A DNA stretch of 64,000 bases, from NCBI GenBank assembly GCA_964572965.1, contig CAZNHL010000001.1:58109-122108 (forward strand), given 5' to 3'. This DNA comes from an uncultured Bifidobacteriaceae bacterium. Its GTDB lineage: Bacteria; Bacteroidota; Bacteroidia; Cytophagales; UBA9547. Made by a program: the position numbers and the translations under genes. Every line of letters begins with the position of its first letter. The stretch's first letter is position 1. Under the pieces are notes generated by a model that did not search any database, was not told where the DNA came from, and saw only the letters and a list, made by a program, of their open reading frames with translations. Below, one piece after another: positions 1 through 64,000 of the stretch.

Positions 1-728
1 ATATCAAATGTGCTTGCTGCAAAGTGAAAATCTGTCTTTATCAAAGCAGTAGGAATAAACTCCACAGCATAATTAAGTCTAAATGAATAACCCAGAGTTA
101 AATACGCGTGTTTAGATAAGGTACCCCTACCGGACAAATTGTAATCGAACTTTGGATTATTAATATTGTTGACGCCTAAACCGGCATAGAACTTTTCAGC
201 CTTATACCATATACCTCCATCAATATCTGGCTTCGTCTGACTGACTACACCGTCGGGGATTAAAGCATCATTTGCCTGCCCTGCTTTGTATTGCGAACCA
301 TCGAGTTTAGTATTATAGATCCCACCCCTTAAACCAATACCTAGTTTTGCATTTCCGATCTTCATAATATATGAATAGGACAAACCGGCTTTTAGATTAT
401 TAACAGGCCCATACTTGTCATTCATAACAGTAAGTCCTAAACCTCCATGAATTTTTTGAAAAGGTAATGAGGCGTTCAGGAGTTGGGAATTGGGCTGGCC
501 TCCATTAAATGCATCTCCAGAATTGCCTGTAACCTGATAACCTACCCACTGAGTTCTGGCAATAAGACTTACTTCCGGCTGATTAGTTATTCCGGCATAC
601 GCAGGGTTAAAATAGAGATTGCTAAACATGTATTGAGAAAAATGAGCTTCCTGCTGCGCAAAGACTGCAATCGAGCTCCAAAACATGCTAACAATAAAGA
701 ATATAGTTACCTTAAAGAAATGATTCAT
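1..728 (-). CDS. Type IX secretion system membrane protein, PorP/SprF family (3' end cut by window edge)
   Basis: Absent from the ORF track because it runs off the window. A reverse-strand ATG at 726-728 gives MNHFFKVTIFFIVSMFWSSIAVFAQQEAHFSQYMFSNLYFNPAYAGITNQ..., a signal peptide followed by the FSQY...NPAYAG hallmark of PorP/SprF. I checked that the frame is open over 481-728 and 1-68; the stretch 69-480 was not translated. Confidence 0.75.
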   Translation of the reverse strand, partial: MNHFFKVTIFFIVSMFWSSIAVFAQQEAHFSQYMFSNLYFNPAYAGITNQPEVSLIARTQWVGYQVTGNSGDAFNGGQPNSQLLNASLPFQKIHGGLGLTVMNDKYGPVNNLKAGLSYSYIMKIGNAKLGIGLRGGIYNTKLDGSQYKAGQANDALIPDGVVSQTKPDIDGGIWYKAEKFYAGLGVNNINNPKFDYNLSGRGTLSKHAYLTLGYSFRLNYAVEFIPTALIKTDFHFAASTFD

Positions 729-781
729 AGTAAAAAGAAAACCTAATTTTGCAAAATCATTCCATTAAGGCAACTATTAAT

Positions 782-1573
782 TTATTTTTTGATTTTATTG
801 GCCTTAATAATATACTGTTCTAAAGCTCCAGTCATTGAAGGTGCATTTGGCAACGGAGCTTCTATATCCAAAATCAATGATGCGTCTTTCACCGCCTTAG
901 CAGTAGTTGGTCCGAAAGCAGCAATTCTAGTCTTCTCCTGAACGAAGTTCGGGAAGTTTTTGAAAAGAGAACTCACACCTGATGGGCTAAAAAACGCAAT
1001 AATATCATACTTGATATCCTTCAGTTCTGACAAATCGCTTGCAACTGTTTCATAAATCACAGCCTCTGAAAATTTAAAGTCATTCTCAGCCATAAATAAT
1101 GGAATATCTTCCTTCCTTATATTTGAACAAGGGAATAAGAAAGTCTCCTCTTTATGCTTCTTTATAATTTCAATTAGATCTGCTGCAGTCTTTTGGCCTA
1201 CAAAGACTTTTCTCTTTCTTACTACTATATACTTTTGTAAGTAATTAGCAGTCTGCTCAGAAATACAAAAGTATTTATAGTCTGCAGGTAATTCCAATTT
1301 AGCTTCCTGACAGATCTTAAAGAAATGATCTACTGCATTTCTACTGGTAAAAATAACTGCTGTATGTGCAAGGATCTCTATTTTTTGCTTTCTAAACTCC
1401 TTGTAGGATAATCCCTCTACTTGGATAAACGGATAGAAATCAATTTTTAGATTGTATTTGCTGGCAAGTTGAAAATAAGGAGACTTATCATCAGCAGGTT
1501 TAGGCTGGCTTACAAGAATGCTTGTTACCTTAGTATACCTATCCTGAATGATTGTTGAATCTGAAGTACTCAT
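782..1573 (-). CDS. hemD: Uroporphyrinogen-III synthase (HemD family)
   Basis: 263 aa. The two-lobe HEM4-like pattern (IFTSRNAVDHFF ... IAFFSPSGVSSLF ... AAFGPTTAKAV) is typical of Bacteroidota HemD. Confidence 0.7.
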   Translation of the reverse strand: MSTSDSTIIQDRYTKVTSILVSQPKPADDKSPYFQLASKYNLKIDFYPFIQVEGLSYKEFRKQKIEILAHTAVIFTSRNAVDHFFKICQEAKLELPADYKYFCISEQTANYLQKYIVVRKRKVFVGQKTAADLIEIIKKHKEETFLFPCSNIRKEDIPLFMAENDFKFSEAVIYETVASDLSELKDIKYDIIAFFSPSGVSSLFKNFPNFVQEKTRIAAFGPTTAKAVKDASLILDIEAPLPNAPSMTGALEQYIIKANKIKK

Positions 1574-1601
1574 ATAAGTGCTTTAGAATTTAAATAGATA
1601 A

Positions 1602-2762
1602 TTATAGGTTTAGGAAATAACCTACCTGAAAGTAAATTCTGTAAAAAAACATTACAGGTAGAATTTCGGTAATGCAAAGGTACGAAATTAAATACATATT
1701 CTGAAAAGTGCTGGCCTTTTTTAACATGAATCCAATCTTTAGTATTAGCATTAACAAAAGTGCAAATGCACAATAATCAAATACAACCCGGCTAATTGAA
1801 GGTAAAACGGCAAATGGTGAAAAGAACAATAACGTCATCAGAAACATTGCCAATGAAAAAATCAGAGTTAATCGAAGAAATTCAAAGTATTGAACTTTTA
1901 CTAATTTAGGAACGTCAAAAACGAATCCACAGATCTGCAAAAAAACATATTTAGCAGCATATCCCATTAACAATAAGGTACTCAGACTAAGCACTTCCCC
2001 TATAAATGACTTTTCAATTAAAGAGGGGTTCCTATAATAGCCTGTAATAATAACCATACTCATACACACACAATTCAGTATCATATAAATGATCTGAAAT
2101 TTATCTAAGTCACTGTGAGCATTTAATTCATCCATACGTTCCCTTCCTATCAGGCTTTTCGGATTATATATGTATACAAAGGTCGTATATGAAGCATATT
2201 TTTGAAAAATATAGGCAGCACATACAAAAAGAATCATTAAGAGATAGTAACTCGAATAATTGATATTGTCTCTAGGAATAACCAAAACCTCATTTGAATC
2301 GGCCTGTAAAGATTCGTTACCATTCAAAACATGCTTAACTGATACTATCGATGTAGATTTAAAAGGAAGAATATCTTTGGGTCCAACGAAAGTGAGTAGT
2401 ACTCTTTTATCCTTCTTTACTTTATTCAGTAAATCATAAGATATTTCGTCATAACCTTCTGTAAAGTAATTTTTATATATCTTATTATCAAAAAAAACAG
2501 ACAACCCTCTTGAAGCATAATATCTTACAAATAAACCTTTATACTCTAAAGGATCTATTAATAAACTAATTGTATTATGATTTTTATGGCGGCTATTTAT
2601 ATAGGGGACATAAGCATCATATTTTTCATCATAAACTTGCCATTGATCGCTTAATGACTTTATTGGGAAATAAACATTTTCGGCATAGGCAGTAATATTC
2701 ATTAACAATGTAAAAAACACTGTTAATGTAATCACCCAATTTGTAATTAACCTACAATGCAT
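1602..2762 (-). CDS. Multi-pass membrane protein, DUF4271-like
   Basis: 386 aa, with an N-terminal signal/anchor, a soluble domain of about 170 aa, then 5-6 hydrophobic helices. Its position directly upstream of hemD matches the common DUF4271-hemD synteny in Bacteroidota. Confidence 0.5.
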   Translation of the reverse strand: MHCRLITNWVITLTVFFTLLMNITAYAENVYFPIKSLSDQWQVYDEKYDAYVPYINSRHKNHNTISLLIDPLEYKGLFVRYYASRGLSVFFDNKIYKNYFTEGYDEISYDLLNKVKKDKRVLLTFVGPKDILPFKSTSIVSVKHVLNGNESLQADSNEVLVIPRDNINYSSYYLLMILFVCAAYIFQKYASYTTFVYIYNPKSLIGRERMDELNAHSDLDKFQIIYMILNCVCMSMVIITGYYRNPSLIEKSFIGEVLSLSTLLLMGYAAKYVFLQICGFVFDVPKLVKVQYFEFLRLTLIFSLAMFLMTLLFFSPFAVLPSISRVVFDYCAFALLLMLILKIGFMLKKASTFQNMYLISYLCITEILPVMFFYRIYFQVGYFLNL

Positions 2763-3783
2763 TTTTTCTCTTTGGTAAAACCTCCAGTAATATCGTCAAT
2801 AGCAAAGACAACACAGCTAATCCTAATACCCAAATATTGATATTAATCCACGAAAAGTAAAAGCCCAGGATCATCACCACAATGTTAAGTCCACAAAGAA
2901 TTGTAATTGTTTGGGGTTGTGAACATCCTGCATCTATCAATCGATGATGTAAATGATTCTTATCTGGAGTAAACGGAGAAATGCCTCGAAATATCCTTAA
3001 TGCAAAAACTCTCAACGTATCAAATAAAGGGACATAAACCACCACCAATGCCAAAACACCTGTATTTATGTTTTCAACAAATTTCATCTCGATGAGCTGT
3101 ACCACCAAAACTGAAATGATAAAGCCGCATATAAGTGATCCGGAATCTCCCATAAAAACAATTGCCTTATGTACATTGTAACGGAGGAAACCCAAAATAC
3201 TTCCTGCAAGACAAAATGCGACCGAAGCATAAAGGAAGGTATCACCAACTGCATAAACATGAAAGTAAACCCCTAATGATAAACTGACTATCAGTACTAT
3301 TGAACCAGCCAAACCATCTAAACCGTCGATAAGATTAAATGAATTCGTAATACCGATTATTACCAGAAAAGTAAAAGCATAGCTAATTCCTTGCTCCAGT
3401 TCATTAATACCAAGGAAACCATGCAAACTGGTAATACGCACATCACCAATAAAGATAACTACCCCTGCTGCCAGTACTTGCACGAAGAATTTCTTAAAAG
3501 CAGATACTGTGACAATATCATCCTTTAATCCTATAAAGAAAATGAGAATGCAGCCGGCAAGCATTTCCTGAATGCTACGGGAAAGTGTCCCAAAGATGGT
3601 AAGCGCAGATACAAACCCTGCAAAGATCGCCAGCCCCCCTAAACGAGGTGTTAACAGTTCATGCACAGTCCGATTGTTGGGTGTATCAAGTAAGTTTTTT
3701 TTGTGAGCAACCTGAATAATTGATGGGATTGCAAATACCCCAATCAAAAATGCCCAGGAAAAACACAGAATATATTCTAGCAT
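2752..3783 (-). CDS. Glycosyltransferase family 4 polyprenyl-phosphate sugar-1-phosphate transferase (WecA/MraY-like)
   Basis: 343 aa polytopic membrane protein with the NLIDGLDGLA motif, the DSGS motif and a C-terminal HHR motif characteristic of the MraY/WecA family. Confidence 0.8.
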   Translation of the reverse strand: MLEYILCFSWAFLIGVFAIPSIIQVAHKKNLLDTPNNRTVHELLTPRLGGLAIFAGFVSALTIFGTLSRSIQEMLAGCILIFFIGLKDDIVTVSAFKKFFVQVLAAGVVIFIGDVRITSLHGFLGINELEQGISYAFTFLVIIGITNSFNLIDGLDGLAGSIVLIVSLSLGVYFHVYAVGDTFLYASVAFCLAGSILGFLRYNVHKAIVFMGDSGSLICGFIISVLVVQLIEMKFVENINTGVLALVVVYVPLFDTLRVFALRIFRGISPFTPDKNHLHHRLIDAGCSQPQTITILCGLNIVVMILGFYFSWININIWVLGLAVLSLLLTILLEVLPKRKNAL

Positions 3784-3862
3784 TTAATCAAATAGGGTTC
3801 TTTCTACAAATTAACACAATTGCCTTAGCATTAGCACTAAAATGATTAAGAATGTTTAAATC

Positions 3863-5613
3863 TTAAAAGCGACTTACAAAACCAAAGTGAATTTTAGATT
3901 GAGTAAAAGTTAGTAGTTGAGTATTTGACTTCCCTAAAGCATAGATAAAATTGAAGATACCGGCCGGAGTAGTAAAGCTAATACCCGCTCCTAAACCCAA
4001 AGGATGATCTTCCTGGAATGTACTTGCAGGAAGATTAAACATATAATAGCCCTGATCTGCAAAGAGTAATAAATAGGAAGATGCATCAAAATATTGCCGA
4101 AACTCTATTGTACCTACTCCATATTGTTGCGCATAAAAAGCATTTTCATTGAATCCCCTTAATAGTTTCAGCCCCCCTATTCTATACAGATCATTTATAT
4201 ACAAAAGATTGCCACTATTACTAAGATAACCACACCTGCCTCTTAAAAGAACCACACTTCCTTTCCCTAATCTGAAATACTCTTCCAAATCAGCCAAAAT
4301 CCCATACTGAACAGTAGACAGAGGGATAGAATCATATAAAGCGTCATTTTTAATCGCCGAGTTTCTTCTAATATTCTTCTGCCCAACAGTGCCTGAAAAG
4401 GTCATACGTGTTCCTCTTTTGGGATAAAACACATCATCAAGATTGTTCCAGGCATAACCTAAGCCTAAATATTGATAATTAAAATCAGATACAGATGGTA
4501 AACTTGTTACATTTTGATATTGAGCAGTACTTCCGATTCTGGATGTTTTAACACCTGTAAAAAATGAAAGTTTTCCCCACCTTTCAAATTTGTTGCCAAT
4601 CCGATTGTCCAATTGACATTGAAGAATGTAGAATCCTGCTTCAGCAAGTTAAAGTCGGCTTTCAATTCCAGGTTCGTTCCCAAAAGATTAGGATTGACAA
4701 AATCCAAATCCAGTTTTTGTGATTGTGTTTGAAACTTCTCCCACTCACCTTTCAGAACCTTACCTGTACCGAATAAATTATATAATGCCAGATTAAACTG
4801 ACCTGTAACCAGCAACTTTTTGTCGGTTCCGGTATTCGGGAGTAATCCTAAAATGCCATCAACCTGATTTGCCTTCTTATCTTCTACAAAAATATTGAGA
4901 TAGGCTTTCTTATCTTTAAATATCACAAAGCTTCGGCCCTTCATGTTTAAAAATGGCAATTGCCTTAGAAGTTTATCCGCATCATCCACCCTTGACTGAA
5001 CAAACGGCTGCCCTTTCTGAACTCGAAGGTATTTTGTAAAAAATCGTTGTTTTGTTTTTGTTATACCATTTATAGCAATAGTATCGAAAGTAATGTATGG
5101 CCCCTTTTCCAATTTTAGAGTTCCGTTGAACTTCCCTTGCTTTATAAGAAGGGAATCTAACCAAACCGCTGCAAATGGATAACCTTCATTTTCCAGATTT
5201 TCGATGAGCTTTTTCTCTATCCTGGCAACTTCTTCATATCTGAATGGCTTACCTGAGAAAAACCGCTCACTGTAGCCCATCTTATTTAGAGTTTGTCTAT
5301 CTATATTTCCTTTCTTTAGTTTTACCCAATGGTATTTATCCCCACTATAAATATAAACCCTCCAGCCGGTAGGTGTTTTAACAACAGAATCTATAGTTGC
5401 CTCTAAATATGAGTGCCCATGTAATGAAACTATAAGCATATTCAACTCTTTGGCCATTGTTAAAGAGTCAGCCGGCTTTTTATTGATCCTGAACTTTGCC
5501 AACAATTCTGGTTTGTCAAGTACTAGTTCCATTACAGGAAGCTGCTTCTGTGCAAAACCTGTAACAGTCGCCAGAAAAATGAAAAACGTTATTTTAGCTA
5601 TATTTGTAAACAA
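3863..5613 (-). pseudogene. Omp85/BamA-family outer membrane protein (POTRA + D15 barrel) split by a frameshift
   Basis: Two ORFs (5613..4507 and 4612..3863) overlap by 106 nt in different frames. The upstream part has a signal peptide (MFTNIAKITFFIFLATVTGFAQ) and POTRA-like repeats. The downstream part is a beta-barrel ending in the OMP signature ...IHFGFVSRF. Together they code for about 583 aa. Confidence 0.7.
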
Positions 5614-5643
5614 GTATCAGAATATTCTACCCAAATTAATCAA

Positions 5644-6768
5644 ATGGCTGGTATTTACATACACATCCCTTATTGTAAGCAAGCGTGTCATTATTGCGAT
5701 TTTCACTTCAGTACTAATCTTAACACCAAAACAGCACTCATTAATTGTATTGTTGAGGAGCTCCGAATTAGGAGTAACTACATAGATAACGAAACTATTG
5801 ATACCATTTATTTTGGAGGTGGAACACCATCTATAGCAACCAAAGAGGAAATTGCTATTATTCTTGAACAAATCCATACTATATATAATATAGGTTCATC
5901 AGTTGAAATTACGCTTGAAGCAAACCCCGACGACCTTAAAGCAGAAAAATTACAAGAATTAAAAAGTATTGGAATCAACAGGCTCAGTATAGGGGTTCAA
6001 AGTTTTAATGAACAACATTTAAAATATTTAAACAGAGCTCATAATAGCACTGAAGCTGCTAACTGTGTAAAATTAGCACAAAACTACGGCTTTGATAATA
6101 TTAGTATTGATTTGATTTATGGTATCCCATCTGCGGATCATTCCATCTGGGAAAATGATCTTACAACTGCAATAGAATTAGGTATAAAACACATTTCGGC
6201 CTACTGCCTTACCATTGAAGAAAAAACAACATTTGGAAACTGGCTTAAGAAGGGTAAAATCCCTCCAATAGAAGATGAGTTTTCTGCTCAACAATTTGAA
6301 ATGCTGTTGATTTCACTGGAAAAAGCCGGATTTGAACAATATGAAATTTCTAACTTTTCGCTTCCAGAACTCCATTCAAGACATAATAGTAACTATTGGA
6401 ATAACATCAATTATCTAGGTGTTGGTCCCGGAGCACACTCTTTCAATGGATTAAGCAGGCAGTATAACATCACCAATAATAGCAATTACATTAAAGGAGT
6501 TAGCATTGGCACCCCCTTCTTTGACAAAGAACTATTGACTGCCAAAGACCTACTTAATGAATATATTATGGTGCGTATCCGTACTAAATGGGGTATCGAT
6601 TTAAAAGAAATACATAACAGGTTTCATATTGATTTAATTAAGTCTATCCCTATTATCGATGAACACCTTTCTAAGCAACTTCTTCTACTCACGGAAGGCA
6701 GATTAACTTTATCAGGTAAAGGAAAACTTGTCGCCGATAAAATCACCCTGGATATGTTCTTTGAATAA
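5644..6768 (+). CDS. hemW: Radical SAM heme chaperone HemW / oxygen-independent coproporphyrinogen-III oxidase-like
   Basis: 374 aa with an N-terminal IHIPYCKQACHYCDF (CxxxCxxC radical SAM cluster), a GGGTPS motif and a HemN_C-like tail. Confidence 0.85.
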   Translation: MAGIYIHIPYCKQACHYCDFHFSTNLNTKTALINCIVEELRIRSNYIDNETIDTIYFGGGTPSIATKEEIAIILEQIHTIYNIGSSVEITLEANPDDLKAEKLQELKSIGINRLSIGVQSFNEQHLKYLNRAHNSTEAANCVKLAQNYGFDNISIDLIYGIPSADHSIWENDLTTAIELGIKHISAYCLTIEEKTTFGNWLKKGKIPPIEDEFSAQQFEMLLISLEKAGFEQYEISNFSLPELHSRHNSNYWNNINYLGVGPGAHSFNGLSRQYNITNNSNYIKGVSIGTPFFDKELLTAKDLLNEYIMVRIRTKWGIDLKEIHNRFHIDLIKSIPIIDEHLSKQLLLLTEGRLTLSGKGKLVADKITLDMFFE

Positions 6769-6825
6769 CAAATTTGGTCTTTATTGTAAAATAGCCTTAT
6801 TTTACATAGACTATAGCTTTATAAA

Positions 6826-7194
6826 ATGACTTCCGAGCAAAAAAAAGCTTACTTACTTACCCAATCGCTTGTGTTGCACCTTCATGATCTTGATGATGAT
6901 GAAAAAAAAATACTTGAAGGAAGTGCTATAAAAATAGACACGGATACAGAATTAAAATGGGTTGAACAGTTTATTGCCGAAAACTATGCAACAGCATTAG
7001 AAAGAGGTCGGTTTTACCTCAAATCCTCATTAGAAGGGACAGATAAACATTTCCTGACAAGCGTTATCAAGGGAACTTTAGAAGCCGTGCAAGAAAAAGG
7101 CTACATTACCGAGTCTGAAGCTGTAGCTATCCTAAAATTTGCACAAGACTGGCGGATTGAAACAGAACTCAAACAATTGATGAACCAATTTTAA
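6826..7194 (+). CDS. Hypothetical small acidic cytoplasmic protein
   Basis: 122 aa ORF, helical and acidic, with no recognised motif. Codon usage looks consistent with its neighbours. Confidence 0.45.
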   Translation: MTSEQKKAYLLTQSLVLHLHDLDDDEKKILEGSAIKIDTDTELKWVEQFIAENYATALERGRFYLKSSLEGTDKHFLTSVIKGTLEAVQEKGYITESEAVAILKFAQDWRIETELKQLMNQF

Positions 7195-7200
7195 AAATTA

Positions 7201-7995
7201 ATGAAACTCACAAAATCAATTATACTTTTTTTACCTTTTGTTTTCATACTTTTAAATGGATGCATACCTTTTGGTAATTACCATTATGTTAGGCCGAAAC
7301 ACGCTAAAGATGAGACTATAGTTAGAGACTCAAGTCCTGTTTACATAATTATGCCTGGAAGCTATTTGAGAATAGATGTGAGAACCAACTCATTATCTGA
7401 CGATGATATTTTTCAAAGAGAAATTCAACTCTCCACAAGAACACAAACAACTCAAGGAATGATGTCCCCCTATCTCACAGGCTATGTTGTAAATGACAGT
7501 GGTCAGGTAAATCTTCCTCTTGCAGGAAAAATAATGTTGAAAGGTTTGACTTTAAGTCAGGCAAATGACACAATAACTGCCCATCTGAACAAATATCTTA
7601 ACTATGTTACGGTTACAACAAAATGTGCAGGTATTGTAATATCTACATTGGGAGAATTCAGATCAGTGGGTAGAGTAATTATACCTTATGATAAAGCTAA
7701 CATTCTTGAGGCAGTCTCTCAATGCGGAGACCTTACAGAATTTGGAAATAAAAGCAAATTGAAAATAATTCGTCAGTCAAGTGACCGCAAAAGTACTCAA
7801 ATTATTACCGTCGATATTTCCAACAGGGATATCATCAAATCTCCTTATTACTATATCCAACCCAATGACATATTATATGCAGAACCTTTCTTTGCTAAAG
7901 CTTTTCAAAGAAATTCGGCCTTTTTCATGAGTCTATTCGGCCTTGTGGGGGCACTCACTGGTGTCGTTGCCCTAATCAATGTTAATTCTCGCTAA
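7201..7995 (+). CDS. Polysaccharide export outer membrane protein (Wza-like, Poly_export + SLBB)
   Basis: 264 aa with a lipoprotein-like signal (LLNGC), a Y.I.PGD-like motif (YIIMPGSYLRIDV) and a hydrophobic C-terminal helix. It is a paralog of 61893..62708 and sits directly upstream of a Wzc-like gene. Confidence 0.8.
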   Translation: MKLTKSIILFLPFVFILLNGCIPFGNYHYVRPKHAKDETIVRDSSPVYIIMPGSYLRIDVRTNSLSDDDIFQREIQLSTRTQTTQGMMSPYLTGYVVNDSGQVNLPLAGKIMLKGLTLSQANDTITAHLNKYLNYVTVTTKCAGIVISTLGEFRSVGRVIIPYDKANILEAVSQCGDLTEFGNKSKLKIIRQSSDRKSTQIITVDISNRDIIKSPYYYIQPNDILYAEPFFAKAFQRNSAFFMSLFGLVGALTGVVALINVNSR

Positions 7996-8011
7996 ATAAT
8001 TCATCTGCTCA

Positions 8012-10471
8012 GTGGAAAATAAAGAAGCTTCTTCACAAAATCTAATAATTGAGGTTAAAAAAATCTTTTTTAACGTACTAAAATACTGGTATTTATTTTT
8101 AGGATCTTACCTAATTTGCACATTTGTTGCAAAACAATACTTAAAGTACTTACAACCAAGGTATAGTGCAAGTACAACCCTCATTTTAAAAGACATAAAG
8201 AACACCAGAAATAGCTCTAACCCAGAAGGTTTTATACAAGGTTCCCAGCTTCTGAATATGGGAAGGTCTGTTAATAACGAATTAGATATTATTAAATCCT
8301 ATGATATCGTTAATAAAGCTATTACGAAACTTAATTTTGATGTTTCGTACTTTATTAAAGGTAATATCAAAACAGGGGAACTTTACAAAAATGCGCCATA
8401 TAAAGTTGTATTAGATTCTAGCACGTTTCAAACGATAGGAGTTCCGTTTTTTTGGAAAGTAACAAGTGATAGCACTTATTCTATATACCAGAAAGAAAAG
8501 AGTTCAGGCTTTTTTAGTTTTTTGCTAAAAGACCCTGATGATAATATTCATTTAGCCAATGGCGTATTTGGTAAGACCTGCCAATCTCCTTATTTCAATA
8601 TTACCATTGAAAAAACTGCTTTTACTCCTTCCAAACCTAATTCAGATGTCGAGTATTATTTTGTAATAAATGATATGGTGGCATTAACCTATAGCTATCT
8701 AAGTAAAACTTCTGCCGACCAAACTAGTAAAACTTCTTCTACAATTCGGGTTAGCACTTCCGGCCCTGTATTGGAAAAGGAAATAGATTACCTAAATACA
8801 CTTAGTGATGTCTATATACAATCAAATCTTGCAGAAAAAAATCAAATTGCTAACAACACCATTGAGTTTATAGACAATTTATTGTTTGGAATTAAAGATT
8901 CTTTAAAGGGAGTAGAAAATCAATTACATAATTTCAGGGCATCGGCTCAAACGCTGGATTTATCAGTAGCTTCAACCAAAGCTCTCGCACGACTGGAGAA
9001 ACTTGAAGATGAACGTTCCGAAATATATCTCCAACAAAAGTATTATTATTACTTACTAAATTATATTGACAAAAATTACGACTTAAATAAACTGGTCATT
9101 CCATCAACTATTGGCATTGGAGATCCTGTTCTAGGAAAACTAATTGGAGATTTAGTTAACGATCAAAATAGTAAGGAAAACTTAAATTCTTCCGCCAAAG
9201 GCAGTAATCCCTCATTTGGGGTTTTAGATCTCAAAATCCAAACAACAAAAAAAGCACTTATAGAAAATATTAATAATATTATTCAAAACTCTAATATTAC
9301 TCTTAAAGACAACGAAAACAGGATTAATTTAATCAAAGCTGAACTTAACGGCTTACCAAATAAAGAAAGTGCTTATTTAAAGATACAGCGTAAATTCAGC
9401 ATGAACGACAATATCTATAACGACTTGTTGAAGAAACGTACTGAAGTAAGCATTGCCAGAGCTGCTAACACACCGGACCATAAAATTGCTAACAAAGCTT
9501 CTGCCTATACCTCTGGTATGATTTATCCTAATCCAGCCAAAATCAATTCCACAGCACTATTAATTGCCTTATTTCTTCCCGGCCTATTTGTTTTCTTCAA
9601 AGTATACATGAACGACACTATAAGTTCAGTAGCAGAACTGGAAAAGCATTCAGATGTACCGGTAATAGGTGTGATTACTCACTATAAAGGAGAATCATTA
9701 CATCCTGTTCTGACTCAACCGAAATCCTTGTTTGCAGAATCTTTACGTTCTCTAAGGTTGAACCTCCAATATGTTTTACCAGAGGCTAAAACCCAGATTA
9801 TTGGGGTTACCTCCACTATCAGTGGAGAAGGAAAGTCCTTCTTTTCTTCAAATTTAGCTACATCATTTGCTACTTCCGGTTCAAAAGTAGTGTTGATAGG
9901 TGCCGATCTTCGCAAACCTCGTTTGCATAAGATATTTGACCACGAAAACGAAAACGGGCTTTCAAACTACCTGATACACAAGGCTACGTTAACGGAAATT
10001 GTGAGTGCCACAGGTATAGAAAATCTTGACTTTATTTCTGCCGGCCCAATTCCTCCAAACCCAACTGAACTTCTTGAAAAAGATCAGTTACGCGTATTAG
10101 TTGAAGAGTTGTCAAACATCTATGATTATATCATTTTTGACGCACCACCGCTGGGCTTAGTGGCAGACTATTATCCTATTTCCAAACATGTCATAACAAA
10201 CTTATTTGTTGTCCGTGAACTGTATACTAAAACAATGATGATCAATGAGGTCAATAGAGTATTCCGAGAAAAAAAACTGACAAACCTTTCAATGATTCTG
10301 AACGATCATGACCTTAGTGCAAATCAGTATGGGTATGGTTACGGCTACGGATATGGTTATGGATATCACTACAAGTCAGACTACTATGATGAGCCTAAAA
10401 ACGAAACAATTCTTGAAAAGATAAAGACTTTTGTTACGAAACCATTCCAGAAAAAAAGCAATATAGGCTAA
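8012..10471 (+). CDS. Polysaccharide co-polymerase / BY-family tyrosine autokinase (Wzc/GumC-like)
   Basis: 819 aa with a GTG start. It has a Wzz-type N-terminal TM plus coiled-coil periplasmic domain and a second TM, then Walker A (GVTSTISGEGKS), Walker A' (VVLIGADLRKP), Walker B (YIIFDAPP) and a C-terminal Tyr cluster (YGYGYGYGYGYGYHYKSDYY). Confidence 0.85.
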   Translation: MENKEASSQNLIIEVKKIFFNVLKYWYLFLGSYLICTFVAKQYLKYLQPRYSASTTLILKDIKNTRNSSNPEGFIQGSQLLNMGRSVNNELDIIKSYDIVNKAITKLNFDVSYFIKGNIKTGELYKNAPYKVVLDSSTFQTIGVPFFWKVTSDSTYSIYQKEKSSGFFSFLLKDPDDNIHLANGVFGKTCQSPYFNITIEKTAFTPSKPNSDVEYYFVINDMVALTYSYLSKTSADQTSKTSSTIRVSTSGPVLEKEIDYLNTLSDVYIQSNLAEKNQIANNTIEFIDNLLFGIKDSLKGVENQLHNFRASAQTLDLSVASTKALARLEKLEDERSEIYLQQKYYYYLLNYIDKNYDLNKLVIPSTIGIGDPVLGKLIGDLVNDQNSKENLNSSAKGSNPSFGVLDLKIQTTKKALIENINNIIQNSNITLKDNENRINLIKAELNGLPNKESAYLKIQRKFSMNDNIYNDLLKKRTEVSIARAANTPDHKIANKASAYTSGMIYPNPAKINSTALLIALFLPGLFVFFKVYMNDTISSVAELEKHSDVPVIGVITHYKGESLHPVLTQPKSLFAESLRSLRLNLQYVLPEAKTQIIGVTSTISGEGKSFFSSNLATSFATSGSKVVLIGADLRKPRLHKIFDHENENGLSNYLIHKATLTEIVSATGIENLDFISAGPIPPNPTELLEKDQLRVLVEELSNIYDYIIFDAPPLGLVADYYPISKHVITNLFVVRELYTKTMMINEVNRVFREKKLTNLSMILNDHDLSANQYGYGYGYGYGYGYHYKSDYYDEPKNETILEKIKTFVTKPFQKKSNIG

Positions 10472-11127
10472 ATATCAGCAATTGCTCTATTTAAAAATTC
10501 TTTAAAAGGATACATAGCTTTGTATCCTTTTATTGTTTGCTGCAAAAAGTCTTTTCTCAATATCTCAGAATCTGTACTGTTTCTTAGAACGATAAAATGT
10601 TTATTCTTTAGATATTCATTTGCAGGGTTATCTATATCGTACCCTTTAGGAGGCCGGCTTAACTTTCCTTCATTGGCTAAACCGCCAAAAGTTGATTTAA
10701 ACAATGAATTATCTAAAATATTTTCAAATTCCTTCAGATTATAATCTATCTCTTGCCTTACAGCTTTTAAAATATTTGCTTCTGGCATATAAATGCCACC
10801 TCCAATAAAAGAAGCTCCGGGCTGAATATGTATATAATAACCGGCAAGTGGCGATTTTTTGCCACCAGGAGTGAATGATGCCCCAAAATTAGACTTATAT
10901 GGTCTTTTATCCGAAGAAAAACGGACATCTCTGTTTATCCTGAAAATACACTTCTTTGCTTCCAAATCAGCAATAGATGGATCAAAGGATGCAATCTCCT
11001 TTATTAATTCAGCAACTAATTGCTCAAACTCTGATTTTGCCTGCAAGTATTCATCTTTGTGAGCATCAAACCATTCTTTAGTGTTATTGACGTTCAACCC
11101 TTCAAGGAAATTGAGAATATTCTTCAT
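10468..11127 (-). CDS. DUF2461 (TIGR02453) family protein
   Basis: 219 aa. The N-terminus (FLEGLNVNNTKEWFDAHKDEY) and the RINRDVRFSSDKRPYK motif are typical of DUF2461. Confidence 0.75.
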   Translation of the reverse strand: MKNILNFLEGLNVNNTKEWFDAHKDEYLQAKSEFEQLVAELIKEIASFDPSIADLEAKKCIFRINRDVRFSSDKRPYKSNFGASFTPGGKKSPLAGYYIHIQPGASFIGGGIYMPEANILKAVRQEIDYNLKEFENILDNSLFKSTFGGLANEGKLSRPPKGYDIDNPANEYLKNKHFIVLRNSTDSEILRKDFLQQTIKGYKAMYPFKEFLNRAIADI

Positions 11128-11203
11128 AATAAAAACAGTTTACCGAATCTGCAGATTTTTGAAACAAAACACAAACCTGCTATTCTGTTTCAGAAAATAC
11201 TAT

Positions 11204-11211
11204 TATATTTG
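11204..11211 (+). promoter_or_regulatory. Candidate Bacteroidota -7 promoter box (TATATTTG) for rpsP
   Basis: Matches the TAnnTTTG consensus about 50 nt upstream of the rpsP ATG. No convincing -33 TTTG element was seen. Confidence 0.4.
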
Positions 11212-11259
11212 TAGTTCACTAAAATCGCGGACGGGTTCCGCAAGAAAACTTAAACGTTT

Positions 11260-11796
11260 ATGGCAGTAAAAATCAGATTAGCCAAAAGAGGTCGTAAAGC
11301 ATTAGCTTTATACGATATCGTAGTAGCAAACTCAAGTTCACCACGTGATGGTCGTTTTATCGAGAAAATCGGTTACTACAATCCAAACACTAATCCAGCA
11401 ACAGTAGTATTGAAAGCTGATAAAGCTCTTGATTGGTTGTTGAAAGGAGCTCAACCTACAGATACAACAAGATCATTGCTGTCTCATCAAGGCTTGATGT
11501 TCAAAAAACACTTACAAATAGGTGTTAACAAAGGAGCTATCACTCAAGAAGCTGCTGATAAGAAATTTGAAGCATGGTTGGCTGATAAAACTAAATCTGT
11601 TGAATCTGCTAAAGCAGGTCTTGTTAAAAAGAAAGAAGACGCTAAGAAAGCTGCTTTTGCTGCTGAAACAAAAGTAAAAGAAGCTCGTGCTGAAGCTATC
11701 AAAATTAAAAACACTCCGGTTGCTGAAGCTCCTGCTCCTGCTGTTGAAGAGGCTTCAGAAGAAGCTGCTGCTCCTGCAGAAGAGTCTGCTGAATAA
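11260..11796 (+). CDS. rpsP: 30S ribosomal protein S16 with Ala/Glu/Lys-rich C-terminal extension
   Basis: Starts [46 protein letters not shown]. At 178 aa it has the long C-terminal tail common in Bacteroidota. Confidence 0.95.
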
Positions 11797-11817
11797 GCAC
11801 AAACAAACTAATTACAG

Positions 11818-11849
11818 AAAGGAACATGTTTATCATGTTCCTTTTTTTG
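11818..11849 (+). terminator. Rho-independent terminator of rpsP
   Basis: Stem GGAACATG (11821-11828) pairs with CATGTTCC (11834-11841), loop TTTAT, followed by T7. Confidence 0.8.
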
Positions 11850-11861
11850 TTACAGATCATT

Positions 11862-12908
11862 ATGTTATTTCAGGATATACTTATCCAGTGGTACCAGACC
11901 CACAAGCGAGACCTGCCTTGGAGGCATACACAGGATCCTTATCTAATCTGGCTCTCAGAGGTAATACTACAACAAACCCGGGTAGCTCAAGGTTTGCCAT
12001 ACTTCAATCGTTTTGCTGAAGCTTACCCAACTGTCCAGCACCTTGCCAATGCAAGTGAGCAGGAAGTTCTTCGGCTCTGGCAGGGCTTAGGCTATTACTC
12101 CAGAGCACGAAACATGCATAAAACCGCTCAAATTGTTGTGAATGAACATAATGGTATATTCCCAAACACGTACAAAGGTCTGCTAAACCTCAAAGGGATT
12201 GGCCCTTATACAGCAGCGGCAATTGCATCATTCGCTTACAATGAAAATGTTGCTGTACTGGACGGAAATGTTTTTCGGGTATTGGCCCGCCATTTTGGAA
12301 TTGATACAGACATTGCCTCCACTAATGGAGCAAAAGTATTCAGAGCACTTGCAGACGAATTACTACCAAAATATAATAGCAACATCTACAACCAGGCTAT
12401 TATGGAGTTTGGAGCATTACAATGTACTCCATCAAACCCTAATTGCCTTCACTGTCCTTTACAACATAGCTGTATTGCGTTTTCTCAAAGAAATCAAAGT
12501 TCACTCCCTGTTAAAATCAAAAAACTCAAAATTAAGCATCGTTACTTCCATTATTTCATTTTCAGACAAAACGAAAAGCTTTTAATGAAGGTCAGGACTA
12601 GCGGTGATATTTGGCAAGGGCTCTATGATTTCTATCTGATCGAACATACAGAAGCCTTAGAAACAGACAATCTTCTTAATCATCTTACAGCGAAAGAAAA
12701 TATGGGAGATTTAAAGGTAATTTCTGTCTCAGATGAAATAAAACACGTTCTTACCCATCAGCGCATCTATGCACGCTTTTGGCTTATAGACTTAAGCTCT
12801 ACTAATATACCCAATTTAGAACAATTTGAAGCTTATTCCTTACTTCAAACACGCCAACTCCCTAAACCTGTCTTAGTTGATAATTACTTGGCTAAATGGT
12901 TTTATTAA
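11862..12908 (+). CDS. mutY: A/G-specific adenine DNA glycosylase MutY
   Basis: Shows QDILIQWYQTHKRDLPWR, an HhH-GPD region (LKGIGPYTAAAI), an FeS cluster loop (C..C..C) and a NUDIX-like C-terminus. I moved the start to the ATG at 11862 because the track start at 11826 lies inside the rpsP terminator hairpin. Confidence 0.9.
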   Translation: MLFQDILIQWYQTHKRDLPWRHTQDPYLIWLSEVILQQTRVAQGLPYFNRFAEAYPTVQHLANASEQEVLRLWQGLGYYSRARNMHKTAQIVVNEHNGIFPNTYKGLLNLKGIGPYTAAAIASFAYNENVAVLDGNVFRVLARHFGIDTDIASTNGAKVFRALADELLPKYNSNIYNQAIMEFGALQCTPSNPNCLHCPLQHSCIAFSQRNQSSLPVKIKKLKIKHRYFHYFIFRQNEKLLMKVRTSGDIWQGLYDFYLIEHTEALETDNLLNHLTAKENMGDLKVISVSDEIKHVLTHQRIYARFWLIDLSSTNIPNLEQFEAYSLLQTRQLPKPVLVDNYLAKWFY

Positions 12909-12963
12909 TTATATTCGAAAATAATGTCTAATTTTGTTTTAATTAAATCACAACACTACAACC

Positions 12964-13407
12964 ATGGCAGGAATTAATAAAGTTATTCTTATTGGAAACC
13001 TGGGCAAAGACCCTGAAGTGAGACACCTCCCAAGTGGCTCTTCTGTTGCTTCGTTCCCTTTAGCAACGACTGAAAGCTTTAAAGACAAGAACGGCAACAA
13101 AGTTGACCAGACTGAATGGCACAACATTGAAGTATGGGACGGTCTGGCTAAAATTGCTGAACAATATCTTAAAAAAGGCATGACCGTTTTTGTCGAAGGA
13201 AAAATCCGTACAGAAAACTGGGATGATAAAGACGGAAATAAAAGATATACAACCAAAATTCGTGCTGTAAACTTCCAGATGCTGGGGGGAAGACCTGAAG
13301 GTGCAAACGGAGGTTATAGTAATACTGGCGCAGGCCAGAGTTCTTCGCCAATATCTGAACCAATCGCAATGAATGGCAGTGCAGCTGAAGACGATCTGCC
13401 ATTTTAA
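12964..13407 (+). CDS. ssb: Single-stranded DNA-binding protein
   Basis: Starts MAGINKVILIGNLGKDPEVR and contains TEWHNI. It has a Gly-rich linker and the acidic tail DDLPF. Confidence 0.95.
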   Translation: MAGINKVILIGNLGKDPEVRHLPSGSSVASFPLATTESFKDKNGNKVDQTEWHNIEVWDGLAKIAEQYLKKGMTVFVEGKIRTENWDDKDGNKRYTTKIRAVNFQMLGGRPEGANGGYSNTGAGQSSSPISEPIAMNGSAAEDDLPF

Positions 13408-13431
13408 TCATTTTTACTAAAAAAATAACTT

Positions 13432-14787
13432 GTGGATAGTAGTAGTATTGCATCATCACCGGACCCCTTACCCGTCTTCGCTGAAACAGCAGGATTTATA
13501 AGTGGCTCAATTGCTTTCTATGTTGTTGTATTATTGGCAATTGGACTGCTCCTGGCTTTATCTGCAATTATATCCGGTGCAGAAGTAGCATTTTTTTCAC
13601 TTTCTCATGACGAAGTCATGAAATGTAAAACAAGCAATGACAAAGTAGAGCTTCGCATTGCAGACTTATTGAAAGATCCAAAACATTTGCTTGCTACTAT
13701 CCTCATTTTAAACAATTTATTTAATGTATCGGTCGTAACCCTTTCAACTTTTCTTACCTGGGAACTTGTTGGCAAGGCCAATACTAAAGGAATTGCTATA
13801 GTAATACTTACCTCCCTTGTGACTTTTGCCATTGTATTTTTTGGAGAGGTAATTCCTAAAATATATGCCAGCCAACGTGGTATGCAGCTAGCTAAAAACA
13901 CAAGTGCATTCTTATCTGTCTCAAATAAAATCATGTATCCTTTTTCATGGTTATTAACCAATTTGGGAAATGTGCTTGAAAAGAGAATACATAAAAGAGG
14001 TTATCATATCTCTGTGGAAGAACTTAACAAAGCACTCGAACTTACCACCGAAAAAAATACTACTGAAGAAGAAAAAGAGATATTAAAAGGTATCGTCAAT
14101 TTTGGCACTATCACTGTAAGACAGGTAATGAGGACCAGAATGGACATTTCTTCACTTGATATTGAAACATCTTTTATTGAACTGATAGAAAAAGTAAATC
14201 AACTGGGCTATTCCAGGATTCCGGTTTATCGAGATACTGTTGACAAAATAGAAGGTATCCTTTACATAAAGGACCTATTACCTCACATTGAAGAACCTGA
14301 AGAGTATAATTGGCGATCATTATTACGCACTCCTTACTTTATTCCTGAAAACAAAAAAATTGACTCTTTATTAAAAGATTTTCAGGCAATGCAGGTACAT
14401 ATTGCCATTGTTGTTGATGAATATGGGGGTACCGCCGGATTAATTACAATGGAAGACATCATTGAAGAAATTGTAGGAGAAATCAATGATGAGTTCGATG
14501 AGGAACAAATTGAGTACACCAGAACAGAGGATAATGCATATATATTTGAAGGCAAAACATCATTAAATGATTTTTGCAAAATATTAGATGTTCATCCTGA
14601 TTTGTTTGAGAAAGTGAGAGGAGATAGTGAATCTCTTGGCGGTCTTTTGCTTGAGCTAAATGAAGGATTACCTGAAACCGGAGAAAAAATTACTTATGGC
14701 CGATTTACCTTTGAGGTAATATCAGTTGATACCAGAAAAATAAATACAGTAAAGATTGTCGAAAATGAGGAGAAGGAGAATCTATAG
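13432..14787 (+). CDS. gldE: Gliding motility-associated protein GldE (DUF21-CBS-CorC_HlyC family)
   Basis: 451 aa with a GTG start. It has an N-terminal DUF21 membrane domain, a CBS pair and a CorC/HlyC C-terminus. It lies in the mutY-ssb-gldE-gldD order, which I recall from memory for Flavobacterium johnsoniae. Confidence 0.75.
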   Translation: MDSSSIASSPDPLPVFAETAGFISGSIAFYVVVLLAIGLLLALSAIISGAEVAFFSLSHDEVMKCKTSNDKVELRIADLLKDPKHLLATILILNNLFNVSVVTLSTFLTWELVGKANTKGIAIVILTSLVTFAIVFFGEVIPKIYASQRGMQLAKNTSAFLSVSNKIMYPFSWLLTNLGNVLEKRIHKRGYHISVEELNKALELTTEKNTTEEEKEILKGIVNFGTITVRQVMRTRMDISSLDIETSFIELIEKVNQLGYSRIPVYRDTVDKIEGILYIKDLLPHIEEPEEYNWRSLLRTPYFIPENKKIDSLLKDFQAMQVHIAIVVDEYGGTAGLITMEDIIEEIVGEINDEFDEEQIEYTRTEDNAYIFEGKTSLNDFCKILDVHPDLFEKVRGDSESLGGLLLELNEGLPETGEKITYGRFTFEVISVDTRKINTVKIVENEEKENL

Positions 14788-15361
14788 TATATTGGCAATA
14801 GGAATGATTTGGGGCTTTTTGCTGATTTCCTGCAATAAAAATGACAAGTATGTTCCTAAAAGCAGAGGATACAACAGGATTGATTTGCCTGCTCATGCTT
14901 ATCTCAAATTAACAGAACAACATCCTTATTCATTTGAATATTCAAAATATGCTACAGTTTCTCCCCACAAAGGTTTACAAGAACCGCATTGGATAGATGT
15001 TTATTACCCGGAATTTGATGCGAATGTTCAGATCACTTATAAGCCGCTCAATAAAGACAAAAAAAAGTATCTTGAACTGGTTGACGACTCTTACAAGCTA
15101 GCTACTAAACATCAGGTAAAAGCATATTCAATAGAAGAAATGCAGGTAAAAACACCTTCTGGACGCATGGCAACAGTTATTGAACTTACAGGTGATGTTC
15201 CGAGCCAGTTCCAGTTCTATGCTTCAGACTCAACTAATCACTTTATGAGAGGTGCCCTTTATTTTAAAACTTCTACACAAAATGACTCTTTAGCACCAGT
15301 AATAGATTATATTAAAACAGATGTTATTCATATGCTGAATACATTGGAATGGCAAAAATAA
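14765..15361 (+). CDS. gldD: Gliding motility lipoprotein GldD
   Basis: Lipobox LLISC, then KYVPKSRGYNRIDLP, immediately downstream of and overlapping gldE. The ATG at 14765 is preferred over the TTG at 14756. Confidence 0.65.
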   Translation: MRRRRIYSILAIGMIWGFLLISCNKNDKYVPKSRGYNRIDLPAHAYLKLTEQHPYSFEYSKYATVSPHKGLQEPHWIDVYYPEFDANVQITYKPLNKDKKKYLELVDDSYKLATKHQVKAYSIEEMQVKTPSGRMATVIELTGDVPSQFQFYASDSTNHFMRGALYFKTSTQNDSLAPVIDYIKTDVIHMLNTLEWQK

Positions 15362-15363
15362 TT

Positions 15364-15570
15364 AAATGACTATCCGCTTCTATGAACCTTCTTATGTTTT
15401 TGCCGCAGATAACGCAGAATTTCGCAGATTAGGATTTAAAACTCCGATTCTGAAAAAACCTTGAAAATTTAAAAATCAATAAAACCTGTGCTATCAGCTA
15501 AATTAACGGGCAAAATTCAGAATCTGCGGTTAAGCGAATCAGGTAAGGTGTGCCGAAACGGATACTCAAT
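15364..15570. repeat. Palindromic intergenic repeat element of about 200 bp, copy A (MITE-like or structured RNA)
   Basis: Shares blocks with the reverse complement of 50235..50443: AAATGACTATCCGCTTCTATGA (22/22 identical), CCTTCTTA, AATCAATAAAA, and CAAAATTCAGAATCT..GGTTAA.CGAATCAG.TAAGGT. Terminal inverted repeats are GACTATCCGCTTC (15368-15380) and GAAACGGATACTC (15555-15567), matching 11/13. An internal pair CCGCAGAT/ATCTGCGG is also present. Confidence 0.7.
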
Positions 15571-15575
15571 AATAA

Positions 15576-16040
15576 TTAATCTGTTTTTGAGGACAACTCA
15601 TTAATTGCATCCATTACCAAATCTAACTCGTAACCCTTGGATGATAAAAAATAAGCAATTTTTTGCTGTTGCTTCCAAGGGTCTGTTTCTTTTAATGTTT
15701 TTTGCTTTTTTCTTACTAATTCAATAATAGTGTTCCAATAAAACTCCGGATCAATTTCCGTAAAACCTTCCTTTATAAGTTCATCAGAAATACCCTTTTG
15801 TTTAAGTATTAAACGAATTTTCCGTCTCCCCCATTTCTTTAGCTTAAACTTCCCCCTTACAAAAGATTTTACATACCGTTGCTCGTCAAGAAACTTATCC
15901 TCCACCAGCATAGTAACTAATACATGAATCTTTTCCTCCGGGACTTCCCATTCTCCTAACCTTTCCTTAACTTCTCTAACAGATCTGTCTTGATAAGCAC
16001 AAAAGCTGGCTATTTTTAAGTATATTTCATTAAGCGTCAT
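15576..16040 (-). CDS. recX: Recombination regulator RecX
   Basis: 154 aa. The helical-repeat pattern (CAYQDRSVREVKERL ... FLDEQRYVKSFVRGK ... WGRRKIRLILKQKGI) is typical of RecX. Confidence 0.8.
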   Translation of the reverse strand: MTLNEIYLKIASFCAYQDRSVREVKERLGEWEVPEEKIHVLVTMLVEDKFLDEQRYVKSFVRGKFKLKKWGRRKIRLILKQKGISDELIKEGFTEIDPEFYWNTIIELVRKKQKTLKETDPWKQQQKIAYFLSSKGYELDLVMDAINELSSKTD

Positions 16041-16159
16041 TATTCTAAATTAAGTGATTCTAAATGGCATTAGCATTTAACAAATAAAATTTTAACCAAA
16101 AAACTTCGTTGTAATTGGTAATCTCATTGACATTTAAAACTCAATATCCGTACAAATAA

Positions 16160-18484
16160 TTGATTATAATACTTACCCCCGTGTACCGTAGCTTATTATT
16201 TTTTTTGCTGATGCATTTAAGCTTCTATTTAGCGGCGCAGGATAACTATATCTTAACACTCACTGTCAAAGACAGTAAAACTGACGAAATACTCCCTGGT
16301 GCTGTAGTAAGAGAAATACATACAGGTAAGGCCATCTCTACAGATGCAAATGGTAAATGTCAGTTTATCCTGCCTAAATCCGATAGCTTAAAAATTGAGA
16401 TTAATTTCACCGGTTATAAACGTCTTATTCTAAACGTAAATCCTAAGATTCAACATCTGGATGTTAGACTGGAAGCTGACATTATAGAATTAAAGGAGGT
16501 TGTCATTAATGCTAACTCCAATAAAGAAAAACTAGAATCTACTCAAATGAGTATGGAAACAGTTACAATCCAAACAGCAAAAATGCTTCCTGTTTTATTG
16601 GGTGAAGTAGACATATTGAAGGTATTCCAATTAAAGCCGGGCATACAATCAGGAAATGAAGGCAGCACCGGATTGTATGTAAGAGGAGGAGGCCCTGAAC
16701 AAAACCTTTTTCTTGTTGACGATGCCACAGTTTATAATCCTTACCACTTATTTGGGTTTTTCAGTGTATTCAATTCCGATGTTGTTAGCAAAGTTGATCT
16801 ATATAAAGGAGGGTTTCCTGCCCAATATGGTGGAAGATTGTCATCTGTAATTGATGTAAAGCTCAGAGACGGCGATAAAGATAAGTATCATGTATCCGGA
16901 GGAATAGGAACCATTGCATCAAGACTGGCGATAGAGGGACCTATACAAAAGGGTAAATCATCTTTCCTGATTGCAGGAAGAAGAACATATATAGAACCTA
17001 TCACAAGATATGTGAATAAGCAAAATGAAGGCAAAGACAATTACGATCCGATACCAGATTACAACTTTCAGGACTTAAACCTTAAATTCTCTTACAAAGT
17101 CAGACCTAAAGATAAAATTACTTTAACTGGCTATTATGGCAGAGATAATTTCAATTTCGTTGGAAACTCTTACAGCCTTAAGTTTAATTGGGGTAACCTT
17201 GTAGGTAGTTATAACTGGCAGCACACCTTTAATTCGAAACTTTATACTAATACTACAATTTCCTTTTCCGATTACAATTACAAAATCTCTAACAGGTTTG
17301 ATAACTTCAGTCTGAATGTCACCTCCGGAGTTCGGGACTATACTATAAAAAACGACTGGAATTATACACTGAGCAATAAACATACTGTAAAAGCTGGTAT
17401 TAACGTTTCACGTTATGAGTTTAATGTAGGCTTATTAAATGCCGGAACTGACGATGGTAAAATTAGATTTGGAACAGGACAATCACTTATTGCAAGCGGT
17501 TTCGGAGTTTATCTTGGAGACGAATACACTCTCAATCCCCGTTGGAAATTCGACGCAGGAATTCGCTTTTCAGGATTTCACAACAGAAAAACATATACAG
17601 GCTTTGAACCGCGGATTTCTACCCGTTACAAAGTAAACGAAAACATTTCCCTGAAAGCCAATTACACACGTATGCTTCAGTATGTACATTTGGCTACTAA
17701 CTCCGGGTCCAGTCTCCCTACCGATATCTGGTATCCTTCAAGCCCCAATGTAGCGCCGGAGAAGGGAAATCAGGCTGCTGCCGGAATTAACATTTCTCTT
17801 TTTGAAGGCCGCTATTTTCTTTCTAATGAAATCTATTACAAATGGATGAACAATCAGATAGATTTTAAGGACGGTGCACAGTTATTTGTCAATCCAAATC
17901 TTGAACAAGAATTTATATATGGGAAAGGCTGGGCTTACGGAAATGAAATTTACCTGGAAAAGAAAACGGGGAAACTTACCGGTTGGGTTGGTTATACATT
18001 GGCCTGGACCTGGCGTCAATTTAATGGAGGTACTCCCGAAACAACTATTAATAACGGTCAGCCATTTCACCCAAAATATGACAGAAGAAATGACATTACT
18101 GTTGTAGCAATGTATGAGCTAAACAAACGCCTGTCCTGCTCGCTTACCTGGATTTACGGAACAGGAACTTTAATATCACTTCCCACTGGCAGAATGCTGG
18201 TACAGGATGTTAATGGGAAAGATGTAAGCTTCGTTCCTATATACGGAGAAAGGAATAACTACAGAATTCCCGCATATCATAGAATGGATATTTCTATCAT
18301 TTGGAAAATGGGTAAAAGAACAGATCTTACGTTAAGTGTATATAATGTTTATAACAGGCGTAACACATACATAGTCTACCTCGATAGCTCCACTAAAGGA
18401 GTTAATATTAACAGTACCTTTGTAGCTAAACAAATATCTCTTTTCCCTATTATACCATCGCTGACTTTCAATTTCAAGTTCTGA
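16160..18484 (+). CDS. TonB-dependent receptor with N-terminal carboxypeptidase-regulatory-like domain
   Basis: 774 aa. It has a CarbopepD_reg-like start (LTLTVKDSKTDEILPGAVV), a plug region (GLYVRGGGPEQNLFLVDDATVYNP) and a barrel ending ...PSLTFNFKF. The start is uncertain: TTG at 16160 or GTG at 16181. Confidence 0.85.
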   Translation: MIIILTPVYRSLLFFLLMHLSFYLAAQDNYILTLTVKDSKTDEILPGAVVREIHTGKAISTDANGKCQFILPKSDSLKIEINFTGYKRLILNVNPKIQHLDVRLEADIIELKEVVINANSNKEKLESTQMSMETVTIQTAKMLPVLLGEVDILKVFQLKPGIQSGNEGSTGLYVRGGGPEQNLFLVDDATVYNPYHLFGFFSVFNSDVVSKVDLYKGGFPAQYGGRLSSVIDVKLRDGDKDKYHVSGGIGTIASRLAIEGPIQKGKSSFLIAGRRTYIEPITRYVNKQNEGKDNYDPIPDYNFQDLNLKFSYKVRPKDKITLTGYYGRDNFNFVGNSYSLKFNWGNLVGSYNWQHTFNSKLYTNTTISFSDYNYKISNRFDNFSLNVTSGVRDYTIKNDWNYTLSNKHTVKAGINVSRYEFNVGLLNAGTDDGKIRFGTGQSLIASGFGVYLGDEYTLNPRWKFDAGIRFSGFHNRKTYTGFEPRISTRYKVNENISLKANYTRMLQYVHLATNSGSSLPTDIWYPSSPNVAPEKGNQAAAGINISLFEGRYFLSNEIYYKWMNNQIDFKDGAQLFVNPNLEQEFIYGKGWAYGNEIYLEKKTGKLTGWVGYTLAWTWRQFNGGTPETTINNGQPFHPKYDRRNDITVVAMYELNKRLSCSLTWIYGTGTLISLPTGRMLVQDVNGKDVSFVPIYGERNNYRIPAYHRMDISIIWKMGKRTDLTLSVYNVYNRRNTYIVYLDSSTKGVNINSTFVAKQISLFPIIPSLTFNFKF

Positions 18485-19296
18485 TGAACAGGTACCGCTT
18501 TCAAATATTCCTGCTATTATGTTTTCAGGCACTCTGTTGTCAGAAATCTAAAATAATAGACCTTGATTTACCGCCTCAGACACCAACTTTATCTGTTGAA
18601 TGTTATTTGGAAAGGGGGAAAATAACCCGCATGCTTTTAACTGAAACATCTGATTATTATTCACCTGGCTACCCTGTTGATATTTCAGCGCTTGTCACTA
18701 TTACTCATAATGGGATAGTTGATACTATGCTTCATCAAATTTTTCTTGACACTATTGATAATGAAGGTAAAGTATACAACTATTATCTTCCTGATACCAT
18801 TAAAGCTAATATTGGTGACACATATTCACTTTATATCAAAGATAGCAAAGGGCGTGTAGCTACTGCTCAGACAGTTTTCCGGGATATAGTTAAACTCGAT
18901 TCGGTTTATTACATTCTTAATGAAAACGACCGGGTATCAATTAGAATAGAATTTCTGGACGACAAGTCAACAAAAGATCAGTATCGCTTGTTAATACTAA
19001 AAGATACGATAGGCGGTTCGGTACAAAATGACATGCTCATAAGAGATGAAATATTTGAAACAGCCACTATAGGCTTTAACACCACTTATAAATTTAATCT
19101 TAATGATTCCTTATATGTAGATTTGTATCACTTAACTGATGAATACTATACCTTCCTGAAATCGGTGTCTGATGCCAAAGGAGCAAATGGCAACCCTTTT
19201 GCTGTTCCGGCAAAAGTAAAAGGAAATATTACAGGAGGAATTGGGATTTTTCAAGCTCTTAATTATGACCGAAGAAACTTAACAATCAGAAAATAA
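18484..19296 (+). CDS. DUF4249-like protein partnered with the TonB-dependent receptor
   Basis: 270 aa with a signal peptide. Its start overlaps the receptor's stop codon (TGATG). This size and position match the frequent TBDR-DUF4249 pairs in Bacteroidota. Confidence 0.55.
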   Translation: MNRYRFQIFLLLCFQALCCQKSKIIDLDLPPQTPTLSVECYLERGKITRMLLTETSDYYSPGYPVDISALVTITHNGIVDTMLHQIFLDTIDNEGKVYNYYLPDTIKANIGDTYSLYIKDSKGRVATAQTVFRDIVKLDSVYYILNENDRVSIRIEFLDDKSTKDQYRLLILKDTIGGSVQNDMLIRDEIFETATIGFNTTYKFNLNDSLYVDLYHLTDEYYTFLKSVSDAKGANGNPFAVPAKVKGNITGGIGIFQALNYDRRNLTIRK

Positions 19297-19362
19297 CCGT
19301 TTAATAAACACGTTTTCAGATAAATTTCTAAATTTGACTGATCATTTTTAATTTCCACTTTT

Positions 19363-22300
19363 ATGAAAAAAGCACTTTATATAATAGGAGGTATTTTCGT
19401 AGCAATTATTCTTGCGATGGTTTCAATACCTTTCTTCTTTAAAGATCAGATTAAGGCCCAAATAGACGAGCAGATTGCTAAAAATGTAAATGCTAATGTT
19501 TATTTCGATGCTGATAAATTCTCTCTGAGTCTTTTTAAGGATTTTCCGAATATGACAGTTTCCCTGAAGGATTTCGGGATTGTAGGTAAGGAGGATTTCA
19601 AAGGAGATACTCTTACTTCCATTGATGAATTCAACCTCGTAGTAGATCTCAAAAGTGTCATTTTTGGCGACAAAATCAACGTTAGGGGAGTTCTTCTTGA
19701 TCAACCAAGGGTATTTGCCAGAGTAAATAAATTTGGGAAGGCAAACTGGGATATTACATTCCCGGATACTACTTCAGTGGTTGAACCGGAAACTCCTGAA
19801 AAACCATCTGACTTTGCCATCTCAATAGAAAAGTGGGAAATCAGAAATGGTTATGTGATTTATGATGATAAGACTTCAGACCTATTTGCAAGTGTTGTCA
19901 ACCTTAATCACGAAGGTAGTGGAGAAATTGGCGCAGATATTTATGATTTAGTGACTAAAACCAAAATAGATACACTTAGCTGTGTAATGGGTAATGTGGC
20001 TTATCTTAATAAAAACAGCCTTTCTTTCAATATGACTTTGAATATTGACAACAAAAACTCAAAGTATAGTTTTAAAGAGAACCTCCTGAAAATTAACGAG
20101 TTTGCATTAGGTTTCGATGGTTGGGTAGCAATGCCTGACACTAACATTGATATGGATATTAAATTTGCTGCAAAAGAAACTGAATTTAAAAATATCCTTT
20201 CTTTAGTACCTGCTGTTTACTTAAGCGATTTCGACAAAATAAAAACTGACGGAACTCTGGCTTTTGACGGTTTTGCTAAAGGCCGCTACAATGGAGCAAC
20301 GTTGCCACAATTTGGCGTAAATCTAAAAGTAAATAAAGGGATGTTCCAATATCCTCAACTACCTACTGCAGTTAACAATATTAATATAGACTTATCGGTT
20401 GAGAATAAAGATGTGATTGATAACCTATTAGTTCATCTGAAAAAATTCCACATGGATATGGGCAAAAACCCTGTTGATGCTACAATGCAGCTGCAAGGTT
20501 TAACTAACATGAATATTGATGCCAACGTTTTAGCTAAACTGAACTTAGCAGAAGTAATGACAATGTTCCCGGTTGAAGGAACAACACTTAAAGGGATGTT
20601 CTCTTTAGACCTTAAAGCGAAAGGTATTTATAACGAGCTGCAAAAGAAAATGCCTGCCGTTAATGCAAACATGGTCTTGTCAAACGGTTATGCTAAAACA
20701 AGCGAATTCCCTTCTGCTCTTGACGCGCTAAATGTATTGGCCAATGTAAGCAATTCGACAGGGAACCTTGCCGATACTAAACTGAATGTGAAAGACATGA
20801 AGTTTACAATGGACGGTCAGCCGTTTGAAGCAAGTGTATTTGCCGAAAATCTGGATGATTATACCTGGGACCTGAAAGCAAAAGGGATTGTTGATCTTAC
20901 AAAAATCACTAAAATTTTCCCTCTTGATGGTATGACCCTTGCCGGTATTATAGATATCAAGGATTTTGCAACAAAAGGTAAAATGTCTGATGTAAATGCC
21001 GGTCGTTACGATAAGCTACCTACAAGTGGTCAAATGGTATTCTCAAACTTCTCTTATATAAGCAGCGATTTACCTCAGGGCTTTAAGATGACTAAAGCAC
21101 AATTGAACTTCACTCCAAAGGATATTACCATTCCTCAATTAGAAGGTTTTGCCGGTAAATCTGATATCAATATAACAGGGACTTTCTCAAATTACATTGC
21201 TTACGTATTTGCTGATGGCACCATCAAAGGTAATATGAACTTCAAGTCAAATAGCTTTGATGTAAACGAATGGATGGCCGAAGAACCTGCTCCGACTACA
21301 ACTCACACTTCTCCAAAACCGACTGAAACTACAGCACCGGCATCACAGGAAATTGTTGCAGTAGAAATTCCAAAGAACATTGACTTCGTTTTAAATTCAG
21401 ATATCAAAAAGGTGCTTTACAGCAATTATGATATCAGCAACCTTAAAGGAGCAGTAATTGTGAAGGATGGTGCTGTTAGAATGCAAAATGTTGGGTTAAA
21501 CATGCTCGAAGCTGCCTTTAAAGTAAACGGTGGCTATAACAGCAAAGACCTTAAACATCCATTATTTGACATGGATCTTGATATCCAAAATCTGTCAATC
21601 AATGAAGCCGCAAAAACATTCAACACAGTTAAGTCTTTAGCTCCGATCGCCGAAAAAGTTAATGGTAATGCCAATACTTTAATTAAGTTCAAAGGGGAAC
21701 TTGGTCAGGATATGATGCCGGTGATGAACACTCTGAACGGAAATGGTTCTGTAAAAATCGGGCAGGCACGTATGTCTGGCGTAGCTCTTTTTGACGGGTT
21801 ATCTAAAATAACCAAAATGCAAAACCTGAACGACGTAGCTCTTAATGATCTTATTCTTAAATTTGAAATTAAAGATGGCTCATTGTTAGTACAGCCATTT
21901 GACATCAAAAGTGGAAACAGTAATTTCAACATAGGCGGTAGCCAGTCTCTTGACGGTACTTTGAACTATCTGATCAAAACAGATATTCCTTCCGGTGCTG
22001 CCGGAAAAGCTGCTAATGCTGCAATTTCTCAGTATACCGGTCAAAGTAATGTTATTGGAGATCGTATCAAAATTGACATTAAAATGGGCGGAACAATGGA
22101 TAAGCCAACTTTCACACCAGTTGGTAGCAGTAGTAGCTCAACCGGATCCGGTAATATTGTTAATGATGCTAAGAAAGCTGTTACAGATCAGGCAAACGCT
22201 GAAATAGAAAAGCAGAAAAAAGCGGCACAAGAGCAGATTAATGCTGAAGTTGAAAAGCAAAAAGCCGAACTTCAAAAACAGGCACAACAAGAAGCTGACA

Positions 22301-22383
22301 GAATTAAAAAGGAACAAGAAGAAAACTTAAAAAAAGAGGCTGATCAAAAAGCGAAAGACCTTAAAAAGAAATTTGGTCTTTAA
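19363..22383 (+). CDS. AsmA-family protein with charged coiled-coil tail
   Basis: 1006 aa with a single N-terminal TM (ALYIIGGIFVAIILAMVSIPFFF). It has an AsmA-like N-terminus (DADKFSLSLFKDFPNMTVSLKDF), a long beta-rich body, and a C-terminal K/E/Q-rich segment. Confidence 0.75.
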   Translation: MKKALYIIGGIFVAIILAMVSIPFFFKDQIKAQIDEQIAKNVNANVYFDADKFSLSLFKDFPNMTVSLKDFGIVGKEDFKGDTLTSIDEFNLVVDLKSVIFGDKINVRGVLLDQPRVFARVNKFGKANWDITFPDTTSVVEPETPEKPSDFAISIEKWEIRNGYVIYDDKTSDLFASVVNLNHEGSGEIGADIYDLVTKTKIDTLSCVMGNVAYLNKNSLSFNMTLNIDNKNSKYSFKENLLKINEFALGFDGWVAMPDTNIDMDIKFAAKETEFKNILSLVPAVYLSDFDKIKTDGTLAFDGFAKGRYNGATLPQFGVNLKVNKGMFQYPQLPTAVNNINIDLSVENKDVIDNLLVHLKKFHMDMGKNPVDATMQLQGLTNMNIDANVLAKLNLAEVMTMFPVEGTTLKGMFSLDLKAKGIYNELQKKMPAVNANMVLSNGYAKTSEFPSALDALNVLANVSNSTGNLADTKLNVKDMKFTMDGQPFEASVFAENLDDYTWDLKAKGIVDLTKITKIFPLDGMTLAGIIDIKDFATKGKMSDVNAGRYDKLPTSGQMVFSNFSYISSDLPQGFKMTKAQLNFTPKDITIPQLEGFAGKSDINITGTFSNYIAYVFADGTIKGNMNFKSNSFDVNEWMAEEPAPTTTHTSPKPTETTAPASQEIVAVEIPKNIDFVLNSDIKKVLYSNYDISNLKGAVIVKDGAVRMQNVGLNMLEAAFKVNGGYNSKDLKHPLFDMDLDIQNLSINEAAKTFNTVKSLAPIAEKVNGNANTLIKFKGELGQDMMPVMNTLNGNGSVKIGQARMSGVALFDGLSKITKMQNLNDVALNDLILKFEIKDGSLLVQPFDIKSGNSNFNIGGSQSLDGTLNYLIKTDIPSGAAGKAANAAISQYTGQSNVIGDRIKIDIKMGGTMDKPTFTPVGSSSSSTGSGNIVNDAKKAVTDQANAEIEKQKKAAQEQINAEVEKQKAELQKQAQQEADRIKKEQEENLKKEADQKAKDLKKKFGL

Positions 22384-22404
22384 GATTGATTAGCCTTCAA
22401 ATTG

Positions 22405-22456
22405 ACTTCCCGTTTAGCTTATTAGAATTAAATAAGCTAAACGGGAAGTTTTATTT
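22405..22456 (+). terminator. Strong rho-independent terminator after the AsmA-family gene
   Basis: Perfect 19-bp stem ACTTCCCGTTTAGCTTATT (22405-22423) with AATAAGCTAAACGGGAAGT (22431-22449), 7-nt loop, followed by TTTTATTT. Confidence 0.85.
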
Positions 22457-22554
22457 CTGCCCACACAATATTACCAAATGATTAAAAAAACATTACCATT
22501 ATGTAACATTAACAGATACTTAAGTGTTTAAGTGATTAAGACTTAAACACTACT

Positions 22555-23499
22555 TTGAAACTCGCAAAATTCATATTAGTTATTTTTTCAAGTATTGCCA
22601 TGTTAAGCAACATGGTAGATGCTCAATCATTTTTTCCTCCTGATCATCTTTTTTTCAATAATGACATCTACATATCTGAATTTGAAAAAGAAATTTTGCT
22701 TGATGTAAGAGCTGGCAATAAACCTGAGACTTTAGCATTATTATTAGCCGCCGATTCTTCCGCTACAAAAGAAACCTATTCTTCCATCAATAAAGGGCTC
22801 GAGGTTTTTTGTTCAAAACTAGAAAACAAGAGAAGCATACTGACCGGAGAGGAAGAAAGATTATCTATTATTTTCGATAAAATTCAGACTACCTATCTAA
22901 AAAAATACCAAACCGGGCAGACCGTTGACAAAACCATTCTTTATGGTACTTACGATTGCTTAACGGCATCTGCTATTTATGCATTAGTTCTTGAGCGGCT
23001 GGGCTACCGTTTCAATGTAGTTGAAACACCGCACCATGTCTATGTAAAGGTATTTCTAAAAAAGGGTAAAAAGGAAATTCTCTTAGAAACAACTGATCGT
23101 TATAATGGCTTTGTCACCGATAAAAATGAAATAGTCAGTCGCGAGAAAAAATATGCGGCACAATCTTCCGGTAGTTTTGTAGACATCATGAAAACATCTG
23201 AAAACCTTTTAATTGTTGACAGCACATTACATGCTGAAATAGGAATAGATAAACTTTGTGGTTTACAATACTTTAATGAGGGTGTAAAAGAATACAATAA
23301 AGGTAATTATAAATCAGCTTTCACTTATATAGAAAAGGCCTTCATCTTCTATCCTTCTGACAGAATAAACGGTATGGCCATACTGACTCTTCAACAAATA
23401 CTCTCCAAAAAACAACCGGGAGATAAAGAATTTAAATTCTATTCTAACAAATACCGCAGTTACTTATCAATGTCACAGTACCTGGCAAGTGCCCACTAA
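22555..23499 (+). CDS. Secreted hypothetical protein with transglutaminase-like Cys/His core and C-terminal TPR-like segment
   Basis: 314 aa. The TTG start gives a signal peptide (MKLAKFILVIFSSIAMLSNMVDAQ). GTYDCLTASAIYALVLERLGY...ETPHHVYVKV...LLETTD resembles a papain/transglutaminase-like C-H-D/E arrangement. YFNEGVKEYNKGNYKSAFTYIEKAF is TPR-like. Confidence 0.5.
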   Translation: MKLAKFILVIFSSIAMLSNMVDAQSFFPPDHLFFNNDIYISEFEKEILLDVRAGNKPETLALLLAADSSATKETYSSINKGLEVFCSKLENKRSILTGEEERLSIIFDKIQTTYLKKYQTGQTVDKTILYGTYDCLTASAIYALVLERLGYRFNVVETPHHVYVKVFLKKGKKEILLETTDRYNGFVTDKNEIVSREKKYAAQSSGSFVDIMKTSENLLIVDSTLHAEIGIDKLCGLQYFNEGVKEYNKGNYKSAFTYIEKAFIFYPSDRINGMAILTLQQILSKKQPGDKEFKFYSNKYRSYLSMSQYLASAH

Positions 23500-23990
23500 C
23501 GGATCAGATATTCTTCATATGCCTGATCTATAGAAACCGGCTGGTTATTTGTACCACCTTGGCCTCTTCTGCCTAATCCATTATGCCAACGCTGTTCCAT
23601 TTCAAGCTTCTTGGCAACAACATCTTTATCCAAAGCATCATTCTGATCAGGGTTTAGAATGTCTTTGACATCATTCTTATATTGCTCCCGAATTTCCTTT
23701 GTTTTAAGAAACAACGCATTAGCATCAATATCAGGATTAGCAGCTTTTACTTCTCTTATTTTCTGAGTTTTCACAGAAATAAGGGACTTTATAGCTTCTT
23801 TTTGACTATCAGTTAGTTTATATTTTACATACAATTTATTAGATACGGCTTTACCAACCTCCTCAGGGCTTTCCTGGTTAATATCATAATGCTTTAAAGT
23901 AGGCCCCTTTGGCTCTTTTTGTTCTTTTTGCGCGTTAGCTGCAAAGGTTATCAATAAGACAATTGCAAGGCTATATATTCTATTCATCAT
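23496..23990 (-). CDS. Periplasmic LTXXQ-motif (Spy/CpxP-like) protein, paralog 1
   Basis: 164 aa with a signal peptide ending ANAQ. Repeated LTDSQ / LNPDQ motifs sit in helical K/E-rich sequence. It aligns by eye with the neighbouring gene 24091..24537. Confidence 0.5.
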   Translation of the reverse strand: MMNRIYSLAIVLLITFAANAQKEQKEPKGPTLKHYDINQESPEEVGKAVSNKLYVKYKLTDSQKEAIKSLISVKTQKIREVKAANPDIDANALFLKTKEIREQYKNDVKDILNPDQNDALDKDVVAKKLEMEQRWHNGLGRRGQGGTNNQPVSIDQAYEEYLIR

Positions 23991-24032
23991 AAAGGTATGT
24001 TTTCACAAAAGTTAAGAAATAATTGACGCATT

Positions 24033-24072
24033 AAAAAACAAAAGCTCCGCAGCATATATCTTCGGAGCTTTT
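24033..24072 (-). terminator. Rho-independent terminator downstream of 24091..24537
   Basis: Stem AAAAGCTCCG (24040-24049) with CGGAGCTTTT (24063-24072). On the minus strand it is followed by a T-rich run. Confidence 0.7.
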
Positions 24073-24090
24073 AAAAATCAGCAGTAAAAA

Positions 24091-24537
24091 CTACTCATCT
24101 ACTTCATCTAAAACATCATTTGCATTTGGAGAAGGCTGTATCTTCTGGCCTTTACCCTGCTTTCCAGCTCCTTTTTGCTGTTTTCTCGCTGCTATATCTT
24201 TTTGAAGCTGCCCATACTGTTCTTCGGTCATTATTTCCTTAAGATCAACCTTATATTGTTCCTTTAATGGTTTCACTTGTGTACCAAGTGTTTTCCTGTC
24301 GGCATTTGGGTTGGCATCCTTTATTTCCTTTGTCTTCTGAATTTTAATAAGAGTGACTGTATATAGTTTAGACTTTTGGTCTTCATCTAAACCATATTTT
24401 GTTGCCAGTTTAGAAGTAACATTCATTGCCATATCTTCAGGAGTCTTTTGTCCTCCTTTTGCTTTGCTACCGGATTGTGCATTAACTGTAAAAATTAGTC
24501 CTAACAGGAATACTGGGACAATTAATAGTTTTTTCAT
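24091..24537 (-). CDS. Periplasmic LTXXQ-motif (Spy/CpxP-like) protein, paralog 2
   Basis: The start was trimmed to MKKLLIVPVFLLGLIFTVNAQ (ATG at 24537). LDEDQ / MTEEQ motifs are present, and it is collinear with 23496..23990. Confidence 0.5.
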   Translation of the reverse strand: MKKLLIVPVFLLGLIFTVNAQSGSKAKGGQKTPEDMAMNVTSKLATKYGLDEDQKSKLYTVTLIKIQKTKEIKDANPNADRKTLGTQVKPLKEQYKVDLKEIMTEEQYGQLQKDIAARKQQKGAGKQGKGQKIQPSPNANDVLDEVDE

Positions 24538-24630
24538 AAGAGTAAGGTTAAGTTTAATCATTTGACACAAAAATGAAGTATAGTTTAAAAAAGCCTGCAA
24601 ATAATTTACGTTAGAGCAAAAACATTGTTC

Positions 24631-24666
24631 AAAAAAAAACACCCAGGCTAAATAGTCCGGGTGTTT
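24631..24666 (-). terminator. Rho-independent terminator of typA
   Basis: The minus strand reads AACACCCGGACTATTTAGCCTGGGTGTT followed by T9. Confidence 0.75.
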
Positions 24667-24687
24667 GTATTAATGTAAAACGATCAA

Positions 24688-26502
24688 TTAAATTGAATCG
24701 TCAGCTTTTTTAGATTGTCTTGTACGCTCACCTTCATCAAGGATGATCTTACGCATACGAATACTCTTAGGTGTAATTTCAAGGTATTCATCTTTTTGGA
24801 TGTATTCCATTGCTTCTTCCAAAGAGAAATCTATTTTCGGTGCAATTTTAACACCTGCATCAGTACCTGAAGCACGCATGTTAGTCAATTGCTTAGCTTT
24901 TTGAACGTTTACACAAATATCATTTGGACGATTGTGCTCGCCAATTACCATACCGATATACAATTCCTCTCCCGGATCAACAAAGAAACGTCCTCTGTCC
25001 TGCAATTTATCGATGGAATAAGCAGTACCAGGGCCATTTTCCATAGAAATGATAGAACCATTGATACGCCCCTGGATAGGACCTTTGAATGGCTCATACC
25101 CTTTGATACGGTGGTTCATAATTGCTTCACCGAAAGTGGCCGTCAACACGTTATTACGTAGACCGATCAAGCCTCTTGATGGGATTTCAAATTCCAAGTG
25201 CTGTAAGTCACCTTTTGGTTCCATTACCAACAAGTTACCTTTACGCTGAGTAGCCAATTCGATTACCTTACCAGCAGTTTCCTGAGGAACATCCACTACT
25301 AACGTTTCGATAGGCTCGTTACGAACTCCATCAATTTCTTTATACAATACTTGTGGCTGACCAACCTGCAATTCGTAACCTTCACGACGCATAGTTTCGA
25401 TCAATACAGACAAGTGAAGAATACCACGGCCAAATACCAAGAATTTATCTTCGCTATCTGTAGCAACAATTTTCATTGCCAGGTTTTTCTCAACCTCTTT
25501 ATACAGACGGTCTCTGATGTGACGGGAAGTCACAAATTTACCTTCTTTACCAAAGAATGGAGAGTTGTTGATTGTAAACAACATACTCATTGTTGGTTCA
25601 TCAACTGCAATACGCTCCAATGCTTCCGGATTGTCAGCATCAGCAATTGTATCACCAATTTCAAAATCCTCGATACCGGAAATAGCACAAATTTCGCCTG
25701 AAGAAACAGACTCAACTTTAGCTTTACCCATACCTTCGAAAATATGAATTTCTTTGATTTTTTGTTTTTTGATTGAGCCGTCAGCTTTCATCAAAGCAAC
25801 TTGTTGTCCTTCTTTGAAGGTACCTCTTTCAATACGGCCAATAGCTATACGGCCAGTGAAAGAAGAATAATCCAATGAAGTGATCTGCATTTGTGCCGGA
25901 CCCTCTTTTTGAGGAGCTGGTGGCACATTAGCAACAATAGCATCCAGCAAAGGAATGATATCTTCAGTTTTGTTTTTCCAGTCGGTGCTCATCCAACCCT
26001 GTTTCGAAGACCCGTAAAGAGTTACAAAATCAAGTTGTTCTTCTGTAGCACCCAAGTTAAACATCAAATCGAAAACTTGTTCATGTACTTCATCCGGACG
26101 ACAGTTTTCTTTATCTACTTTGTTCACAACCAGAATTGGTTTCAAACCAAGTGCTAAAGCTTTCGTCAATACGAAACGCGTTTGAGGCATAGCGCCTTCA
26201 AAAGCATCAACCAATACTAACACACCATCAGCAAGTTTCAATACACGTTCAACTTCTCCACCGAAATCGGCGTGACCTGGTGTATCAATTACGTTAATCT
26301 TAACGTCATTATATCTTACAGATAAGTTTTTGGATACGATCGTGATCCCTCTTTCTCTTTCCTGATCGTTGTTGTCCAGAATCAGGTCATCGAAAACCTG
26401 ATTGTCTCTGAATAATTTTGCAGAGTGTATGATCTTGTCAACCAACGTCGTTTTACCGTGATCGACGTGTGCAATGATTGCAATGTTCCTAATTTTTTGC
26501 AT
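24688..26502 (-). CDS. typA: Translational GTPase TypA/BipA
   Basis: 604 aa. Starts MQKIRNIAIIAHVDHGKTTLVDK, and contains DTPGHADFGGEVER and NKVD. It has an EF-G-like domain architecture. Confidence 0.95.
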   Translation of the reverse strand: MQKIRNIAIIAHVDHGKTTLVDKIIHSAKLFRDNQVFDDLILDNNDQERERGITIVSKNLSVRYNDVKINVIDTPGHADFGGEVERVLKLADGVLVLVDAFEGAMPQTRFVLTKALALGLKPILVVNKVDKENCRPDEVHEQVFDLMFNLGATEEQLDFVTLYGSSKQGWMSTDWKNKTEDIIPLLDAIVANVPPAPQKEGPAQMQITSLDYSSFTGRIAIGRIERGTFKEGQQVALMKADGSIKKQKIKEIHIFEGMGKAKVESVSSGEICAISGIEDFEIGDTIADADNPEALERIAVDEPTMSMLFTINNSPFFGKEGKFVTSRHIRDRLYKEVEKNLAMKIVATDSEDKFLVFGRGILHLSVLIETMRREGYELQVGQPQVLYKEIDGVRNEPIETLVVDVPQETAGKVIELATQRKGNLLVMEPKGDLQHLEFEIPSRGLIGLRNNVLTATFGEAIMNHRIKGYEPFKGPIQGRINGSIISMENGPGTAYSIDKLQDRGRFFVDPGEELYIGMVIGEHNRPNDICVNVQKAKQLTNMRASGTDAGVKIAPKIDFSLEEAMEYIQKDEYLEITPKSIRMRKIILDEGERTRQSKKADDSI

Positions 26503-26589
26503 TCAAATTGAATTTTAGGGTGCAAAGTTATAAAAAAATTGTATCAAAACCACTTTTTCAGTTAAATGCGCTGATTATTAAATTGTTAG

Positions 26590-27219
26590 TTAGAATTTCC
26601 TGTTCCAACGAATGAATGAATTACTCCCCGTACGATAGCAAAAGCGGATCAGTCCCGCTCTACGCTGATAGTAGACACTATCTGGAAACTGGTCTCGCCC
26701 AGTACTTATCGGATAATTAGCGGTAAGAACATAAACACTGTCAAATAGCAACCCTTGCCCGGTAATCAAATTAATAGGTTTGCTTACCAATGTATCAAGT
26801 CTGAAATAAAGGTTTTGTGCAATGATAACAGAGAAAGAAGAGGTTTCTCCTCCGCCATATATTTGTGCTGGTCTTATATAATAGGTATCCGGGTCCTTAG
26901 CACCAGGTATTTTACTCAAATTTCGGACAACTGTTTTAAAGTAAAACGGATAGCAAGAACTGGAAGACTGACCTTCAAGGGGTATACCACTCTGGCTATC
27001 ACTCAGCTTAAACGTATCTACTCTTTCAATTTGCGGAGCTAGAGTTCCAGACCCTTCCAAGCTATCCCGATAGAAAAGCCATGCTTTATCATTAGCAACT
27101 GCATCAAACAATAATTGGTCTCTATTATTCAGAGGACGGGATTCTGGCTGTTCTTTATTGCACTTACATGCCTCTAAAAACAAACAGGAAAATATAATTA
27201 ATGCTGCAAAAATCCTCAT
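26590..27219 (-). CDS. Hypothetical lipoprotein
   Basis: 209 aa with signal and lipobox (IFSCLFLEAC). No recognised domain. Confidence 0.5.
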   Translation of the reverse strand: MRIFAALIIFSCLFLEACKCNKEQPESRPLNNRDQLLFDAVANDKAWLFYRDSLEGSGTLAPQIERVDTFKLSDSQSGIPLEGQSSSSCYPFYFKTVVRNLSKIPGAKDPDTYYIRPAQIYGGGETSSFSVIIAQNLYFRLDTLVSKPINLITGQGLLFDSVYVLTANYPISTGRDQFPDSVYYQRRAGLIRFCYRTGSNSFIRWNRKF

Positions 27220-27322
27220 GTGCTGAACCGTTCCAATTTTATTTACAAAAGTAAAGCATTTCTGCCTTTGTTTGCCAAAAAATTAGTCGTTGTTTAATCC
27301 TCGACCAATTATCCTGATAAAT

Positions 27323-27359
27323 AAGAAAGGGTTCCGCATATAATGCGGAACCCTTTCTT
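27323..27359 (-). terminator. Perfect palindromic terminator downstream of dnaN (potentially bidirectional)
   Basis: AAGAAAGGGTTCCGCAT (27323-27339), loop ATA, ATGCGGAACCCTTTCTT (27343-27359), giving a 17-bp perfect stem. The flanking sequence on both sides is A/T-rich. Confidence 0.8.
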
Positions 27360-27377
27360 CTTATATATTATGTAATA

Positions 27378-28502
27378 CTAAGCGTAGTTATTCAACATTA
27401 CCGGCATTACCAGCATCAACAAGTCTTCATTCTTGATATTATCAGCAGGAGTAATCAAACCAGCGCGGTTGGGAGCTGACATATGTACTGACACATTACG
27501 GGTATCAATATTATTTAACATCTGAATAATAAACTTTGCATTGAAGCCAATTTCCATGTCTTCACCTTCATACTCACAGGCAAGGCGTTCATTAGCCTCA
27601 TTTGAGAAATCAAGATCTTCTGCAGAAATCTGTAATTCGCTGCCAGCCAGTTTCAAACGAACCTGATTAGTTGTTTTATTTGAATAAATATCAATACGTT
27701 TTAAAGAAGTCAGAAACTCCAGGCGATCGATTGTTAAGATATTTGGATTCTCGGCAGGGATCGCATTATCGTAATCAGGGAAACGTTCATCAATCAAACG
27801 ACAGATCATTTTCACCTGGTTAAAGTTGAAAAAGGCATTTGACGGATTGAACTCTAACTTTACGTTTGTATTGTCAGAAGGCAATGATTTTTTCAAAAGT
27901 TCTAATGCCTTTCTTGGTATAATGATTGAAGTATCTGCATCAGAAACCACATCAACCCTTCTGTATCTAACCAAGCGATGACCGTCAGTAGAAACGAAAG
28001 TAGTGTTTGTATCTGCAAACTTCACATAAACCCCAGTCATTGCAGGACGAAGTTCATCAGTACTTGCTGCAAAAATCGTATTTGAAATAGCACGATTTAA
28101 AACATCAGAAGAAATATCAACTGAGTAGTTTTTAGCTACAACAGGCACTTTTGGAAAATCAGTTGCATTTTCACCAGCCAGCTTATAACGGCCGTTGTCA
28201 GAACTCAATTCAATAGTATATGTTTCTTCATCTACACTGAAAGCAACAGGTTGCTCAGGAAGATTTTTCAATGTTTCTACCAAAATTTTAGCAGGTACTG
28301 CAATACTGCCCTTCTCCTTACTGTCAACAGGTAACTCTGTGATCATCGATGTCTGCAGGTCAGAAGCCGTGATAGTCAGAGTGTCATTGTCAATTTCAAA
28401 CAGAAAGTTTTCCAAAATAGGTACAATAGGATTGGGAGCTATCACACCGCTGATTGCATTAAGTTGCTTTAACAATACCGCCGATGATACGACAAATTTC
28501 AT
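27378..28502 (-). CDS. dnaN: DNA polymerase III beta sliding clamp
   Basis: 374 aa. Starts MKFVVSSAVLLKQLNAISGVI, with three-domain clamp length and pattern, ending ...LLMLVMPVMLNNYA. Confidence 0.9.
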   Translation of the reverse strand: MKFVVSSAVLLKQLNAISGVIAPNPIVPILENFLFEIDNDTLTITASDLQTSMITELPVDSKEKGSIAVPAKILVETLKNLPEQPVAFSVDEETYTIELSSDNGRYKLAGENATDFPKVPVVAKNYSVDISSDVLNRAISNTIFAASTDELRPAMTGVYVKFADTNTTFVSTDGHRLVRYRRVDVVSDADTSIIIPRKALELLKKSLPSDNTNVKLEFNPSNAFFNFNQVKMICRLIDERFPDYDNAIPAENPNILTIDRLEFLTSLKRIDIYSNKTTNQVRLKLAGSELQISAEDLDFSNEANERLACEYEGEDMEIGFNAKFIIQMLNNIDTRNVSVHMSAPNRAGLITPADNIKNEDLLMLVMPVMLNNYA

Positions 28503-28715
28503 GGTGAGGAGATTTTATAGATGGACACTATTAATAAGCAAATATAGACAAAAGTAGTCAGTTGTCAGAATTTTTGAATTACTGAATTTACAATTTATTA
28601 AATTTATATTACCGACAATCATTAAAACAAGTAAAGCTCTTGCTGGTCTGTCTCCGGACATTTCTTAATACTCACCACAATTCCGTATCTTGCAGCATAA
28701 TTTCCACATCGAATT

Positions 28716-29408
28716 ATGCGAATTGATATCATTACCTGTTTACCTCGCCTGTTAGAAAGCCCTTTTAATCAGTCTATTTTGCACCGTGCCCAAACAAAAG
28801 GACTGGCTGAAGTCAATTTTCATGACATCAGGGATTATTCTACCAATAAACAGCGATCAATTGATGATTATGCCTTTGGTGGCGGTGCGGGTATGGTCAT
28901 GATGATTGAACCAATTGCGCTTTGCATTGAAAAGCTTAAGGCTGAAAGAAATTATGATGCCATCATGTATATGACTCCTGACGGAAAAACATTTAACCAG
29001 TCGATGGCCAACCATTTTTCAATGTTTGAAAATATCATTATCCTGTGCGGACATTATAAAGGAGTCGATCAACGCGTACGCGATATTTACATTACACATG
29101 AAATCAGTATCGGCGATTTTGTATTGTCTGGTGGCGAACTAGCAGCTGCTGTAGTAGCCGACGCTATAATCCGCTTAATACCCGGAGTGCTCTCAGACGA
29201 AACTTCTGCCCTTACCGATACTTTCCAGGATGATTTATTAGCACCTCCGGTGTATACAAGGCCAGCCGACTATAAAGGACACAAAGTTCCGGACATACTG
29301 CTTTCCGGACATGAAAAGGAAATTGAAAAATGGCGTAGCGAGCAGGCACTTCAAAGAACCCAAGAACGCAGACCTGATTTGTATAAGAAAATTAGCGGGG
29401 AAGAGTAA
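28716..29408 (+). CDS. trmD: tRNA (guanine37-N1)-methyltransferase TrmD
   Basis: Starts [10 protein letters not shown], and contains [36 protein letters not shown] and [11 protein letters not shown]. Confidence 0.95.
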
Positions 29409-29409
29409 A

Positions 29410-29468
29410 GTTAGATGTTAGATGTTAGATGTTAGATGTTAGATGTTAGATGTTAGATGTTAGATGTT
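29410..29468. repeat. Tandem heptanucleotide array (GTTAGAT) x8 plus a partial unit
   Basis: Eight perfect GTTAGAT units at 29410-29465, starting 2 nt after the trmD stop codon. Confidence 0.95.
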
Positions 29469-29493
29469 TTTACAAAATATTCTTTCAAAAAAT

Positions 29494-29549
29494 ATCTCAT
29501 ATCTCATATCTCATATCTCATATCTCATATCTCATATCTCATATCTCAA
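29494..29549. repeat. Tandem heptanucleotide array (ATCTCAT) x7 plus one 6/7 unit
   Basis: Perfect units at 29494-29542 and ATCTCAA at 29543-29549. The array ends directly against the nuoA stop codon (29550-29552). Confidence 0.95.
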
Positions 29550-30026
29550 TTAAGAATACTTCTCATTTACTTTTGCATATAAGTCAGCTGGAATATTTGA
29601 CTTATAGTTTGTAGCAACAGGTTCGGGTTTTACCCAATCCAGGTAACCTTTTACCCATGCATAAGCTAAGCCTAAAGCCAGCATAACTACAAATAAACCT
29701 ACCTCTGCCAAAGAAAACCAGCCCCAAAGACCATTTGTTTCTTTAATTAAATATGCATCTCCAAAAACTGTTGCCCAAGGAAATAACAATACCAATTCAA
29801 CATCAAACAATATGAAAATCAGCGCAACAATATAAAAGCGCGAATTAAATTGACCCCAGGCACTGCCTTCTGTATCTTCACCACACTCATATGAGCTTAG
29901 CTTTTCTGCATTTGGCTTATCAGTACGAAGCAACCAGGCAAGGCTCATCATGGCCATGATGAATAACACTGCTCCAATAATAAAGATCAGTGTTACACCA
30001 AAATCACTCAGTTCGTTTGCTTTCAT
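29550..30026 (-). CDS. nuoA: NADH:quinone oxidoreductase subunit A-like protein (orphan, no adjacent nuoB-N)
   Basis: 158 aa with three TM helices. It carries the YECGEDTEGSAWGQFNSRFYIVALIFILFDVELVLLFPWA signature of NuoA/ND3, plus a C-terminal extension of about 30 aa. Confidence 0.8.
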   Translation of the reverse strand: MKANELSDFGVTLIFIIGAVLFIMAMMSLAWLLRTDKPNAEKLSSYECGEDTEGSAWGQFNSRFYIVALIFILFDVELVLLFPWATVFGDAYLIKETNGLWGWFSLAEVGLFVVMLALGLAYAWVKGYLDWVKPEPVATNYKSNIPADLYAKVNEKYS

Positions 30027-30059
30027 TGCTACAAATTTAGACTATTTTCTACAGCTGAA

Positions 30060-32582
30060 CTAATCCATGTTCATGAATTCCTCCGGGTTCAGCTCAACAG
30101 GCTTTTTAGGATCTGTTCTGGCAGGATCAGGATCTTTCTTAAAAATCTGTTTAAATTCTTCCTTCTCCTTCTTCCAACCTTCTTTAATATTTTGCTTTGC
30201 GGTAGCCTTATCATAAGCAATTTTAAGGTCATCAGAAGTGCCGCTAACAGTTAATAACAAACTTACCCCTCCTTTTCCGTCACTCTCAATAACTCCGAAA
30301 CGTTCGTCCTTATCCCTCTTTTTAGGGTTTTTAAGTGAAACTTTCACTTTGTAAGCCATCTTATTATCAAAAGTGTGTGTCCCCATAATTGAAACGGTAT
30401 TCACATTTGACTTTATCTCCATTTCAGGAATAATGACTGTTTGGTCCTGTATATGGAAATTGTTCTTTAATTCTGAGAAACGAATATCGGCCAATTCATC
30501 TTCATCAATAAATTTCGAGAGTTTTTGCATGGGTTCGAAATTCTTCAATCTCCCGTTTTTGATGGTTACATTGATATCAGAAACAACTGAAGGCAGATTA
30601 ATTTCCATCTTTTCATTAAGGGTCAGCTTAAGAGAAATCTCCGTCACCAGTTGTCCCTGCAGGTTTTTATCTGTAATGAATTTTTGTCCAAAATTTTCAA
30701 ACAAAAACAAGGCACTATCAATATGAATACCATTCATATTGATTTTTGTATCAATATTGATCTTTTTAAGATTTGTCGCATCCAGACTACCGGCAATTTT
30801 AAAACTGCCCCCTGCAACATTAGATGATAAGCCTTTGCTGGTAATTTTTGTACGATCCTGTGCTACATGCCCTTTCAATTGTCTCAAATCAAACCTTCTG
30901 AACAAAAGTCTGTCAACCTTACAATTTAAGTCACAATCAAGCCTTTCCGGTAAAGCAAAAGTACTGGTCTGATCTTTGTTTTCTTTTTCCGGGTCAATAT
31001 TGAGAAGTTCATTCAAATCTGTAAAATTTGAAGCATATTTGGCTTGTACATGCAACTTTTCATCAGGGAATAAGAAAAACGAAACTACATTAGTGAACAG
31101 ACCTTCCAAACGAGCATCTGTATTACCCAGTTGCCCGCTTAGTTCAACCACATTCACATCGTTATTATTAAACTGAAACTCCAAACGTCCACTCTGTAAG
31201 GGTTGCTTATACTTCTGAAGTTTAAGAAAAAGGTTCTCACACTTCATGTCTCCATCAACAATGATTTTGTTTTTCTTCTTAGGGTCTTTGAGGTCTTCCA
31301 AACGGCCAGCAAAGTCCAACATCAGATGCAATTGACCTTTTGCCTTTTCAATGTCCTTATTTGGGAAAAGGCGCACCAGACTTGCCAGATCAATCTCTCC
31401 AGAGAAGTCTGCCTTCACAAAAGGGTCTTTAAAATTGGTCATCAGGAAATTACCTGAAAACTTCTTATTCTCAAGTAAACCGGAAACATTTCTTAGCTCT
31501 AGCTCAGGAACACCTGTTTTTGCACCATTATTGAAACTTCCCGTCAAGACTACTTCGTCTAAACTTTCTTTTGTTTCGGGATGATAAAAAGTAGCCTGTT
31601 CACAACCAAAACTCACTTTTATTTCAGGAGACTCTTTTTCAGAAATCTGACCGTCAACTACGGCATTAAAATAAACATTGCCCTTGCTATGATACTTACT
31701 CAGATCATCATAAAGATCTTTTGGCAAGAAAGAAAGCAGTAATTGTACCGTTGAGTTTTTGCCGGAAACAAACAAATGAATAAAGTCTTTCTTACCGTCA
31801 TATTTCCCCGAAAGCTCAAAGTTTGCCTGCTGAAGACCAAGTGCCGAAGGCTGAATAACAAATAAGCGCGTACTCTTCTGATAACTCAATTCACTTTTTA
31901 TATCAATCAGTTTATCTGTAAAATAACGCTTGCCTCCTATTTGCACCTGATTAACCAGGTAACGACCTTTCAGTGAAATATTCATCAGGTCGTCCAGATA
32001 ACGGAATTTTGCAAAAGAATGGTCCGTATGGATCGCGATATCCTGTTCCTTGATCGCATTAATGTAACGTACACTTACATCATCCATCAAAATATCTTTC
32101 AGGTCGAAAGTAATAGGAGGTACTTCTTCCGTTGATGTTGACTTCTTAAAAATGTCATAATTATTTAACCCGGCTTTATTAACGGCCAGATTACACCTTC
32201 CCATTCTTACTTTAATTTCTTTTACATCGTAACGCCCTTCCCATATATCCCACACATTAAAACTGAAATAAACGTCTTTTGCTTTCAACATTTTCAGTGA
32301 ATCTCCCGGCAATGTCCCTTCAATTTCTATATTATGTAAACTAATACTAGCCTGCGGGAAATTGGTCCAGACAGAAAAATCTATTTTATCTACCTTGACA
32401 GGAGTGTTCAAATATCTGTTTGCCTCATCCACAAAAGCCTGAATAATACGGTCTTTATAGAACCACGTAAACGCCCCTAAACCACCAGCAAAAATGGTGA
32501 TTATCAGGAAGGTGTACAGAAGGGAGCGAAATATAAAACGTCGTAGATTCAATAGGAATAGGGTTTTTACTCTATGTTTCAA
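30060..32582 (-). CDS. AsmA-family / AsmA-like C-terminal domain protein
   Basis: 840 aa with a TTG start and an N-terminal TM (LLYTFLIITIFAGGLGAFTWF). It has a long beta-rich body of AsmA/TamB-like composition. It lies 33 bp upstream of nuoA on the same strand. Confidence 0.65.
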   Translation of the reverse strand: MKHRVKTLFLLNLRRFIFRSLLYTFLIITIFAGGLGAFTWFYKDRIIQAFVDEANRYLNTPVKVDKIDFSVWTNFPQASISLHNIEIEGTLPGDSLKMLKAKDVYFSFNVWDIWEGRYDVKEIKVRMGRCNLAVNKAGLNNYDIFKKSTSTEEVPPITFDLKDILMDDVSVRYINAIKEQDIAIHTDHSFAKFRYLDDLMNISLKGRYLVNQVQIGGKRYFTDKLIDIKSELSYQKSTRLFVIQPSALGLQQANFELSGKYDGKKDFIHLFVSGKNSTVQLLLSFLPKDLYDDLSKYHSKGNVYFNAVVDGQISEKESPEIKVSFGCEQATFYHPETKESLDEVVLTGSFNNGAKTGVPELELRNVSGLLENKKFSGNFLMTNFKDPFVKADFSGEIDLASLVRLFPNKDIEKAKGQLHLMLDFAGRLEDLKDPKKKNKIIVDGDMKCENLFLKLQKYKQPLQSGRLEFQFNNNDVNVVELSGQLGNTDARLEGLFTNVVSFFLFPDEKLHVQAKYASNFTDLNELLNIDPEKENKDQTSTFALPERLDCDLNCKVDRLLFRRFDLRQLKGHVAQDRTKITSKGLSSNVAGGSFKIAGSLDATNLKKINIDTKINMNGIHIDSALFLFENFGQKFITDKNLQGQLVTEISLKLTLNEKMEINLPSVVSDINVTIKNGRLKNFEPMQKLSKFIDEDELADIRFSELKNNFHIQDQTVIIPEMEIKSNVNTVSIMGTHTFDNKMAYKVKVSLKNPKKRDKDERFGVIESDGKGGVSLLLTVSGTSDDLKIAYDKATAKQNIKEGWKKEKEEFKQIFKKDPDPARTDPKKPVELNPEEFMNMD

Positions 32583-32756
32583 AGTTCATTCTAAAATCAG
32601 GGAATAAAAAATATTTAGAAATTTTTTACCGAAGTGTTTGCAGTTTCCAAAATTTTCCCCACCTTTGCATCACCAAAACGGAAAACAACAACGAAAGTTG
32701 TTTAAACCGGAAAGGAGATTCTGAAACGACAGAATTTAACAAATACAAAAAGCTCT

Positions 32757-32831
32757 GGGAGATTAGCTCAGCTGGTTCAGAGCACCTGCCTTACAAGCAG
32801 GGGGTCACTGGTTCGAACCCAGTATCTCCCA
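32757..32831 (+). tRNA. tRNA-Val (anticodon UAC)
   Basis: 75-nt cloverleaf read by hand: acceptor GGGAGAT/ATCTCCC, D arm GCTC..GAGC, anticodon stem CCTGC/GCAGG with loop CTTACAA, T arm ACTGG-TTCGAAC-CCAGT, discriminator A. CCA is not encoded. Confidence 0.9.
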
Positions 32832-32832
32832 C

Positions 32833-32868
32833 AAACCCTTCAGATATTCTGAGGGGTTTTTCTTTTTT
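32833..32868 (+). terminator. Rho-independent terminator after tRNA-Val
   Basis: Stem AAACCCTTCAG (32833-32843) with CTGAGGGGTTT (32849-32859), followed by a T-rich run. Confidence 0.75.
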
Positions 32869-32944
32869 ATAGCCCATGGTTTAAAGCGTGGGCTATAATA
32901 AAATAGTCGTTTGAGAAAGGAGTATTTTCTATACATTTGAGTGT

Positions 32945-33394
32945 ATGAAAGCTTTTTCTTCTAAAATTCTATTTTCCTTTTTTCTCTTCTTGATAACGAC
33001 AATATCTGCCAATGCCCAAACAAGATTCTATTTTGTAGCAGTTCATTGCACGAGCAAAGCCAACACTGATACTACTGACATTTGCAAAGAGTCATTTTAT
33101 ACTTCGGTATTTTCAACTCCACGCCCTGGAATGGAATATCAAATTCGTAAACAGATAGCCCAGTCCTTTGAGTCAACGTATCGGAAAATAGCTAAAAAGT
33201 GTAACTGTAATAGTATACTTCCTGAAGTACATGGGCCTTATTCATCCATAAATGGAGCCCGATATGAAATGGACAGACTTGTATCCGCTTATCAATACCT
33301 TGCCCGACTACATTTTTTTGACTTCTTCTTCATTCCTGACAAACCTAATCTGGATGATGATCAAAACTACTTTCTATTTCCCCAATTCAGATAA
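32945..33394 (+). CDS. Hypothetical secreted protein
   Basis: 149 aa with a signal peptide ending ANAQ and several Cys residues. No recognised domain. Confidence 0.45.
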   Translation: MKAFSSKILFSFFLFLITTISANAQTRFYFVAVHCTSKANTDTTDICKESFYTSVFSTPRPGMEYQIRKQIAQSFESTYRKIAKKCNCNSILPEVHGPYSSINGARYEMDRLVSAYQYLARLHFFDFFFIPDKPNLDDDQNYFLFPQFR

Positions 33395-33410
33395 TTATAA
33401 TTGATTAAGG

Positions 33411-34346
33411 CTACCCAAAGTCAAAAAATGTAATAAAATACAGGCCATTTGCTAAGCCCTGGCAATTGATTTCTTCTGTAGCTGTCTCCGACATCAGGTC
33501 TCCTGCCAAAACAGTTTCCCCTGCCATATTTGTAATATAATATTTACCGGCTGCCAAAGCACCCTCTCCGAGATTAACATTCAACACTTCCTTAACCGGG
33601 TTATTATAAGTAATAGCATCTGAGAAAGTCTGATCACTCACTGTTGTTGTTACTCCTGTAAGTGAATTTAAATAACCAACCAAAGGAGATACAAAGAAAT
33701 TATCCCCAACCAGATACTGGAACAAAATTGCACCATTATCAGCATTATACCAGAAGTAAACAGGAAATGAATACAAGACTTCTGAAACATCAGCTCTTAC
33801 AAGTAGCGCTTTGGAATAAGTAGCACCACCCGGTAACTTCAAAGTGCCATAGCCTATGCATGTAATATCGTATTCTCCTCCAAAAGAAGAACCACTGTTT
33901 GCCCAAGTGTCTTTATTTGACGCACCATATGTTAAGGGGAAAATATATTCAACCTGTGGGTCAGAGTATATATTAGCAGTGCTATTCCTATATGACCCAA
34001 CACGCTCCATTTTTGATGAAGTAAGTGAAAAATACCTGTAGGCCGTAGAATTTCCACTTTCCTGATATCCATAATTGGCTGTAGGAAATGTTGAAGCATA
34101 GGGTGTATTAGCAGGATTAACAATCTTTACATTAAGTTCACCAAGTGTAGGATCTGCTGCAAGATTACTGAAATCCCAGGTTACATTTTCTCCTTTTGTA
34201 GTGTCAATAGTAGTATACTGGCTAACATACTTCGTATTCATAACAGAACCAAATGGTAGCATCTTATCACTTGTAAGACTAGGTTTTTGGGCAAATGCTG
34301 TAACTGTAAGCAGCAATGCAAAAGCTGAGTAAAAAGTTTTTCTCAT
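33411..34346 (-). CDS. Secreted protein with T9SS C-terminal sorting domain
   Basis: The start was trimmed to MRKTFYSAFALLLTVTAFAQ (ATG at 34346). The C-terminus NPVKEVLNVNL...YYITNMAGETVL...GLANGLYFITF resembles the type A Por secretion-tail domain. Confidence 0.6.
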   Translation of the reverse strand: MRKTFYSAFALLLTVTAFAQKPSLTSDKMLPFGSVMNTKYVSQYTTIDTTKGENVTWDFSNLAADPTLGELNVKIVNPANTPYASTFPTANYGYQESGNSTAYRYFSLTSSKMERVGSYRNSTANIYSDPQVEYIFPLTYGASNKDTWANSGSSFGGEYDITCIGYGTLKLPGGATYSKALLVRADVSEVLYSFPVYFWYNADNGAILFQYLVGDNFFVSPLVGYLNSLTGVTTTVSDQTFSDAITYNNPVKEVLNVNLGEGALAAGKYYITNMAGETVLAGDLMSETATEEINCQGLANGLYFITFFDFG

Positions 34347-34445
34347 AGTAAATTGTATGTTTAACAGACAAATATAGTAAACACCGTTAATTAAGAGAAC
34401 CACTTTCAATTCCTCTTTGTTCTAATGCGGACAAAGAATTTTTGG

Positions 34446-35465
34446 ATGAAAAATAATATCAGATTAAGCGTATTAGATCAGTCACCTGTGAAAAGAGGTG
34501 GTACAGCAAGACAAGCTATATTAGAAACAACAGAACTCGCCCGTCTGACTGATAAGTTAGGTTATACACGCTTCTGGGTTTCTGAACACCATAATATTAC
34601 AAGCCTTGCAGGATCAACTCCGGAAGTGTTGATTGCCCATTTAGCAGGCGAAACACAGCACATGCGTATTGGTTCAGGAGGCATTATGCTTCCTAATCAC
34701 AGTGCTTTAAAAGTTGCTGAAAACTTCCGTATGTTAGAGACTCTTTTTCCGGGACGGATAGATTTAGGAATGGGCCGTGCACCAGGAGGGGATAGAATCA
34801 CTTCTTCTCTTTTAAATCCTACCAACAAATTCAGTGAGAGAGATTTTATAGAACAGTTGACCGATCTGCAAAATTTTTTGAATGATACGCCTGATCTGGG
34901 ATCAGTAATGGCTAAAATAAAAGCCATTCCTATTGCAGAAACAGTACCTCATTTATGGTTATTAACTTCCAGCGGGCATAGCGGAATTATTGCAGCGCAT
35001 TTTGGTATGGCACTTTCATTTGCACATTTCATTAACCCGATTGGTGGCCCGGAAACTATGCAAATGTATTATCAGCAATTTAAACCGTCGGAGCAATTTC
35101 CTGAAGCTCAAGGAAGTGTTGGTGTATTTGTACTATGTGCAGAAACTGAAGAAAAGGCATTGGAACTGCAAATAGCCATGGACTGGCGCATGCTCAATAT
35201 TGAAAAGGGTTTACATGAAGGGCTTCCCTCTCTGGAAGAATTAAAAGCAATCAGGTACTCAATTCCTGAATTAGAGCGCATTACATTTAACCGTCAAAGA
35301 ATGATTTTTGGAACGCCGGAGTCGGTGAAGCAACAAATAGAGGTTCTGGCCGGGAAATACAATGTAGACGAAGTTGTAGTAGCTACTATCACCAATGAAT
35401 TTGAAGACAGAAAGAAGTCTTATGAATTATTGGCTAAAGCTTTTAATTTATCTGTTTCAAACTAA
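34446..35465 (+). CDS. LLM-class flavin-dependent oxidoreductase (luciferase family, group 1)
   Basis: LSVLDQSPV...LGYTRFWVSEHHN...GSTPEVLIAHLAGETQHMRIGSGGIMLPNHSALKVAENF..LFPGRIDLGMGRAPGGD matches the TIGR03558-type pattern. The ATG at 34446 is preferred as the start. Confidence 0.85.
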   Translation: MKNNIRLSVLDQSPVKRGGTARQAILETTELARLTDKLGYTRFWVSEHHNITSLAGSTPEVLIAHLAGETQHMRIGSGGIMLPNHSALKVAENFRMLETLFPGRIDLGMGRAPGGDRITSSLLNPTNKFSERDFIEQLTDLQNFLNDTPDLGSVMAKIKAIPIAETVPHLWLLTSSGHSGIIAAHFGMALSFAHFINPIGGPETMQMYYQQFKPSEQFPEAQGSVGVFVLCAETEEKALELQIAMDWRMLNIEKGLHEGLPSLEELKAIRYSIPELERITFNRQRMIFGTPESVKQQIEVLAGKYNVDEVVVATITNEFEDRKKSYELLAKAFNLSVSN

Positions 35466-36004
35466 GGACTTGGATTGTCATCAGGAAAGATACCTTTGTC
35501 TTTCCAGTGCTTTAATTTCATGAAAATATAGCCAAGACTATAAGCAACAACACTACCGAATAATATTTCCAGACTACGGTCAAGAGCAATGCCCATTGCA
35601 TCTTTCCAGGTAGAGTGTTCCACAATTGACGGCAGCATGAGAATAACGACAGTAGTTGGTGCCAGTTTCCAACTTACCGGATAGCTTTTGAATGATGTAC
35701 CTATAATTACCGACAAGGTGATTGCACACATCATTCCTAAAATATTAATCAGGCCAACATACATAAAGGTCAAACCTAAAATACCACCCATAATGGTATT
35801 GACTATTCTTGAAAGGGTTGCTGTCCTTACACTCTCAAAATCCGGTTCTGTAATTACTATTACCGAAATCATTGCCCATATCTTTTTGGAGTCTTCAATA
35901 TGAGGAAGTGAAAACCATACAATCAATAGCCCAAGTATGATTCGTGATGAATAGATTAAAGAGTCATTGTTAAAAGTAAAGTGCTTACGCATAGAAGTCC
36001 ACAT
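35462..36004 (-). CDS. Small FUSC/ArAE-like integral membrane protein
   Basis: 180 aa with 4-5 TM helices. The pattern W.MISVIVITEP......T..R..NTIMGGILG is reminiscent of the aromatic acid exporter/FUSC N-terminal domain. Confidence 0.4.
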   Translation of the reverse strand: MWTSMRKHFTFNNDSLIYSSRIILGLLIVWFSLPHIEDSKKIWAMISVIVITEPDFESVRTATLSRIVNTIMGGILGLTFMYVGLINILGMMCAITLSVIIGTSFKSYPVSWKLAPTTVVILMLPSIVEHSTWKDAMGIALDRSLEILFGSVVAYSLGYIFMKLKHWKDKGIFPDDNPSP

Positions 36005-36051
36005 TCTGTATTTATACCTTTAAACGTAAGCAACACACATCATGCCGAAAT

Positions 36052-36576
36052 TTATACACTTCTTGCTGAATTTCTCAAAGCAGCAATTCTCTCCTCAAAA
36101 GTGTGCTCAGCAACTGGCATATTGACTCCTTCAAAAAGATCGATTAAAGCCTTACTATGAACTTCGGTTTTATTCGTCTTCATATTAAAGTGCGTAAACT
36201 GTGACCACAAAACAGCTTTAAGAGACTTTTTATGTTCATCATACATTCTGATCTCAACAGAAATACTTTTCTCGCCAAGTCTGATAAGCTGGCTTTGAAT
36301 TGTCACACGCTCCATAATATGAGCCGGTCTGAAATAGGCAATCTGATTCTGGGTCACAAACCAGATCAACCCATTTTCTTTAGCAAAAGCGAAAATGTCT
36401 AAGCCATAGTATTCTCTTATATGATCTTCACGGGCATTGATCATATAGTTAATATAACTCGCATTATTGAGATGCTGATTAGGGTCGCAATCCTGAAACC
36501 TGATCAAAACTGTATTTTCGGGTAATTTCTCTCCTGAATTTGTCATATTGAACATATAATCAATTTGTTGATGCAA
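36052..36576 (-). CDS. Acyl-CoA thioesterase (hotdog fold, 4HBT/YbgC-like)
   Basis: 174 aa. VLIRFQDCDPNQHLNNASYINYMINARE is typical of 4HBT thioesterases. Confidence 0.7.
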   Translation of the reverse strand: MHQQIDYMFNMTNSGEKLPENTVLIRFQDCDPNQHLNNASYINYMINAREDHIREYYGLDIFAFAKENGLIWFVTQNQIAYFRPAHIMERVTIQSQLIRLGEKSISVEIRMYDEHKKSLKAVLWSQFTHFNMKTNKTEVHSKALIDLFEGVNMPVAEHTFEERIAALRNSARSV

Positions 36577-36589
36577 TATATAAACGTTT

Positions 36590-36637
36590 TATACCAATCG
36601 GTATATTTTTAATTTGTTTTTTATACCAAATGGTATA
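36590..36637. promoter_or_regulatory. Duplicated palindromic operator (TATACC-N4-GGTATA) in the thioesterase/TetR divergent region
   Basis: TATACCAATCGGTATA at 36590-36605 and TATACCAAATGGTATA at 36622-36637, each followed by TTTTT. The second overlaps a TAnnTTTG -7 box (TATTTTTG, 36636-36643) located 19 nt before the tetR ATG. Confidence 0.6.
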
Positions 36638-36661
36638 TTTTTGCAAAATACTTGTCTTAGA

Positions 36662-37255
36662 ATGTCTAAAGCCCTAAAAACCAAACAATTCATTATTGAA
36701 AAAACTGCTCCGGTCTTTAATCAGAAAGGTTTTGCAGGAACGTCACTTTCTGATCTTACAGCAGCTACCGGTTTAACCAAAGGTGCTATTTATGGAAACT
36801 TTGAAAACAAAGATGAAATAGCGATTGCCGCATTCGACCATAATGTTGCCATATTGATTCAGGGTATCAGAGAGAAACAGGAAACAAAAAAAGATACAGT
36901 AGGAAAATTGCTGGCTTATGTGGAATTCTACAGAACAGCTTTTGAAAACGAAGCGCTTCTGATGGGCTGCCCTCTGGTCAACATGGCCACCGAAGCTGAT
37001 GATACACATCCTATTCTCAGGGAAAAAGTAAAAGCTGTTTTCCAGATGTGGCAAAAAAGTGTTGAAAAGCTAGTACAGCAAGGAATTGACGAGTGGAAAA
37101 TCCGTAGAAACATAAACCCACACGCATTCTCTTGTGTAATGATTTCGATGATTCAGGGTGGGATGACTATTTCAAAAGCGACAGGTGATCATTCATTTCT
37201 GAATAGTTCACTTGATAGACTGGAAACCTGGATACGGACGGAAGTGCTACTGTAA
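36662..37255 (+). CDS. TetR/AcrR family transcriptional regulator
   Basis: N-terminal HTH motif: FNQKGFAGTSLSDLTAATGLTKGAIYGNFENKDEI. The start was trimmed to the ATG at 36662. Confidence 0.85.
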   Translation: MSKALKTKQFIIEKTAPVFNQKGFAGTSLSDLTAATGLTKGAIYGNFENKDEIAIAAFDHNVAILIQGIREKQETKKDTVGKLLAYVEFYRTAFENEALLMGCPLVNMATEADDTHPILREKVKAVFQMWQKSVEKLVQQGIDEWKIRRNINPHAFSCVMISMIQGGMTISKATGDHSFLNSSLDRLETWIRTEVLL

Positions 37256-37317
37256 TTCTGGTATTGACGGATTTAGATTACTTTGTCTTTTTACCTTGCC
37301 GGCCCAATCAGATAAGA

Positions 37318-38277
37318 CTATTCAATTTTAAGCCAGATAACATCTGTCCGCTGTTTGGGTAGTTTTGTCAACTTATCATAGTTCCAGTTAGCATTGTTAT
37401 CAGAAATGATGAAGATTGTTTTCTTTGCATCCAGATCAGGGCCAAAACACATGCCTTCATAATTGTCAGTATCAGGCACAAAGCCTTTCAACACAAGTGA
37501 GTCTGCTATAAAGGCTGGTTGAAGCCCCTTCTTCTTTGTATTTACATTAAACCAAAATATCCGGACAGACACACGGCGGATATCTTTGTCATAAGCTCTT
37601 TCCATTACAAGCATGGAATCCGCATTGTATAGTAAGATTTCAGTAACTCCATTATCTGCCTTTGCAGCACTCGTCAATCCGCTATCCATTGGATACTCTA
37701 GTGACTCTTGGGCCTTTGCAGAAGAGTTTGGGATAGCATAACTCTCCAAAATCACTTTTCCTTTAAACTCTCCTGTGTCATAAGGTCTTTCGTTGACTAC
37801 CCATAAAGACTTACCATCATGTGACAGGCTCATGCTTTCAATGCCGCTATTGTGCCGCATATTATGATAATGTGCGGCAAGGACCTCTCCCTTGAAATTC
37901 AACACTTTACTATTTAAATCTGCAGTCAGCACTTGGGCCTTTACCTTGCCATTTGGCATGTCCTCTTCCTGGGCTACCAATAGTTTTTTATTATTGTCAA
38001 AAAGACGTACAGATTCAAAACTGCTCTTAACAGACACATTGGTCATAACAGAATCAACAACAGCCATTACCTTTGTTGACCTGTCGAAAGAAGCTATGTA
38101 TATTTTGTTCTGGTAATCGCTAACCAGGTAATAGAGAGAGTCATTCTTTTTATCTATGCCGGAAATACAGCAAGGGAATTGACGCTGCTCAATTTTGGCA
38201 ATGGCATGCATGCTTTTTTGTGCATGCACAGCCATAAACATTAAACTCAAACCAATCAGTAACAACAGCTTTTTCAT
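37318..38277 (-). CDS. Secreted esterase-like-activity-of-phytase family (beta-propeller) protein
   Basis: 319 aa with a signal peptide. NSGIESMSLSHDGKSLWVVNERP and NYEGMCFGPD...IFIISDNN resemble Phytase-like (PF13449) motifs. Confidence 0.5.
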   Translation of the reverse strand: MKKLLLLIGLSLMFMAVHAQKSMHAIAKIEQRQFPCCISGIDKKNDSLYYLVSDYQNKIYIASFDRSTKVMAVVDSVMTNVSVKSSFESVRLFDNNKKLLVAQEEDMPNGKVKAQVLTADLNSKVLNFKGEVLAAHYHNMRHNSGIESMSLSHDGKSLWVVNERPYDTGEFKGKVILESYAIPNSSAKAQESLEYPMDSGLTSAAKADNGVTEILLYNADSMLVMERAYDKDIRRVSVRIFWFNVNTKKKGLQPAFIADSLVLKGFVPDTDNYEGMCFGPDLDAKKTIFIISDNNANWNYDKLTKLPKQRTDVIWLKIE

Positions 38278-38342
38278 CCGAAATTCATATCTCTATCGGA
38301 TAAAGTTATTCATCTTTATAAGCATTCATAGCCACTGCAGTT

Positions 38343-38720
38343 TTATATTTTCATTATGAAATGTTTATCAGAAAACAGCAAAACCACAGAAAGGACGCAC
38401 ATGACCAGTGAATTGTAATAGTAATCATATTCCTGATGAGCCATATGTGCAGTAAATGCTCCCACAGCAAAAGGGAAAAGTAATAAAATCCCTGCATTCT
38501 TCAATTGTGGTTTAAACAACCCTGCAATAAGCAGAACAACCCCGAGCAGTTCTCCTACACCAATGGCAATAGTCCAGGTTTTGTTAAATCCCAATGAAGC
38601 CATATTAGCCATCATAGATTCTTTCTGAAATACTTTGAAAAGAGAGGCGTAGCCAAATACATACAAGTAATAGGCGTAGCTCAGCCAGTGCACAAACATT
38701 TTTACTGTTTCCATCGTCAT
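38343..38720 (-). CDS. DoxX-family membrane protein
   Basis: About 125 aa with 4 TM helices, divergent from an HxlR regulator, which is a common pairing. The start is uncertain: 38720, 38714 or 38774. Confidence 0.5.
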   Translation of the reverse strand: MTMETVKMFVHWLSYAYYLYVFGYASLFKVFQKESMMANMASLGFNKTWTIAIGVGELLGVVLLIAGLFKPQLKNAGILLLFPFAVGAFTAHMAHQEYDYYYNSLVMCVLSVVLLFSDKHFIMKI

Positions 38721-38801
38721 TGTTTTTTCTGTAAATGTATTTACTAACTTGCACATAGAACAGTACATACACATTTGTATGGTACTAACAAAAAAGTAAG
38801 C

Positions 38802-39155
38802 ATGATCCAGAGAAAAGAAAACTCAACAAATCATATCAATGAGCAGTATTTAAAGGAGAATTGCGGCATAGCTTTTACATTATCAGTAATTGGCGGGCGC
38901 TGGAAAATCAATATACTGTCGTACCTGTTGAATGAAGGTACACTCCGCTACAGTGAATTAAAGCAAAAGCTTAAAGGAATCTCAGAGCGAATGCTCATTG
39001 CTAAGCTTAAAGAGCTGGAAAGCGACGGGCTTATTAACCGGATTGTGTATCAGCAGGTACCTCCCAAAGTAGAGTATGAACTGACAGAGCAGGGTCGTTC
39101 ACTCAAGGACATATTAATTTTGCTGGATCAGTGGGGAGAAAAAAATCTGAAATGA
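38802..39155 (+). CDS. HxlR-family winged-helix transcriptional regulator
   Basis: CGIAFTLSVIGGRWKINILSYLLNEGTLRYSELKQKLKGISERMLIAKLKELESDGLINRIVYQQVPPKVEYELTEQG. Confidence 0.85.
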   Translation: MIQRKENSTNHINEQYLKENCGIAFTLSVIGGRWKINILSYLLNEGTLRYSELKQKLKGISERMLIAKLKELESDGLINRIVYQQVPPKVEYELTEQGRSLKDILILLDQWGEKNLK

Positions 39156-39157
39156 AA

Positions 39158-39610
39158 CTAAACCCATAAACGCTTTAACTTCATTCTCAGCAAAGGATAA
39201 TCTTTTCCCTGATCATCCTTTGCTGTTCTTTCATAGGTTTCAAAACCAAGCTTGTGGTAAAAAGCGACTGCGGATTTATTCTGTTCATTAACATCTACTT
39301 TGTCAGCTTTCAACTCTGACATGGCAAATGACATCAGCTTTTTGCCGAGTCCTTTAGCAAAGTAATCAGGTGACAAAAAAAGCATTTCTATTTTGTGGTC
39401 AGCTACTCCGATAAAGCCAATCACTTTTCCTTCTGTAAGCAGGCAATAAACACCGAGCTCTTTAAAGTCCATTGACTGTACAAGCGCCTTGATGGAGATA
39501 AAGTCTTCCTTACTCAGAAAATCATGCGTTGCCAGAACAGACTTTTCCCAAACATCAACAAGCTGCTGGTGGTAATTATTTGTATATAGTGATATTTGAA
39601 ACTCTTTCAT
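39158..39610 (-). CDS. GNAT-family N-acetyltransferase
   Basis: 150 aa with an acetyl-CoA binding motif region: LFLSPDYFAKGLGKKLM...AVAFYHKLGF. Confidence 0.8.
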   Translation of the reverse strand: MKEFQISLYTNNYHQQLVDVWEKSVLATHDFLSKEDFISIKALVQSMDFKELGVYCLLTEGKVIGFIGVADHKIEMLFLSPDYFAKGLGKKLMSFAMSELKADKVDVNEQNKSAVAFYHKLGFETYERTAKDDQGKDYPLLRMKLKRLWV

Positions 39611-39613
39611 TGA

Positions 39614-40735
39614 CTACTTCACTGCTCCAAACACCAGACAAGACGGATTACCAACCTCAATACGCTGACCTGTATCAGTCAATAAACCGGTATTCATATC
39701 ACGTTTGAACACCACAATATTGTCGCTGTTCTGATTGGCTACGAGCAAATAGTTCCCGGTAGGGTCAATGTTAAAGTTGCGTGGTGTTTTGCCTAATGAA
39801 GACTGGCGACCAGTGTAAGTGAGCAGACCATTGACTGCATCTACGGCAAAAACCACGATCTCATTGGCGTCTCCTCTGTTGGATGCATACAGGAATTTCC
39901 CATCAGGAGAAACGTGTATATCTGCCGCGCTTACTTCGCCTTTGAAAGACTGGTCTGTCAGGTGTACGGTTTGCAGTGTCTTTAACTGGCCTTCATTGTA
40001 TTCAAATACCGTAACGAACGCACTCAGTTCCTGTATCAGATAGGCATAGCGTCCATTTGGATGAAAAGTAATATGCCTCGGCCCGCTACCGGGTTTTACA
40101 GCCACCGGGTTAACATTACTTTTTATAGGATAATAACCCCGTGTAGTGTCAACCGGGTAAACCATTACCTTGTCAATACCAAGGTCAGGAACTAAAAGGA
40201 ATTTCTCGTCAGGTGAAAGTACTACTTCGTGTACATGGGGAGAGGCCTGTCGCTTGTTGTCAGAACCATGACCTTCATGTACAATCATCTGTTTGGTAGA
40301 ATTAAGCGAACCGTCTTTTTTAGCAGAAAAAGCAGTAAAGCTACCGCTAGTGTAGTTTGCCGTGAAAATTCTGCTGCCGGTTTTGCTAATACTCACATAA
40401 CAGGGATGAGCTCCTTCTATATACTGTTTGTTCAAGAGCTGTAAATTGCCTGTTGCTGCATCAAAACTAAAAGCAGCCAGTTCGGCTTTTTCTTTTTCTT
40501 CCTGTACAGCATACACATATTTCTGGTTACTGCTCAGTGCGAGGAATGAAGGATTACTGATAGCAGTTTTACTTTCAAAAGAGCTTTTCCCTGTCTCAGC
40601 GTCAAATTTATAAACATAAATGCCCTCACTCTTACCTCCGGTGTAAGTACCTACCAAAAGGTGAAAAGTGTTTTGTTGAGCCTTTATAAGTAAGGGCACC
40701 CAGAAAAAAGTGAATAGGAAGATTAATCTGTTCAT
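39614..40735 (-). CDS. Lactonase-family 7-bladed beta-propeller protein (6-phosphogluconolactonase-like)
   Basis: 373 aa with a signal peptide. It shows GIYVYKFD, HPCYV, SPHVHEV, GSGPRHITFHPNGRYAYL and TPRNFNIDPTGNYLLVANQNSDNIVVF. Confidence 0.75.
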   Translation of the reverse strand: MNRLIFLFTFFWVPLLIKAQQNTFHLLVGTYTGGKSEGIYVYKFDAETGKSSFESKTAISNPSFLALSSNQKYVYAVQEEKEKAELAAFSFDAATGNLQLLNKQYIEGAHPCYVSISKTGSRIFTANYTSGSFTAFSAKKDGSLNSTKQMIVHEGHGSDNKRQASPHVHEVVLSPDEKFLLVPDLGIDKVMVYPVDTTRGYYPIKSNVNPVAVKPGSGPRHITFHPNGRYAYLIQELSAFVTVFEYNEGQLKTLQTVHLTDQSFKGEVSAADIHVSPDGKFLYASNRGDANEIVVFAVDAVNGLLTYTGRQSSLGKTPRNFNIDPTGNYLLVANQNSDNIVVFKRDMNTGLLTDTGQRIEVGNPSCLVFGAVK

Positions 40736-40762
40736 AAATCTTTGAAAGTATAATAGTGTTTA

Positions 40763-41383
40763 CTATTTGAATTTTTGCAGAGCCTTGGCCATTGCCAGTG
40801 AATCCTTTACCGACATTGAATCAGTAAGCTTAACCAGCAATGTCTTTCCCTTTATTTCCAGCTGGATTTCCGGTGTTTTCAGCACTTGACTCTGTATACT
40901 CATATTGAATTTACTTCTTACCAACTCTTTATTGGTTCCTGTCAGATGAAAATTATCGCTGAATTCCTTGTTGTCCCTGAAATCGATATCCTGACGCACA
41001 AAAAAATCAACCAGCCTGTCTGCACTTGTTTCCGGAGTCATCAGCACATGGCCGAAATCAGTATCAAGTTCTGTAAAACCAAAACTCTGGACATCGCTCA
41101 ATTCCTCCTTCCTCCCTCTTTCACCAGTTACATTAAAAGATATGACAGCATTAACGATCTTGATGCTTTCTTTCTCCGGATTAAGATGGAAGATGTTTAT
41201 GATCCTGAAATCAAGGTAATGCTGTAGTGGCGCAAAAGACCTGAAATATTCAATCTTCCCAAAAACGTCATCAATCTGATCGCAGTCAATCACTTCAACT
41301 GTATAATTCTTTGATAAGGCTCCGTATACATCCTGAAAAGTTTCTATCTGATCTTCTTCCAGGTCAAATCCTTCGATATTCAT
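40763..41383 (-). CDS. Hypothetical acidic cytoplasmic protein
   Basis: 206 aa ORF with no recognisable motif, signal peptide or TM segment. Confidence 0.4.
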   Translation of the reverse strand: MNIEGFDLEEDQIETFQDVYGALSKNYTVEVIDCDQIDDVFGKIEYFRSFAPLQHYLDFRIINIFHLNPEKESIKIVNAVISFNVTGERGRKEELSDVQSFGFTELDTDFGHVLMTPETSADRLVDFFVRQDIDFRDNKEFSDNFHLTGTNKELVRSKFNMSIQSQVLKTPEIQLEIKGKTLLVKLTDSMSVKDSLAMAKALQKFK

Positions 41384-41520
41384 AGTAAAAATAGCTTTGA
41401 GCTAAAATTAAAGTATTAAACCATTTGTTCCTAAGTCTTCGCTGTCATTGTTGGTTACCCTTCTTTTTAGTTTCTACGAATTCTATCCACCCCTTTATAG
41501 TTTCCGGCATTACCTGCTGT

Positions 41521-41567
41521 TCGATTTTCCCACAATAAGCGGTAAAAGCTTATTGTGGGAAAGTCGA
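41521..41567. repeat. Near-perfect 20-bp inverted repeat (hairpin) in a long non-coding region
   Basis: TCGATTTTCCCACAATAAGC (41521-41540), loop GGTAAAA, GCTTATTGTGGGAAAGTCGA (41548-41567), with 19/20 complementary. No flanking T-run on either strand. Confidence 0.8.
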
Positions 41568-41627
41568 ATAGCGGTTGTCGAGTAGTGGTTAGTAAACATC
41601 TTTCACTTAAAGTGAGGGCTTCGGTTT

Positions 41628-41821
41628 TTAATAACCAGCAAACCTCCAGACCAGCCACCACGAGTAAGCATCAGTTGCAGTGCAGATGATGGGGACAGCT
41701 TCGACAGGCTTAGCTACCAAATTTCGACGAGCCCAATTACCATGGCCATACATAAATAATCAGCATCTTTAACCGCAAACTCTCCGTATACTTTGAAAGT
41801 TTTGCCGTAGCCGGTATTTTT
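41628..41821 (-). pseudogene. Possible decayed remnant of an MBL-fold (UPF0173-like) hydrolase gene
   Basis: Minus-strand frames read [23 protein letters not shown].. and, after a frame shift, ..[43 protein letters not shown]. This loosely resembles GK.ILIDPF...DAD.IL.THGHGDH..D..EIAK...A.VI of metal-dependent hydrolases, but the His ligands are lost. There is no start codon and the fragment is interrupted. Confidence 0.3.
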
Positions 41822-41842
41822 TCACTTATCTATGTCTTTTTT

Positions 41843-43354
41843 ATGAAGTTACATAAAGTAAGGGTATACCCATCCAAAGAGAAATTGGCCAAAGAAGATC
41901 AATTGGCCTGGAAGCTGGCTGCCGTAGCCACAGACAACGTCACAATAAGTGCAGAGGTTGTTGATATGGTCATCAACCGAATTATAGATAATGCTTCTGT
42001 AGCAGTTGCTTCTCTTAACAGAACTCCCGTTGCCAATGCACGTGCACAGGCACTGGCACACCCACGCAGCCATGGCGGTGCACTTGTATTTGGCATGCCC
42101 AACGACCAACTGTTCCATGCTGAATGGGCTGCCTGGGCAAACTGTACGGCAGTGCGTGAACTGGATTTTCATGATACTTTTCTGGCGGCAGACTATTCTC
42201 ACCCCGGTGACAGCATTCCTGCTGTGCTGGCAGTGGCTCAACAATTGAATAAAAATGGCCTGGAACTCCTCAAAGGCATTGTAGCTTCTTATGAAGTGCA
42301 TGTGGACCTTGTAAAGGCTATTTGCCTCCACGAACATAAAATAGATCACGTAGGACATCTTTGTCCGGCACAGGCTGCGGGCGTAGGTGCTTTGCTGAGC
42401 CTGCCTACTGAGGTGGTTTATCAGGCTATACAGCAGGCCTTGCATGTATCTATCAGCACAAGACAGTCGCGTAAGGGCGAAATCTCAAGCTGGAAGGCTT
42501 ATGTACCCGCACATGGCGCTAAACTCGCCATTGAAGCGGTTGACAGGGCCATGCGCGGTGAGAAAAGCCCGTCACCGATCTATGAAGGTGAAGATTCTGT
42601 AATTGCCTGGATCCTGGACGGTCCGGATGCTTCATATGAAATTCCACTGCCCGAGCCAGGTGAAGAGAAAAGAGCTATTCTGGAGACTTATACTAAAGAG
42701 CACTCCGCAGAATATCAGTCGCAGGCTTTGATTGACCTTGCATTCAGGATGAAACCAAAGGTTGGCAATTTTGCCGATGTGAAAGACGTTTTAATTGAGA
42801 CGAGTCACCATACGCATTATGTAATTGGTACAGGTTCTAATGATCCTCAGAAGTTTGACCCGACGGCAAGCCGCGAAACGCTTGATCATTCTATCATGTA
42901 TATTTTTGCTGTAGCGCTTCAAGACGGTGAGTGGCATCATGTACGCAGCTACGAACCTGCAAGAGCACAACGAACTGACACAGTAGAACTCTGGAAGAAA
43001 ATCCGTACTGAGGAAAAGCCTAAGTGGACTGAAATGTACCACGCCACTGATCCGGCAAAAAAGGCTTTCGGAGGAAAAGTGGTTATTACCATGAAGGATG
43101 GTACTGTGATAGAAGATGAACTGGAAAGAGCCAATGCACACCCTGCAGGAGCAAGGCCCTTCAAGCGTGAACAATATATCATGAAGTTTGATCAACTGAC
43201 AGAAGGCATCATTTTCAAAGAAGAGAGAGACCGCTTCCTGGAACTGGTACAACGCTTGCCAGGTCTGACAGCGCATGAAGTACAACAGCTGAATATTCAG
43301 ATAGACCAGAAAGAGTTACTGAATAATAAAGCTGATATGAAGGGGATATTTTAG
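41843..43354 (+). CDS. prpD: 2-methylcitrate dehydratase (MmgE/PrpD family)
   Basis: 503 aa with a PrpD-like sequence throughout (e.g. [46 protein letters not shown]). It lies upstream of prpB and prpC. Confidence 0.85.
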
Positions 43355-43424
43355 TGATTGGTAATTAGGGAATAGTGATTAGGGGATAAACACACTAACA
43401 CTTTCATACATAAACACATAAGTC
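43354..43424. repeat. Heptad-periodic prpD-prpB spacer (5 G-initiated G/U/A-rich heptads + 5 A/C-rich heptads)
   Basis: GTGATTG GTAATTA GGGAATA GTGATTA GGGGATA | AACACAC TAACACT TTCATAC ATAAACA CATAAGT. That is 70 nt running from the last base of the prpD stop codon to 1 nt before the prpB ATG. AGTGATTAG (43374-43382) can pair with CTAACACT (43395-43402). Confidence 0.6.
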
Positions 43425-44324
43425 ATGATCATCAATAGCACAGACCCTCGAGACAAACGCAAAGTACTCAGAGCAGAGCTAAAGTCTGGGAAGTTACTAC
43501 AGTTTCCGGGGGCTTATAATGCGCTGGTGGCTATGCTGATTGAGCAGAAGGGATTTGACGGAGTTTATTGTTCGGGTGCTGTGATTGCCAACTCACTTGG
43601 GCTGGCTGATGTCGGGCTTACTACACTGACTGAAGTCGGGGCTTTTTCTTCGGCCATTGCCAAAGTAACAAGCCTGCCGACTATTGTAGATATTGATACC
43701 GGCTTCGGCGAAACGCTGAATGTGGTTCGTACCATACGTGAGCTGGAGTACCTGGGTATTGCTGGTTGTCATATTGAAGATCAGGTAAATCCAAAACGCT
43801 GTGGACATCTTGATAACAAGGAACTGGTTTCAGTTTCTGGTATGGTTCAAAAAATCAATGCTGCCGCAAAAGCGAAACAGGATGATAATTTTCTATTGAT
43901 TGCACGGACGGATGCCCGGGCAAGTGAAGGATTGGATAAAGCCATTGAAAGAGCAAAAGCATATGTAGATGCCGGAGCCGAAATGATATTCCCTGAAGCC
44001 ATGAATGACGAAAAGGAATTTGAAGCTTTCCGGAAAGCCATAGATGTACCTCTGCTTGCAAACATGACAGAGTTTGGCAAGTCAAAGCTATTGACTAAAA
44101 AGCAACTGGAAAATCTTGGTTATAACCTGATTATCTATCCGGTAAGCACACAACGGCTGGCCATGTTTGCCGTAGAAAAAGGACTGGATAGTCTGAAATC
44201 CTCCGGCAGTCAGGAAAGTTCAGTAGCAGAAATGCAAACCCGTAAAAGACTCTATGAGATACTTGGCTACGAAGACTATAATGACTTCGACCAGGGAATT
44301 TATAATTTTAGTATTGAGTCGTGA
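43425..44324 (+). CDS. prpB: Methylisocitrate lyase
   Basis: 299 aa of the isocitrate lyase/PEP mutase family. It shows LQFPGAYNALVAMLIEQKGFDGVYCSG, VDIDTGFG, GCHIEDQVNPKRCGH and LIARTDA. Confidence 0.9.
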   Translation: MIINSTDPRDKRKVLRAELKSGKLLQFPGAYNALVAMLIEQKGFDGVYCSGAVIANSLGLADVGLTTLTEVGAFSSAIAKVTSLPTIVDIDTGFGETLNVVRTIRELEYLGIAGCHIEDQVNPKRCGHLDNKELVSVSGMVQKINAAAKAKQDDNFLLIARTDARASEGLDKAIERAKAYVDAGAEMIFPEAMNDEKEFEAFRKAIDVPLLANMTEFGKSKLLTKKQLENLGYNLIIYPVSTQRLAMFAVEKGLDSLKSSGSQESSVAEMQTRKRLYEILGYEDYNDFDQGIYNFSIES

Positions 44325-44405
44325 GTCATGAGTAGTGAGTTGCGGGAACTACCAAAGCAAAACTCACCACTATTTCTCAATACTCAATACCCACTACTCA
44401 ATACT
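44310..44405. repeat. Inverted pair of degenerate heptad arrays (TGAGTNN)n / (ACTCANN)n spanning the prpB-prpC junction
   Basis: Left arm: AGTATTGAGT CGTGAGT CATGAGT AGTGAGT (44310-44340, overlapping the last prpB codons). Then a 21-nt spacer. Right arm: ACTCACC ACTATTT CTCAAT ACTCAAT ACCCACT ACTCAAT ACT (44362-44405). The outer 10 bp, AGTATTGAGT/ACTCAATACT, are perfectly complementary. Confidence 0.8.
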
Positions 44406-44412
44406 ACCCCAT

Positions 44413-45531
44413 ATGGCTGACAAAATCATTGCCCCAAAAGGACTGGAAGGTGTGGTTGTAGACAACTCCGCTATCTCCAAAGTGATGCCCGAAACCAACT
44501 CGCTGGTATATCGCGGTTATGCTGTTCAGGATTTGTGCGAGCATTGTTCATTTGAGGAAGTAGCTTATCTGCTTACTCATGGCGAGCTACCTGACCTTGC
44601 CCAATTGCGCGGTTTCCTTCATAAAGAAAGAAGCCATAGAAATATATCTGCACCACTTAAAACCACCATCAAACTCTTTCCTAAAAAGGCACATCCAATG
44701 GACAGCCTTCGTACAGGCGTCAGTTTTTTGGCAATGGAGGATAGCCGGATATGGGAAAGTGATGAAGTAACCAATCAGGATAAATTTCTGTTTTTATTAG
44801 CAAAAATTCCGACCATCATTGCTGCTTGCTATCATCATCATCATGGCTCTATTTTTATCCCTGCAAGGGAAGATTTGAGCATAGCTGCTAACTTCTTTCA
44901 TATGTGTTTTGGCAAAGTTCCAAGTGATGATATTGTGAAAGCATTTGAAGTCTCTCTGATCCTTTATGCTGAACACAGTTTTAATGCTTCAACTTTTACT
45001 GCCAGGGTTGTTAGTTCTACCAAATCAGACTTGTACAGTGCTGTAGTAGCGGCCATTGGTTCCCTGAAAGGGCCTTTGCATGGAGGAGCCAATGAACAGG
45101 TAATGCACATGATGCGCGAAATTGGTGATCCGGCCAGGGCCCGTGACTGGATGCTGGATGCCCTGAAAAACAAGAAAAAAGTAATGGGCTTTGGGCATAG
45201 GGTATACCGCAATGGTGACTCTCGGGTACCAACAATGAAGAAATATGCCCAGAAAGTAGCTGAAGCACGCGGAGAACATCGTTGGATGGACATGTATGAA
45301 ATACTTGAACAAACAATGGTAGAGGAAAAAGGTATTTACCCTAACCTGGACTTTCCGGCAGGACCGGCCTACTACATGATGGGTTTTGATATAGACATGT
45401 TCACTCCAATATTTGTAATGAGCCGTATTACAGGCTGGTGCGCTCATATCATGGAGCAAAATGCTGACAATCGTCTTATCAGGCCACTAAGCAATTATGT
45501 GGGTCAGGCACAAAGGGAAATTAAAAGATAG
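44413..45531 (+). CDS. prpC: 2-methylcitrate synthase / citrate synthase family
   Basis: The start was trimmed to MADKIIAPKGLEGVVVD (ATG at 44413). Citrate synthase signatures are present: LILYAEHSFNASTF, GSLKGPLHGGANE, GFGHRVYRNGDSR. Confidence 0.9.
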   Translation: MADKIIAPKGLEGVVVDNSAISKVMPETNSLVYRGYAVQDLCEHCSFEEVAYLLTHGELPDLAQLRGFLHKERSHRNISAPLKTTIKLFPKKAHPMDSLRTGVSFLAMEDSRIWESDEVTNQDKFLFLLAKIPTIIAACYHHHHGSIFIPAREDLSIAANFFHMCFGKVPSDDIVKAFEVSLILYAEHSFNASTFTARVVSSTKSDLYSAVVAAIGSLKGPLHGGANEQVMHMMREIGDPARARDWMLDALKNKKKVMGFGHRVYRNGDSRVPTMKKYAQKVAEARGEHRWMDMYEILEQTMVEEKGIYPNLDFPAGPAYYMMGFDIDMFTPIFVMSRITGWCAHIMEQNADNRLIRPLSNYVGQAQREIKR

Positions 45532-45541
45532 CTCCAGCTCC

Positions 45542-46240
45542 TTAATTGAACCCGAAGCCTATACGGAACATAAGCACTGGACAGAAACCGTTAACAGCAA
45601 AGTCCCATGGTGTGCGGATATAATTCCGTATGCGGGGAAGGGTGTCTTCTACGGTTGACTGCCTGAAGGAAGTACCTACATAACCATCAAAAGTAATGTA
45701 TTTAACAAACAGCTTCTTCGTTTTACTTAGCTGAACAGAAGCCTGGTAGCCGACTACAAGGTTTGCCATCCAACGTTTTATATATTGGTGTTCTGGCCCC
45801 CTTTTATATTCATAAAAATTTTCTCCGTTTATAGTTTCCGGCTTAAAAGTATATTGCTGGTATTCAATATTGAAGTAAGAGTAATTGGCTCCTGTCATTA
45901 CATATAAACCCTTATTCTTTTTGAGAAGAAACAAACGATAGTTTAATTCTATGCCATAGCCGGAGATGTTATCATCTATATTATCGGTTTCGCTAGCCTG
46001 AGCTGTTCTCGCCCAATAACTTTGTTTCAGGTTACCGCCATAAAGCTGTCCTGATACAATAAGCCAGCTTCTGCTTAATCCCAGTTGCTTATCCACATCC
46101 ATACGAAAACCCTGAGCAAGTATGTACTGAGGCGAATGGGAAATAATAAAACCACTGGAAGAATCTCTTTGGGCAACAGCTGCTGAAAACGAATACCCAT
46201 AAAGCAAACAAACAATTAATACTCTCAAACAGTATTTCAT
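45542..46240 (-). CDS. Putative outer-membrane beta-barrel protein (uncharacterised)
   Basis: 232 aa with a signal peptide ending AVAQ, alternating aromatic/hydrophilic strands, and a C-terminus of MFRIGFGFN. Confidence 0.5.
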   Translation of the reverse strand: MKYCLRVLIVCLLYGYSFSAAVAQRDSSSGFIISHSPQYILAQGFRMDVDKQLGLSRSWLIVSGQLYGGNLKQSYWARTAQASETDNIDDNISGYGIELNYRLFLLKKNKGLYVMTGANYSYFNIEYQQYTFKPETINGENFYEYKRGPEHQYIKRWMANLVVGYQASVQLSKTKKLFVKYITFDGYVGTSFRQSTVEDTLPRIRNYIRTPWDFAVNGFCPVLMFRIGFGFN

Positions 46241-46274
46241 ATATAAAATGAACCATCCCTTATGAGGTTAGCTC

Positions 46275-47003
46275 TTAATAAAATCTGATAAAACTTAATT
46301 TTGATAAATTTCTGCCCGAATAATCATACTGATAAAGACCATCTTCGCCGACAACCATCAGCAAATTGTTATATACGATTACGTCATTGGCGCTAATCTG
46401 AAAATGCTCCTCTAGTAATATGTTTGCTGGATTTGTAGCATTGTAAACTTTAAGGCCTTTATCACAAACAAAAAGCCTGTTATTATCAATACCGAGACCT
46501 TTTGGCTCATACATATCATAAGTGGCAATACGCCGGGGATTGGTCAGATTGCTGATGTCTATTACTTCCATCATGTTTGTGCCCCGTCTACACCAGCCGT
46601 TATTGGAAGACCTGAGTGTAACATAGGCGTAATTGCCATCTGCCACTACCGGATCACAGCTTACAATATGTAAATACTTGGACAGGAACGATGGTCTTGT
46701 AGGCTCTGCCAGATTATAAATATACATTCCTGAGCGAGAACCCATCAGAAGTGAATTGTTATATGGAAAAATTGTTTCCATATCGCTGCCAACATATTGT
46801 TTATTCAGGTATTTAGGCTGACTGGCATTAGTCACATCAAATACAGTAAGGCTGTCTTCTCCGATTGTATACAGGTAATTACCTTTAACTGTAAAACGTG
46901 CAGTAGAGCCTCCAATACCGGTATCGCTGCCTCCTTCCGATTTATGACAGGAAGACAAAGCAACCAGAGATATTAATATCAAAAAAGGAATAAATTTTTT
47001 CAT
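46275..47003 (-). CDS. LVIVD-repeat beta-propeller lipoprotein
   Basis: 242 aa with lipobox LSSC. It has repeated motifs of the form 'G.YLY....gL.V.D..N...P' (YLYTIGEDSLTVFDVTNASQP, MYIYNLAEPTRP, MMEVIDISNLTNP, LKVYNATNP). Confidence 0.6.
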   Translation of the reverse strand: MKKFIPFLILISLVALSSCHKSEGGSDTGIGGSTARFTVKGNYLYTIGEDSLTVFDVTNASQPKYLNKQYVGSDMETIFPYNNSLLMGSRSGMYIYNLAEPTRPSFLSKYLHIVSCDPVVADGNYAYVTLRSSNNGWCRRGTNMMEVIDISNLTNPRRIATYDMYEPKGLGIDNNRLFVCDKGLKVYNATNPANILLEEHFQISANDVIVYNNLLMVVGEDGLYQYDYSGRNLSKLSFIRFY

Positions 47004-47007
47004 CTGC

Positions 47008-47541
47008 TTATGAAGTAGTCTTTGACTTTTTTACCCAATTAATGATAATAAGATTTTTGCTGCGCTTACCAGGCGAATATATATTCTGTACAGCGTAGCC
47101 ATCTGGTGGCGGAGGTTCAGCAAACGTATTTCGGATTCGGTTAACTTCCCTCACATTCTTTATGTCGGATAAATCAAGCGTGATCAGATCAACGGAATTA
47201 TCAGCATAAAGGAAGTTCTCTTTAATAGCGATATCCGAACAACCATATATTTTCAGAAATCCGATAGCAACAGGCGAAGCAGGATCATGATTATCGTACA
47301 CATGAACTCCTGTAAACTGGTCTACAATAAATAGATATTGGTCTTTATAGTAAATTTTACCGGGAACAGTTACAGCTCTTGGCTGTTCAGCTGCAAATGA
47401 TTTCTCTAAAGTCGCACGGTCTGTGATTATAGGCGTATAATCTGTTTCTTTTATAGGTACCTGATAAGGTCCGCAAGCCATTAAACAACCAACTAAAACA
47501 AACGAAAGCAGGCACTTGCATAATGTTTTCTGTAAAAACAT
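47008..47541 (-). CDS. LVIVD-like lipoprotein (upstream partner)
   Basis: About 177 aa with lipobox LMAC. It contains YLFIVDQFTGVHVYDNHDPASP and LYADNSVDLITLDLSDIKN. Its stop lies 4 nt before the next lipoprotein gene. The ATG at 47541 is preferred over the TTG at 47550. Confidence 0.55.
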   Translation of the reverse strand: MFLQKTLCKCLLSFVLVGCLMACGPYQVPIKETDYTPIITDRATLEKSFAAEQPRAVTVPGKIYYKDQYLFIVDQFTGVHVYDNHDPASPVAIGFLKIYGCSDIAIKENFLYADNSVDLITLDLSDIKNVREVNRIRNTFAEPPPPDGYAVQNIYSPGKRSKNLIIINWVKKSKTTS

Positions 47542-47629
47542 ATTATTCAATTTTTCCTTTTTCTATAGCTAAAAATATAACTGGTGAGCAAGATACTGAA
47601 CTGTGCTCAAACGTGTGTTAAGAAATCAT

Positions 47630-47668
47630 TAAAAAGCCCACATTACCAAAAATACGGTAGTGTGGGCT
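47630..47668 (-). terminator. Rho-independent terminator of nagA
   Basis: The minus strand reads AGCCCACACTACC-loop-GGTAATGTGGGCT followed by TTTTTA. Confidence 0.75.
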
Positions 47669-47691
47669 ATATTAATAGTACCGCGCTAAAA

Positions 47692-48843
47692 CTAAGCTAT
47701 TTCTTTCTCCTGAACTTTTCCTCCAAGGAAAACACCTTCAAGTTCAAGATCAGTATTTAATACAACTAAGTCTGCCTTACGACCCGCTGCTATCAAACCA
47801 ACCTGGCCATCAACACCAAGGAATTGCGCAGGATAAGTTGAAGTCATTTTAACAGTTTCTTCCAGGTCAAGACCTACATATTTCACTGTATTCTGTAAGC
47901 TTTCAAGCATCGTAATGGCTGACCCAGCAAGGTTACCACTATCAGTTAAATACTTTCCATCTTCATAGTGAATTTTGAACGCTTCAAATTCAAACTCCTT
48001 TACCGGATGTTTTACAAATGATGCATCAGATACGATATAAAGCTTTCCTTTCTTCTGCTTATGAGCAATACGAACGGAAGCATATTCAGAGTGAATACCA
48101 TCTACAATAATACCTCCCCATACTTCATCTCTGTCGAAGAACGCACCTACCAGGCCTGGGTTACGGCTGGTAAACTGAGACATAGCATTATAAAGGTGTG
48201 TTACACAGTCAATACCAAGATCAAAAGCTCTTGTTGCTTCTCTGAAAGAGGCATCGCTATGTCCAGCAGAAATTCTGATACCACCATCCTGAATGATTTT
48301 GATTTGGTGGTCGCTGAATTGCTCAGGAGCAATGGTCATCAGTTTAATAACATCTTTACCGTTATCAACAATTTTATGAAGCTCTTCATCGGTCGGTTTT
48401 CTTACAAACTTCTCAGAGTGAGCACCCTTTCTGATAGGATTAAAAAACGGCCCTTCAAGGTGCATACCAATAACACCATGCTTCCCTTTATTGTAACATT
48501 CTCTTGCTGCCTCAATACAAGCAATAATATTGTCGTAAGAAGTAGAAACTACTGTTGGCAAATAACTTGTTGTACCAAATTCTAAATGGGCATTGAAAAT
48601 CTGGCGGATGTTTTCCTCGCTGGGCTTGTTTGTAAAGAAGCTCCCTCCTCCTCCGTTTACTTGCAGGTCAACAAAACCCGGAATCAGGTAATTTCCCCGT
48701 AAATCTACTTTAGTAACATCAGATGGCACATTATTGTCAGACAAAACCGCCTGTATTAATCCGTCTTCAATTAATACAGAATGATTTTTCAGCACTGACT
48801 CACCCGTGAAAATAGTGCAATTGGTAAGAAGCTTTTTTGACAT
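47692..48843 (-). CDS. nagA: N-acetylglucosamine-6-phosphate deacetylase
   Basis: 383 aa. It shows PGFVDLQVNGGGG, MHLEGPFFN, AGHSDA, THLYNAM and DGIH. Confidence 0.9.
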   Translation of the reverse strand: MSKKLLTNCTIFTGESVLKNHSVLIEDGLIQAVLSDNNVPSDVTKVDLRGNYLIPGFVDLQVNGGGGSFFTNKPSEENIRQIFNAHLEFGTTSYLPTVVSTSYDNIIACIEAARECYNKGKHGVIGMHLEGPFFNPIRKGAHSEKFVRKPTDEELHKIVDNGKDVIKLMTIAPEQFSDHQIKIIQDGGIRISAGHSDASFREATRAFDLGIDCVTHLYNAMSQFTSRNPGLVGAFFDRDEVWGGIIVDGIHSEYASVRIAHKQKKGKLYIVSDASFVKHPVKEFEFEAFKIHYEDGKYLTDSGNLAGSAITMLESLQNTVKYVGLDLEETVKMTSTYPAQFLGVDGQVGLIAAGRKADLVVLNTDLELEGVFLGGKVQEKEIA

Positions 48844-49014
48844 TGTTGTCGATTATGTATGGAGTGAATTACAAAAATAAAAATATTTTTGCACTTAGTA
48901 AACAAAGTCTACAACAATAAATCACACAAAAACAGGTTTTTTTTGATTTTTAACCCAATTTATATTCCATCTAATTCTCAATTTATGCTTCACAATTTTC
49001 AGTAATTTTACAAC

Positions 49015-49575
49015 ATGAAGCATTCGCAATATTTTCAACTTGGGCAAATCAGTAAAAGTCACGGTGTCCGCGGTGAAGTCTTAGCCTTAATTGACGTAGA
49101 CCATCCCCAGCAATATGAAAACCTCAAATCGGTTTTTATTGAGCAAAACACTAAACTAATTCCCTTTTTTATTGAAAAAATAGATATCCTTAAAGATAAA
49201 GCCATAATTAAATTTGAGGAAATCACTGATATGAAAGCGGCTGCTGCACTTTCCGGTTCTGAATTGTATCTTCCATTGAACAATCTTCCGGAACTTGAAG
49301 ACGGCCACTTCTACTATCATGACATTAAAGGGTTTGCTGTAGAAGACAGTAATCTTGGTGAACTAGGAACAGTATTGGATGTTTATGAACTTCCTGGGCA
49401 CGACATTATTGCTATGGATTATAAATCATCTGAAGTATTGATCCCGATCCAACCGCACATAGTTTTGCGTGCTGATTTGAAAAAACAAATACTTTATGTT
49501 GAATTACCTGAAGGTTTACTGGAAATATACCTTCAAAAAGGAAACGATACACCTGACGACGCTGACGAAGAATAA
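49015..49575 (+). CDS. rimM: Ribosome maturation factor RimM
   Basis: 186 aa. It has LGQISKSHGVRGEV, a PRC-barrel C-terminus and an acidic tail. Confidence 0.85.
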   Translation: MKHSQYFQLGQISKSHGVRGEVLALIDVDHPQQYENLKSVFIEQNTKLIPFFIEKIDILKDKAIIKFEEITDMKAAAALSGSELYLPLNNLPELEDGHFYYHDIKGFAVEDSNLGELGTVLDVYELPGHDIIAMDYKSSEVLIPIQPHIVLRADLKKQILYVELPEGLLEIYLQKGNDTPDDADEE

Positions 49576-49577
49576 AG

Positions 49578-50216
49578 ATGGGACTTACACTAACTACACT
49601 GATTATTGCCATTACTGTTGCAATGAGTTTTTACGCCTGGAATAAACCTGAGATTTTCCAGAAATGGGTCATGAATGCTTACATGGTAAAAGAGCGAAAA
49701 CAATATGGCCGCTTCATTACTTCAGGTTTTATCCATTCAGATATTCCACACTTGTTGCTAAATATGATAGCACTTTACTCATTTGGTTCAATCTTAGAGC
49801 AAATCTACTATGGCTATCTGGGAGCTATCGGTATTTTCTTATACCCGCTTCTTTATTTAGTAGCCATTGTTACGTCTGAGATTCCCTCATACTTAAAACA
49901 TAAAAACAATTATTATTACAATTCACTGGGAGCTTCAGGGGCAGTATCAGCTGTGGTACTTTCTTCTATTTTGTTTTACCCTTTGGACGATGTCATTTTG
50001 TTTTTCTTTATAAGACTTCCGGGATTTGTGGTAGGTATTCTTTATATCGTTTATTCATATTATCAGTCCAAAAACTCATCTGACAACATCAACCACGACG
50101 CCCATTTATATGGCGCTTTTTCGGGTATAGTATTTAGTGTGTTTATCCATCCTCAGGTAATACCGGATTTTATAGCGACTGTAGGTCAATACCTGTTTCA
50201 CCTGAGAATATTCTAG
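49578..50216 (+). CDS. Rhomboid-family intramembrane serine protease
   Basis: 212 aa with 6 TM helices. It has FIHSDIPHLLLNM, the catalytic GASGAV, and a downstream H (NHDAHLYG). Confidence 0.8.
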   Translation: MGLTLTTLIIAITVAMSFYAWNKPEIFQKWVMNAYMVKERKQYGRFITSGFIHSDIPHLLLNMIALYSFGSILEQIYYGYLGAIGIFLYPLLYLVAIVTSEIPSYLKHKNNYYYNSLGASGAVSAVVLSSILFYPLDDVILFFFIRLPGFVVGILYIVYSYYQSKNSSDNINHDAHLYGAFSGIVFSVFIHPQVIPDFIATVGQYLFHLRIF

Positions 50217-50234
50217 CAGATGGAAACCAATATT

Positions 50235-50443
50235 GCCCGCTGCTAATCCTTTACGCGTTTTATTATACCTTAACTGATTCGTTTAACCAGAGATTCTGAA
50301 TTTTGCACGCTAATCTGGCTGATAACGGAGTTTTTATTGATTGTTAAGCTTTGGAGGATGCTGAACCGGAATTGTAAAATCCTATTCTGCATTATTTGTG
50401 GGAGAAAAACTTAAGAAGGTCATAGAAGCGGATAGTCATTTTA
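50235..50443. repeat. Palindromic intergenic repeat element of about 200 bp, copy B (inverted relative to copy A)
   Basis: The reverse complement reads AAAATGACTATCCGCTTCTATGACCTTCTTAAG...AATCAATAAAAACTCCGTTATCAGCC...GCAAAATTCAGAATCTCTGGTTAAACGAATCAGTTAAGGTA. This is collinear with 15364..15570. Confidence 0.7.
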
Positions 50444-50467
50444 TTTCAATAGCCTAAAACAGGTTTT

Positions 50468-50504
50468 GAAAAGCACTGCTTCCCCGATAAGGGTAGGCAG
50501 TGCT
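50468..50504 (-). terminator. Candidate terminator downstream of the SGNH hydrolase gene
   Basis: Stem AGCACTGC (50472-50479) with GCAGTGCT (50497-50504). On the minus strand it is followed by TTTCAAAA. Confidence 0.55.
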
Positions 50505-50523
50505 GCTTCATAGATAATTAGGA

Positions 50524-51858
50524 TCAGGGGAGTTTCACACCCCTGTACTGGCCCACGTTTAGCTTGGGAACATTGGCACCGAAGTGCTGATTAATAGCAT
50601 CTATAAAATAATTTGTACAAGCCGCATATCCTCTTGGCGTTAAGTGAAACCCATCTAAAGAGAATACTCCACCCGTTACAAATGTAGCATTCAGATTAAC
50701 CCCGTCCACATCAATACCTCCAGGAGCCAAAAGGCGATTGAGGTTCGCATGCATATCAACCAAAGCCAGCTTCCTTGTACTGGCAATGTTTGCGATAGAG
50801 GCATTATAGCCATCAACGGCATCAGTTATCTGGCTTAATTCACCTTCATCTAAATAATATTTATCGGCAATAGGAACTTGACTACCCCAACCACTGCACT
50901 TAATCGAGTCCTGAGGAATAGTCAATATGATTTTTTCGGTACTTTTAATCTTTCTTCTTCCACCTGGCGCAGCTGCATCACTCACAATAAGCGGATTTGC
51001 CCCCAAAGCAAAAGTAATACCTAAAGGTGCATATGCCATATTCAACGCATCTACCTGGCTTTGACTAGTTAAGACTAAAGCATTATACGGTACAGTATTG
51101 AAATAGGCTATTTTAGTAACATCCGGAATATTAGCAATAGCTCCTTTTGCACCATTTTTCATTAATGTATCAACAACAGCTGAAATAGAATAGGTTAAAG
51201 TGGCATTGGGGGTTATTGTTTCTCCTACACCACCAGCCAATGCAAATCCTAAAACATCGTTATTTCCAATCCAAAGTGTAAAGAATGTTGGATTTACCCT
51301 CATTGCGTCACTTAATACAGAAGCTGTTGCCGGGTTACTCGCCATTCTGTAAAAGTATGGGCTATATTTTCCGGCACCAGCAGCAGGGTTACCATAACCT
51401 GGCGCTATCAGGTGAAAAGACTTTGCACCAGGAACTCCCATATTATTGAATGGCCCCTGACTGGCAATCGAGGCCAAATTTGCCAGATTAGCTGTTCCTG
51501 CCAATACCGGAGAAAGCGAAGTAACACCTTTACAGTCAGTCATTGGACCTAATACTAATTTGGTCACCGGTGTGGTTCCGGAAAAGCCTATTCCATTTTC
51601 ATCTACCATGAATGGTATTTTAAAATCTCCACTACCAACTGTCTGAAGTTGTTGTGCTAAAAGAGCTGCATAAGAGTTCTTTTGCCCTTCAATGTATAAG
51701 GCATTATCCATATAGCCAGACGTAAGCGAGTTACCTAAGGCAACATATCTTGTAAAATCTGCCTGACCGCCACTGGAAGGAGAGAATTCATCTATCTTTG
51801 GCTTACAACCAAAAGTCGTTAAACCCAGGACTGCTATGTATATATATATGCGTTTCAT
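50524..51858 (-). CDS. SGNH/GDSL-family hydrolase lipoprotein
   Basis: 444 aa with lipobox TTFGC. It has the block I motif VALGNSLTSGY, the block III motif GNND, and a C-terminal D..H (SLDGFHLTPRG). Confidence 0.7.
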   Translation of the reverse strand: MKRIYIYIAVLGLTTFGCKPKIDEFSPSSGGQADFTRYVALGNSLTSGYMDNALYIEGQKNSYAALLAQQLQTVGSGDFKIPFMVDENGIGFSGTTPVTKLVLGPMTDCKGVTSLSPVLAGTANLANLASIASQGPFNNMGVPGAKSFHLIAPGYGNPAAGAGKYSPYFYRMASNPATASVLSDAMRVNPTFFTLWIGNNDVLGFALAGGVGETITPNATLTYSISAVVDTLMKNGAKGAIANIPDVTKIAYFNTVPYNALVLTSQSQVDALNMAYAPLGITFALGANPLIVSDAAAPGGRRKIKSTEKIILTIPQDSIKCSGWGSQVPIADKYYLDEGELSQITDAVDGYNASIANIASTRKLALVDMHANLNRLLAPGGIDVDGVNLNATFVTGGVFSLDGFHLTPRGYAACTNYFIDAINQHFGANVPKLNVGQYRGVKLP

Positions 51859-51878
51859 AGTTATAACATTTGGGAAGT

Positions 51879-53132
51879 TTAGAATTTGTAATTAAGTCCT
51901 AAAGCCGGTATGTAAGCAACATATTTATAATTACCACCAAAGCCCTGTTTATCACTATAGCCATAAGTTTTCTTCCCATTTATATACAGGAAAGAAGCGT
52001 CTATCCCAAAGTGCTCAGTAGGATTGAAAGAAAGACCTGCCGACAAGCCCAGTTTATCAGCATCAGGGGTTTCCGGAGAATAATTGTGATTCATATCTAC
52101 AGGAGATAAATCATAATAAGTACCCGCTCTTACAATAAACTTTTCCGAAACCTTGTACTGACCTCCCACTCTAAAAGCCCAGGTATTATGGTAATTTTTC
52201 TTTTCTTTTGAATTAAGCGTACCAGGGTTTTGGCTAAACTCAAAATCCAAAGACTTATAAGCATCCCATTGAGTATAGTTAACATCAACACCCAGTTTCA
52301 ACTTATCAGTAACGTCGTAACCAAAACCTAAAGCCCACAAAGCTGGTAATGGTAAGGATGCTGAGAAAGTAGTGTTGGCGGGGAAAGTGGCTGACGCTGA
52401 GGCAGGAACGTTAAAATTAGTAGTACCACCGGAAATGTTCATGTTAATTTGTGAGTGATAAGTTAAACCAACGCTTAATTTTTCTACCGGCTTAACATAT
52501 AGTCCCAAATTATAACCGAAGTTTCCTGTTGAACCGTTCAGATGCGCATTACCAGGTTTTCCGTTTACATCAGATGTAGGAGTTGCTTTATTTAAATCAA
52601 CAAAGCCTAAGGCATAAATCAAGCCTGCTCCTAAAGAAATTTTCTCTGTTATTTTATATGAAGCCGTTGGTTGAAAATAAATCGCTCTTAGAGAAATATC
52701 CCTGATAAGATATTGACCTGCCCAATTTTCATCCCATTTTACGGTAGAACCATACGGAGTGTATACTCCCAAACCTAAACTGAATTTCTCATTTAATTTG
52801 GCCGCAACATATAAATTAAAAGGTGTTACTACCGGATTATTTGCATAAGTAGAATAATTCGAAGTTGTAGAACTGTAGCCTACCTGTGACGAGATAGCAG
52901 CAAGACCTCCGGTAACTGTAAATTTATCTTTCAAAAATGGCAAAGCACCCGGATTAAAATAAACACTGGAAGCATCAAGAGCCATACCCGCACCAACATG
53001 TCCCATCCCAATTTGTTTCACTCCCATCAGGTTTACCTGATAGCCCCCCGCCCATGACGGAAAACTCGTACCAATCAGCAGGAATGTCCATAACGACGAG
53101 GATACTCCTATTTTAAAAAGCTTGTTTTTCAT
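51879..53132 (-). CDS. Outer membrane transport protein, OMPP1/FadL/TodX family
   Basis: The start was trimmed to MKNKLFKIGVSS... (ATG at 53132). It shows WAGGYQVNLMGVKQIGMGHVGAGMA and a beta-barrel ending ALGLNYKF. Confidence 0.75.
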   Translation of the reverse strand: MKNKLFKIGVSSSLWTFLLIGTSFPSWAGGYQVNLMGVKQIGMGHVGAGMALDASSVYFNPGALPFLKDKFTVTGGLAAISSQVGYSSTTSNYSTYANNPVVTPFNLYVAAKLNEKFSLGLGVYTPYGSTVKWDENWAGQYLIRDISLRAIYFQPTASYKITEKISLGAGLIYALGFVDLNKATPTSDVNGKPGNAHLNGSTGNFGYNLGLYVKPVEKLSVGLTYHSQINMNISGGTTNFNVPASASATFPANTTFSASLPLPALWALGFGYDVTDKLKLGVDVNYTQWDAYKSLDFEFSQNPGTLNSKEKKNYHNTWAFRVGGQYKVSEKFIVRAGTYYDLSPVDMNHNYSPETPDADKLGLSAGLSFNPTEHFGIDASFLYINGKKTYGYSDKQGFGGNYKYVAYIPALGLNYKF

Positions 53133-53402
53133 TTTTAGAATATTTAGGAGATAAGTTAAATTATATGTTTCCAGAAAAAGGCTAGATCTGGTTCTTGACA
53201 TTATGTACTAGTCTAGCGAATAAAAAGTTACAACACCAAATGAAAGCAATTACGAGTGCTGTTAAAAAATGTCAAAGTCAAAGCGATTGACCAGTCAAAG
53301 GCTAAACAAAGCCTTCAGAATTCCGAAATCAGCTTAATTCCTTAAAAATTAAAAAGCTGATGTTAAAGACTATTGGTCAATTGTTGTGCTATATAGAAGT
53401 TA

Positions 53403-54344
53403 CTAAAATTCTGTTAAAAATCCCCTTGCTGTTTGAAATTCTTTAAAAATATTTTTAACAATTGTTTCCGCCGATTCAACCTCTTTGAGCTGAGAAGCCA
53501 CTTGGCCAATTTCTAGTTCTCCTTCAAGCAGATCTCCTTCAAAAATTCCTTTTTTTGAACGTCCTTTGCCTAACAGGCTTTTAAGTTCATCTACTGAGGC
53601 TCCTTTAAGTTCTGCCTGTTTTATCTGTTTATAAAAATCATTTTTGATCAAACGCACCGGAGTCAGTTGTTTTAAAGCTAATTCCGTCCCTCCTTCTTCT
53701 GAATGAACAACTATGTTTTTAAAGTTATCATGGGCTGACGATTCAATACTGGCGGCAAATCTGGTACCCACTTGCACCCCTTCAGCTCCAAGCACAAAAG
53801 TGGCCAACATCGCTTTTCCGGAGGCAATGCCCCCTGCAGCTATTACAGGAATTTTTACTGCTTCGCTCACCATCGGTATCAAAACCAGTGTTGTAGTTTC
53901 TTCACGCCCATTGTGTCCACCAGCTTCAAAGCCTTCTGCCACAACAGCATCAACACCTGCTTCCTCTGCCTTTATGGCAAATTTCACACTTGAGACTACA
54001 TGTACTACCGTAATGCCATGTTGTTTTAATAAAGGAGTCCAGGTCTTGGGGTTACCAGCTGAAGAAAAAACGATCTTTATTCCTTCATCTATGACAACCT
54101 GGATAAGCTGATCTATTTCAGGATATAATAAAGGGATATTAACACCGAAAGGTTTATCGGTTGCATTTTTGCATTTTTGTATATGTTCCCGTAGCAGCTC
54201 CGGACGCATAGAGCCTGCGCCGATCAGTCCAAGACCTCCCGCATTACTGACAGCAGAAGCCAATCGCCAACCACTGCACCAAACCATACCTGCCTGGATT
54301 ATCGGGTATTGAATTTTGAATAGCTCGCTTACCCTGTTTGTCAT
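53403..54344 (-). CDS. NAD(P)H-dependent flavin oxidoreductase (nitronate monooxygenase / FabK-like)
   Basis: 313 aa. It shows YPIIQAGMVW, SNAGGLG, AEGFEAGGH, VIAAGGIASG and GAEGVQVGTRF. Confidence 0.85.
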   Translation of the reverse strand: MTNRVSELFKIQYPIIQAGMVWCSGWRLASAVSNAGGLGLIGAGSMRPELLREHIQKCKNATDKPFGVNIPLLYPEIDQLIQVVIDEGIKIVFSSAGNPKTWTPLLKQHGITVVHVVSSVKFAIKAEEAGVDAVVAEGFEAGGHNGREETTTLVLIPMVSEAVKIPVIAAGGIASGKAMLATFVLGAEGVQVGTRFAASIESSAHDNFKNIVVHSEEGGTELALKQLTPVRLIKNDFYKQIKQAELKGASVDELKSLLGKGRSKKGIFEGDLLEGELEIGQVASQLKEVESAETIVKNIFKEFQTARGFLTEF

Positions 54345-54347
54345 ACA

Positions 54348-55100
54348 TTAATGAAAAAAAACCTGTGCTAGTATTGCTAAAAATGCTCCCAATAAAGAAA
54401 TCATTAATTTATTAGCTTTAAACTTATGCTCCGGGCTTGTTTCAAACAGAATAGTCGTTGAGATGTATAGAAAGTTACCTGCCACTACAGCAAAAAGCAT
54501 ATTAAATATCCTTGAGTCAAAAGTACTGCTATCGTAGAATAAATGGCTCAAAAACAAGCCAACCGGAGATGCAAGGGCGAAGATCAGTAAAAGAGCATAC
54601 GATTTTACTCCTTTACCCAAAGCCATTACTAATACAGACATCAGTGCAAATGCTTCAGGAATTTTATGCAGCATCAGCCCCAATAGAACCTGAGAAGTTT
54701 CGTCATGAGAATGCGCTGAAGTTGGATGTACCAACAATGTACCTTCCAGAAAAGCATGTATCCACATAGAAACTACCAGCATAAAAGGTAATGTTCCGTG
54801 TTCATGTGCATGATCATGTGGAGTATGCAAGTGGATATGACCATGCTCAATACCTGTTGTAAAATATTCCAGAATCATCTGGAAGAAAAAGCCTGTCAGG
54901 ACAAATATTCCGGTTTGAGTAATATTCTCTGCATCAGTGAACAATTCCGGCAGAATATGAATAACCGTCATTGAAAAAAGATAGGCACCACTAAAATTCA
55001 GAACCAGAGAAAAATTTCTCATCCTGATATTGGGAATAAAAATAACTGCAAGACCAGAAAGCATTGCAGTCAAAAATATGATAATTGCGTTAATTGCCAT
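54348..55100 (-). CDS. ZIP-family metal cation transporter
   Basis: 250 aa with about 8 TM helices. It has a His-rich loop (HGHIHLHTPHDHAHEHG) and HKIPEAFAL. Confidence 0.8.
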   Translation of the reverse strand: MAINAIIIFLTAMLSGLAVIFIPNIRMRNFSLVLNFSGAYLFSMTVIHILPELFTDAENITQTGIFVLTGFFFQMILEYFTTGIEHGHIHLHTPHDHAHEHGTLPFMLVVSMWIHAFLEGTLLVHPTSAHSHDETSQVLLGLMLHKIPEAFALMSVLVMALGKGVKSYALLLIFALASPVGLFLSHLFYDSSTFDSRIFNMLFAVVAGNFLYISTTILFETSPEHKFKANKLMISLLGAFLAILAQVFFH

Positions 55101-55126
55101 TTGCTGACTCTTTTTCTAAAATGAGC

Positions 55127-55606
55127 TTAGTTTTTATAGATTAAAGCAACAGCGTAAGCATTCACCCCTTCTTCACGACCAACATAACCCAATTTCTCGT
55201 TTGTTGTTGCTTTAATTGAAATATCATCTGTAGGTATATCCATCACATCAGATAATACCTGCTGCATTTTGTCTATATGAGGATTAATTTTAGGAGCTTC
55301 TAATGATAAAGTAGCATCTACGTTACTGATTTCCCAGCCAGCTTCTCGTACAATTCTGCATACTTCTTTCAAAAGCACTTTGCTATCTACTCCTTTCCAT
55401 CTCGGATCGGTATTCGCAAAATGGAAACCTATATCTCTTTTATTAGCAGCACCTAACAATGCATCACAAATAGCATGAAGTAAAACATCGGCATCTGAAT
55501 GTCCTAAAGGTCCTTTACTATATTCTAATTGTACACCACCCAGCCACATCTCGCGGCCTTCCGCAAGGGAGTGAACATCATAACCAAAACCTACTTTGAT
55601 TTTCAT
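55127..55606 (-). CDS. ispF: 2-C-methyl-D-erythritol 2,4-cyclodiphosphate synthase
   Basis: Starts MKIKVGFGYDVH, and contains GHSDADVLLHAICDALLGA and ATTNEKLGYVGREEGV. Confidence 0.95.
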   Translation of the reverse strand: MKIKVGFGYDVHSLAEGREMWLGGVQLEYSKGPLGHSDADVLLHAICDALLGAANKRDIGFHFANTDPRWKGVDSKVLLKEVCRIVREAGWEISNVDATLSLEAPKINPHIDKMQQVLSDVMDIPTDDISIKATTNEKLGYVGREEGVNAYAVALIYKN

Positions 55607-55886
55607 AATTTCTCTTTATTCTTTTTAATTATCAGCGGACTTCTTAATCCATGTCTGACAATATCCCAAAATTAGCAAAAGCATTGTGCAATACCGAATT
55701 TCTCCTTAAAACAGATACTCCAAAAAATAAAATCATTTAACCTAAATCCGGTTGTCAACAACCAATCGTAGGTAATTTAAATATCAGTTACTCCGAATAA
55801 AAAATTGTTATGTCTACAAAAGTGCAGGCATAAAAACTAATACCAATATTATTAATTGAACTAAATAATGGGTAGTGTTGAAAAAG

Positions 55887-55913
55887 AAAAGGGAGTCCAT
55901 ATAGGACTCCCTT
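55887..55913 (-). terminator. Terminator downstream of the pirin gene
   Basis: AAAGGGAGTCC (55887-55897), loop ATATA, GGACTCCCTTT (55903-55913). On the minus strand it is followed by TCTTTTTC. Confidence 0.75.
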
Positions 55914-55935
55914 TCTATATATGTATGAGAAGAGG

Positions 55936-56646
55936 TTAATTCATTGGTAAATCTATAACAAGGATATAGGCGTCATCTGAAACATTAAAATCAAAGCTAT
56001 CTGCTTCACTTATTCCAATGGCATCACGTTTATCCAATGTAATACCGGCAACTGTTGCTTTTCCTTCAATTAAAAAGACATAGGCTCCGTTACCTTTCTT
56101 CTTTATAGTATAAGTAAATGCCTTCCCTTTTTCGAATTTCCCCAAAGAGAACCATGCATCCTGATTAATCCATAGTGAAGTATCTGACTTTTCAGGAGAA
56201 ACAGCAACATTGAATTTGTTGTTCTGCTCTTCTGCTTTAAAAGTCTTCTGATCATATCTAGGAGTAATATTATCAACTTTAGGGAAAAGCCAGATCTGTA
56301 ATAAGTTTAGCTCCTGGTCTTTATTATGGTTAAATTCAGAGTGTCTGATACCTGTTCCGGCAGACATGATCTGCAAATCACCGGTATTAATAATACCATG
56401 GTTTCCCTCACTATCTTTATGTTCAATGGCACCATGAAGTGGTATTGTAATAATTTCCATATTATCGTGAGGGTGTGTACCAAAACCCTGTCCGCCACTG
56501 ATAATATCATCATTAAGCACTCTTAGTACGCCGAAATTAATTTTTTCAGGATTATACCATTGTGCAAAACTGAAGGAGTGACGTGCCTTCAACCAACCGT
56601 GGTTAGCATAACCACGTGCATCGGATTTATGAACTACAGTTTTCAT
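55936..56646 (-). CDS. Pirin-family protein
   Basis: 236 aa. FSFAQWYNPEKINFGVLRVLNDD...GFGTHPHDNMEIITIPLHGAIEHKDSEGN is the cupin metal motif of pirins. Confidence 0.9.
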   Translation of the reverse strand: MKTVVHKSDARGYANHGWLKARHSFSFAQWYNPEKINFGVLRVLNDDIISGGQGFGTHPHDNMEIITIPLHGAIEHKDSEGNHGIINTGDLQIMSAGTGIRHSEFNHNKDQELNLLQIWLFPKVDNITPRYDQKTFKAEEQNNKFNVAVSPEKSDTSLWINQDAWFSLGKFEKGKAFTYTIKKKGNGAYVFLIEGKATVAGITLDKRDAIGISEADSFDFNVSDDAYILVIDLPMN

Positions 56647-56702
56647 TATTAACCTTTCTTTTTTGTAAATGAATTTTAAAACTCTTTTTACTTCTGAAGG
56701 TT

Positions 56703-57125
56703 CTAAACATCAAATATCAGGTACCTGATATATTTGTCTTTGTTGACAATCAATAAGTAAAAATTCATGATCAACATTATCAGCGCCAATGGTCTGCTTG
56801 CAGAAAGCACGAGCATAGAAATAATCATGATACTTACAGCTACCGGAAATAGAAAAACTACCGCCGTTGCTTCATGTCTTTTAGAAAGCAACATATAACC
56901 TCCAATCAATTCTATAGACTCCACTATGTTCATAATGATGGAATTTCCCATCATCGTATTCACATAACTTGCAGCTACTCTAGGACCTTCATCAAATTGA
57001 AACCAGGGATCGAAATAATCCAGGCCATAAATCATGAAAATTATCCCTAAAGTATATCTGAATACTTCCCGCACCAGACCTCTTGCTTTTATTATATTAT
57101 CAGTACTGGTTAAATGTTTAAACAT
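56703..57125 (-). CDS. DoxX-like small membrane protein
   Basis: 140 aa with 4 TM helices, upstream of and co-oriented with pirin, a frequent pairing. Confidence 0.4.
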   Translation of the reverse strand: MFKHLTSTDNIIKARGLVREVFRYTLGIIFMIYGLDYFDPWFQFDEGPRVAASYVNTMMGNSIIMNIVESIELIGGYMLLSKRHEATAVVFLFPVAVSIMIISMLVLSASRPLALIMLIMNFYLLIVNKDKYIRYLIFDV

Positions 57126-57248
57126 ATAACGTTACAACATTAATAATTGTTTCACACATCCTAATTATAATATTGAAAGATTAGAAGATTTTAAAATTGG
57201 GAAGATGTGATTCTTTAATTTATCAATCTTAAAATTTTTCAATTAAAA

Positions 57249-58067
57249 CTACGCTAGTTTTTTTGCTTCATTCCAATACACATCCATTTCCGCCAATGTC
57301 ATGTCAGCCAATTGCTTGCCGGATTTCTTTGCCTGTGCTTCAAGGTAATTGAAACGGGTTACAAATTTCTTATTAGTACGGTCAAGGGCATCTTCAGCAT
57401 TTATCCCTTCAAAGCGTGCATAGTTGATCAAAGCAAAAATGAGATCCCCAAATTCTCCTTCAACCTTTTCCTTTTTTACGTCAGTAGCTTCAGTTTCGTC
57501 TTTAAACTCTTTAAGTTCTTCTAATACTTTTTCCCAGACATCTTCCTTTTTGTCCCAGTCGAAGCCAACAGCAGCAGCTTTTTCCTGAATACGGTACGCC
57601 TTTACCAAAGCCGGCATTGAATTAGGTACACCACCTAAAACGGTTTTCTCAGCTTTACCATCCTTTTCTTTTAGCTTAATCTGCTCCCAGTTTTGTTTTA
57701 CCTGCTCAGAAGTTTCTGCTTTAACATCACCATAAATATGCGGGTGCCGTCTGATCATCTTCTCACAAAGGCTATTAATAACATCTTCTATGTCAAATTC
57801 ATTGGTCTCAGAAGCAATACGTGCATAGAATACAAGATGCAGTAGAATATCTCCGATTTCTTTCTTTACCTCTTGCAGGTCATTATTTGTAATTGCATCT
57901 GCCAATTCATAAGTTTCTTCAATAGTCAAATGACGTAAGCTCTGAATTGTCTGCTTCTGGTCCCATGGACATTGCTCGCGCAGCTCGTCCATGATGGTCA
58001 ATAATCTGTCAAAGGCATCCAGTTTAGCCTGGCGTTTAGGATCTTTCATTTTGGTATAGCTATGCAT
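57249..58067 (-). CDS. mazG: Nucleoside triphosphate pyrophosphohydrolase MazG
   Basis: 272 aa with tandem MazG domains. It shows CPWDQKQT..SL....IEETYE, and the second domain has EEL.E..DE...GDL.F. Confidence 0.9.
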   Translation of the reverse strand: MHSYTKMKDPKRQAKLDAFDRLLTIMDELREQCPWDQKQTIQSLRHLTIEETYELADAITNNDLQEVKKEIGDILLHLVFYARIASETNEFDIEDVINSLCEKMIRRHPHIYGDVKAETSEQVKQNWEQIKLKEKDGKAEKTVLGGVPNSMPALVKAYRIQEKAAAVGFDWDKKEDVWEKVLEELKEFKDETEATDVKKEKVEGEFGDLIFALINYARFEGINAEDALDRTNKKFVTRFNYLEAQAKKSGKQLADMTLAEMDVYWNEAKKLA

Positions 58068-58102
58068 TAAAAAAGCGCTAAACCTCTTCAGGATTTAGCG
58101 CT
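58066..58102 (-). terminator. Terminator between hflX and mazG
   Basis: AAGCGCTAAA (58072-58081) with TTTAGCGCTT (58093-58102). On the minus strand it is followed by TTTTTA. Confidence 0.7.
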
Positions 58103-58107
58103 TAAAT

Positions 58108-59340
58108 TTATACTTCTTCGTTTGTGTTTTCTATGTCCTCCCAAGGGCGGTTCATATTCTCCCAGTTAGGATAGATTGTGAGATGAACCTGCTTTACAAA
58201 AGAAATCAGCGTTGATCTCAATTCTTCTATATTGTCTTTGTTAGTAGCAGAAATAAAGACAGCTTGTGTTGTCCCTTTATTCATGTATGAACGTTTCAAT
58301 TGATCAAGTCTTGTTTCTATTTTCTCCTTGTCGCCTTCAAAAGTGATTACTTCTTCGTCATTTTTGAATTGATCAATCTTATTGAAAACAAGAATAGTAG
58401 GCTTATTAGCTGCTTTAATTTCTGTCAGCGTCTGATTTACAACCGCAATCTGATCTTCAAAGCTTTCATGGGAAATATCCACTACATGCATCAGCACATC
58501 CGCTTCCCTTATTTCATCCAAGGTTGACTTAAAGCATTCAACCAATGTGTGAGGCAGTTTCCTGATAAACCCTACGGTGTCTGTCAGTAGAAAAGGATAC
58601 TGATCCAATACCACTTTCCTAACTGTTGCATCTACTGTTGCAAAAAGCTTATTTTCGGCGAATACATCCGATTTCGAAAGCATATTCATAATAGTAGACT
58701 TTCCAACATTGGTATAACCAACCAAGGCAACCCTTACAATCTGCTCTCTTGACTTGCGACGTGTAACACTTTGCTTATCAATCTTCACCAGCTTTTCTTT
58801 CAGGAAAGCAATTTCTTCTCTGATCAAACGCTTGTCGGTTTCTATCTGCAACTCTCCGGAACCACCACGTGTACCAGTTCCTCCTCGCTGGCGCTCCAAG
58901 TGAGTCCACATACGGGTAAGCCGAGGCAACAAATATTGAAAACGAGCCAGTTCAACCTGGGTCTTAGCTTGTGCTGTTTGTGCTCTCTGAAGAAAAATAT
59001 CCAGAATCAGTAAGCTTCTGTCATAAATCTTTACTTGCAATTCATTCTCTACATTTCTTAGCTGAGATGGAGAAAGATCATCATCGAATATGACGCAATT
59101 AGCATCTTTGGCAATGATAAATGCCTTAATTTCTTCAAGCTTACCTTTACCTACAAAAGTACGCACATCAGGTCTCCCCAATTTTTGTGTAAAATTGCGC
59201 AGTGTGGTAATACCCAAAGTATTTGCCAGAAACGCAAGCTCATCAAGATACTCGTAAGCTTTCTTCTGAGTTTGTGTTCCTGTAATCATCGCAACCAATA
59301 CGGCACGATCAGCTTTTCTTTCGTCGTCGAAAAATCCCAT
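58108..59340 (-). CDS. hflX: GTPase HflX
   Basis: 410 aa with an HflX N-domain (LDELAFLANTLG, IFDDDLSPSQLRN), G1 (GYTNVGKST), DTVGFI and NKID. Confidence 0.9.
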   Translation of the reverse strand: MGFFDDERKADRAVLVAMITGTQTQKKAYEYLDELAFLANTLGITTLRNFTQKLGRPDVRTFVGKGKLEEIKAFIIAKDANCVIFDDDLSPSQLRNVENELQVKIYDRSLLILDIFLQRAQTAQAKTQVELARFQYLLPRLTRMWTHLERQRGGTGTRGGSGELQIETDKRLIREEIAFLKEKLVKIDKQSVTRRKSREQIVRVALVGYTNVGKSTIMNMLSKSDVFAENKLFATVDATVRKVVLDQYPFLLTDTVGFIRKLPHTLVECFKSTLDEIREADVLMHVVDISHESFEDQIAVVNQTLTEIKAANKPTILVFNKIDQFKNDEEVITFEGDKEKIETRLDQLKRSYMNKGTTQAVFISATNKDNIEELRSTLISFVKQVHLTIYPNWENMNRPWEDIENTNEEV

Positions 59341-59343
59341 TTA

Positions 59344-60024
59344 TTATTTTTTCAGCGCAGCGATGTATTCCGCCACGGCATCAATTTCACTTTCTGAAAG
59401 TGCATCTTTATAAGCAGGCATTAAACCTTTTCCCTTATTAATAAATGCTACTCTCTCTTCTTTTGTCAATTTAGATATTGTCAGATTTGCTGCGCCACCC
59501 ACTGCAAGGTCTCCATTTGGTCCATGGCAAGCTTTACATACTTGTTCATAAATTGCTTTACCGGCACTGGCATTCTGGTCAAGTATCTCATTGGCTATTG
59601 CTACAGTAGTATCTGCATTAACTGCAGGCGCTGCTGCCTCCGGAGTTACTATTTTAATCTTATCTCTTTTAAAAGTTAAGCTTTTAGTTTCTGACACCCC
59701 GAAAAAATAAATAAAGCCTGCCAAAGAAAGTGCTGCAAGTGCTTTATTTTCTTTTTTCAGACCAACAATACCCATTGGAATCAACGCAAGCACTGCTCCT
59801 AATTTTACCCACATCCACGTTTCTTTTACCGGAGCAGAGAACAATAAATACCCGCCTGTGATCAGGATTAGTGTTCCCAGGATCATTTCAATGACTTTGG
59901 TTTTATTTCTCAGTGTAGTTAAAGTTTCATTTTTGCTCAAAAGCAATAAAACGACTTTAGTAGCGAACAGTAATAAGAAAATGACTACTACTGTCATGTG
60001 CAGGTGTGAAAATCCTTTGGCCAT
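59344..60024 (-). CDS. Membrane-anchored c-type cytochrome
   Basis: It has an N-terminal 4-TM domain followed by a class I cytochrome c domain with the heme site CKACHG and a distal Met (GLMPAY). Its stop lies 3 nt before the hflX start. Confidence 0.7.
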   Translation of the reverse strand: MAKGFSHLHMTVVVIFLLLFATKVVLLLLSKNETLTTLRNKTKVIEMILGTLILITGGYLLFSAPVKETWMWVKLGAVLALIPMGIVGLKKENKALAALSLAGFIYFFGVSETKSLTFKRDKIKIVTPEAAAPAVNADTTVAIANEILDQNASAGKAIYEQVCKACHGPNGDLAVGGAANLTISKLTKEERVAFINKGKGLMPAYKDALSESEIDAVAEYIAALKK

Positions 60025-60195
60025 GTCTATAAGTTTGTGGTTTTGGTAATTCACAAATTTAAGGTATTAATCAATACCAAGCGGGATTAATACACTTTTT
60101 TCGGTAAAAGGCATTCATGAATACACAGAAACGGAAAATCCATTCTCTATACAAAATAAAATGCCTATTTTGTCTTTCCAAATTTGCTTCAATTA

Positions 60196-61308
60196 ATGAA
60201 AATTGCCCTCTTTGCCAATACTTCATGGAACCTCTGGAATTTTCGCATGGGACTCATCAAGGCTTTGCAAAAAGCAGGACATGAGGTAATTGCAATTGCA
60301 CCGACTGACGACTATTCTTCTAAGCTAACTTCATTGGTTTCAGTCTACTATCCGATTAGTATTGACGGAAAAGGATCAAATCCAATCAATGACCTTAAAA
60401 TCGTAAAACAACAATACAGCATCCTGAAAAAGTCCAAGCCGGATGTAGTGTTGCAGTTTACGATCAAACCGAACATTTATGGTACTTTAGCCGCAAAAAT
60501 GGCTGGTATTCCGGTTATCAATAATGTTTCCGGACTAGGAACGGTTTTTTTAAACAAAGGGTTGGTTGCCAAAACTGCACTTCTTTTATATCGTTTAGCT
60601 TTCCGCTTTCCGGCGAAGGTATTCTTTCAGAATGAAGATGACCGAAAGCTATTTATTAAAAAACGATTAACACGAGAATCCCTTACTGCCGTACTTCCGG
60701 GTTCTGGTGTAAATCTTGCTAAATTCAAACCAACTCAGTTTCATCGCAATGAACCTTTTGAGTTTTTAATGATTGCACGCCTGATCAGAGACAAGGGAGT
60801 AAGGGAATATGTAGAAGCTTCAAAGATCTTAAAATCAAAAAATATAAAAGCAGTTTTCCGCTTAATGGGCTTCACAGACTTTGAAAGCCCTTATGGTATA
60901 TCAAAAGAAGAGTTACAAAACTGGGTGTCGGAAGGATACATCCAATATGAAGGAACTACTGACGATACAGCCGCAATGCTTCATAAAACTGATTGTGTTG
61001 TACTCCCCTCTTACAGAGAGGGAACATCAAAAGTATTATTAGAAGCACTAGCTTCAGGCAAACCTATTGTGACAACGGACGTGCCTGGCTGCAGAGAAAC
61101 AGTAATTGTTGGTAAAAATGGTTTTCTATGCGAATCAGGCAGACCTGAAAGTCTGGCAGATCAAATGGAAAAGCTTTTTGATTTAGATAATGCCACTCTG
61201 GAAAGTTTTGGGAAAGTATCCCGAAATCTGGCAGAAAGTACTTATAACGAACAACTTGTTTTTGATCTTTACCTTAGGGCAATCAAGTCGCTCGAAAAAC
61301 AGGTTTAA
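60196..61308 (+). CDS. Glycosyltransferase (GT4-type, GT-B fold)
   Basis: Starts MKIALFANTSWNLWNFRMGLIKAL. It has the C-terminal EGTSKVLLEALASGKPIVTTDVPGCRE (E-x7-E) motif. Confidence 0.8.
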   Translation: MKIALFANTSWNLWNFRMGLIKALQKAGHEVIAIAPTDDYSSKLTSLVSVYYPISIDGKGSNPINDLKIVKQQYSILKKSKPDVVLQFTIKPNIYGTLAAKMAGIPVINNVSGLGTVFLNKGLVAKTALLLYRLAFRFPAKVFFQNEDDRKLFIKKRLTRESLTAVLPGSGVNLAKFKPTQFHRNEPFEFLMIARLIRDKGVREYVEASKILKSKNIKAVFRLMGFTDFESPYGISKEELQNWVSEGYIQYEGTTDDTAAMLHKTDCVVLPSYREGTSKVLLEALASGKPIVTTDVPGCRETVIVGKNGFLCESGRPESLADQMEKLFDLDNATLESFGKVSRNLAESTYNEQLVFDLYLRAIKSLEKQV

Positions 61309-61354
61309 TCGATAATAAATTGTAAATTGAACCGAAATAGAAATTCCATTTTGC

Positions 61355-61900
61355 ATGCAGGTTAAACATTTTACTATTGAAGGTTTAGTTGAAATTACTC
61401 CGGCTGTTTTCAAAGATGAACGCGGATTCTTTTTCGAGTCTTACAGTACCAAAAAATTTGAGGAAATTGGCATTAAAGAGCAATTCGTTCAGGACAATCA
61501 ATCTTTTTCAACTAAAGGTGTTCTAAGAGGCCTGCACCTTCAAAAAGACCCCCATGCACAAGGGAAACTGGTACGTGTAATAAGCGGAAAAGTGCTGGAT
61601 GTAGCTGTCGATATCAGAAAAAACTCCCCGACAATAGGACAACATGTGAGTATCCTACTGGATGCTGAGAGAAACAACATGTTCTATATACCTCCGGGGT
61701 TTGCTCACGGTTTCGTTGTACTTGAAGATGCCGTTTTTTCATATAAGTGCACTAACTTATACAACAAGCAGTCAGAAGGGGGTATTATCTGGAATGACCC
61801 CAAACTGAATATTGACTGGGGTGTGGCAAACCCTAACGTATCTGAAAAAGACATTGAATTGCCAACATTTGACGAACTGATCAAAGAACTTTATGGTTAA
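61355..61900 (+). CDS. rfbC: dTDP-4-dehydrorhamnose 3,5-epimerase
   Basis: 181 aa. It shows F.DERGFFFESY, RGLHLQ, QGKLVRV..G...DVAVDIR..SPT.G and PPGFAHGF. Confidence 0.92.
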   Translation: MQVKHFTIEGLVEITPAVFKDERGFFFESYSTKKFEEIGIKEQFVQDNQSFSTKGVLRGLHLQKDPHAQGKLVRVISGKVLDVAVDIRKNSPTIGQHVSILLDAERNNMFYIPPGFAHGFVVLEDAVFSYKCTNLYNKQSEGGIIWNDPKLNIDWGVANPNVSEKDIELPTFDELIKELYG

Positions 61901-62708
61901 AAAATCTCTTTTTTTCGTTTTTATTTGTATCCTCTTCAGCGGATGTTTCAGAAAGAATATTCTTTTTCAAACAGATAGCTCAACTGATGAAAAGCTCCTA
62001 TTTGCAGTTGGACAATTAGAAAAGACCTACATTGTCAAACCTAATGACTATTTAGACGTGCAAGTGTATACTAATAACGGAGAAAGACTTATTGACCCCA
62101 ATAACGCTTTTGCTAAACAAGCACTTACCTCCCCTAGTTCAAATACTACTACGACACTACAACCAATTGTAAAGTATCTTGTGCAACCTGACGGAAAAGT
62201 GGATTTGCCTATGATTGGATCTGTGAAAGTAGACAATCTCTCCTTACACCAAGTAGATAGTCTGCTATCTGTAGAGTATGGCAAATTTTATAAAGAGGCT
62301 TATGTATATGCCAGACTTCTTAACAAAAGAGTGCTTATACTTGGAGCTACAGGAATTGTTGGAGGAGCTAACTCAATGGGAACCTCCGGTAAAGTCATAC
62401 CACTCGATAATGAGAATATGAGTCTCATTGAAGTAATCACTCTCGCCGGAGGCATTGATTATTATTCAAAAGCTAATAATATTCGTGTTATCAGAGGTGA
62501 TCTGAAAAACCCATCAGTTCAATTGGTTGATTTAACAACAATAGAAGGGATGAAAAAAGCTAATTTGGCAGTACAACCTAACGACATTATCTACATAGAA
62601 AAGTATAACCGTAGGTTCAGTCAATCTCTACAGGAGGTTACTCCTGCTCTTAGCATTTTTACCAGTCTATTAACTATCATTGTTCTAATAGTAACTGTGA
62701 ACAAATAA
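61893..62708 (+). CDS. Polysaccharide export outer membrane protein (Wza-like), second copy
   Basis: 271 aa with lipobox FSGC. It contains YIVKPNDYLDVQVY and QPDGKVDLPMIG, plus an SLBB region and a hydrophobic C-terminal helix. It is a paralog of 7201..7995. Confidence 0.8.
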   Translation: MVKKSLFFVFICILFSGCFRKNILFQTDSSTDEKLLFAVGQLEKTYIVKPNDYLDVQVYTNNGERLIDPNNAFAKQALTSPSSNTTTTLQPIVKYLVQPDGKVDLPMIGSVKVDNLSLHQVDSLLSVEYGKFYKEAYVYARLLNKRVLILGATGIVGGANSMGTSGKVIPLDNENMSLIEVITLAGGIDYYSKANNIRVIRGDLKNPSVQLVDLTTIEGMKKANLAVQPNDIIYIEKYNRRFSQSLQEVTPALSIFTSLLTIIVLIVTVNK

Positions 62709-62712
62709 TTCA

Positions 62713-64000
62713 ATGAAGCAAAGAGACCTACAAGAAACCGGAAACCATTCCCAATTTTGGGGGCAAAATGAGTTTGAAGAAAATACAGAAGACAGCTTCC
62801 TCGGAAATCTTGACTTTATCAGGTTTTTGCATGTTCTTCAAAAAAATATTTTCTGGATTTTTCTATTCTTGTTCATTTCTTTTACAGGGGCTTTTCTGTA
62901 CATCCGCTATACAAAACAAATTTTCGAATCTGAATCGATCATCAAACTTGATAACAAAAAAGAAACAACGAAGTTAGGGTTAGATCAATTGAGCGGCGGA
63001 GGTGACCTCAATAGCAAAATGAGTAATCTATCAGGTGAAATCGAATTGATTAAATCTAATTTGATCATAGAAAAGCTCATTAATGTACTGAATCTTAAAA
63101 CGAGCTATTTTGCATATGGTAAAATAAGCTATATGGAAAGGTACAAGACGTCTCCTTTTAGTGTAAAAGTACTTGAGGGAAAACTGAACAACGATATCCG
63201 ATACAATGTTGATATTATTGACCAACAAAACTTTACATTTACAGAACAAGGTTCAAAAAATATCATTAGGGGTATCAATAATAAGCCTTTTCAATATGGT
63301 CACGCTAAAGTAGTAGTACAAATTGCCCCACTATTGGAAGAATTATCCACACCAGAACATTTCTTCATCATTAACAGCGACTTCGCTCTTGCAAAACAAA
63401 TTGGAACGGATCTCTCCGTAGAAGTTTTGAATCCTGACGCTAATACAATCCGAGTTGCTTATAAAGATCATGACAAGCTAAAAGCTTATGATATTGTAAG
63501 AGTTATTGATTCTATCTACCAGATAGAGTCACTGAAAAAAAATTATCAGACACAAGAGCAAACTATCAACTTTCTTAATCAGCAGTTAAAAGAAACTGAA
63601 GACAATCTGGAACTCTATGAAATGCAAATAGAATCCTTTGCCAGAAAAAATAAGACTGTTGACGTCAGAGCTGATCTTGGCAAGTCTGTTGAAAAAGTTG
63701 AAGTTTTCGATAAAGAACAAATAGATTTTAAATTACAAATCAAGTTACTTGATGAGCTTAAAGATATTATTCATACTAATGAAGATTTAAAAACGCATAT
63801 CCCTACGCTTGCAGGTATAGGAGATGCCCAAATTGTAACAGGAATTGTAGCTCTGAACAAACTTCAGATTGAAAGAGAACTTCTCCTTAGCTCTTATAGC
63901 GAAGGAACTTTTGTGATTAAATCAAAAGACATTGAGATCCTGAATTTGAAAGACAACCTAAAGGAACTTATTGACCACAATAAAAAGCTACTTAGTAGCC
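62713..64000 (+). CDS. Polysaccharide co-polymerase / tyrosine kinase (Wzc/GumC-like), second copy, 3' end beyond window
   Basis: Absent from the track because it has no stop in the window. The ATG at 62713 gives MKQRDLQETGNHSQFWGQNEFEENTEDSFLGNLDFIRFLHVLQKNIFWIFLFLFISFTGAFLYIRYTKQIFESESIIKLDNKK...SGEIELIKSNLIIEKLI. This is a Wzz N-terminal TM with a chain-length-determinant motif. I translated the frame by hand to about 63280 and found it open; the remainder to 64000 was not translated and is assumed open. Confidence 0.75.
   Translation, partial: MKQRDLQETGNHSQFWGQNEFEENTEDSFLGNLDFIRFLHVLQKNIFWIFLFLFISFTGAFLYIRYTKQIFESESIIKLDNKKETTKLGLDQLSGGGDLNSKMSNLSGEIELIKSNLIIEKLINVLNLKTSYFAYGKISYMERYKTSPFSVKVLEGKLNNDIRYNVDIIDQQNFTFTEQGSKNIIRGINNKPFQYGHAKVVVQIAPLLEELSTPEHFFIINSDFALAKQIGTDLSVEVLNPDANTIRVAYKDHDKLKAYDIVRVIDSIYQIESLKKNYQTQEQTINFLNQQLKETEDNLELYEMQIESFARKNKTVDVRADLGKSVEKVEVFDKEQIDFKLQIKLLDELKDIIHTNEDLKTHIPTLAGIGDAQIVTGIVALNKLQIERELLLSSYSEGTFVIKSKDIEILNLKDNLKELIDHNKKLLSS

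Follow-up and report, generated by a model that had tools for sequence, protein, structure and literature searches.

Paired heptanucleotide arrays between convergent trmD and nuoA-like genes of a Bacteroidota genome and the long imperfect hairpin predicted for the trmD 3′ end

Introduction

Heptanucleotide arrays are the commonest long simple-sequence repeats in many bacteria. Two such arrays, facing one another, occupy the 141 nt that separate the stop codon of trmD (plus strand) from that of a convergent nuoA-like gene (minus strand) in a 64,000-nt stretch of DNA (hereafter the window). The host belongs to the Bacteroidota and represents an isolated Cytophagales-like lineage, its TrmD and NuoA relatives being from the Cytophagales. 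The locus raises the question of whether the arrays are a 3′-end structure that acts on the transcript of either gene, or products of replication slippage that are tolerated between two stop codons. The anatomy and folding of the gap, the corresponding loci in relatives, and the distribution, orientation and pairing of the array family in other genomes are examined here in turn.

Results

Two perfect heptamer arrays adjoin the trmD and nuoA-like stop codons

The trmD gene, encoding a tRNA m1G37 methyltransferase, occupies 28716..29408 on the plus strand (ORF list; NCBIfam NF000648, 301.9 bits against a cut-off of 220), and its TAA stop codon (29406-29408) ends 1 base ahead of the first GTTAGAT unit. 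The C-terminal ...GEE of TrmD and the stop codon after it are kept in relatives with 87% identity. The 5′ arm (29410-29468, plus strand) was delimited by Tandem Repeats Finder (TRF) as 8.4 copies of GTTAGAT (period 7, 100% matches, score 118); its eight perfect units are all identical, lie in sense orientation relative to trmD, and introduce stop codons in all six reading frames (TAG on the plus strand, TAA on the minus strand). The arm is followed on the plus strand by an A/T-rich spacer, TTTACAAAATATTCTTTCAAAAA (29469-29491), which measures 23 nt by the TRF limits rather than the 25 nt originally given. The 3′ arm (29492-29549, minus strand) was detected on the plus strand as 8.1 copies of ATATCTC (TRF 29492-29548; period 7, 100% matches, score 114). 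When set in the ATCTCAT phase, it consists of seven perfect units (29494-29542) and one variant, ATCTCAA (29543-29549), and the copy number of eight given for each array agrees with the TRF values. On the minus strand the same arm reads TTGAGAT followed by seven ATGAGAT units, in sense orientation to the nuoA-like gene and directly after its stop codon.

That stop codon (29550-29552, minus strand; TTA on the plus strand) directly adjoins the last repeat unit. The gene itself (29550..30026, minus strand; ORF list) encodes a 158-aa protein of Pfam family PF00507 that matches NuoA models only, all of them below the cut-off (90.8 against 163; NCBIfam). It is solitary, with no nuoB adjacent to it, and homologues of 155-179 aa are common in the Cytophagales. 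The sequence, the TRF output and the ORF list thus agree with the three-part anatomy, with both arrays abutting stop codons, that had been proposed for the gap.

The arrays are non-coding, lying between the trmD and nuoA stop codons, and 7, the length of their unit, is not divisible by 3. They contain at least three head-to-tail copies of a 7-nt unit, at a count that was reached by no shuffled sequence, and their tandem copies, non-coding position and period-7 preference are those by which heptanucleotide LSSR are recognised. They are the sole strong period-7 segments within the 64 kb, and no further run of two GTTAGAT or ATCTCAT units with up to 2 mismatches was found elsewhere in the window, where 0.7 would be expected by chance. 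No further copies were found in the 64-kb window, so that within this stretch the arrays do not look like a dispersed element of the REP/BIME/MITE type, of which many near-identical copies would be expected in one genome.

The trmD-sense RNA, and neither the opposite RNA nor the DNA, folds beyond expectation

In order to assess the predicted hairpin, the region 29400-29560 was folded on both strands. The plus-strand RNA formed one hairpin of ~59 bp with a free energy of -49.3 kcal/mol (z = -6.0), while shuffled sequences averaged -27.6 kcal/mol and none of 200 was equally stable. This trmD-sense hairpin is A/U-rich and is made of 6-bp segments parted by single U.C mismatches, with 7 internal mismatches overall, which matches the long, periodically mismatched stem that had been predicted. 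The minus-strand RNA reached -25.9 kcal/mol (z = -0.24), no better than shuffled sequence, and with DNA parameters neither strand outperformed its shuffles (z = -0.05 and +2.0), ruling out a DNA cruciform or DNA hairpin. The only structure that stands out is therefore that of the trmD-strand RNA. Each heptad contributes 5 Watson-Crick pairs, 1 G.U pair and 1 U.C mismatch on the plus strand, compared with 5 of 7 positions paired on the minus strand, and the pairing rule of the original prediction (two mismatches per heptad on the minus strand) was confirmed. In the minimum free energy (MFE) structure the ends of the spacer (GUUUUU and AAAAAU) lengthen the stem and fix its register, leaving the centre as the loop. 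Because these A/T spacer ends pair as well, a single register holds ~1.0 of the probability at equilibrium, and the suggestion that the stem slips by 7 nt is not borne out under equilibrium conditions. Stability increases linearly with copy number, with a gain of about -6 kcal/mol per heptad pair.

A strand bias toward the trmD transcript, as had been expected, is evident in the folding energies, but it is largely a matter of composition. Five of the seven positions of the 5′ arm unit are G or T and none is C, so that most transitions in a partner arm produce G.U pairs on the plus strand; the bias is no independent evidence of selection on the trmD RNA. A search against Rfam 15 gave no gathering-score match in the window except a tRNA-Val, and none at E <= 1 in 29300-29700.

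The complementarity of the two arms was also less remarkable than had been supposed. A random heptamer unit would pair with GTTAGAT equally well (at least 6 of 7 positions paired, at least 5 of them Watson-Crick) in 7% of cases on the plus strand and in 8% on either strand, and the observed complementarity is only modestly improbable by chance. It follows largely from arrays of the same family facing each other: 4 of the 7 pairs are automatic because both arms carry the AGAT/ATCT core. Each arm is internally perfect, and the 2 bases that stand in the way of exact complementarity are the same in all units, which indicates that each arm expanded separately, from a different seed unit.

The gap lacks a canonical terminator, and trmD relatives carry one in the same position

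A terminator scan of 29409-29549 found no terminator-like site. The sequences 3′ of the stem are AAUUAAGAAUAC on the plus strand and CUUUACUCUUC on the minus strand, neither with a U run, and the stem (~59 bp, A/U-rich, 7 mismatches) is far from the short G+C-rich stem with a 3-8 nt loop of an intrinsic terminator. A canonical intrinsic terminator is ruled out on these grounds, the missing U-tract among them, in agreement with the view that the element does not look like one. Efficient intrinsic termination by the hairpin is doubtful because it has no U-tract, is A/U-rich and carries a mismatch every 7 nt. Ordinary perfect G+C-rich hairpins are found elsewhere in the window, for example at 22405-22450 and 27325-27360.

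In two relatives whose TrmD is 87% identical (L120 and L121), trmD converges on a DUF2147 gene and the region contains no heptads. A perfect G+C-rich hairpin fills the spacer of ~48 nt; it begins no more than a few bases from the conserved stop codon of trmD and has, in L120, an A run on one side and a T run on the other. Judged by its sequence, this hairpin is a bidirectional terminator of the classical kind, and the heptad hairpin takes the same place, from stop codon to stop codon. An orthologous trmD spacer with heptads is thus ruled out in the 87%-identity relatives, and no second genome with a trmD/nuoA heptad spacer was found among the TrmD and NuoA relatives, of which the closest NuoA is 66% identical.

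Compared with a bidirectional intrinsic terminator, the trmD/nuoA element is alike in position, in its span from stop to stop as in the trmD relatives, and in forming a stable RNA stem-loop. It differs in having no U-tract, in being A/U-rich, in its length (~59 bp as opposed to 5-20 bp) and in being stable on one strand only.

Heptad sites in the prp operon are looser and turn over quickly

Similar heptad architecture had been reported at two further sites of the window, and of these the one in the prpB-prpC spacer (44310-44405, plus strand) is real, although imperfect and looser (TRF scores 38 and 46). Its hairpin has one arm of about four (nnnTGAG) units, overlapping the prpB stop codon TGA (44322-44324), and another of about five (CTCAnnn) units that stops 8 nt ahead of the likely prpC ATG (44414). 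It folds at -34.7 kcal/mol on the plus strand and at -44.4 kcal/mol on the minus strand, the minus strand being the better. The prpD-prpB spacer (43354-43424, plus strand) shows a degenerate 7/8-nt periodicity (TRF 64% matches, score 30; MFE -11.3 kcal/mol), and its membership in a heptad class is doubtful.

In the nearest relative (L288, PrpB 82% identical) the two spacers are 86 and 99 nt long and contain other, non-heptad hairpins; its 86-nt prpD-prpB spacer has only GTGATT-type motifs in common with the window, and this genome contains nothing that corresponds in sequence to the window's operon spacers (43355-43424 and 44325-44413). More distant relatives have prp spacers of 0-35 nt. Conserved heptad spacers in the prp operon are ruled out by the similar length and different sequence in L288, and the differing spacers among relatives point to fast turnover rather than to conserved structured RNAs.

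The arrays belong to a slippage-prone family that is common in Bacteroidota

Arrays of at least three GTTAGAT units were found in at least 119 species genomes when one genome per species was scanned. Bacteroidota account for 97 of 119 (82%) among the matches listed, including Chryseobacterium, Flavobacterium, Kordia, Aquimarina, Taibaiella, Chitinophagaceae, Bacteroidales and others, and the carriers outside this phylum, again among the matches listed, are mostly cyanobacteria, Acidobacteriota, Firmicutes and Candidatus Portiera. Arrays of at least three ATCTCAT units are present in at least 120 metagenome contigs. The idea of a genome-specific class of element is contradicted by these numbers, and also by the published heptamer arrays of Bacteroidetes (PMC4679880) and hairpin-forming heptamers of cyanobacteria (PMC2670836). 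Several loci per genome can carry GTTAGAT arrays, as in Taibaiella (L010, L083 and L110) and in one MAG (L016, L038, L070 and L095). Beyond the seed arrays, 0.91 Mb of sequence contained 21 perfect period-7 arrays of diverse units, compared with 0-6 for other periods from 4 to 12.

No special enrichment of the GTTAGAT unit was seen in an IMG/VR control, in which GTTAGAT gave 15 matches and ATGAGAT 8 while composition-matched permutations gave 10 and 13. Since the permutations are about equally frequent, a sequence-based favouring of GTTAGAT cannot be claimed. Among in-phase variant units beside the seed arrays, positions 4-6 (AGA) are kept in 79-90% and positions 1, 2 and 7 are the most variable, an estimate of position-wise conservation that is biased by the 4-of-7 identity filter with which the variants were collected. 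GTTAGAT arrays contain ATGAGAT and TTGAGAT units, while in ATGAGAT arrays the units GTTAGAT, ATTAGAT and TTTAGAT are found. These mutual variants indicate that both arms in the window are members of one array family, RT[TG]AGAT, placed in convergent orientation.

Copy number differs between related species at four pairs of orthologous loci: 6 and 9 copies at L021 and L114 (flanks 85-89% identical), 4 and 5 at L049 and L096 (98%), 4 and 6 at L069 and L073 (about 95%), and 8 and 3 at L059 and L077 (left flank 94%). Such differences are a signature of replication slippage, and the arrays nevertheless stay in place at all four pairs, showing persistence over time. The proposal that the site is prone to slippage is in this way borne out for the array family, in other genera. 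For the trmD/nuoA arrays themselves, a slippage origin can be inferred from the perfect identity of their units together with the copy-number differences in the family, and we consider it very probable that the element consists of two heptanucleotide arrays that were generated by slippage and belong to a family common in Bacteroidota.

Family arrays are oriented relative to gene ends and recurrently have a partner arm

All 81 of the GTTAGAT arrays with full flanks are intergenic and, read as NNNAGAT, are placed at the left-hand end of the gap between genes. GTTAGAT arrays that follow a stop codon by no more than 20 nt are in sense orientation at 27 loci and antisense at 4, and ATGAGAT arrays so placed at 16 and 3. 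Within 20 nt before a start codon, GTTAGAT arrays read ATCTAAC in the sense of the gene at 12 loci and the opposite at 2, and the ATGAGAT set shows the same pattern (6 against 2). Pooled over both units the counts are 43 to 7 after stop codons and 18 to 4 before start codons; they are approximate, given the crude ORF calls and the inclusion of some orthologous loci. Tabulating array positions against stop codons, as had been suggested, thus revealed an association with gene ends, and both arrays of the window obey the common rule of the family, sense orientation directly after the stop codon of their own gene. The orientation on the start-codon side may be explained by avoidance of upstream ATGs, since AGAT-sense units contain ATG and ATCT-sense units do not.

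Partner arms were identified by comparing duplex energies between the array and its flanks with those for shuffled flanks (z < -3, within 150 nt). A complementary arm lies downstream at 15 of 91 GTTAGAT loci and upstream at 2, and downstream at 11 of 94 ATGAGAT loci and upstream at 6. Downstream partner arms are thus present at 26 of 185 loci overall (about 12-16%), and the order AGAT...ATCT is found at 26 loci as opposed to 8 with the reverse. A partner arm is lacking in about 85% of family arrays, and many arrays lie upstream of a separate, normal terminator, which shows that they do not need a hairpin in order to exist. The heptad hairpin is, however, a recurrent architecture rather than a one-off, as partner arms are seen at many loci. 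In a Porphyromonadaceae genome (L102) a convergent-gene spacer is made up entirely of (GTTAGAT)4, a loop of 4 nt and ATCTAAA-ATCTAAC-ATCTAAA, and to judge from sequence it is a direct analogue of the trmD/nuoA spacer. At L005 and L011 the 3′ arm adjoins the next start codon. In Bergeyella (L042, L087 and L091), (GTTAGAT)4 pairs with TTCTAAT-type heptads with one mismatch per heptad, and three species with 87-95% identity in the flanks retain the hairpin.

The equal copy number of the two arms had been taken as characteristic of the class. Arm lengths across the 26 paired loci are weakly correlated (Spearman 0.40, p = 0.046; Pearson 0.19), and the 5′ arm is usually the longer; this rules out equal copy number as a design rule, and the match of 8 and 8 copies at trmD/nuoA may be a coincidence.

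Discussion

Relation to known heptamer repeats and 3′ structures

The units of the cyanobacterial STRR are CCCCAGT, TTGGTCA and CAACAGT. In filamentous cyanobacteria, 7-bp STRR that can fold into hairpins are located between hupS and hupL and upstream of hoxW, where roles in transcript stability, translational coupling or termination have been proposed and function is unproven (PMC2670836). The trmD/nuoA element resembles them in consisting of intergenic tandem 7-nt units that can be folded into a hairpin, as its RNA does, and the prpB-prpC spacer of the window has the same within-operon placement. The differences are that the units are unrelated, that the phylum is another (Cytophagales-like Bacteroidota), and that the trmD/nuoA hairpin lies between convergent genes and has a mismatch in each heptad. 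With GTTAGAT and ATCTCAT as units and a host from the Bacteroidota, the element falls outside the STRR family, although by analogy the STRR hairpins would be its closest known counterparts.

Heptanucleotide LSSR of prokaryotes were described by Mrazek et al. in 2007, as summarised in PMC4679880 and PMC4692102. In so far as these summaries describe them, they share with the present arrays perfect head-to-tail 7-nt intergenic units, a preference for period 7, a patchy phylogeny, an origin attributed to polymerase slippage and a copy number that varies between relatives. In the same summaries they appear as single direct repeats, with neither hairpin-forming inverted pairs nor a fixed orientation to stop or start codons, which sets the trmD/nuoA arrays apart from them. 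TAACTGA and other heptamer direct repeats have been reported from intergenic regions of Beggiatoaceae, cyanobacteria and five Bacteroidetes (MacGregor 2015, PMC4679880); long arrays, with other heptamers, occur in Gramella, Aequorivita and Elizabethkingia, and the slippage hypothesis is recounted and protein binding proposed in that study. As in the present family, one heptamer recurs in numerous intergenic regions, has an orientation relative to the genes and borders directly on their ends (PMC4679880). The TAACTGA repeats have another unit, lie mainly just upstream of start codons and are reported with only one inverted set, whereas the trmD/nuoA arrays are paired and both follow stop codons, and therefore do not belong to the TAACTGA network. 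For Nostoc, a preprint describes heptamer repeats that lie close to promoters and start codons and have regulatory effects (10.1101/2022.06.06.494920). No description of paired heptad hairpins or of orientation rules in Bacteroidota was found in the open-access literature.

With regard to function, the trmD/nuoA element can be compared with 3′ stem-loops of other kinds. Chloroplast 3′ IRs and bacterial REP elements are 3′ stem-loops that stabilise mRNA without efficient termination; neither is built from tandem repeats, and REP elements are dispersed multi-copy sequences. The likeness is a stem-loop in the 3′ UTR that would block 3′ exonucleases, and the difference from REP is that the trmD/nuoA heptamer unit is found once in 64 kb. 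An mRNA stabiliser of the 3′ IR or REP type is, by this analogy, the functional counterpart that we think most likely.

A candidate 3′-end structure and its alternatives

We tentatively favour, at something close to an even chance, a reading in which the arrays act as a long imperfect hairpin at the trmD 3′ end, in place of a normal bidirectional terminator. The element would comprise two RT[TG]AGAT arrays, each in sense orientation after its own stop codon (GTTAGAT after trmD, ATGAGAT after nuoA), that would arise and change length by replication slippage. Since the two arrays point towards one another and have the AGAT/ATCT core in common, RNA transcribed from trmD can form the ~59-bp hairpin. 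This hairpin would provide the trmD mRNA, and to a lesser degree the nuoA mRNA, with a 3′-end structure that would pause RNA polymerase or terminate it inefficiently and would block 3′-to-5′ exonucleases. These transcript effects are what the observed anatomy, fold, strand asymmetry, family distribution, polarity and slippage suggest.

The main rival, which we regard as somewhat unlikely, is that the arrays are a neutral by-product, slippage junk tolerated between two stop codons, in which case the hairpin would be accidental and would have no effect on the transcript. Chance pairing goes some way towards such an outcome, in that a random partner unit pairs as well in 7-8% of cases and the common AGAT core already gives 4 of 7 pairs. 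The same can be said of the about 85% of family arrays without a partner arm, of arm lengths that are barely correlated, and of composition-matched permutations that form arrays about as often in viral contigs (IMG/VR); moreover, the trmD/nuoA spacer is not conserved in the relatives examined, and the prp operon spacers have no counterpart in L288. What a neutral origin leaves unaccounted for is the presence of partner arms at 26 of 185 loci at z < -3, far above unrelated sequence and in the order seen at 26 loci against 8, the strict orientation of arrays relative to stop and start codons, and the persistence of arrays at orthologous loci whose flanks are merely 85-95% identical. The trmD/nuoA spacer, in addition, contains no other 3′-end signal.

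Further explanations concern the units themselves, their number or their reality. As a multivalent binding array, the RT[TG]AGAT units would bind a protein as RNA or DNA, for example a 3′ UTR RNA-binder, and the hairpin would be irrelevant or in competition with the putative protein binding. We consider this quite improbable: the strict orientation relative to gene ends, the several loci per genome with GTTAGAT (the three Taibaiella loci L010/L083/L110 and the four MAG loci L016/L038/L070/L095) and the similar proposals for TAACTGA repeats (PMC4679880) and Nostoc heptamers (10.1101/2022.06.06.494920) would fit it, but the unit occurs once only in the 64-kb window and the IMG/VR permutations are as frequent as the unit itself. 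The retention of the AGA core beside variable flanking positions would also be expected of a binding site, but it is an estimate biased by the 4-of-7 identity filter. It is very unlikely that gain or loss of heptads, at ~6 kcal/mol per pair, heritably adjusts trmD or nuoA expression, even though stability is linear with copy number and copies vary at orthologous loci of related species, for the arrays lie downstream of both genes and not in a promoter, 5′ UTR or coding sequence, and trmD is a housekeeping gene. Their location 3′ of both genes likewise does not fit a phase-variable contingency locus, in which the repeat would sit within a coding sequence or a promoter/5′ UTR and changes in unit number would turn a gene on or off. 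That the arrays or their copy numbers were made by the assembler is hardly credible; short-read assemblies can collapse or expand repeats, and contigs often break at such arrays (several loci end there), but each array is 59 nt, below typical read length, and lies inside a long contig, and identical architectures are present in hundreds of independent assemblies, isolate genomes included.

None of the explanations tested covers the orientation rules (43 against 7 and 18 against 4), the arm order (26 against 8) and the orthologous persistence. The Bacteroidota are a phylum without Shine-Dalgarno-led initiation. A broader, and in our estimate unlikely, reading is that RT[TG]AGAT arrays are a Bacteroidota-wide post-transcriptional module of slippage-adjustable hairpins that span the whole intergenic RNA. 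Such a module may have a G/U-rich sense arm after the stop codon and an ATG-free ATCTnnn arm before the next start codon or convergent stop codon, and its hairpin could govern 3′-end formation, RNA processing, for instance by RNase III, or the coupling of translation. If this module exists, the trmD/nuoA hairpin would be the cleanest example known.

Under the favoured reading of a trmD 3′-end hairpin as under its neutral rival, the trmD/nuoA locus offers a simple test case for distinguishing RNA 3′-end structures set by copy number from tolerated slippage products. What deserves most attention is the polarity seen across the family, together with the repeated occurrence of partner arms. Should the orientation rules fail in a census, the element would be an ordinary microsatellite pair; if these rules and the 12-16% of partner arms hold genome-wide, they would point to a layer of RNA structure between the genes of Bacteroidota that has so far gone undescribed.

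GTTAGAT arrays at orthologous loci and within single genomes

Different species, of Chryseobacterium and Bergeyella among others, also carry tandem arrays of GTTAGAT, the heptamer unit of the array 3′ of trmD, at loci that are orthologous to one another, with flank identity of 85-98%. Copy numbers at these loci, which were identified in a scan of one genome per species, were 6 and 9 (L021/L114), 4 and 5 (L049/L096), 4 and 6 (L069/L073), and 8 and 3 (L059/L077) in orthologous pairs, and were unchanged (4/4/4) in the orthologous trio L042/L087/L091.

GTTAGAT arrays were found at three separate loci in Taibaiella chishuiensis (L010, L083 and L110) and at four in one Bacteroidetes metagenome-assembled genome (MAG; L016, L038, L070 and L095). 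Recurrence of GTTAGAT at three to four loci per genome would not be expected from heptamers picked at random. The reduced genome of the endosymbiont Candidatus Portiera aleyrodidarum contains 8-kb stretches (L055 and L058) rich in differing heptamer arrays, with the units TTTTAGC, TTGTTGA, GTTGAGG, GGTTGTA, GTTGTTA and CCACTAA.

A palindromic element of approximately 30 nt, CTTGCCACGTGCACTGGCGTGGTGTT, interrupts GTTAGAT arrays at the junction GTTAGA/TGAT. Two copies are present in L011 (at about 1895-1931 and 2017-2055; 36-nt match, 100%), and the MAG that carries L011 has the element at another locus too, downstream of the L034 array. Small dispersed repeats have reportedly been seen inside Nostoc heptamer arrays, and the element in L011 and L034 resembles them.

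Other features of the window

The nuoA-like gene (29550-30026, minus strand), flanked by an AsmA-like gene and the convergent trmD, is solitary, with no nuoB following it. Its product scored below every NCBIfam NuoA cut-off (90.8 versus 163 bits), and Cytophagales commonly encode homologues of 155-179 aa. A separate tandem repeat with a 33-nt period (11725-11798; 2.1 copies, 78% matches) contains a GCTCCT hexamer repeat.

The stretch at 41500-41640, approximately 200 nt upstream of prpD, has the most stable local fold of the window, at -65.6 kcal/mol over 140 nt; there, a perfect hairpin (TTTCCCACAATAAGC...GCTTATTGTGGGAAA) is followed by two copies of a 14-nt tandem repeat, GTCGAATAGCGGTT. Expansion of the intergenic spacers of the prpD-prpB-prpC block (43355-43424 and 44325-44413) is limited to the lineage of the window and its nearest relative. 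The block itself (41843-45531) may have been horizontally acquired, because its G+C content is 0.42-0.47 versus 0.35-0.39 in the surrounding sequence and the top match of PrpD is the 'high-GC Gram-positive' PrpD model.
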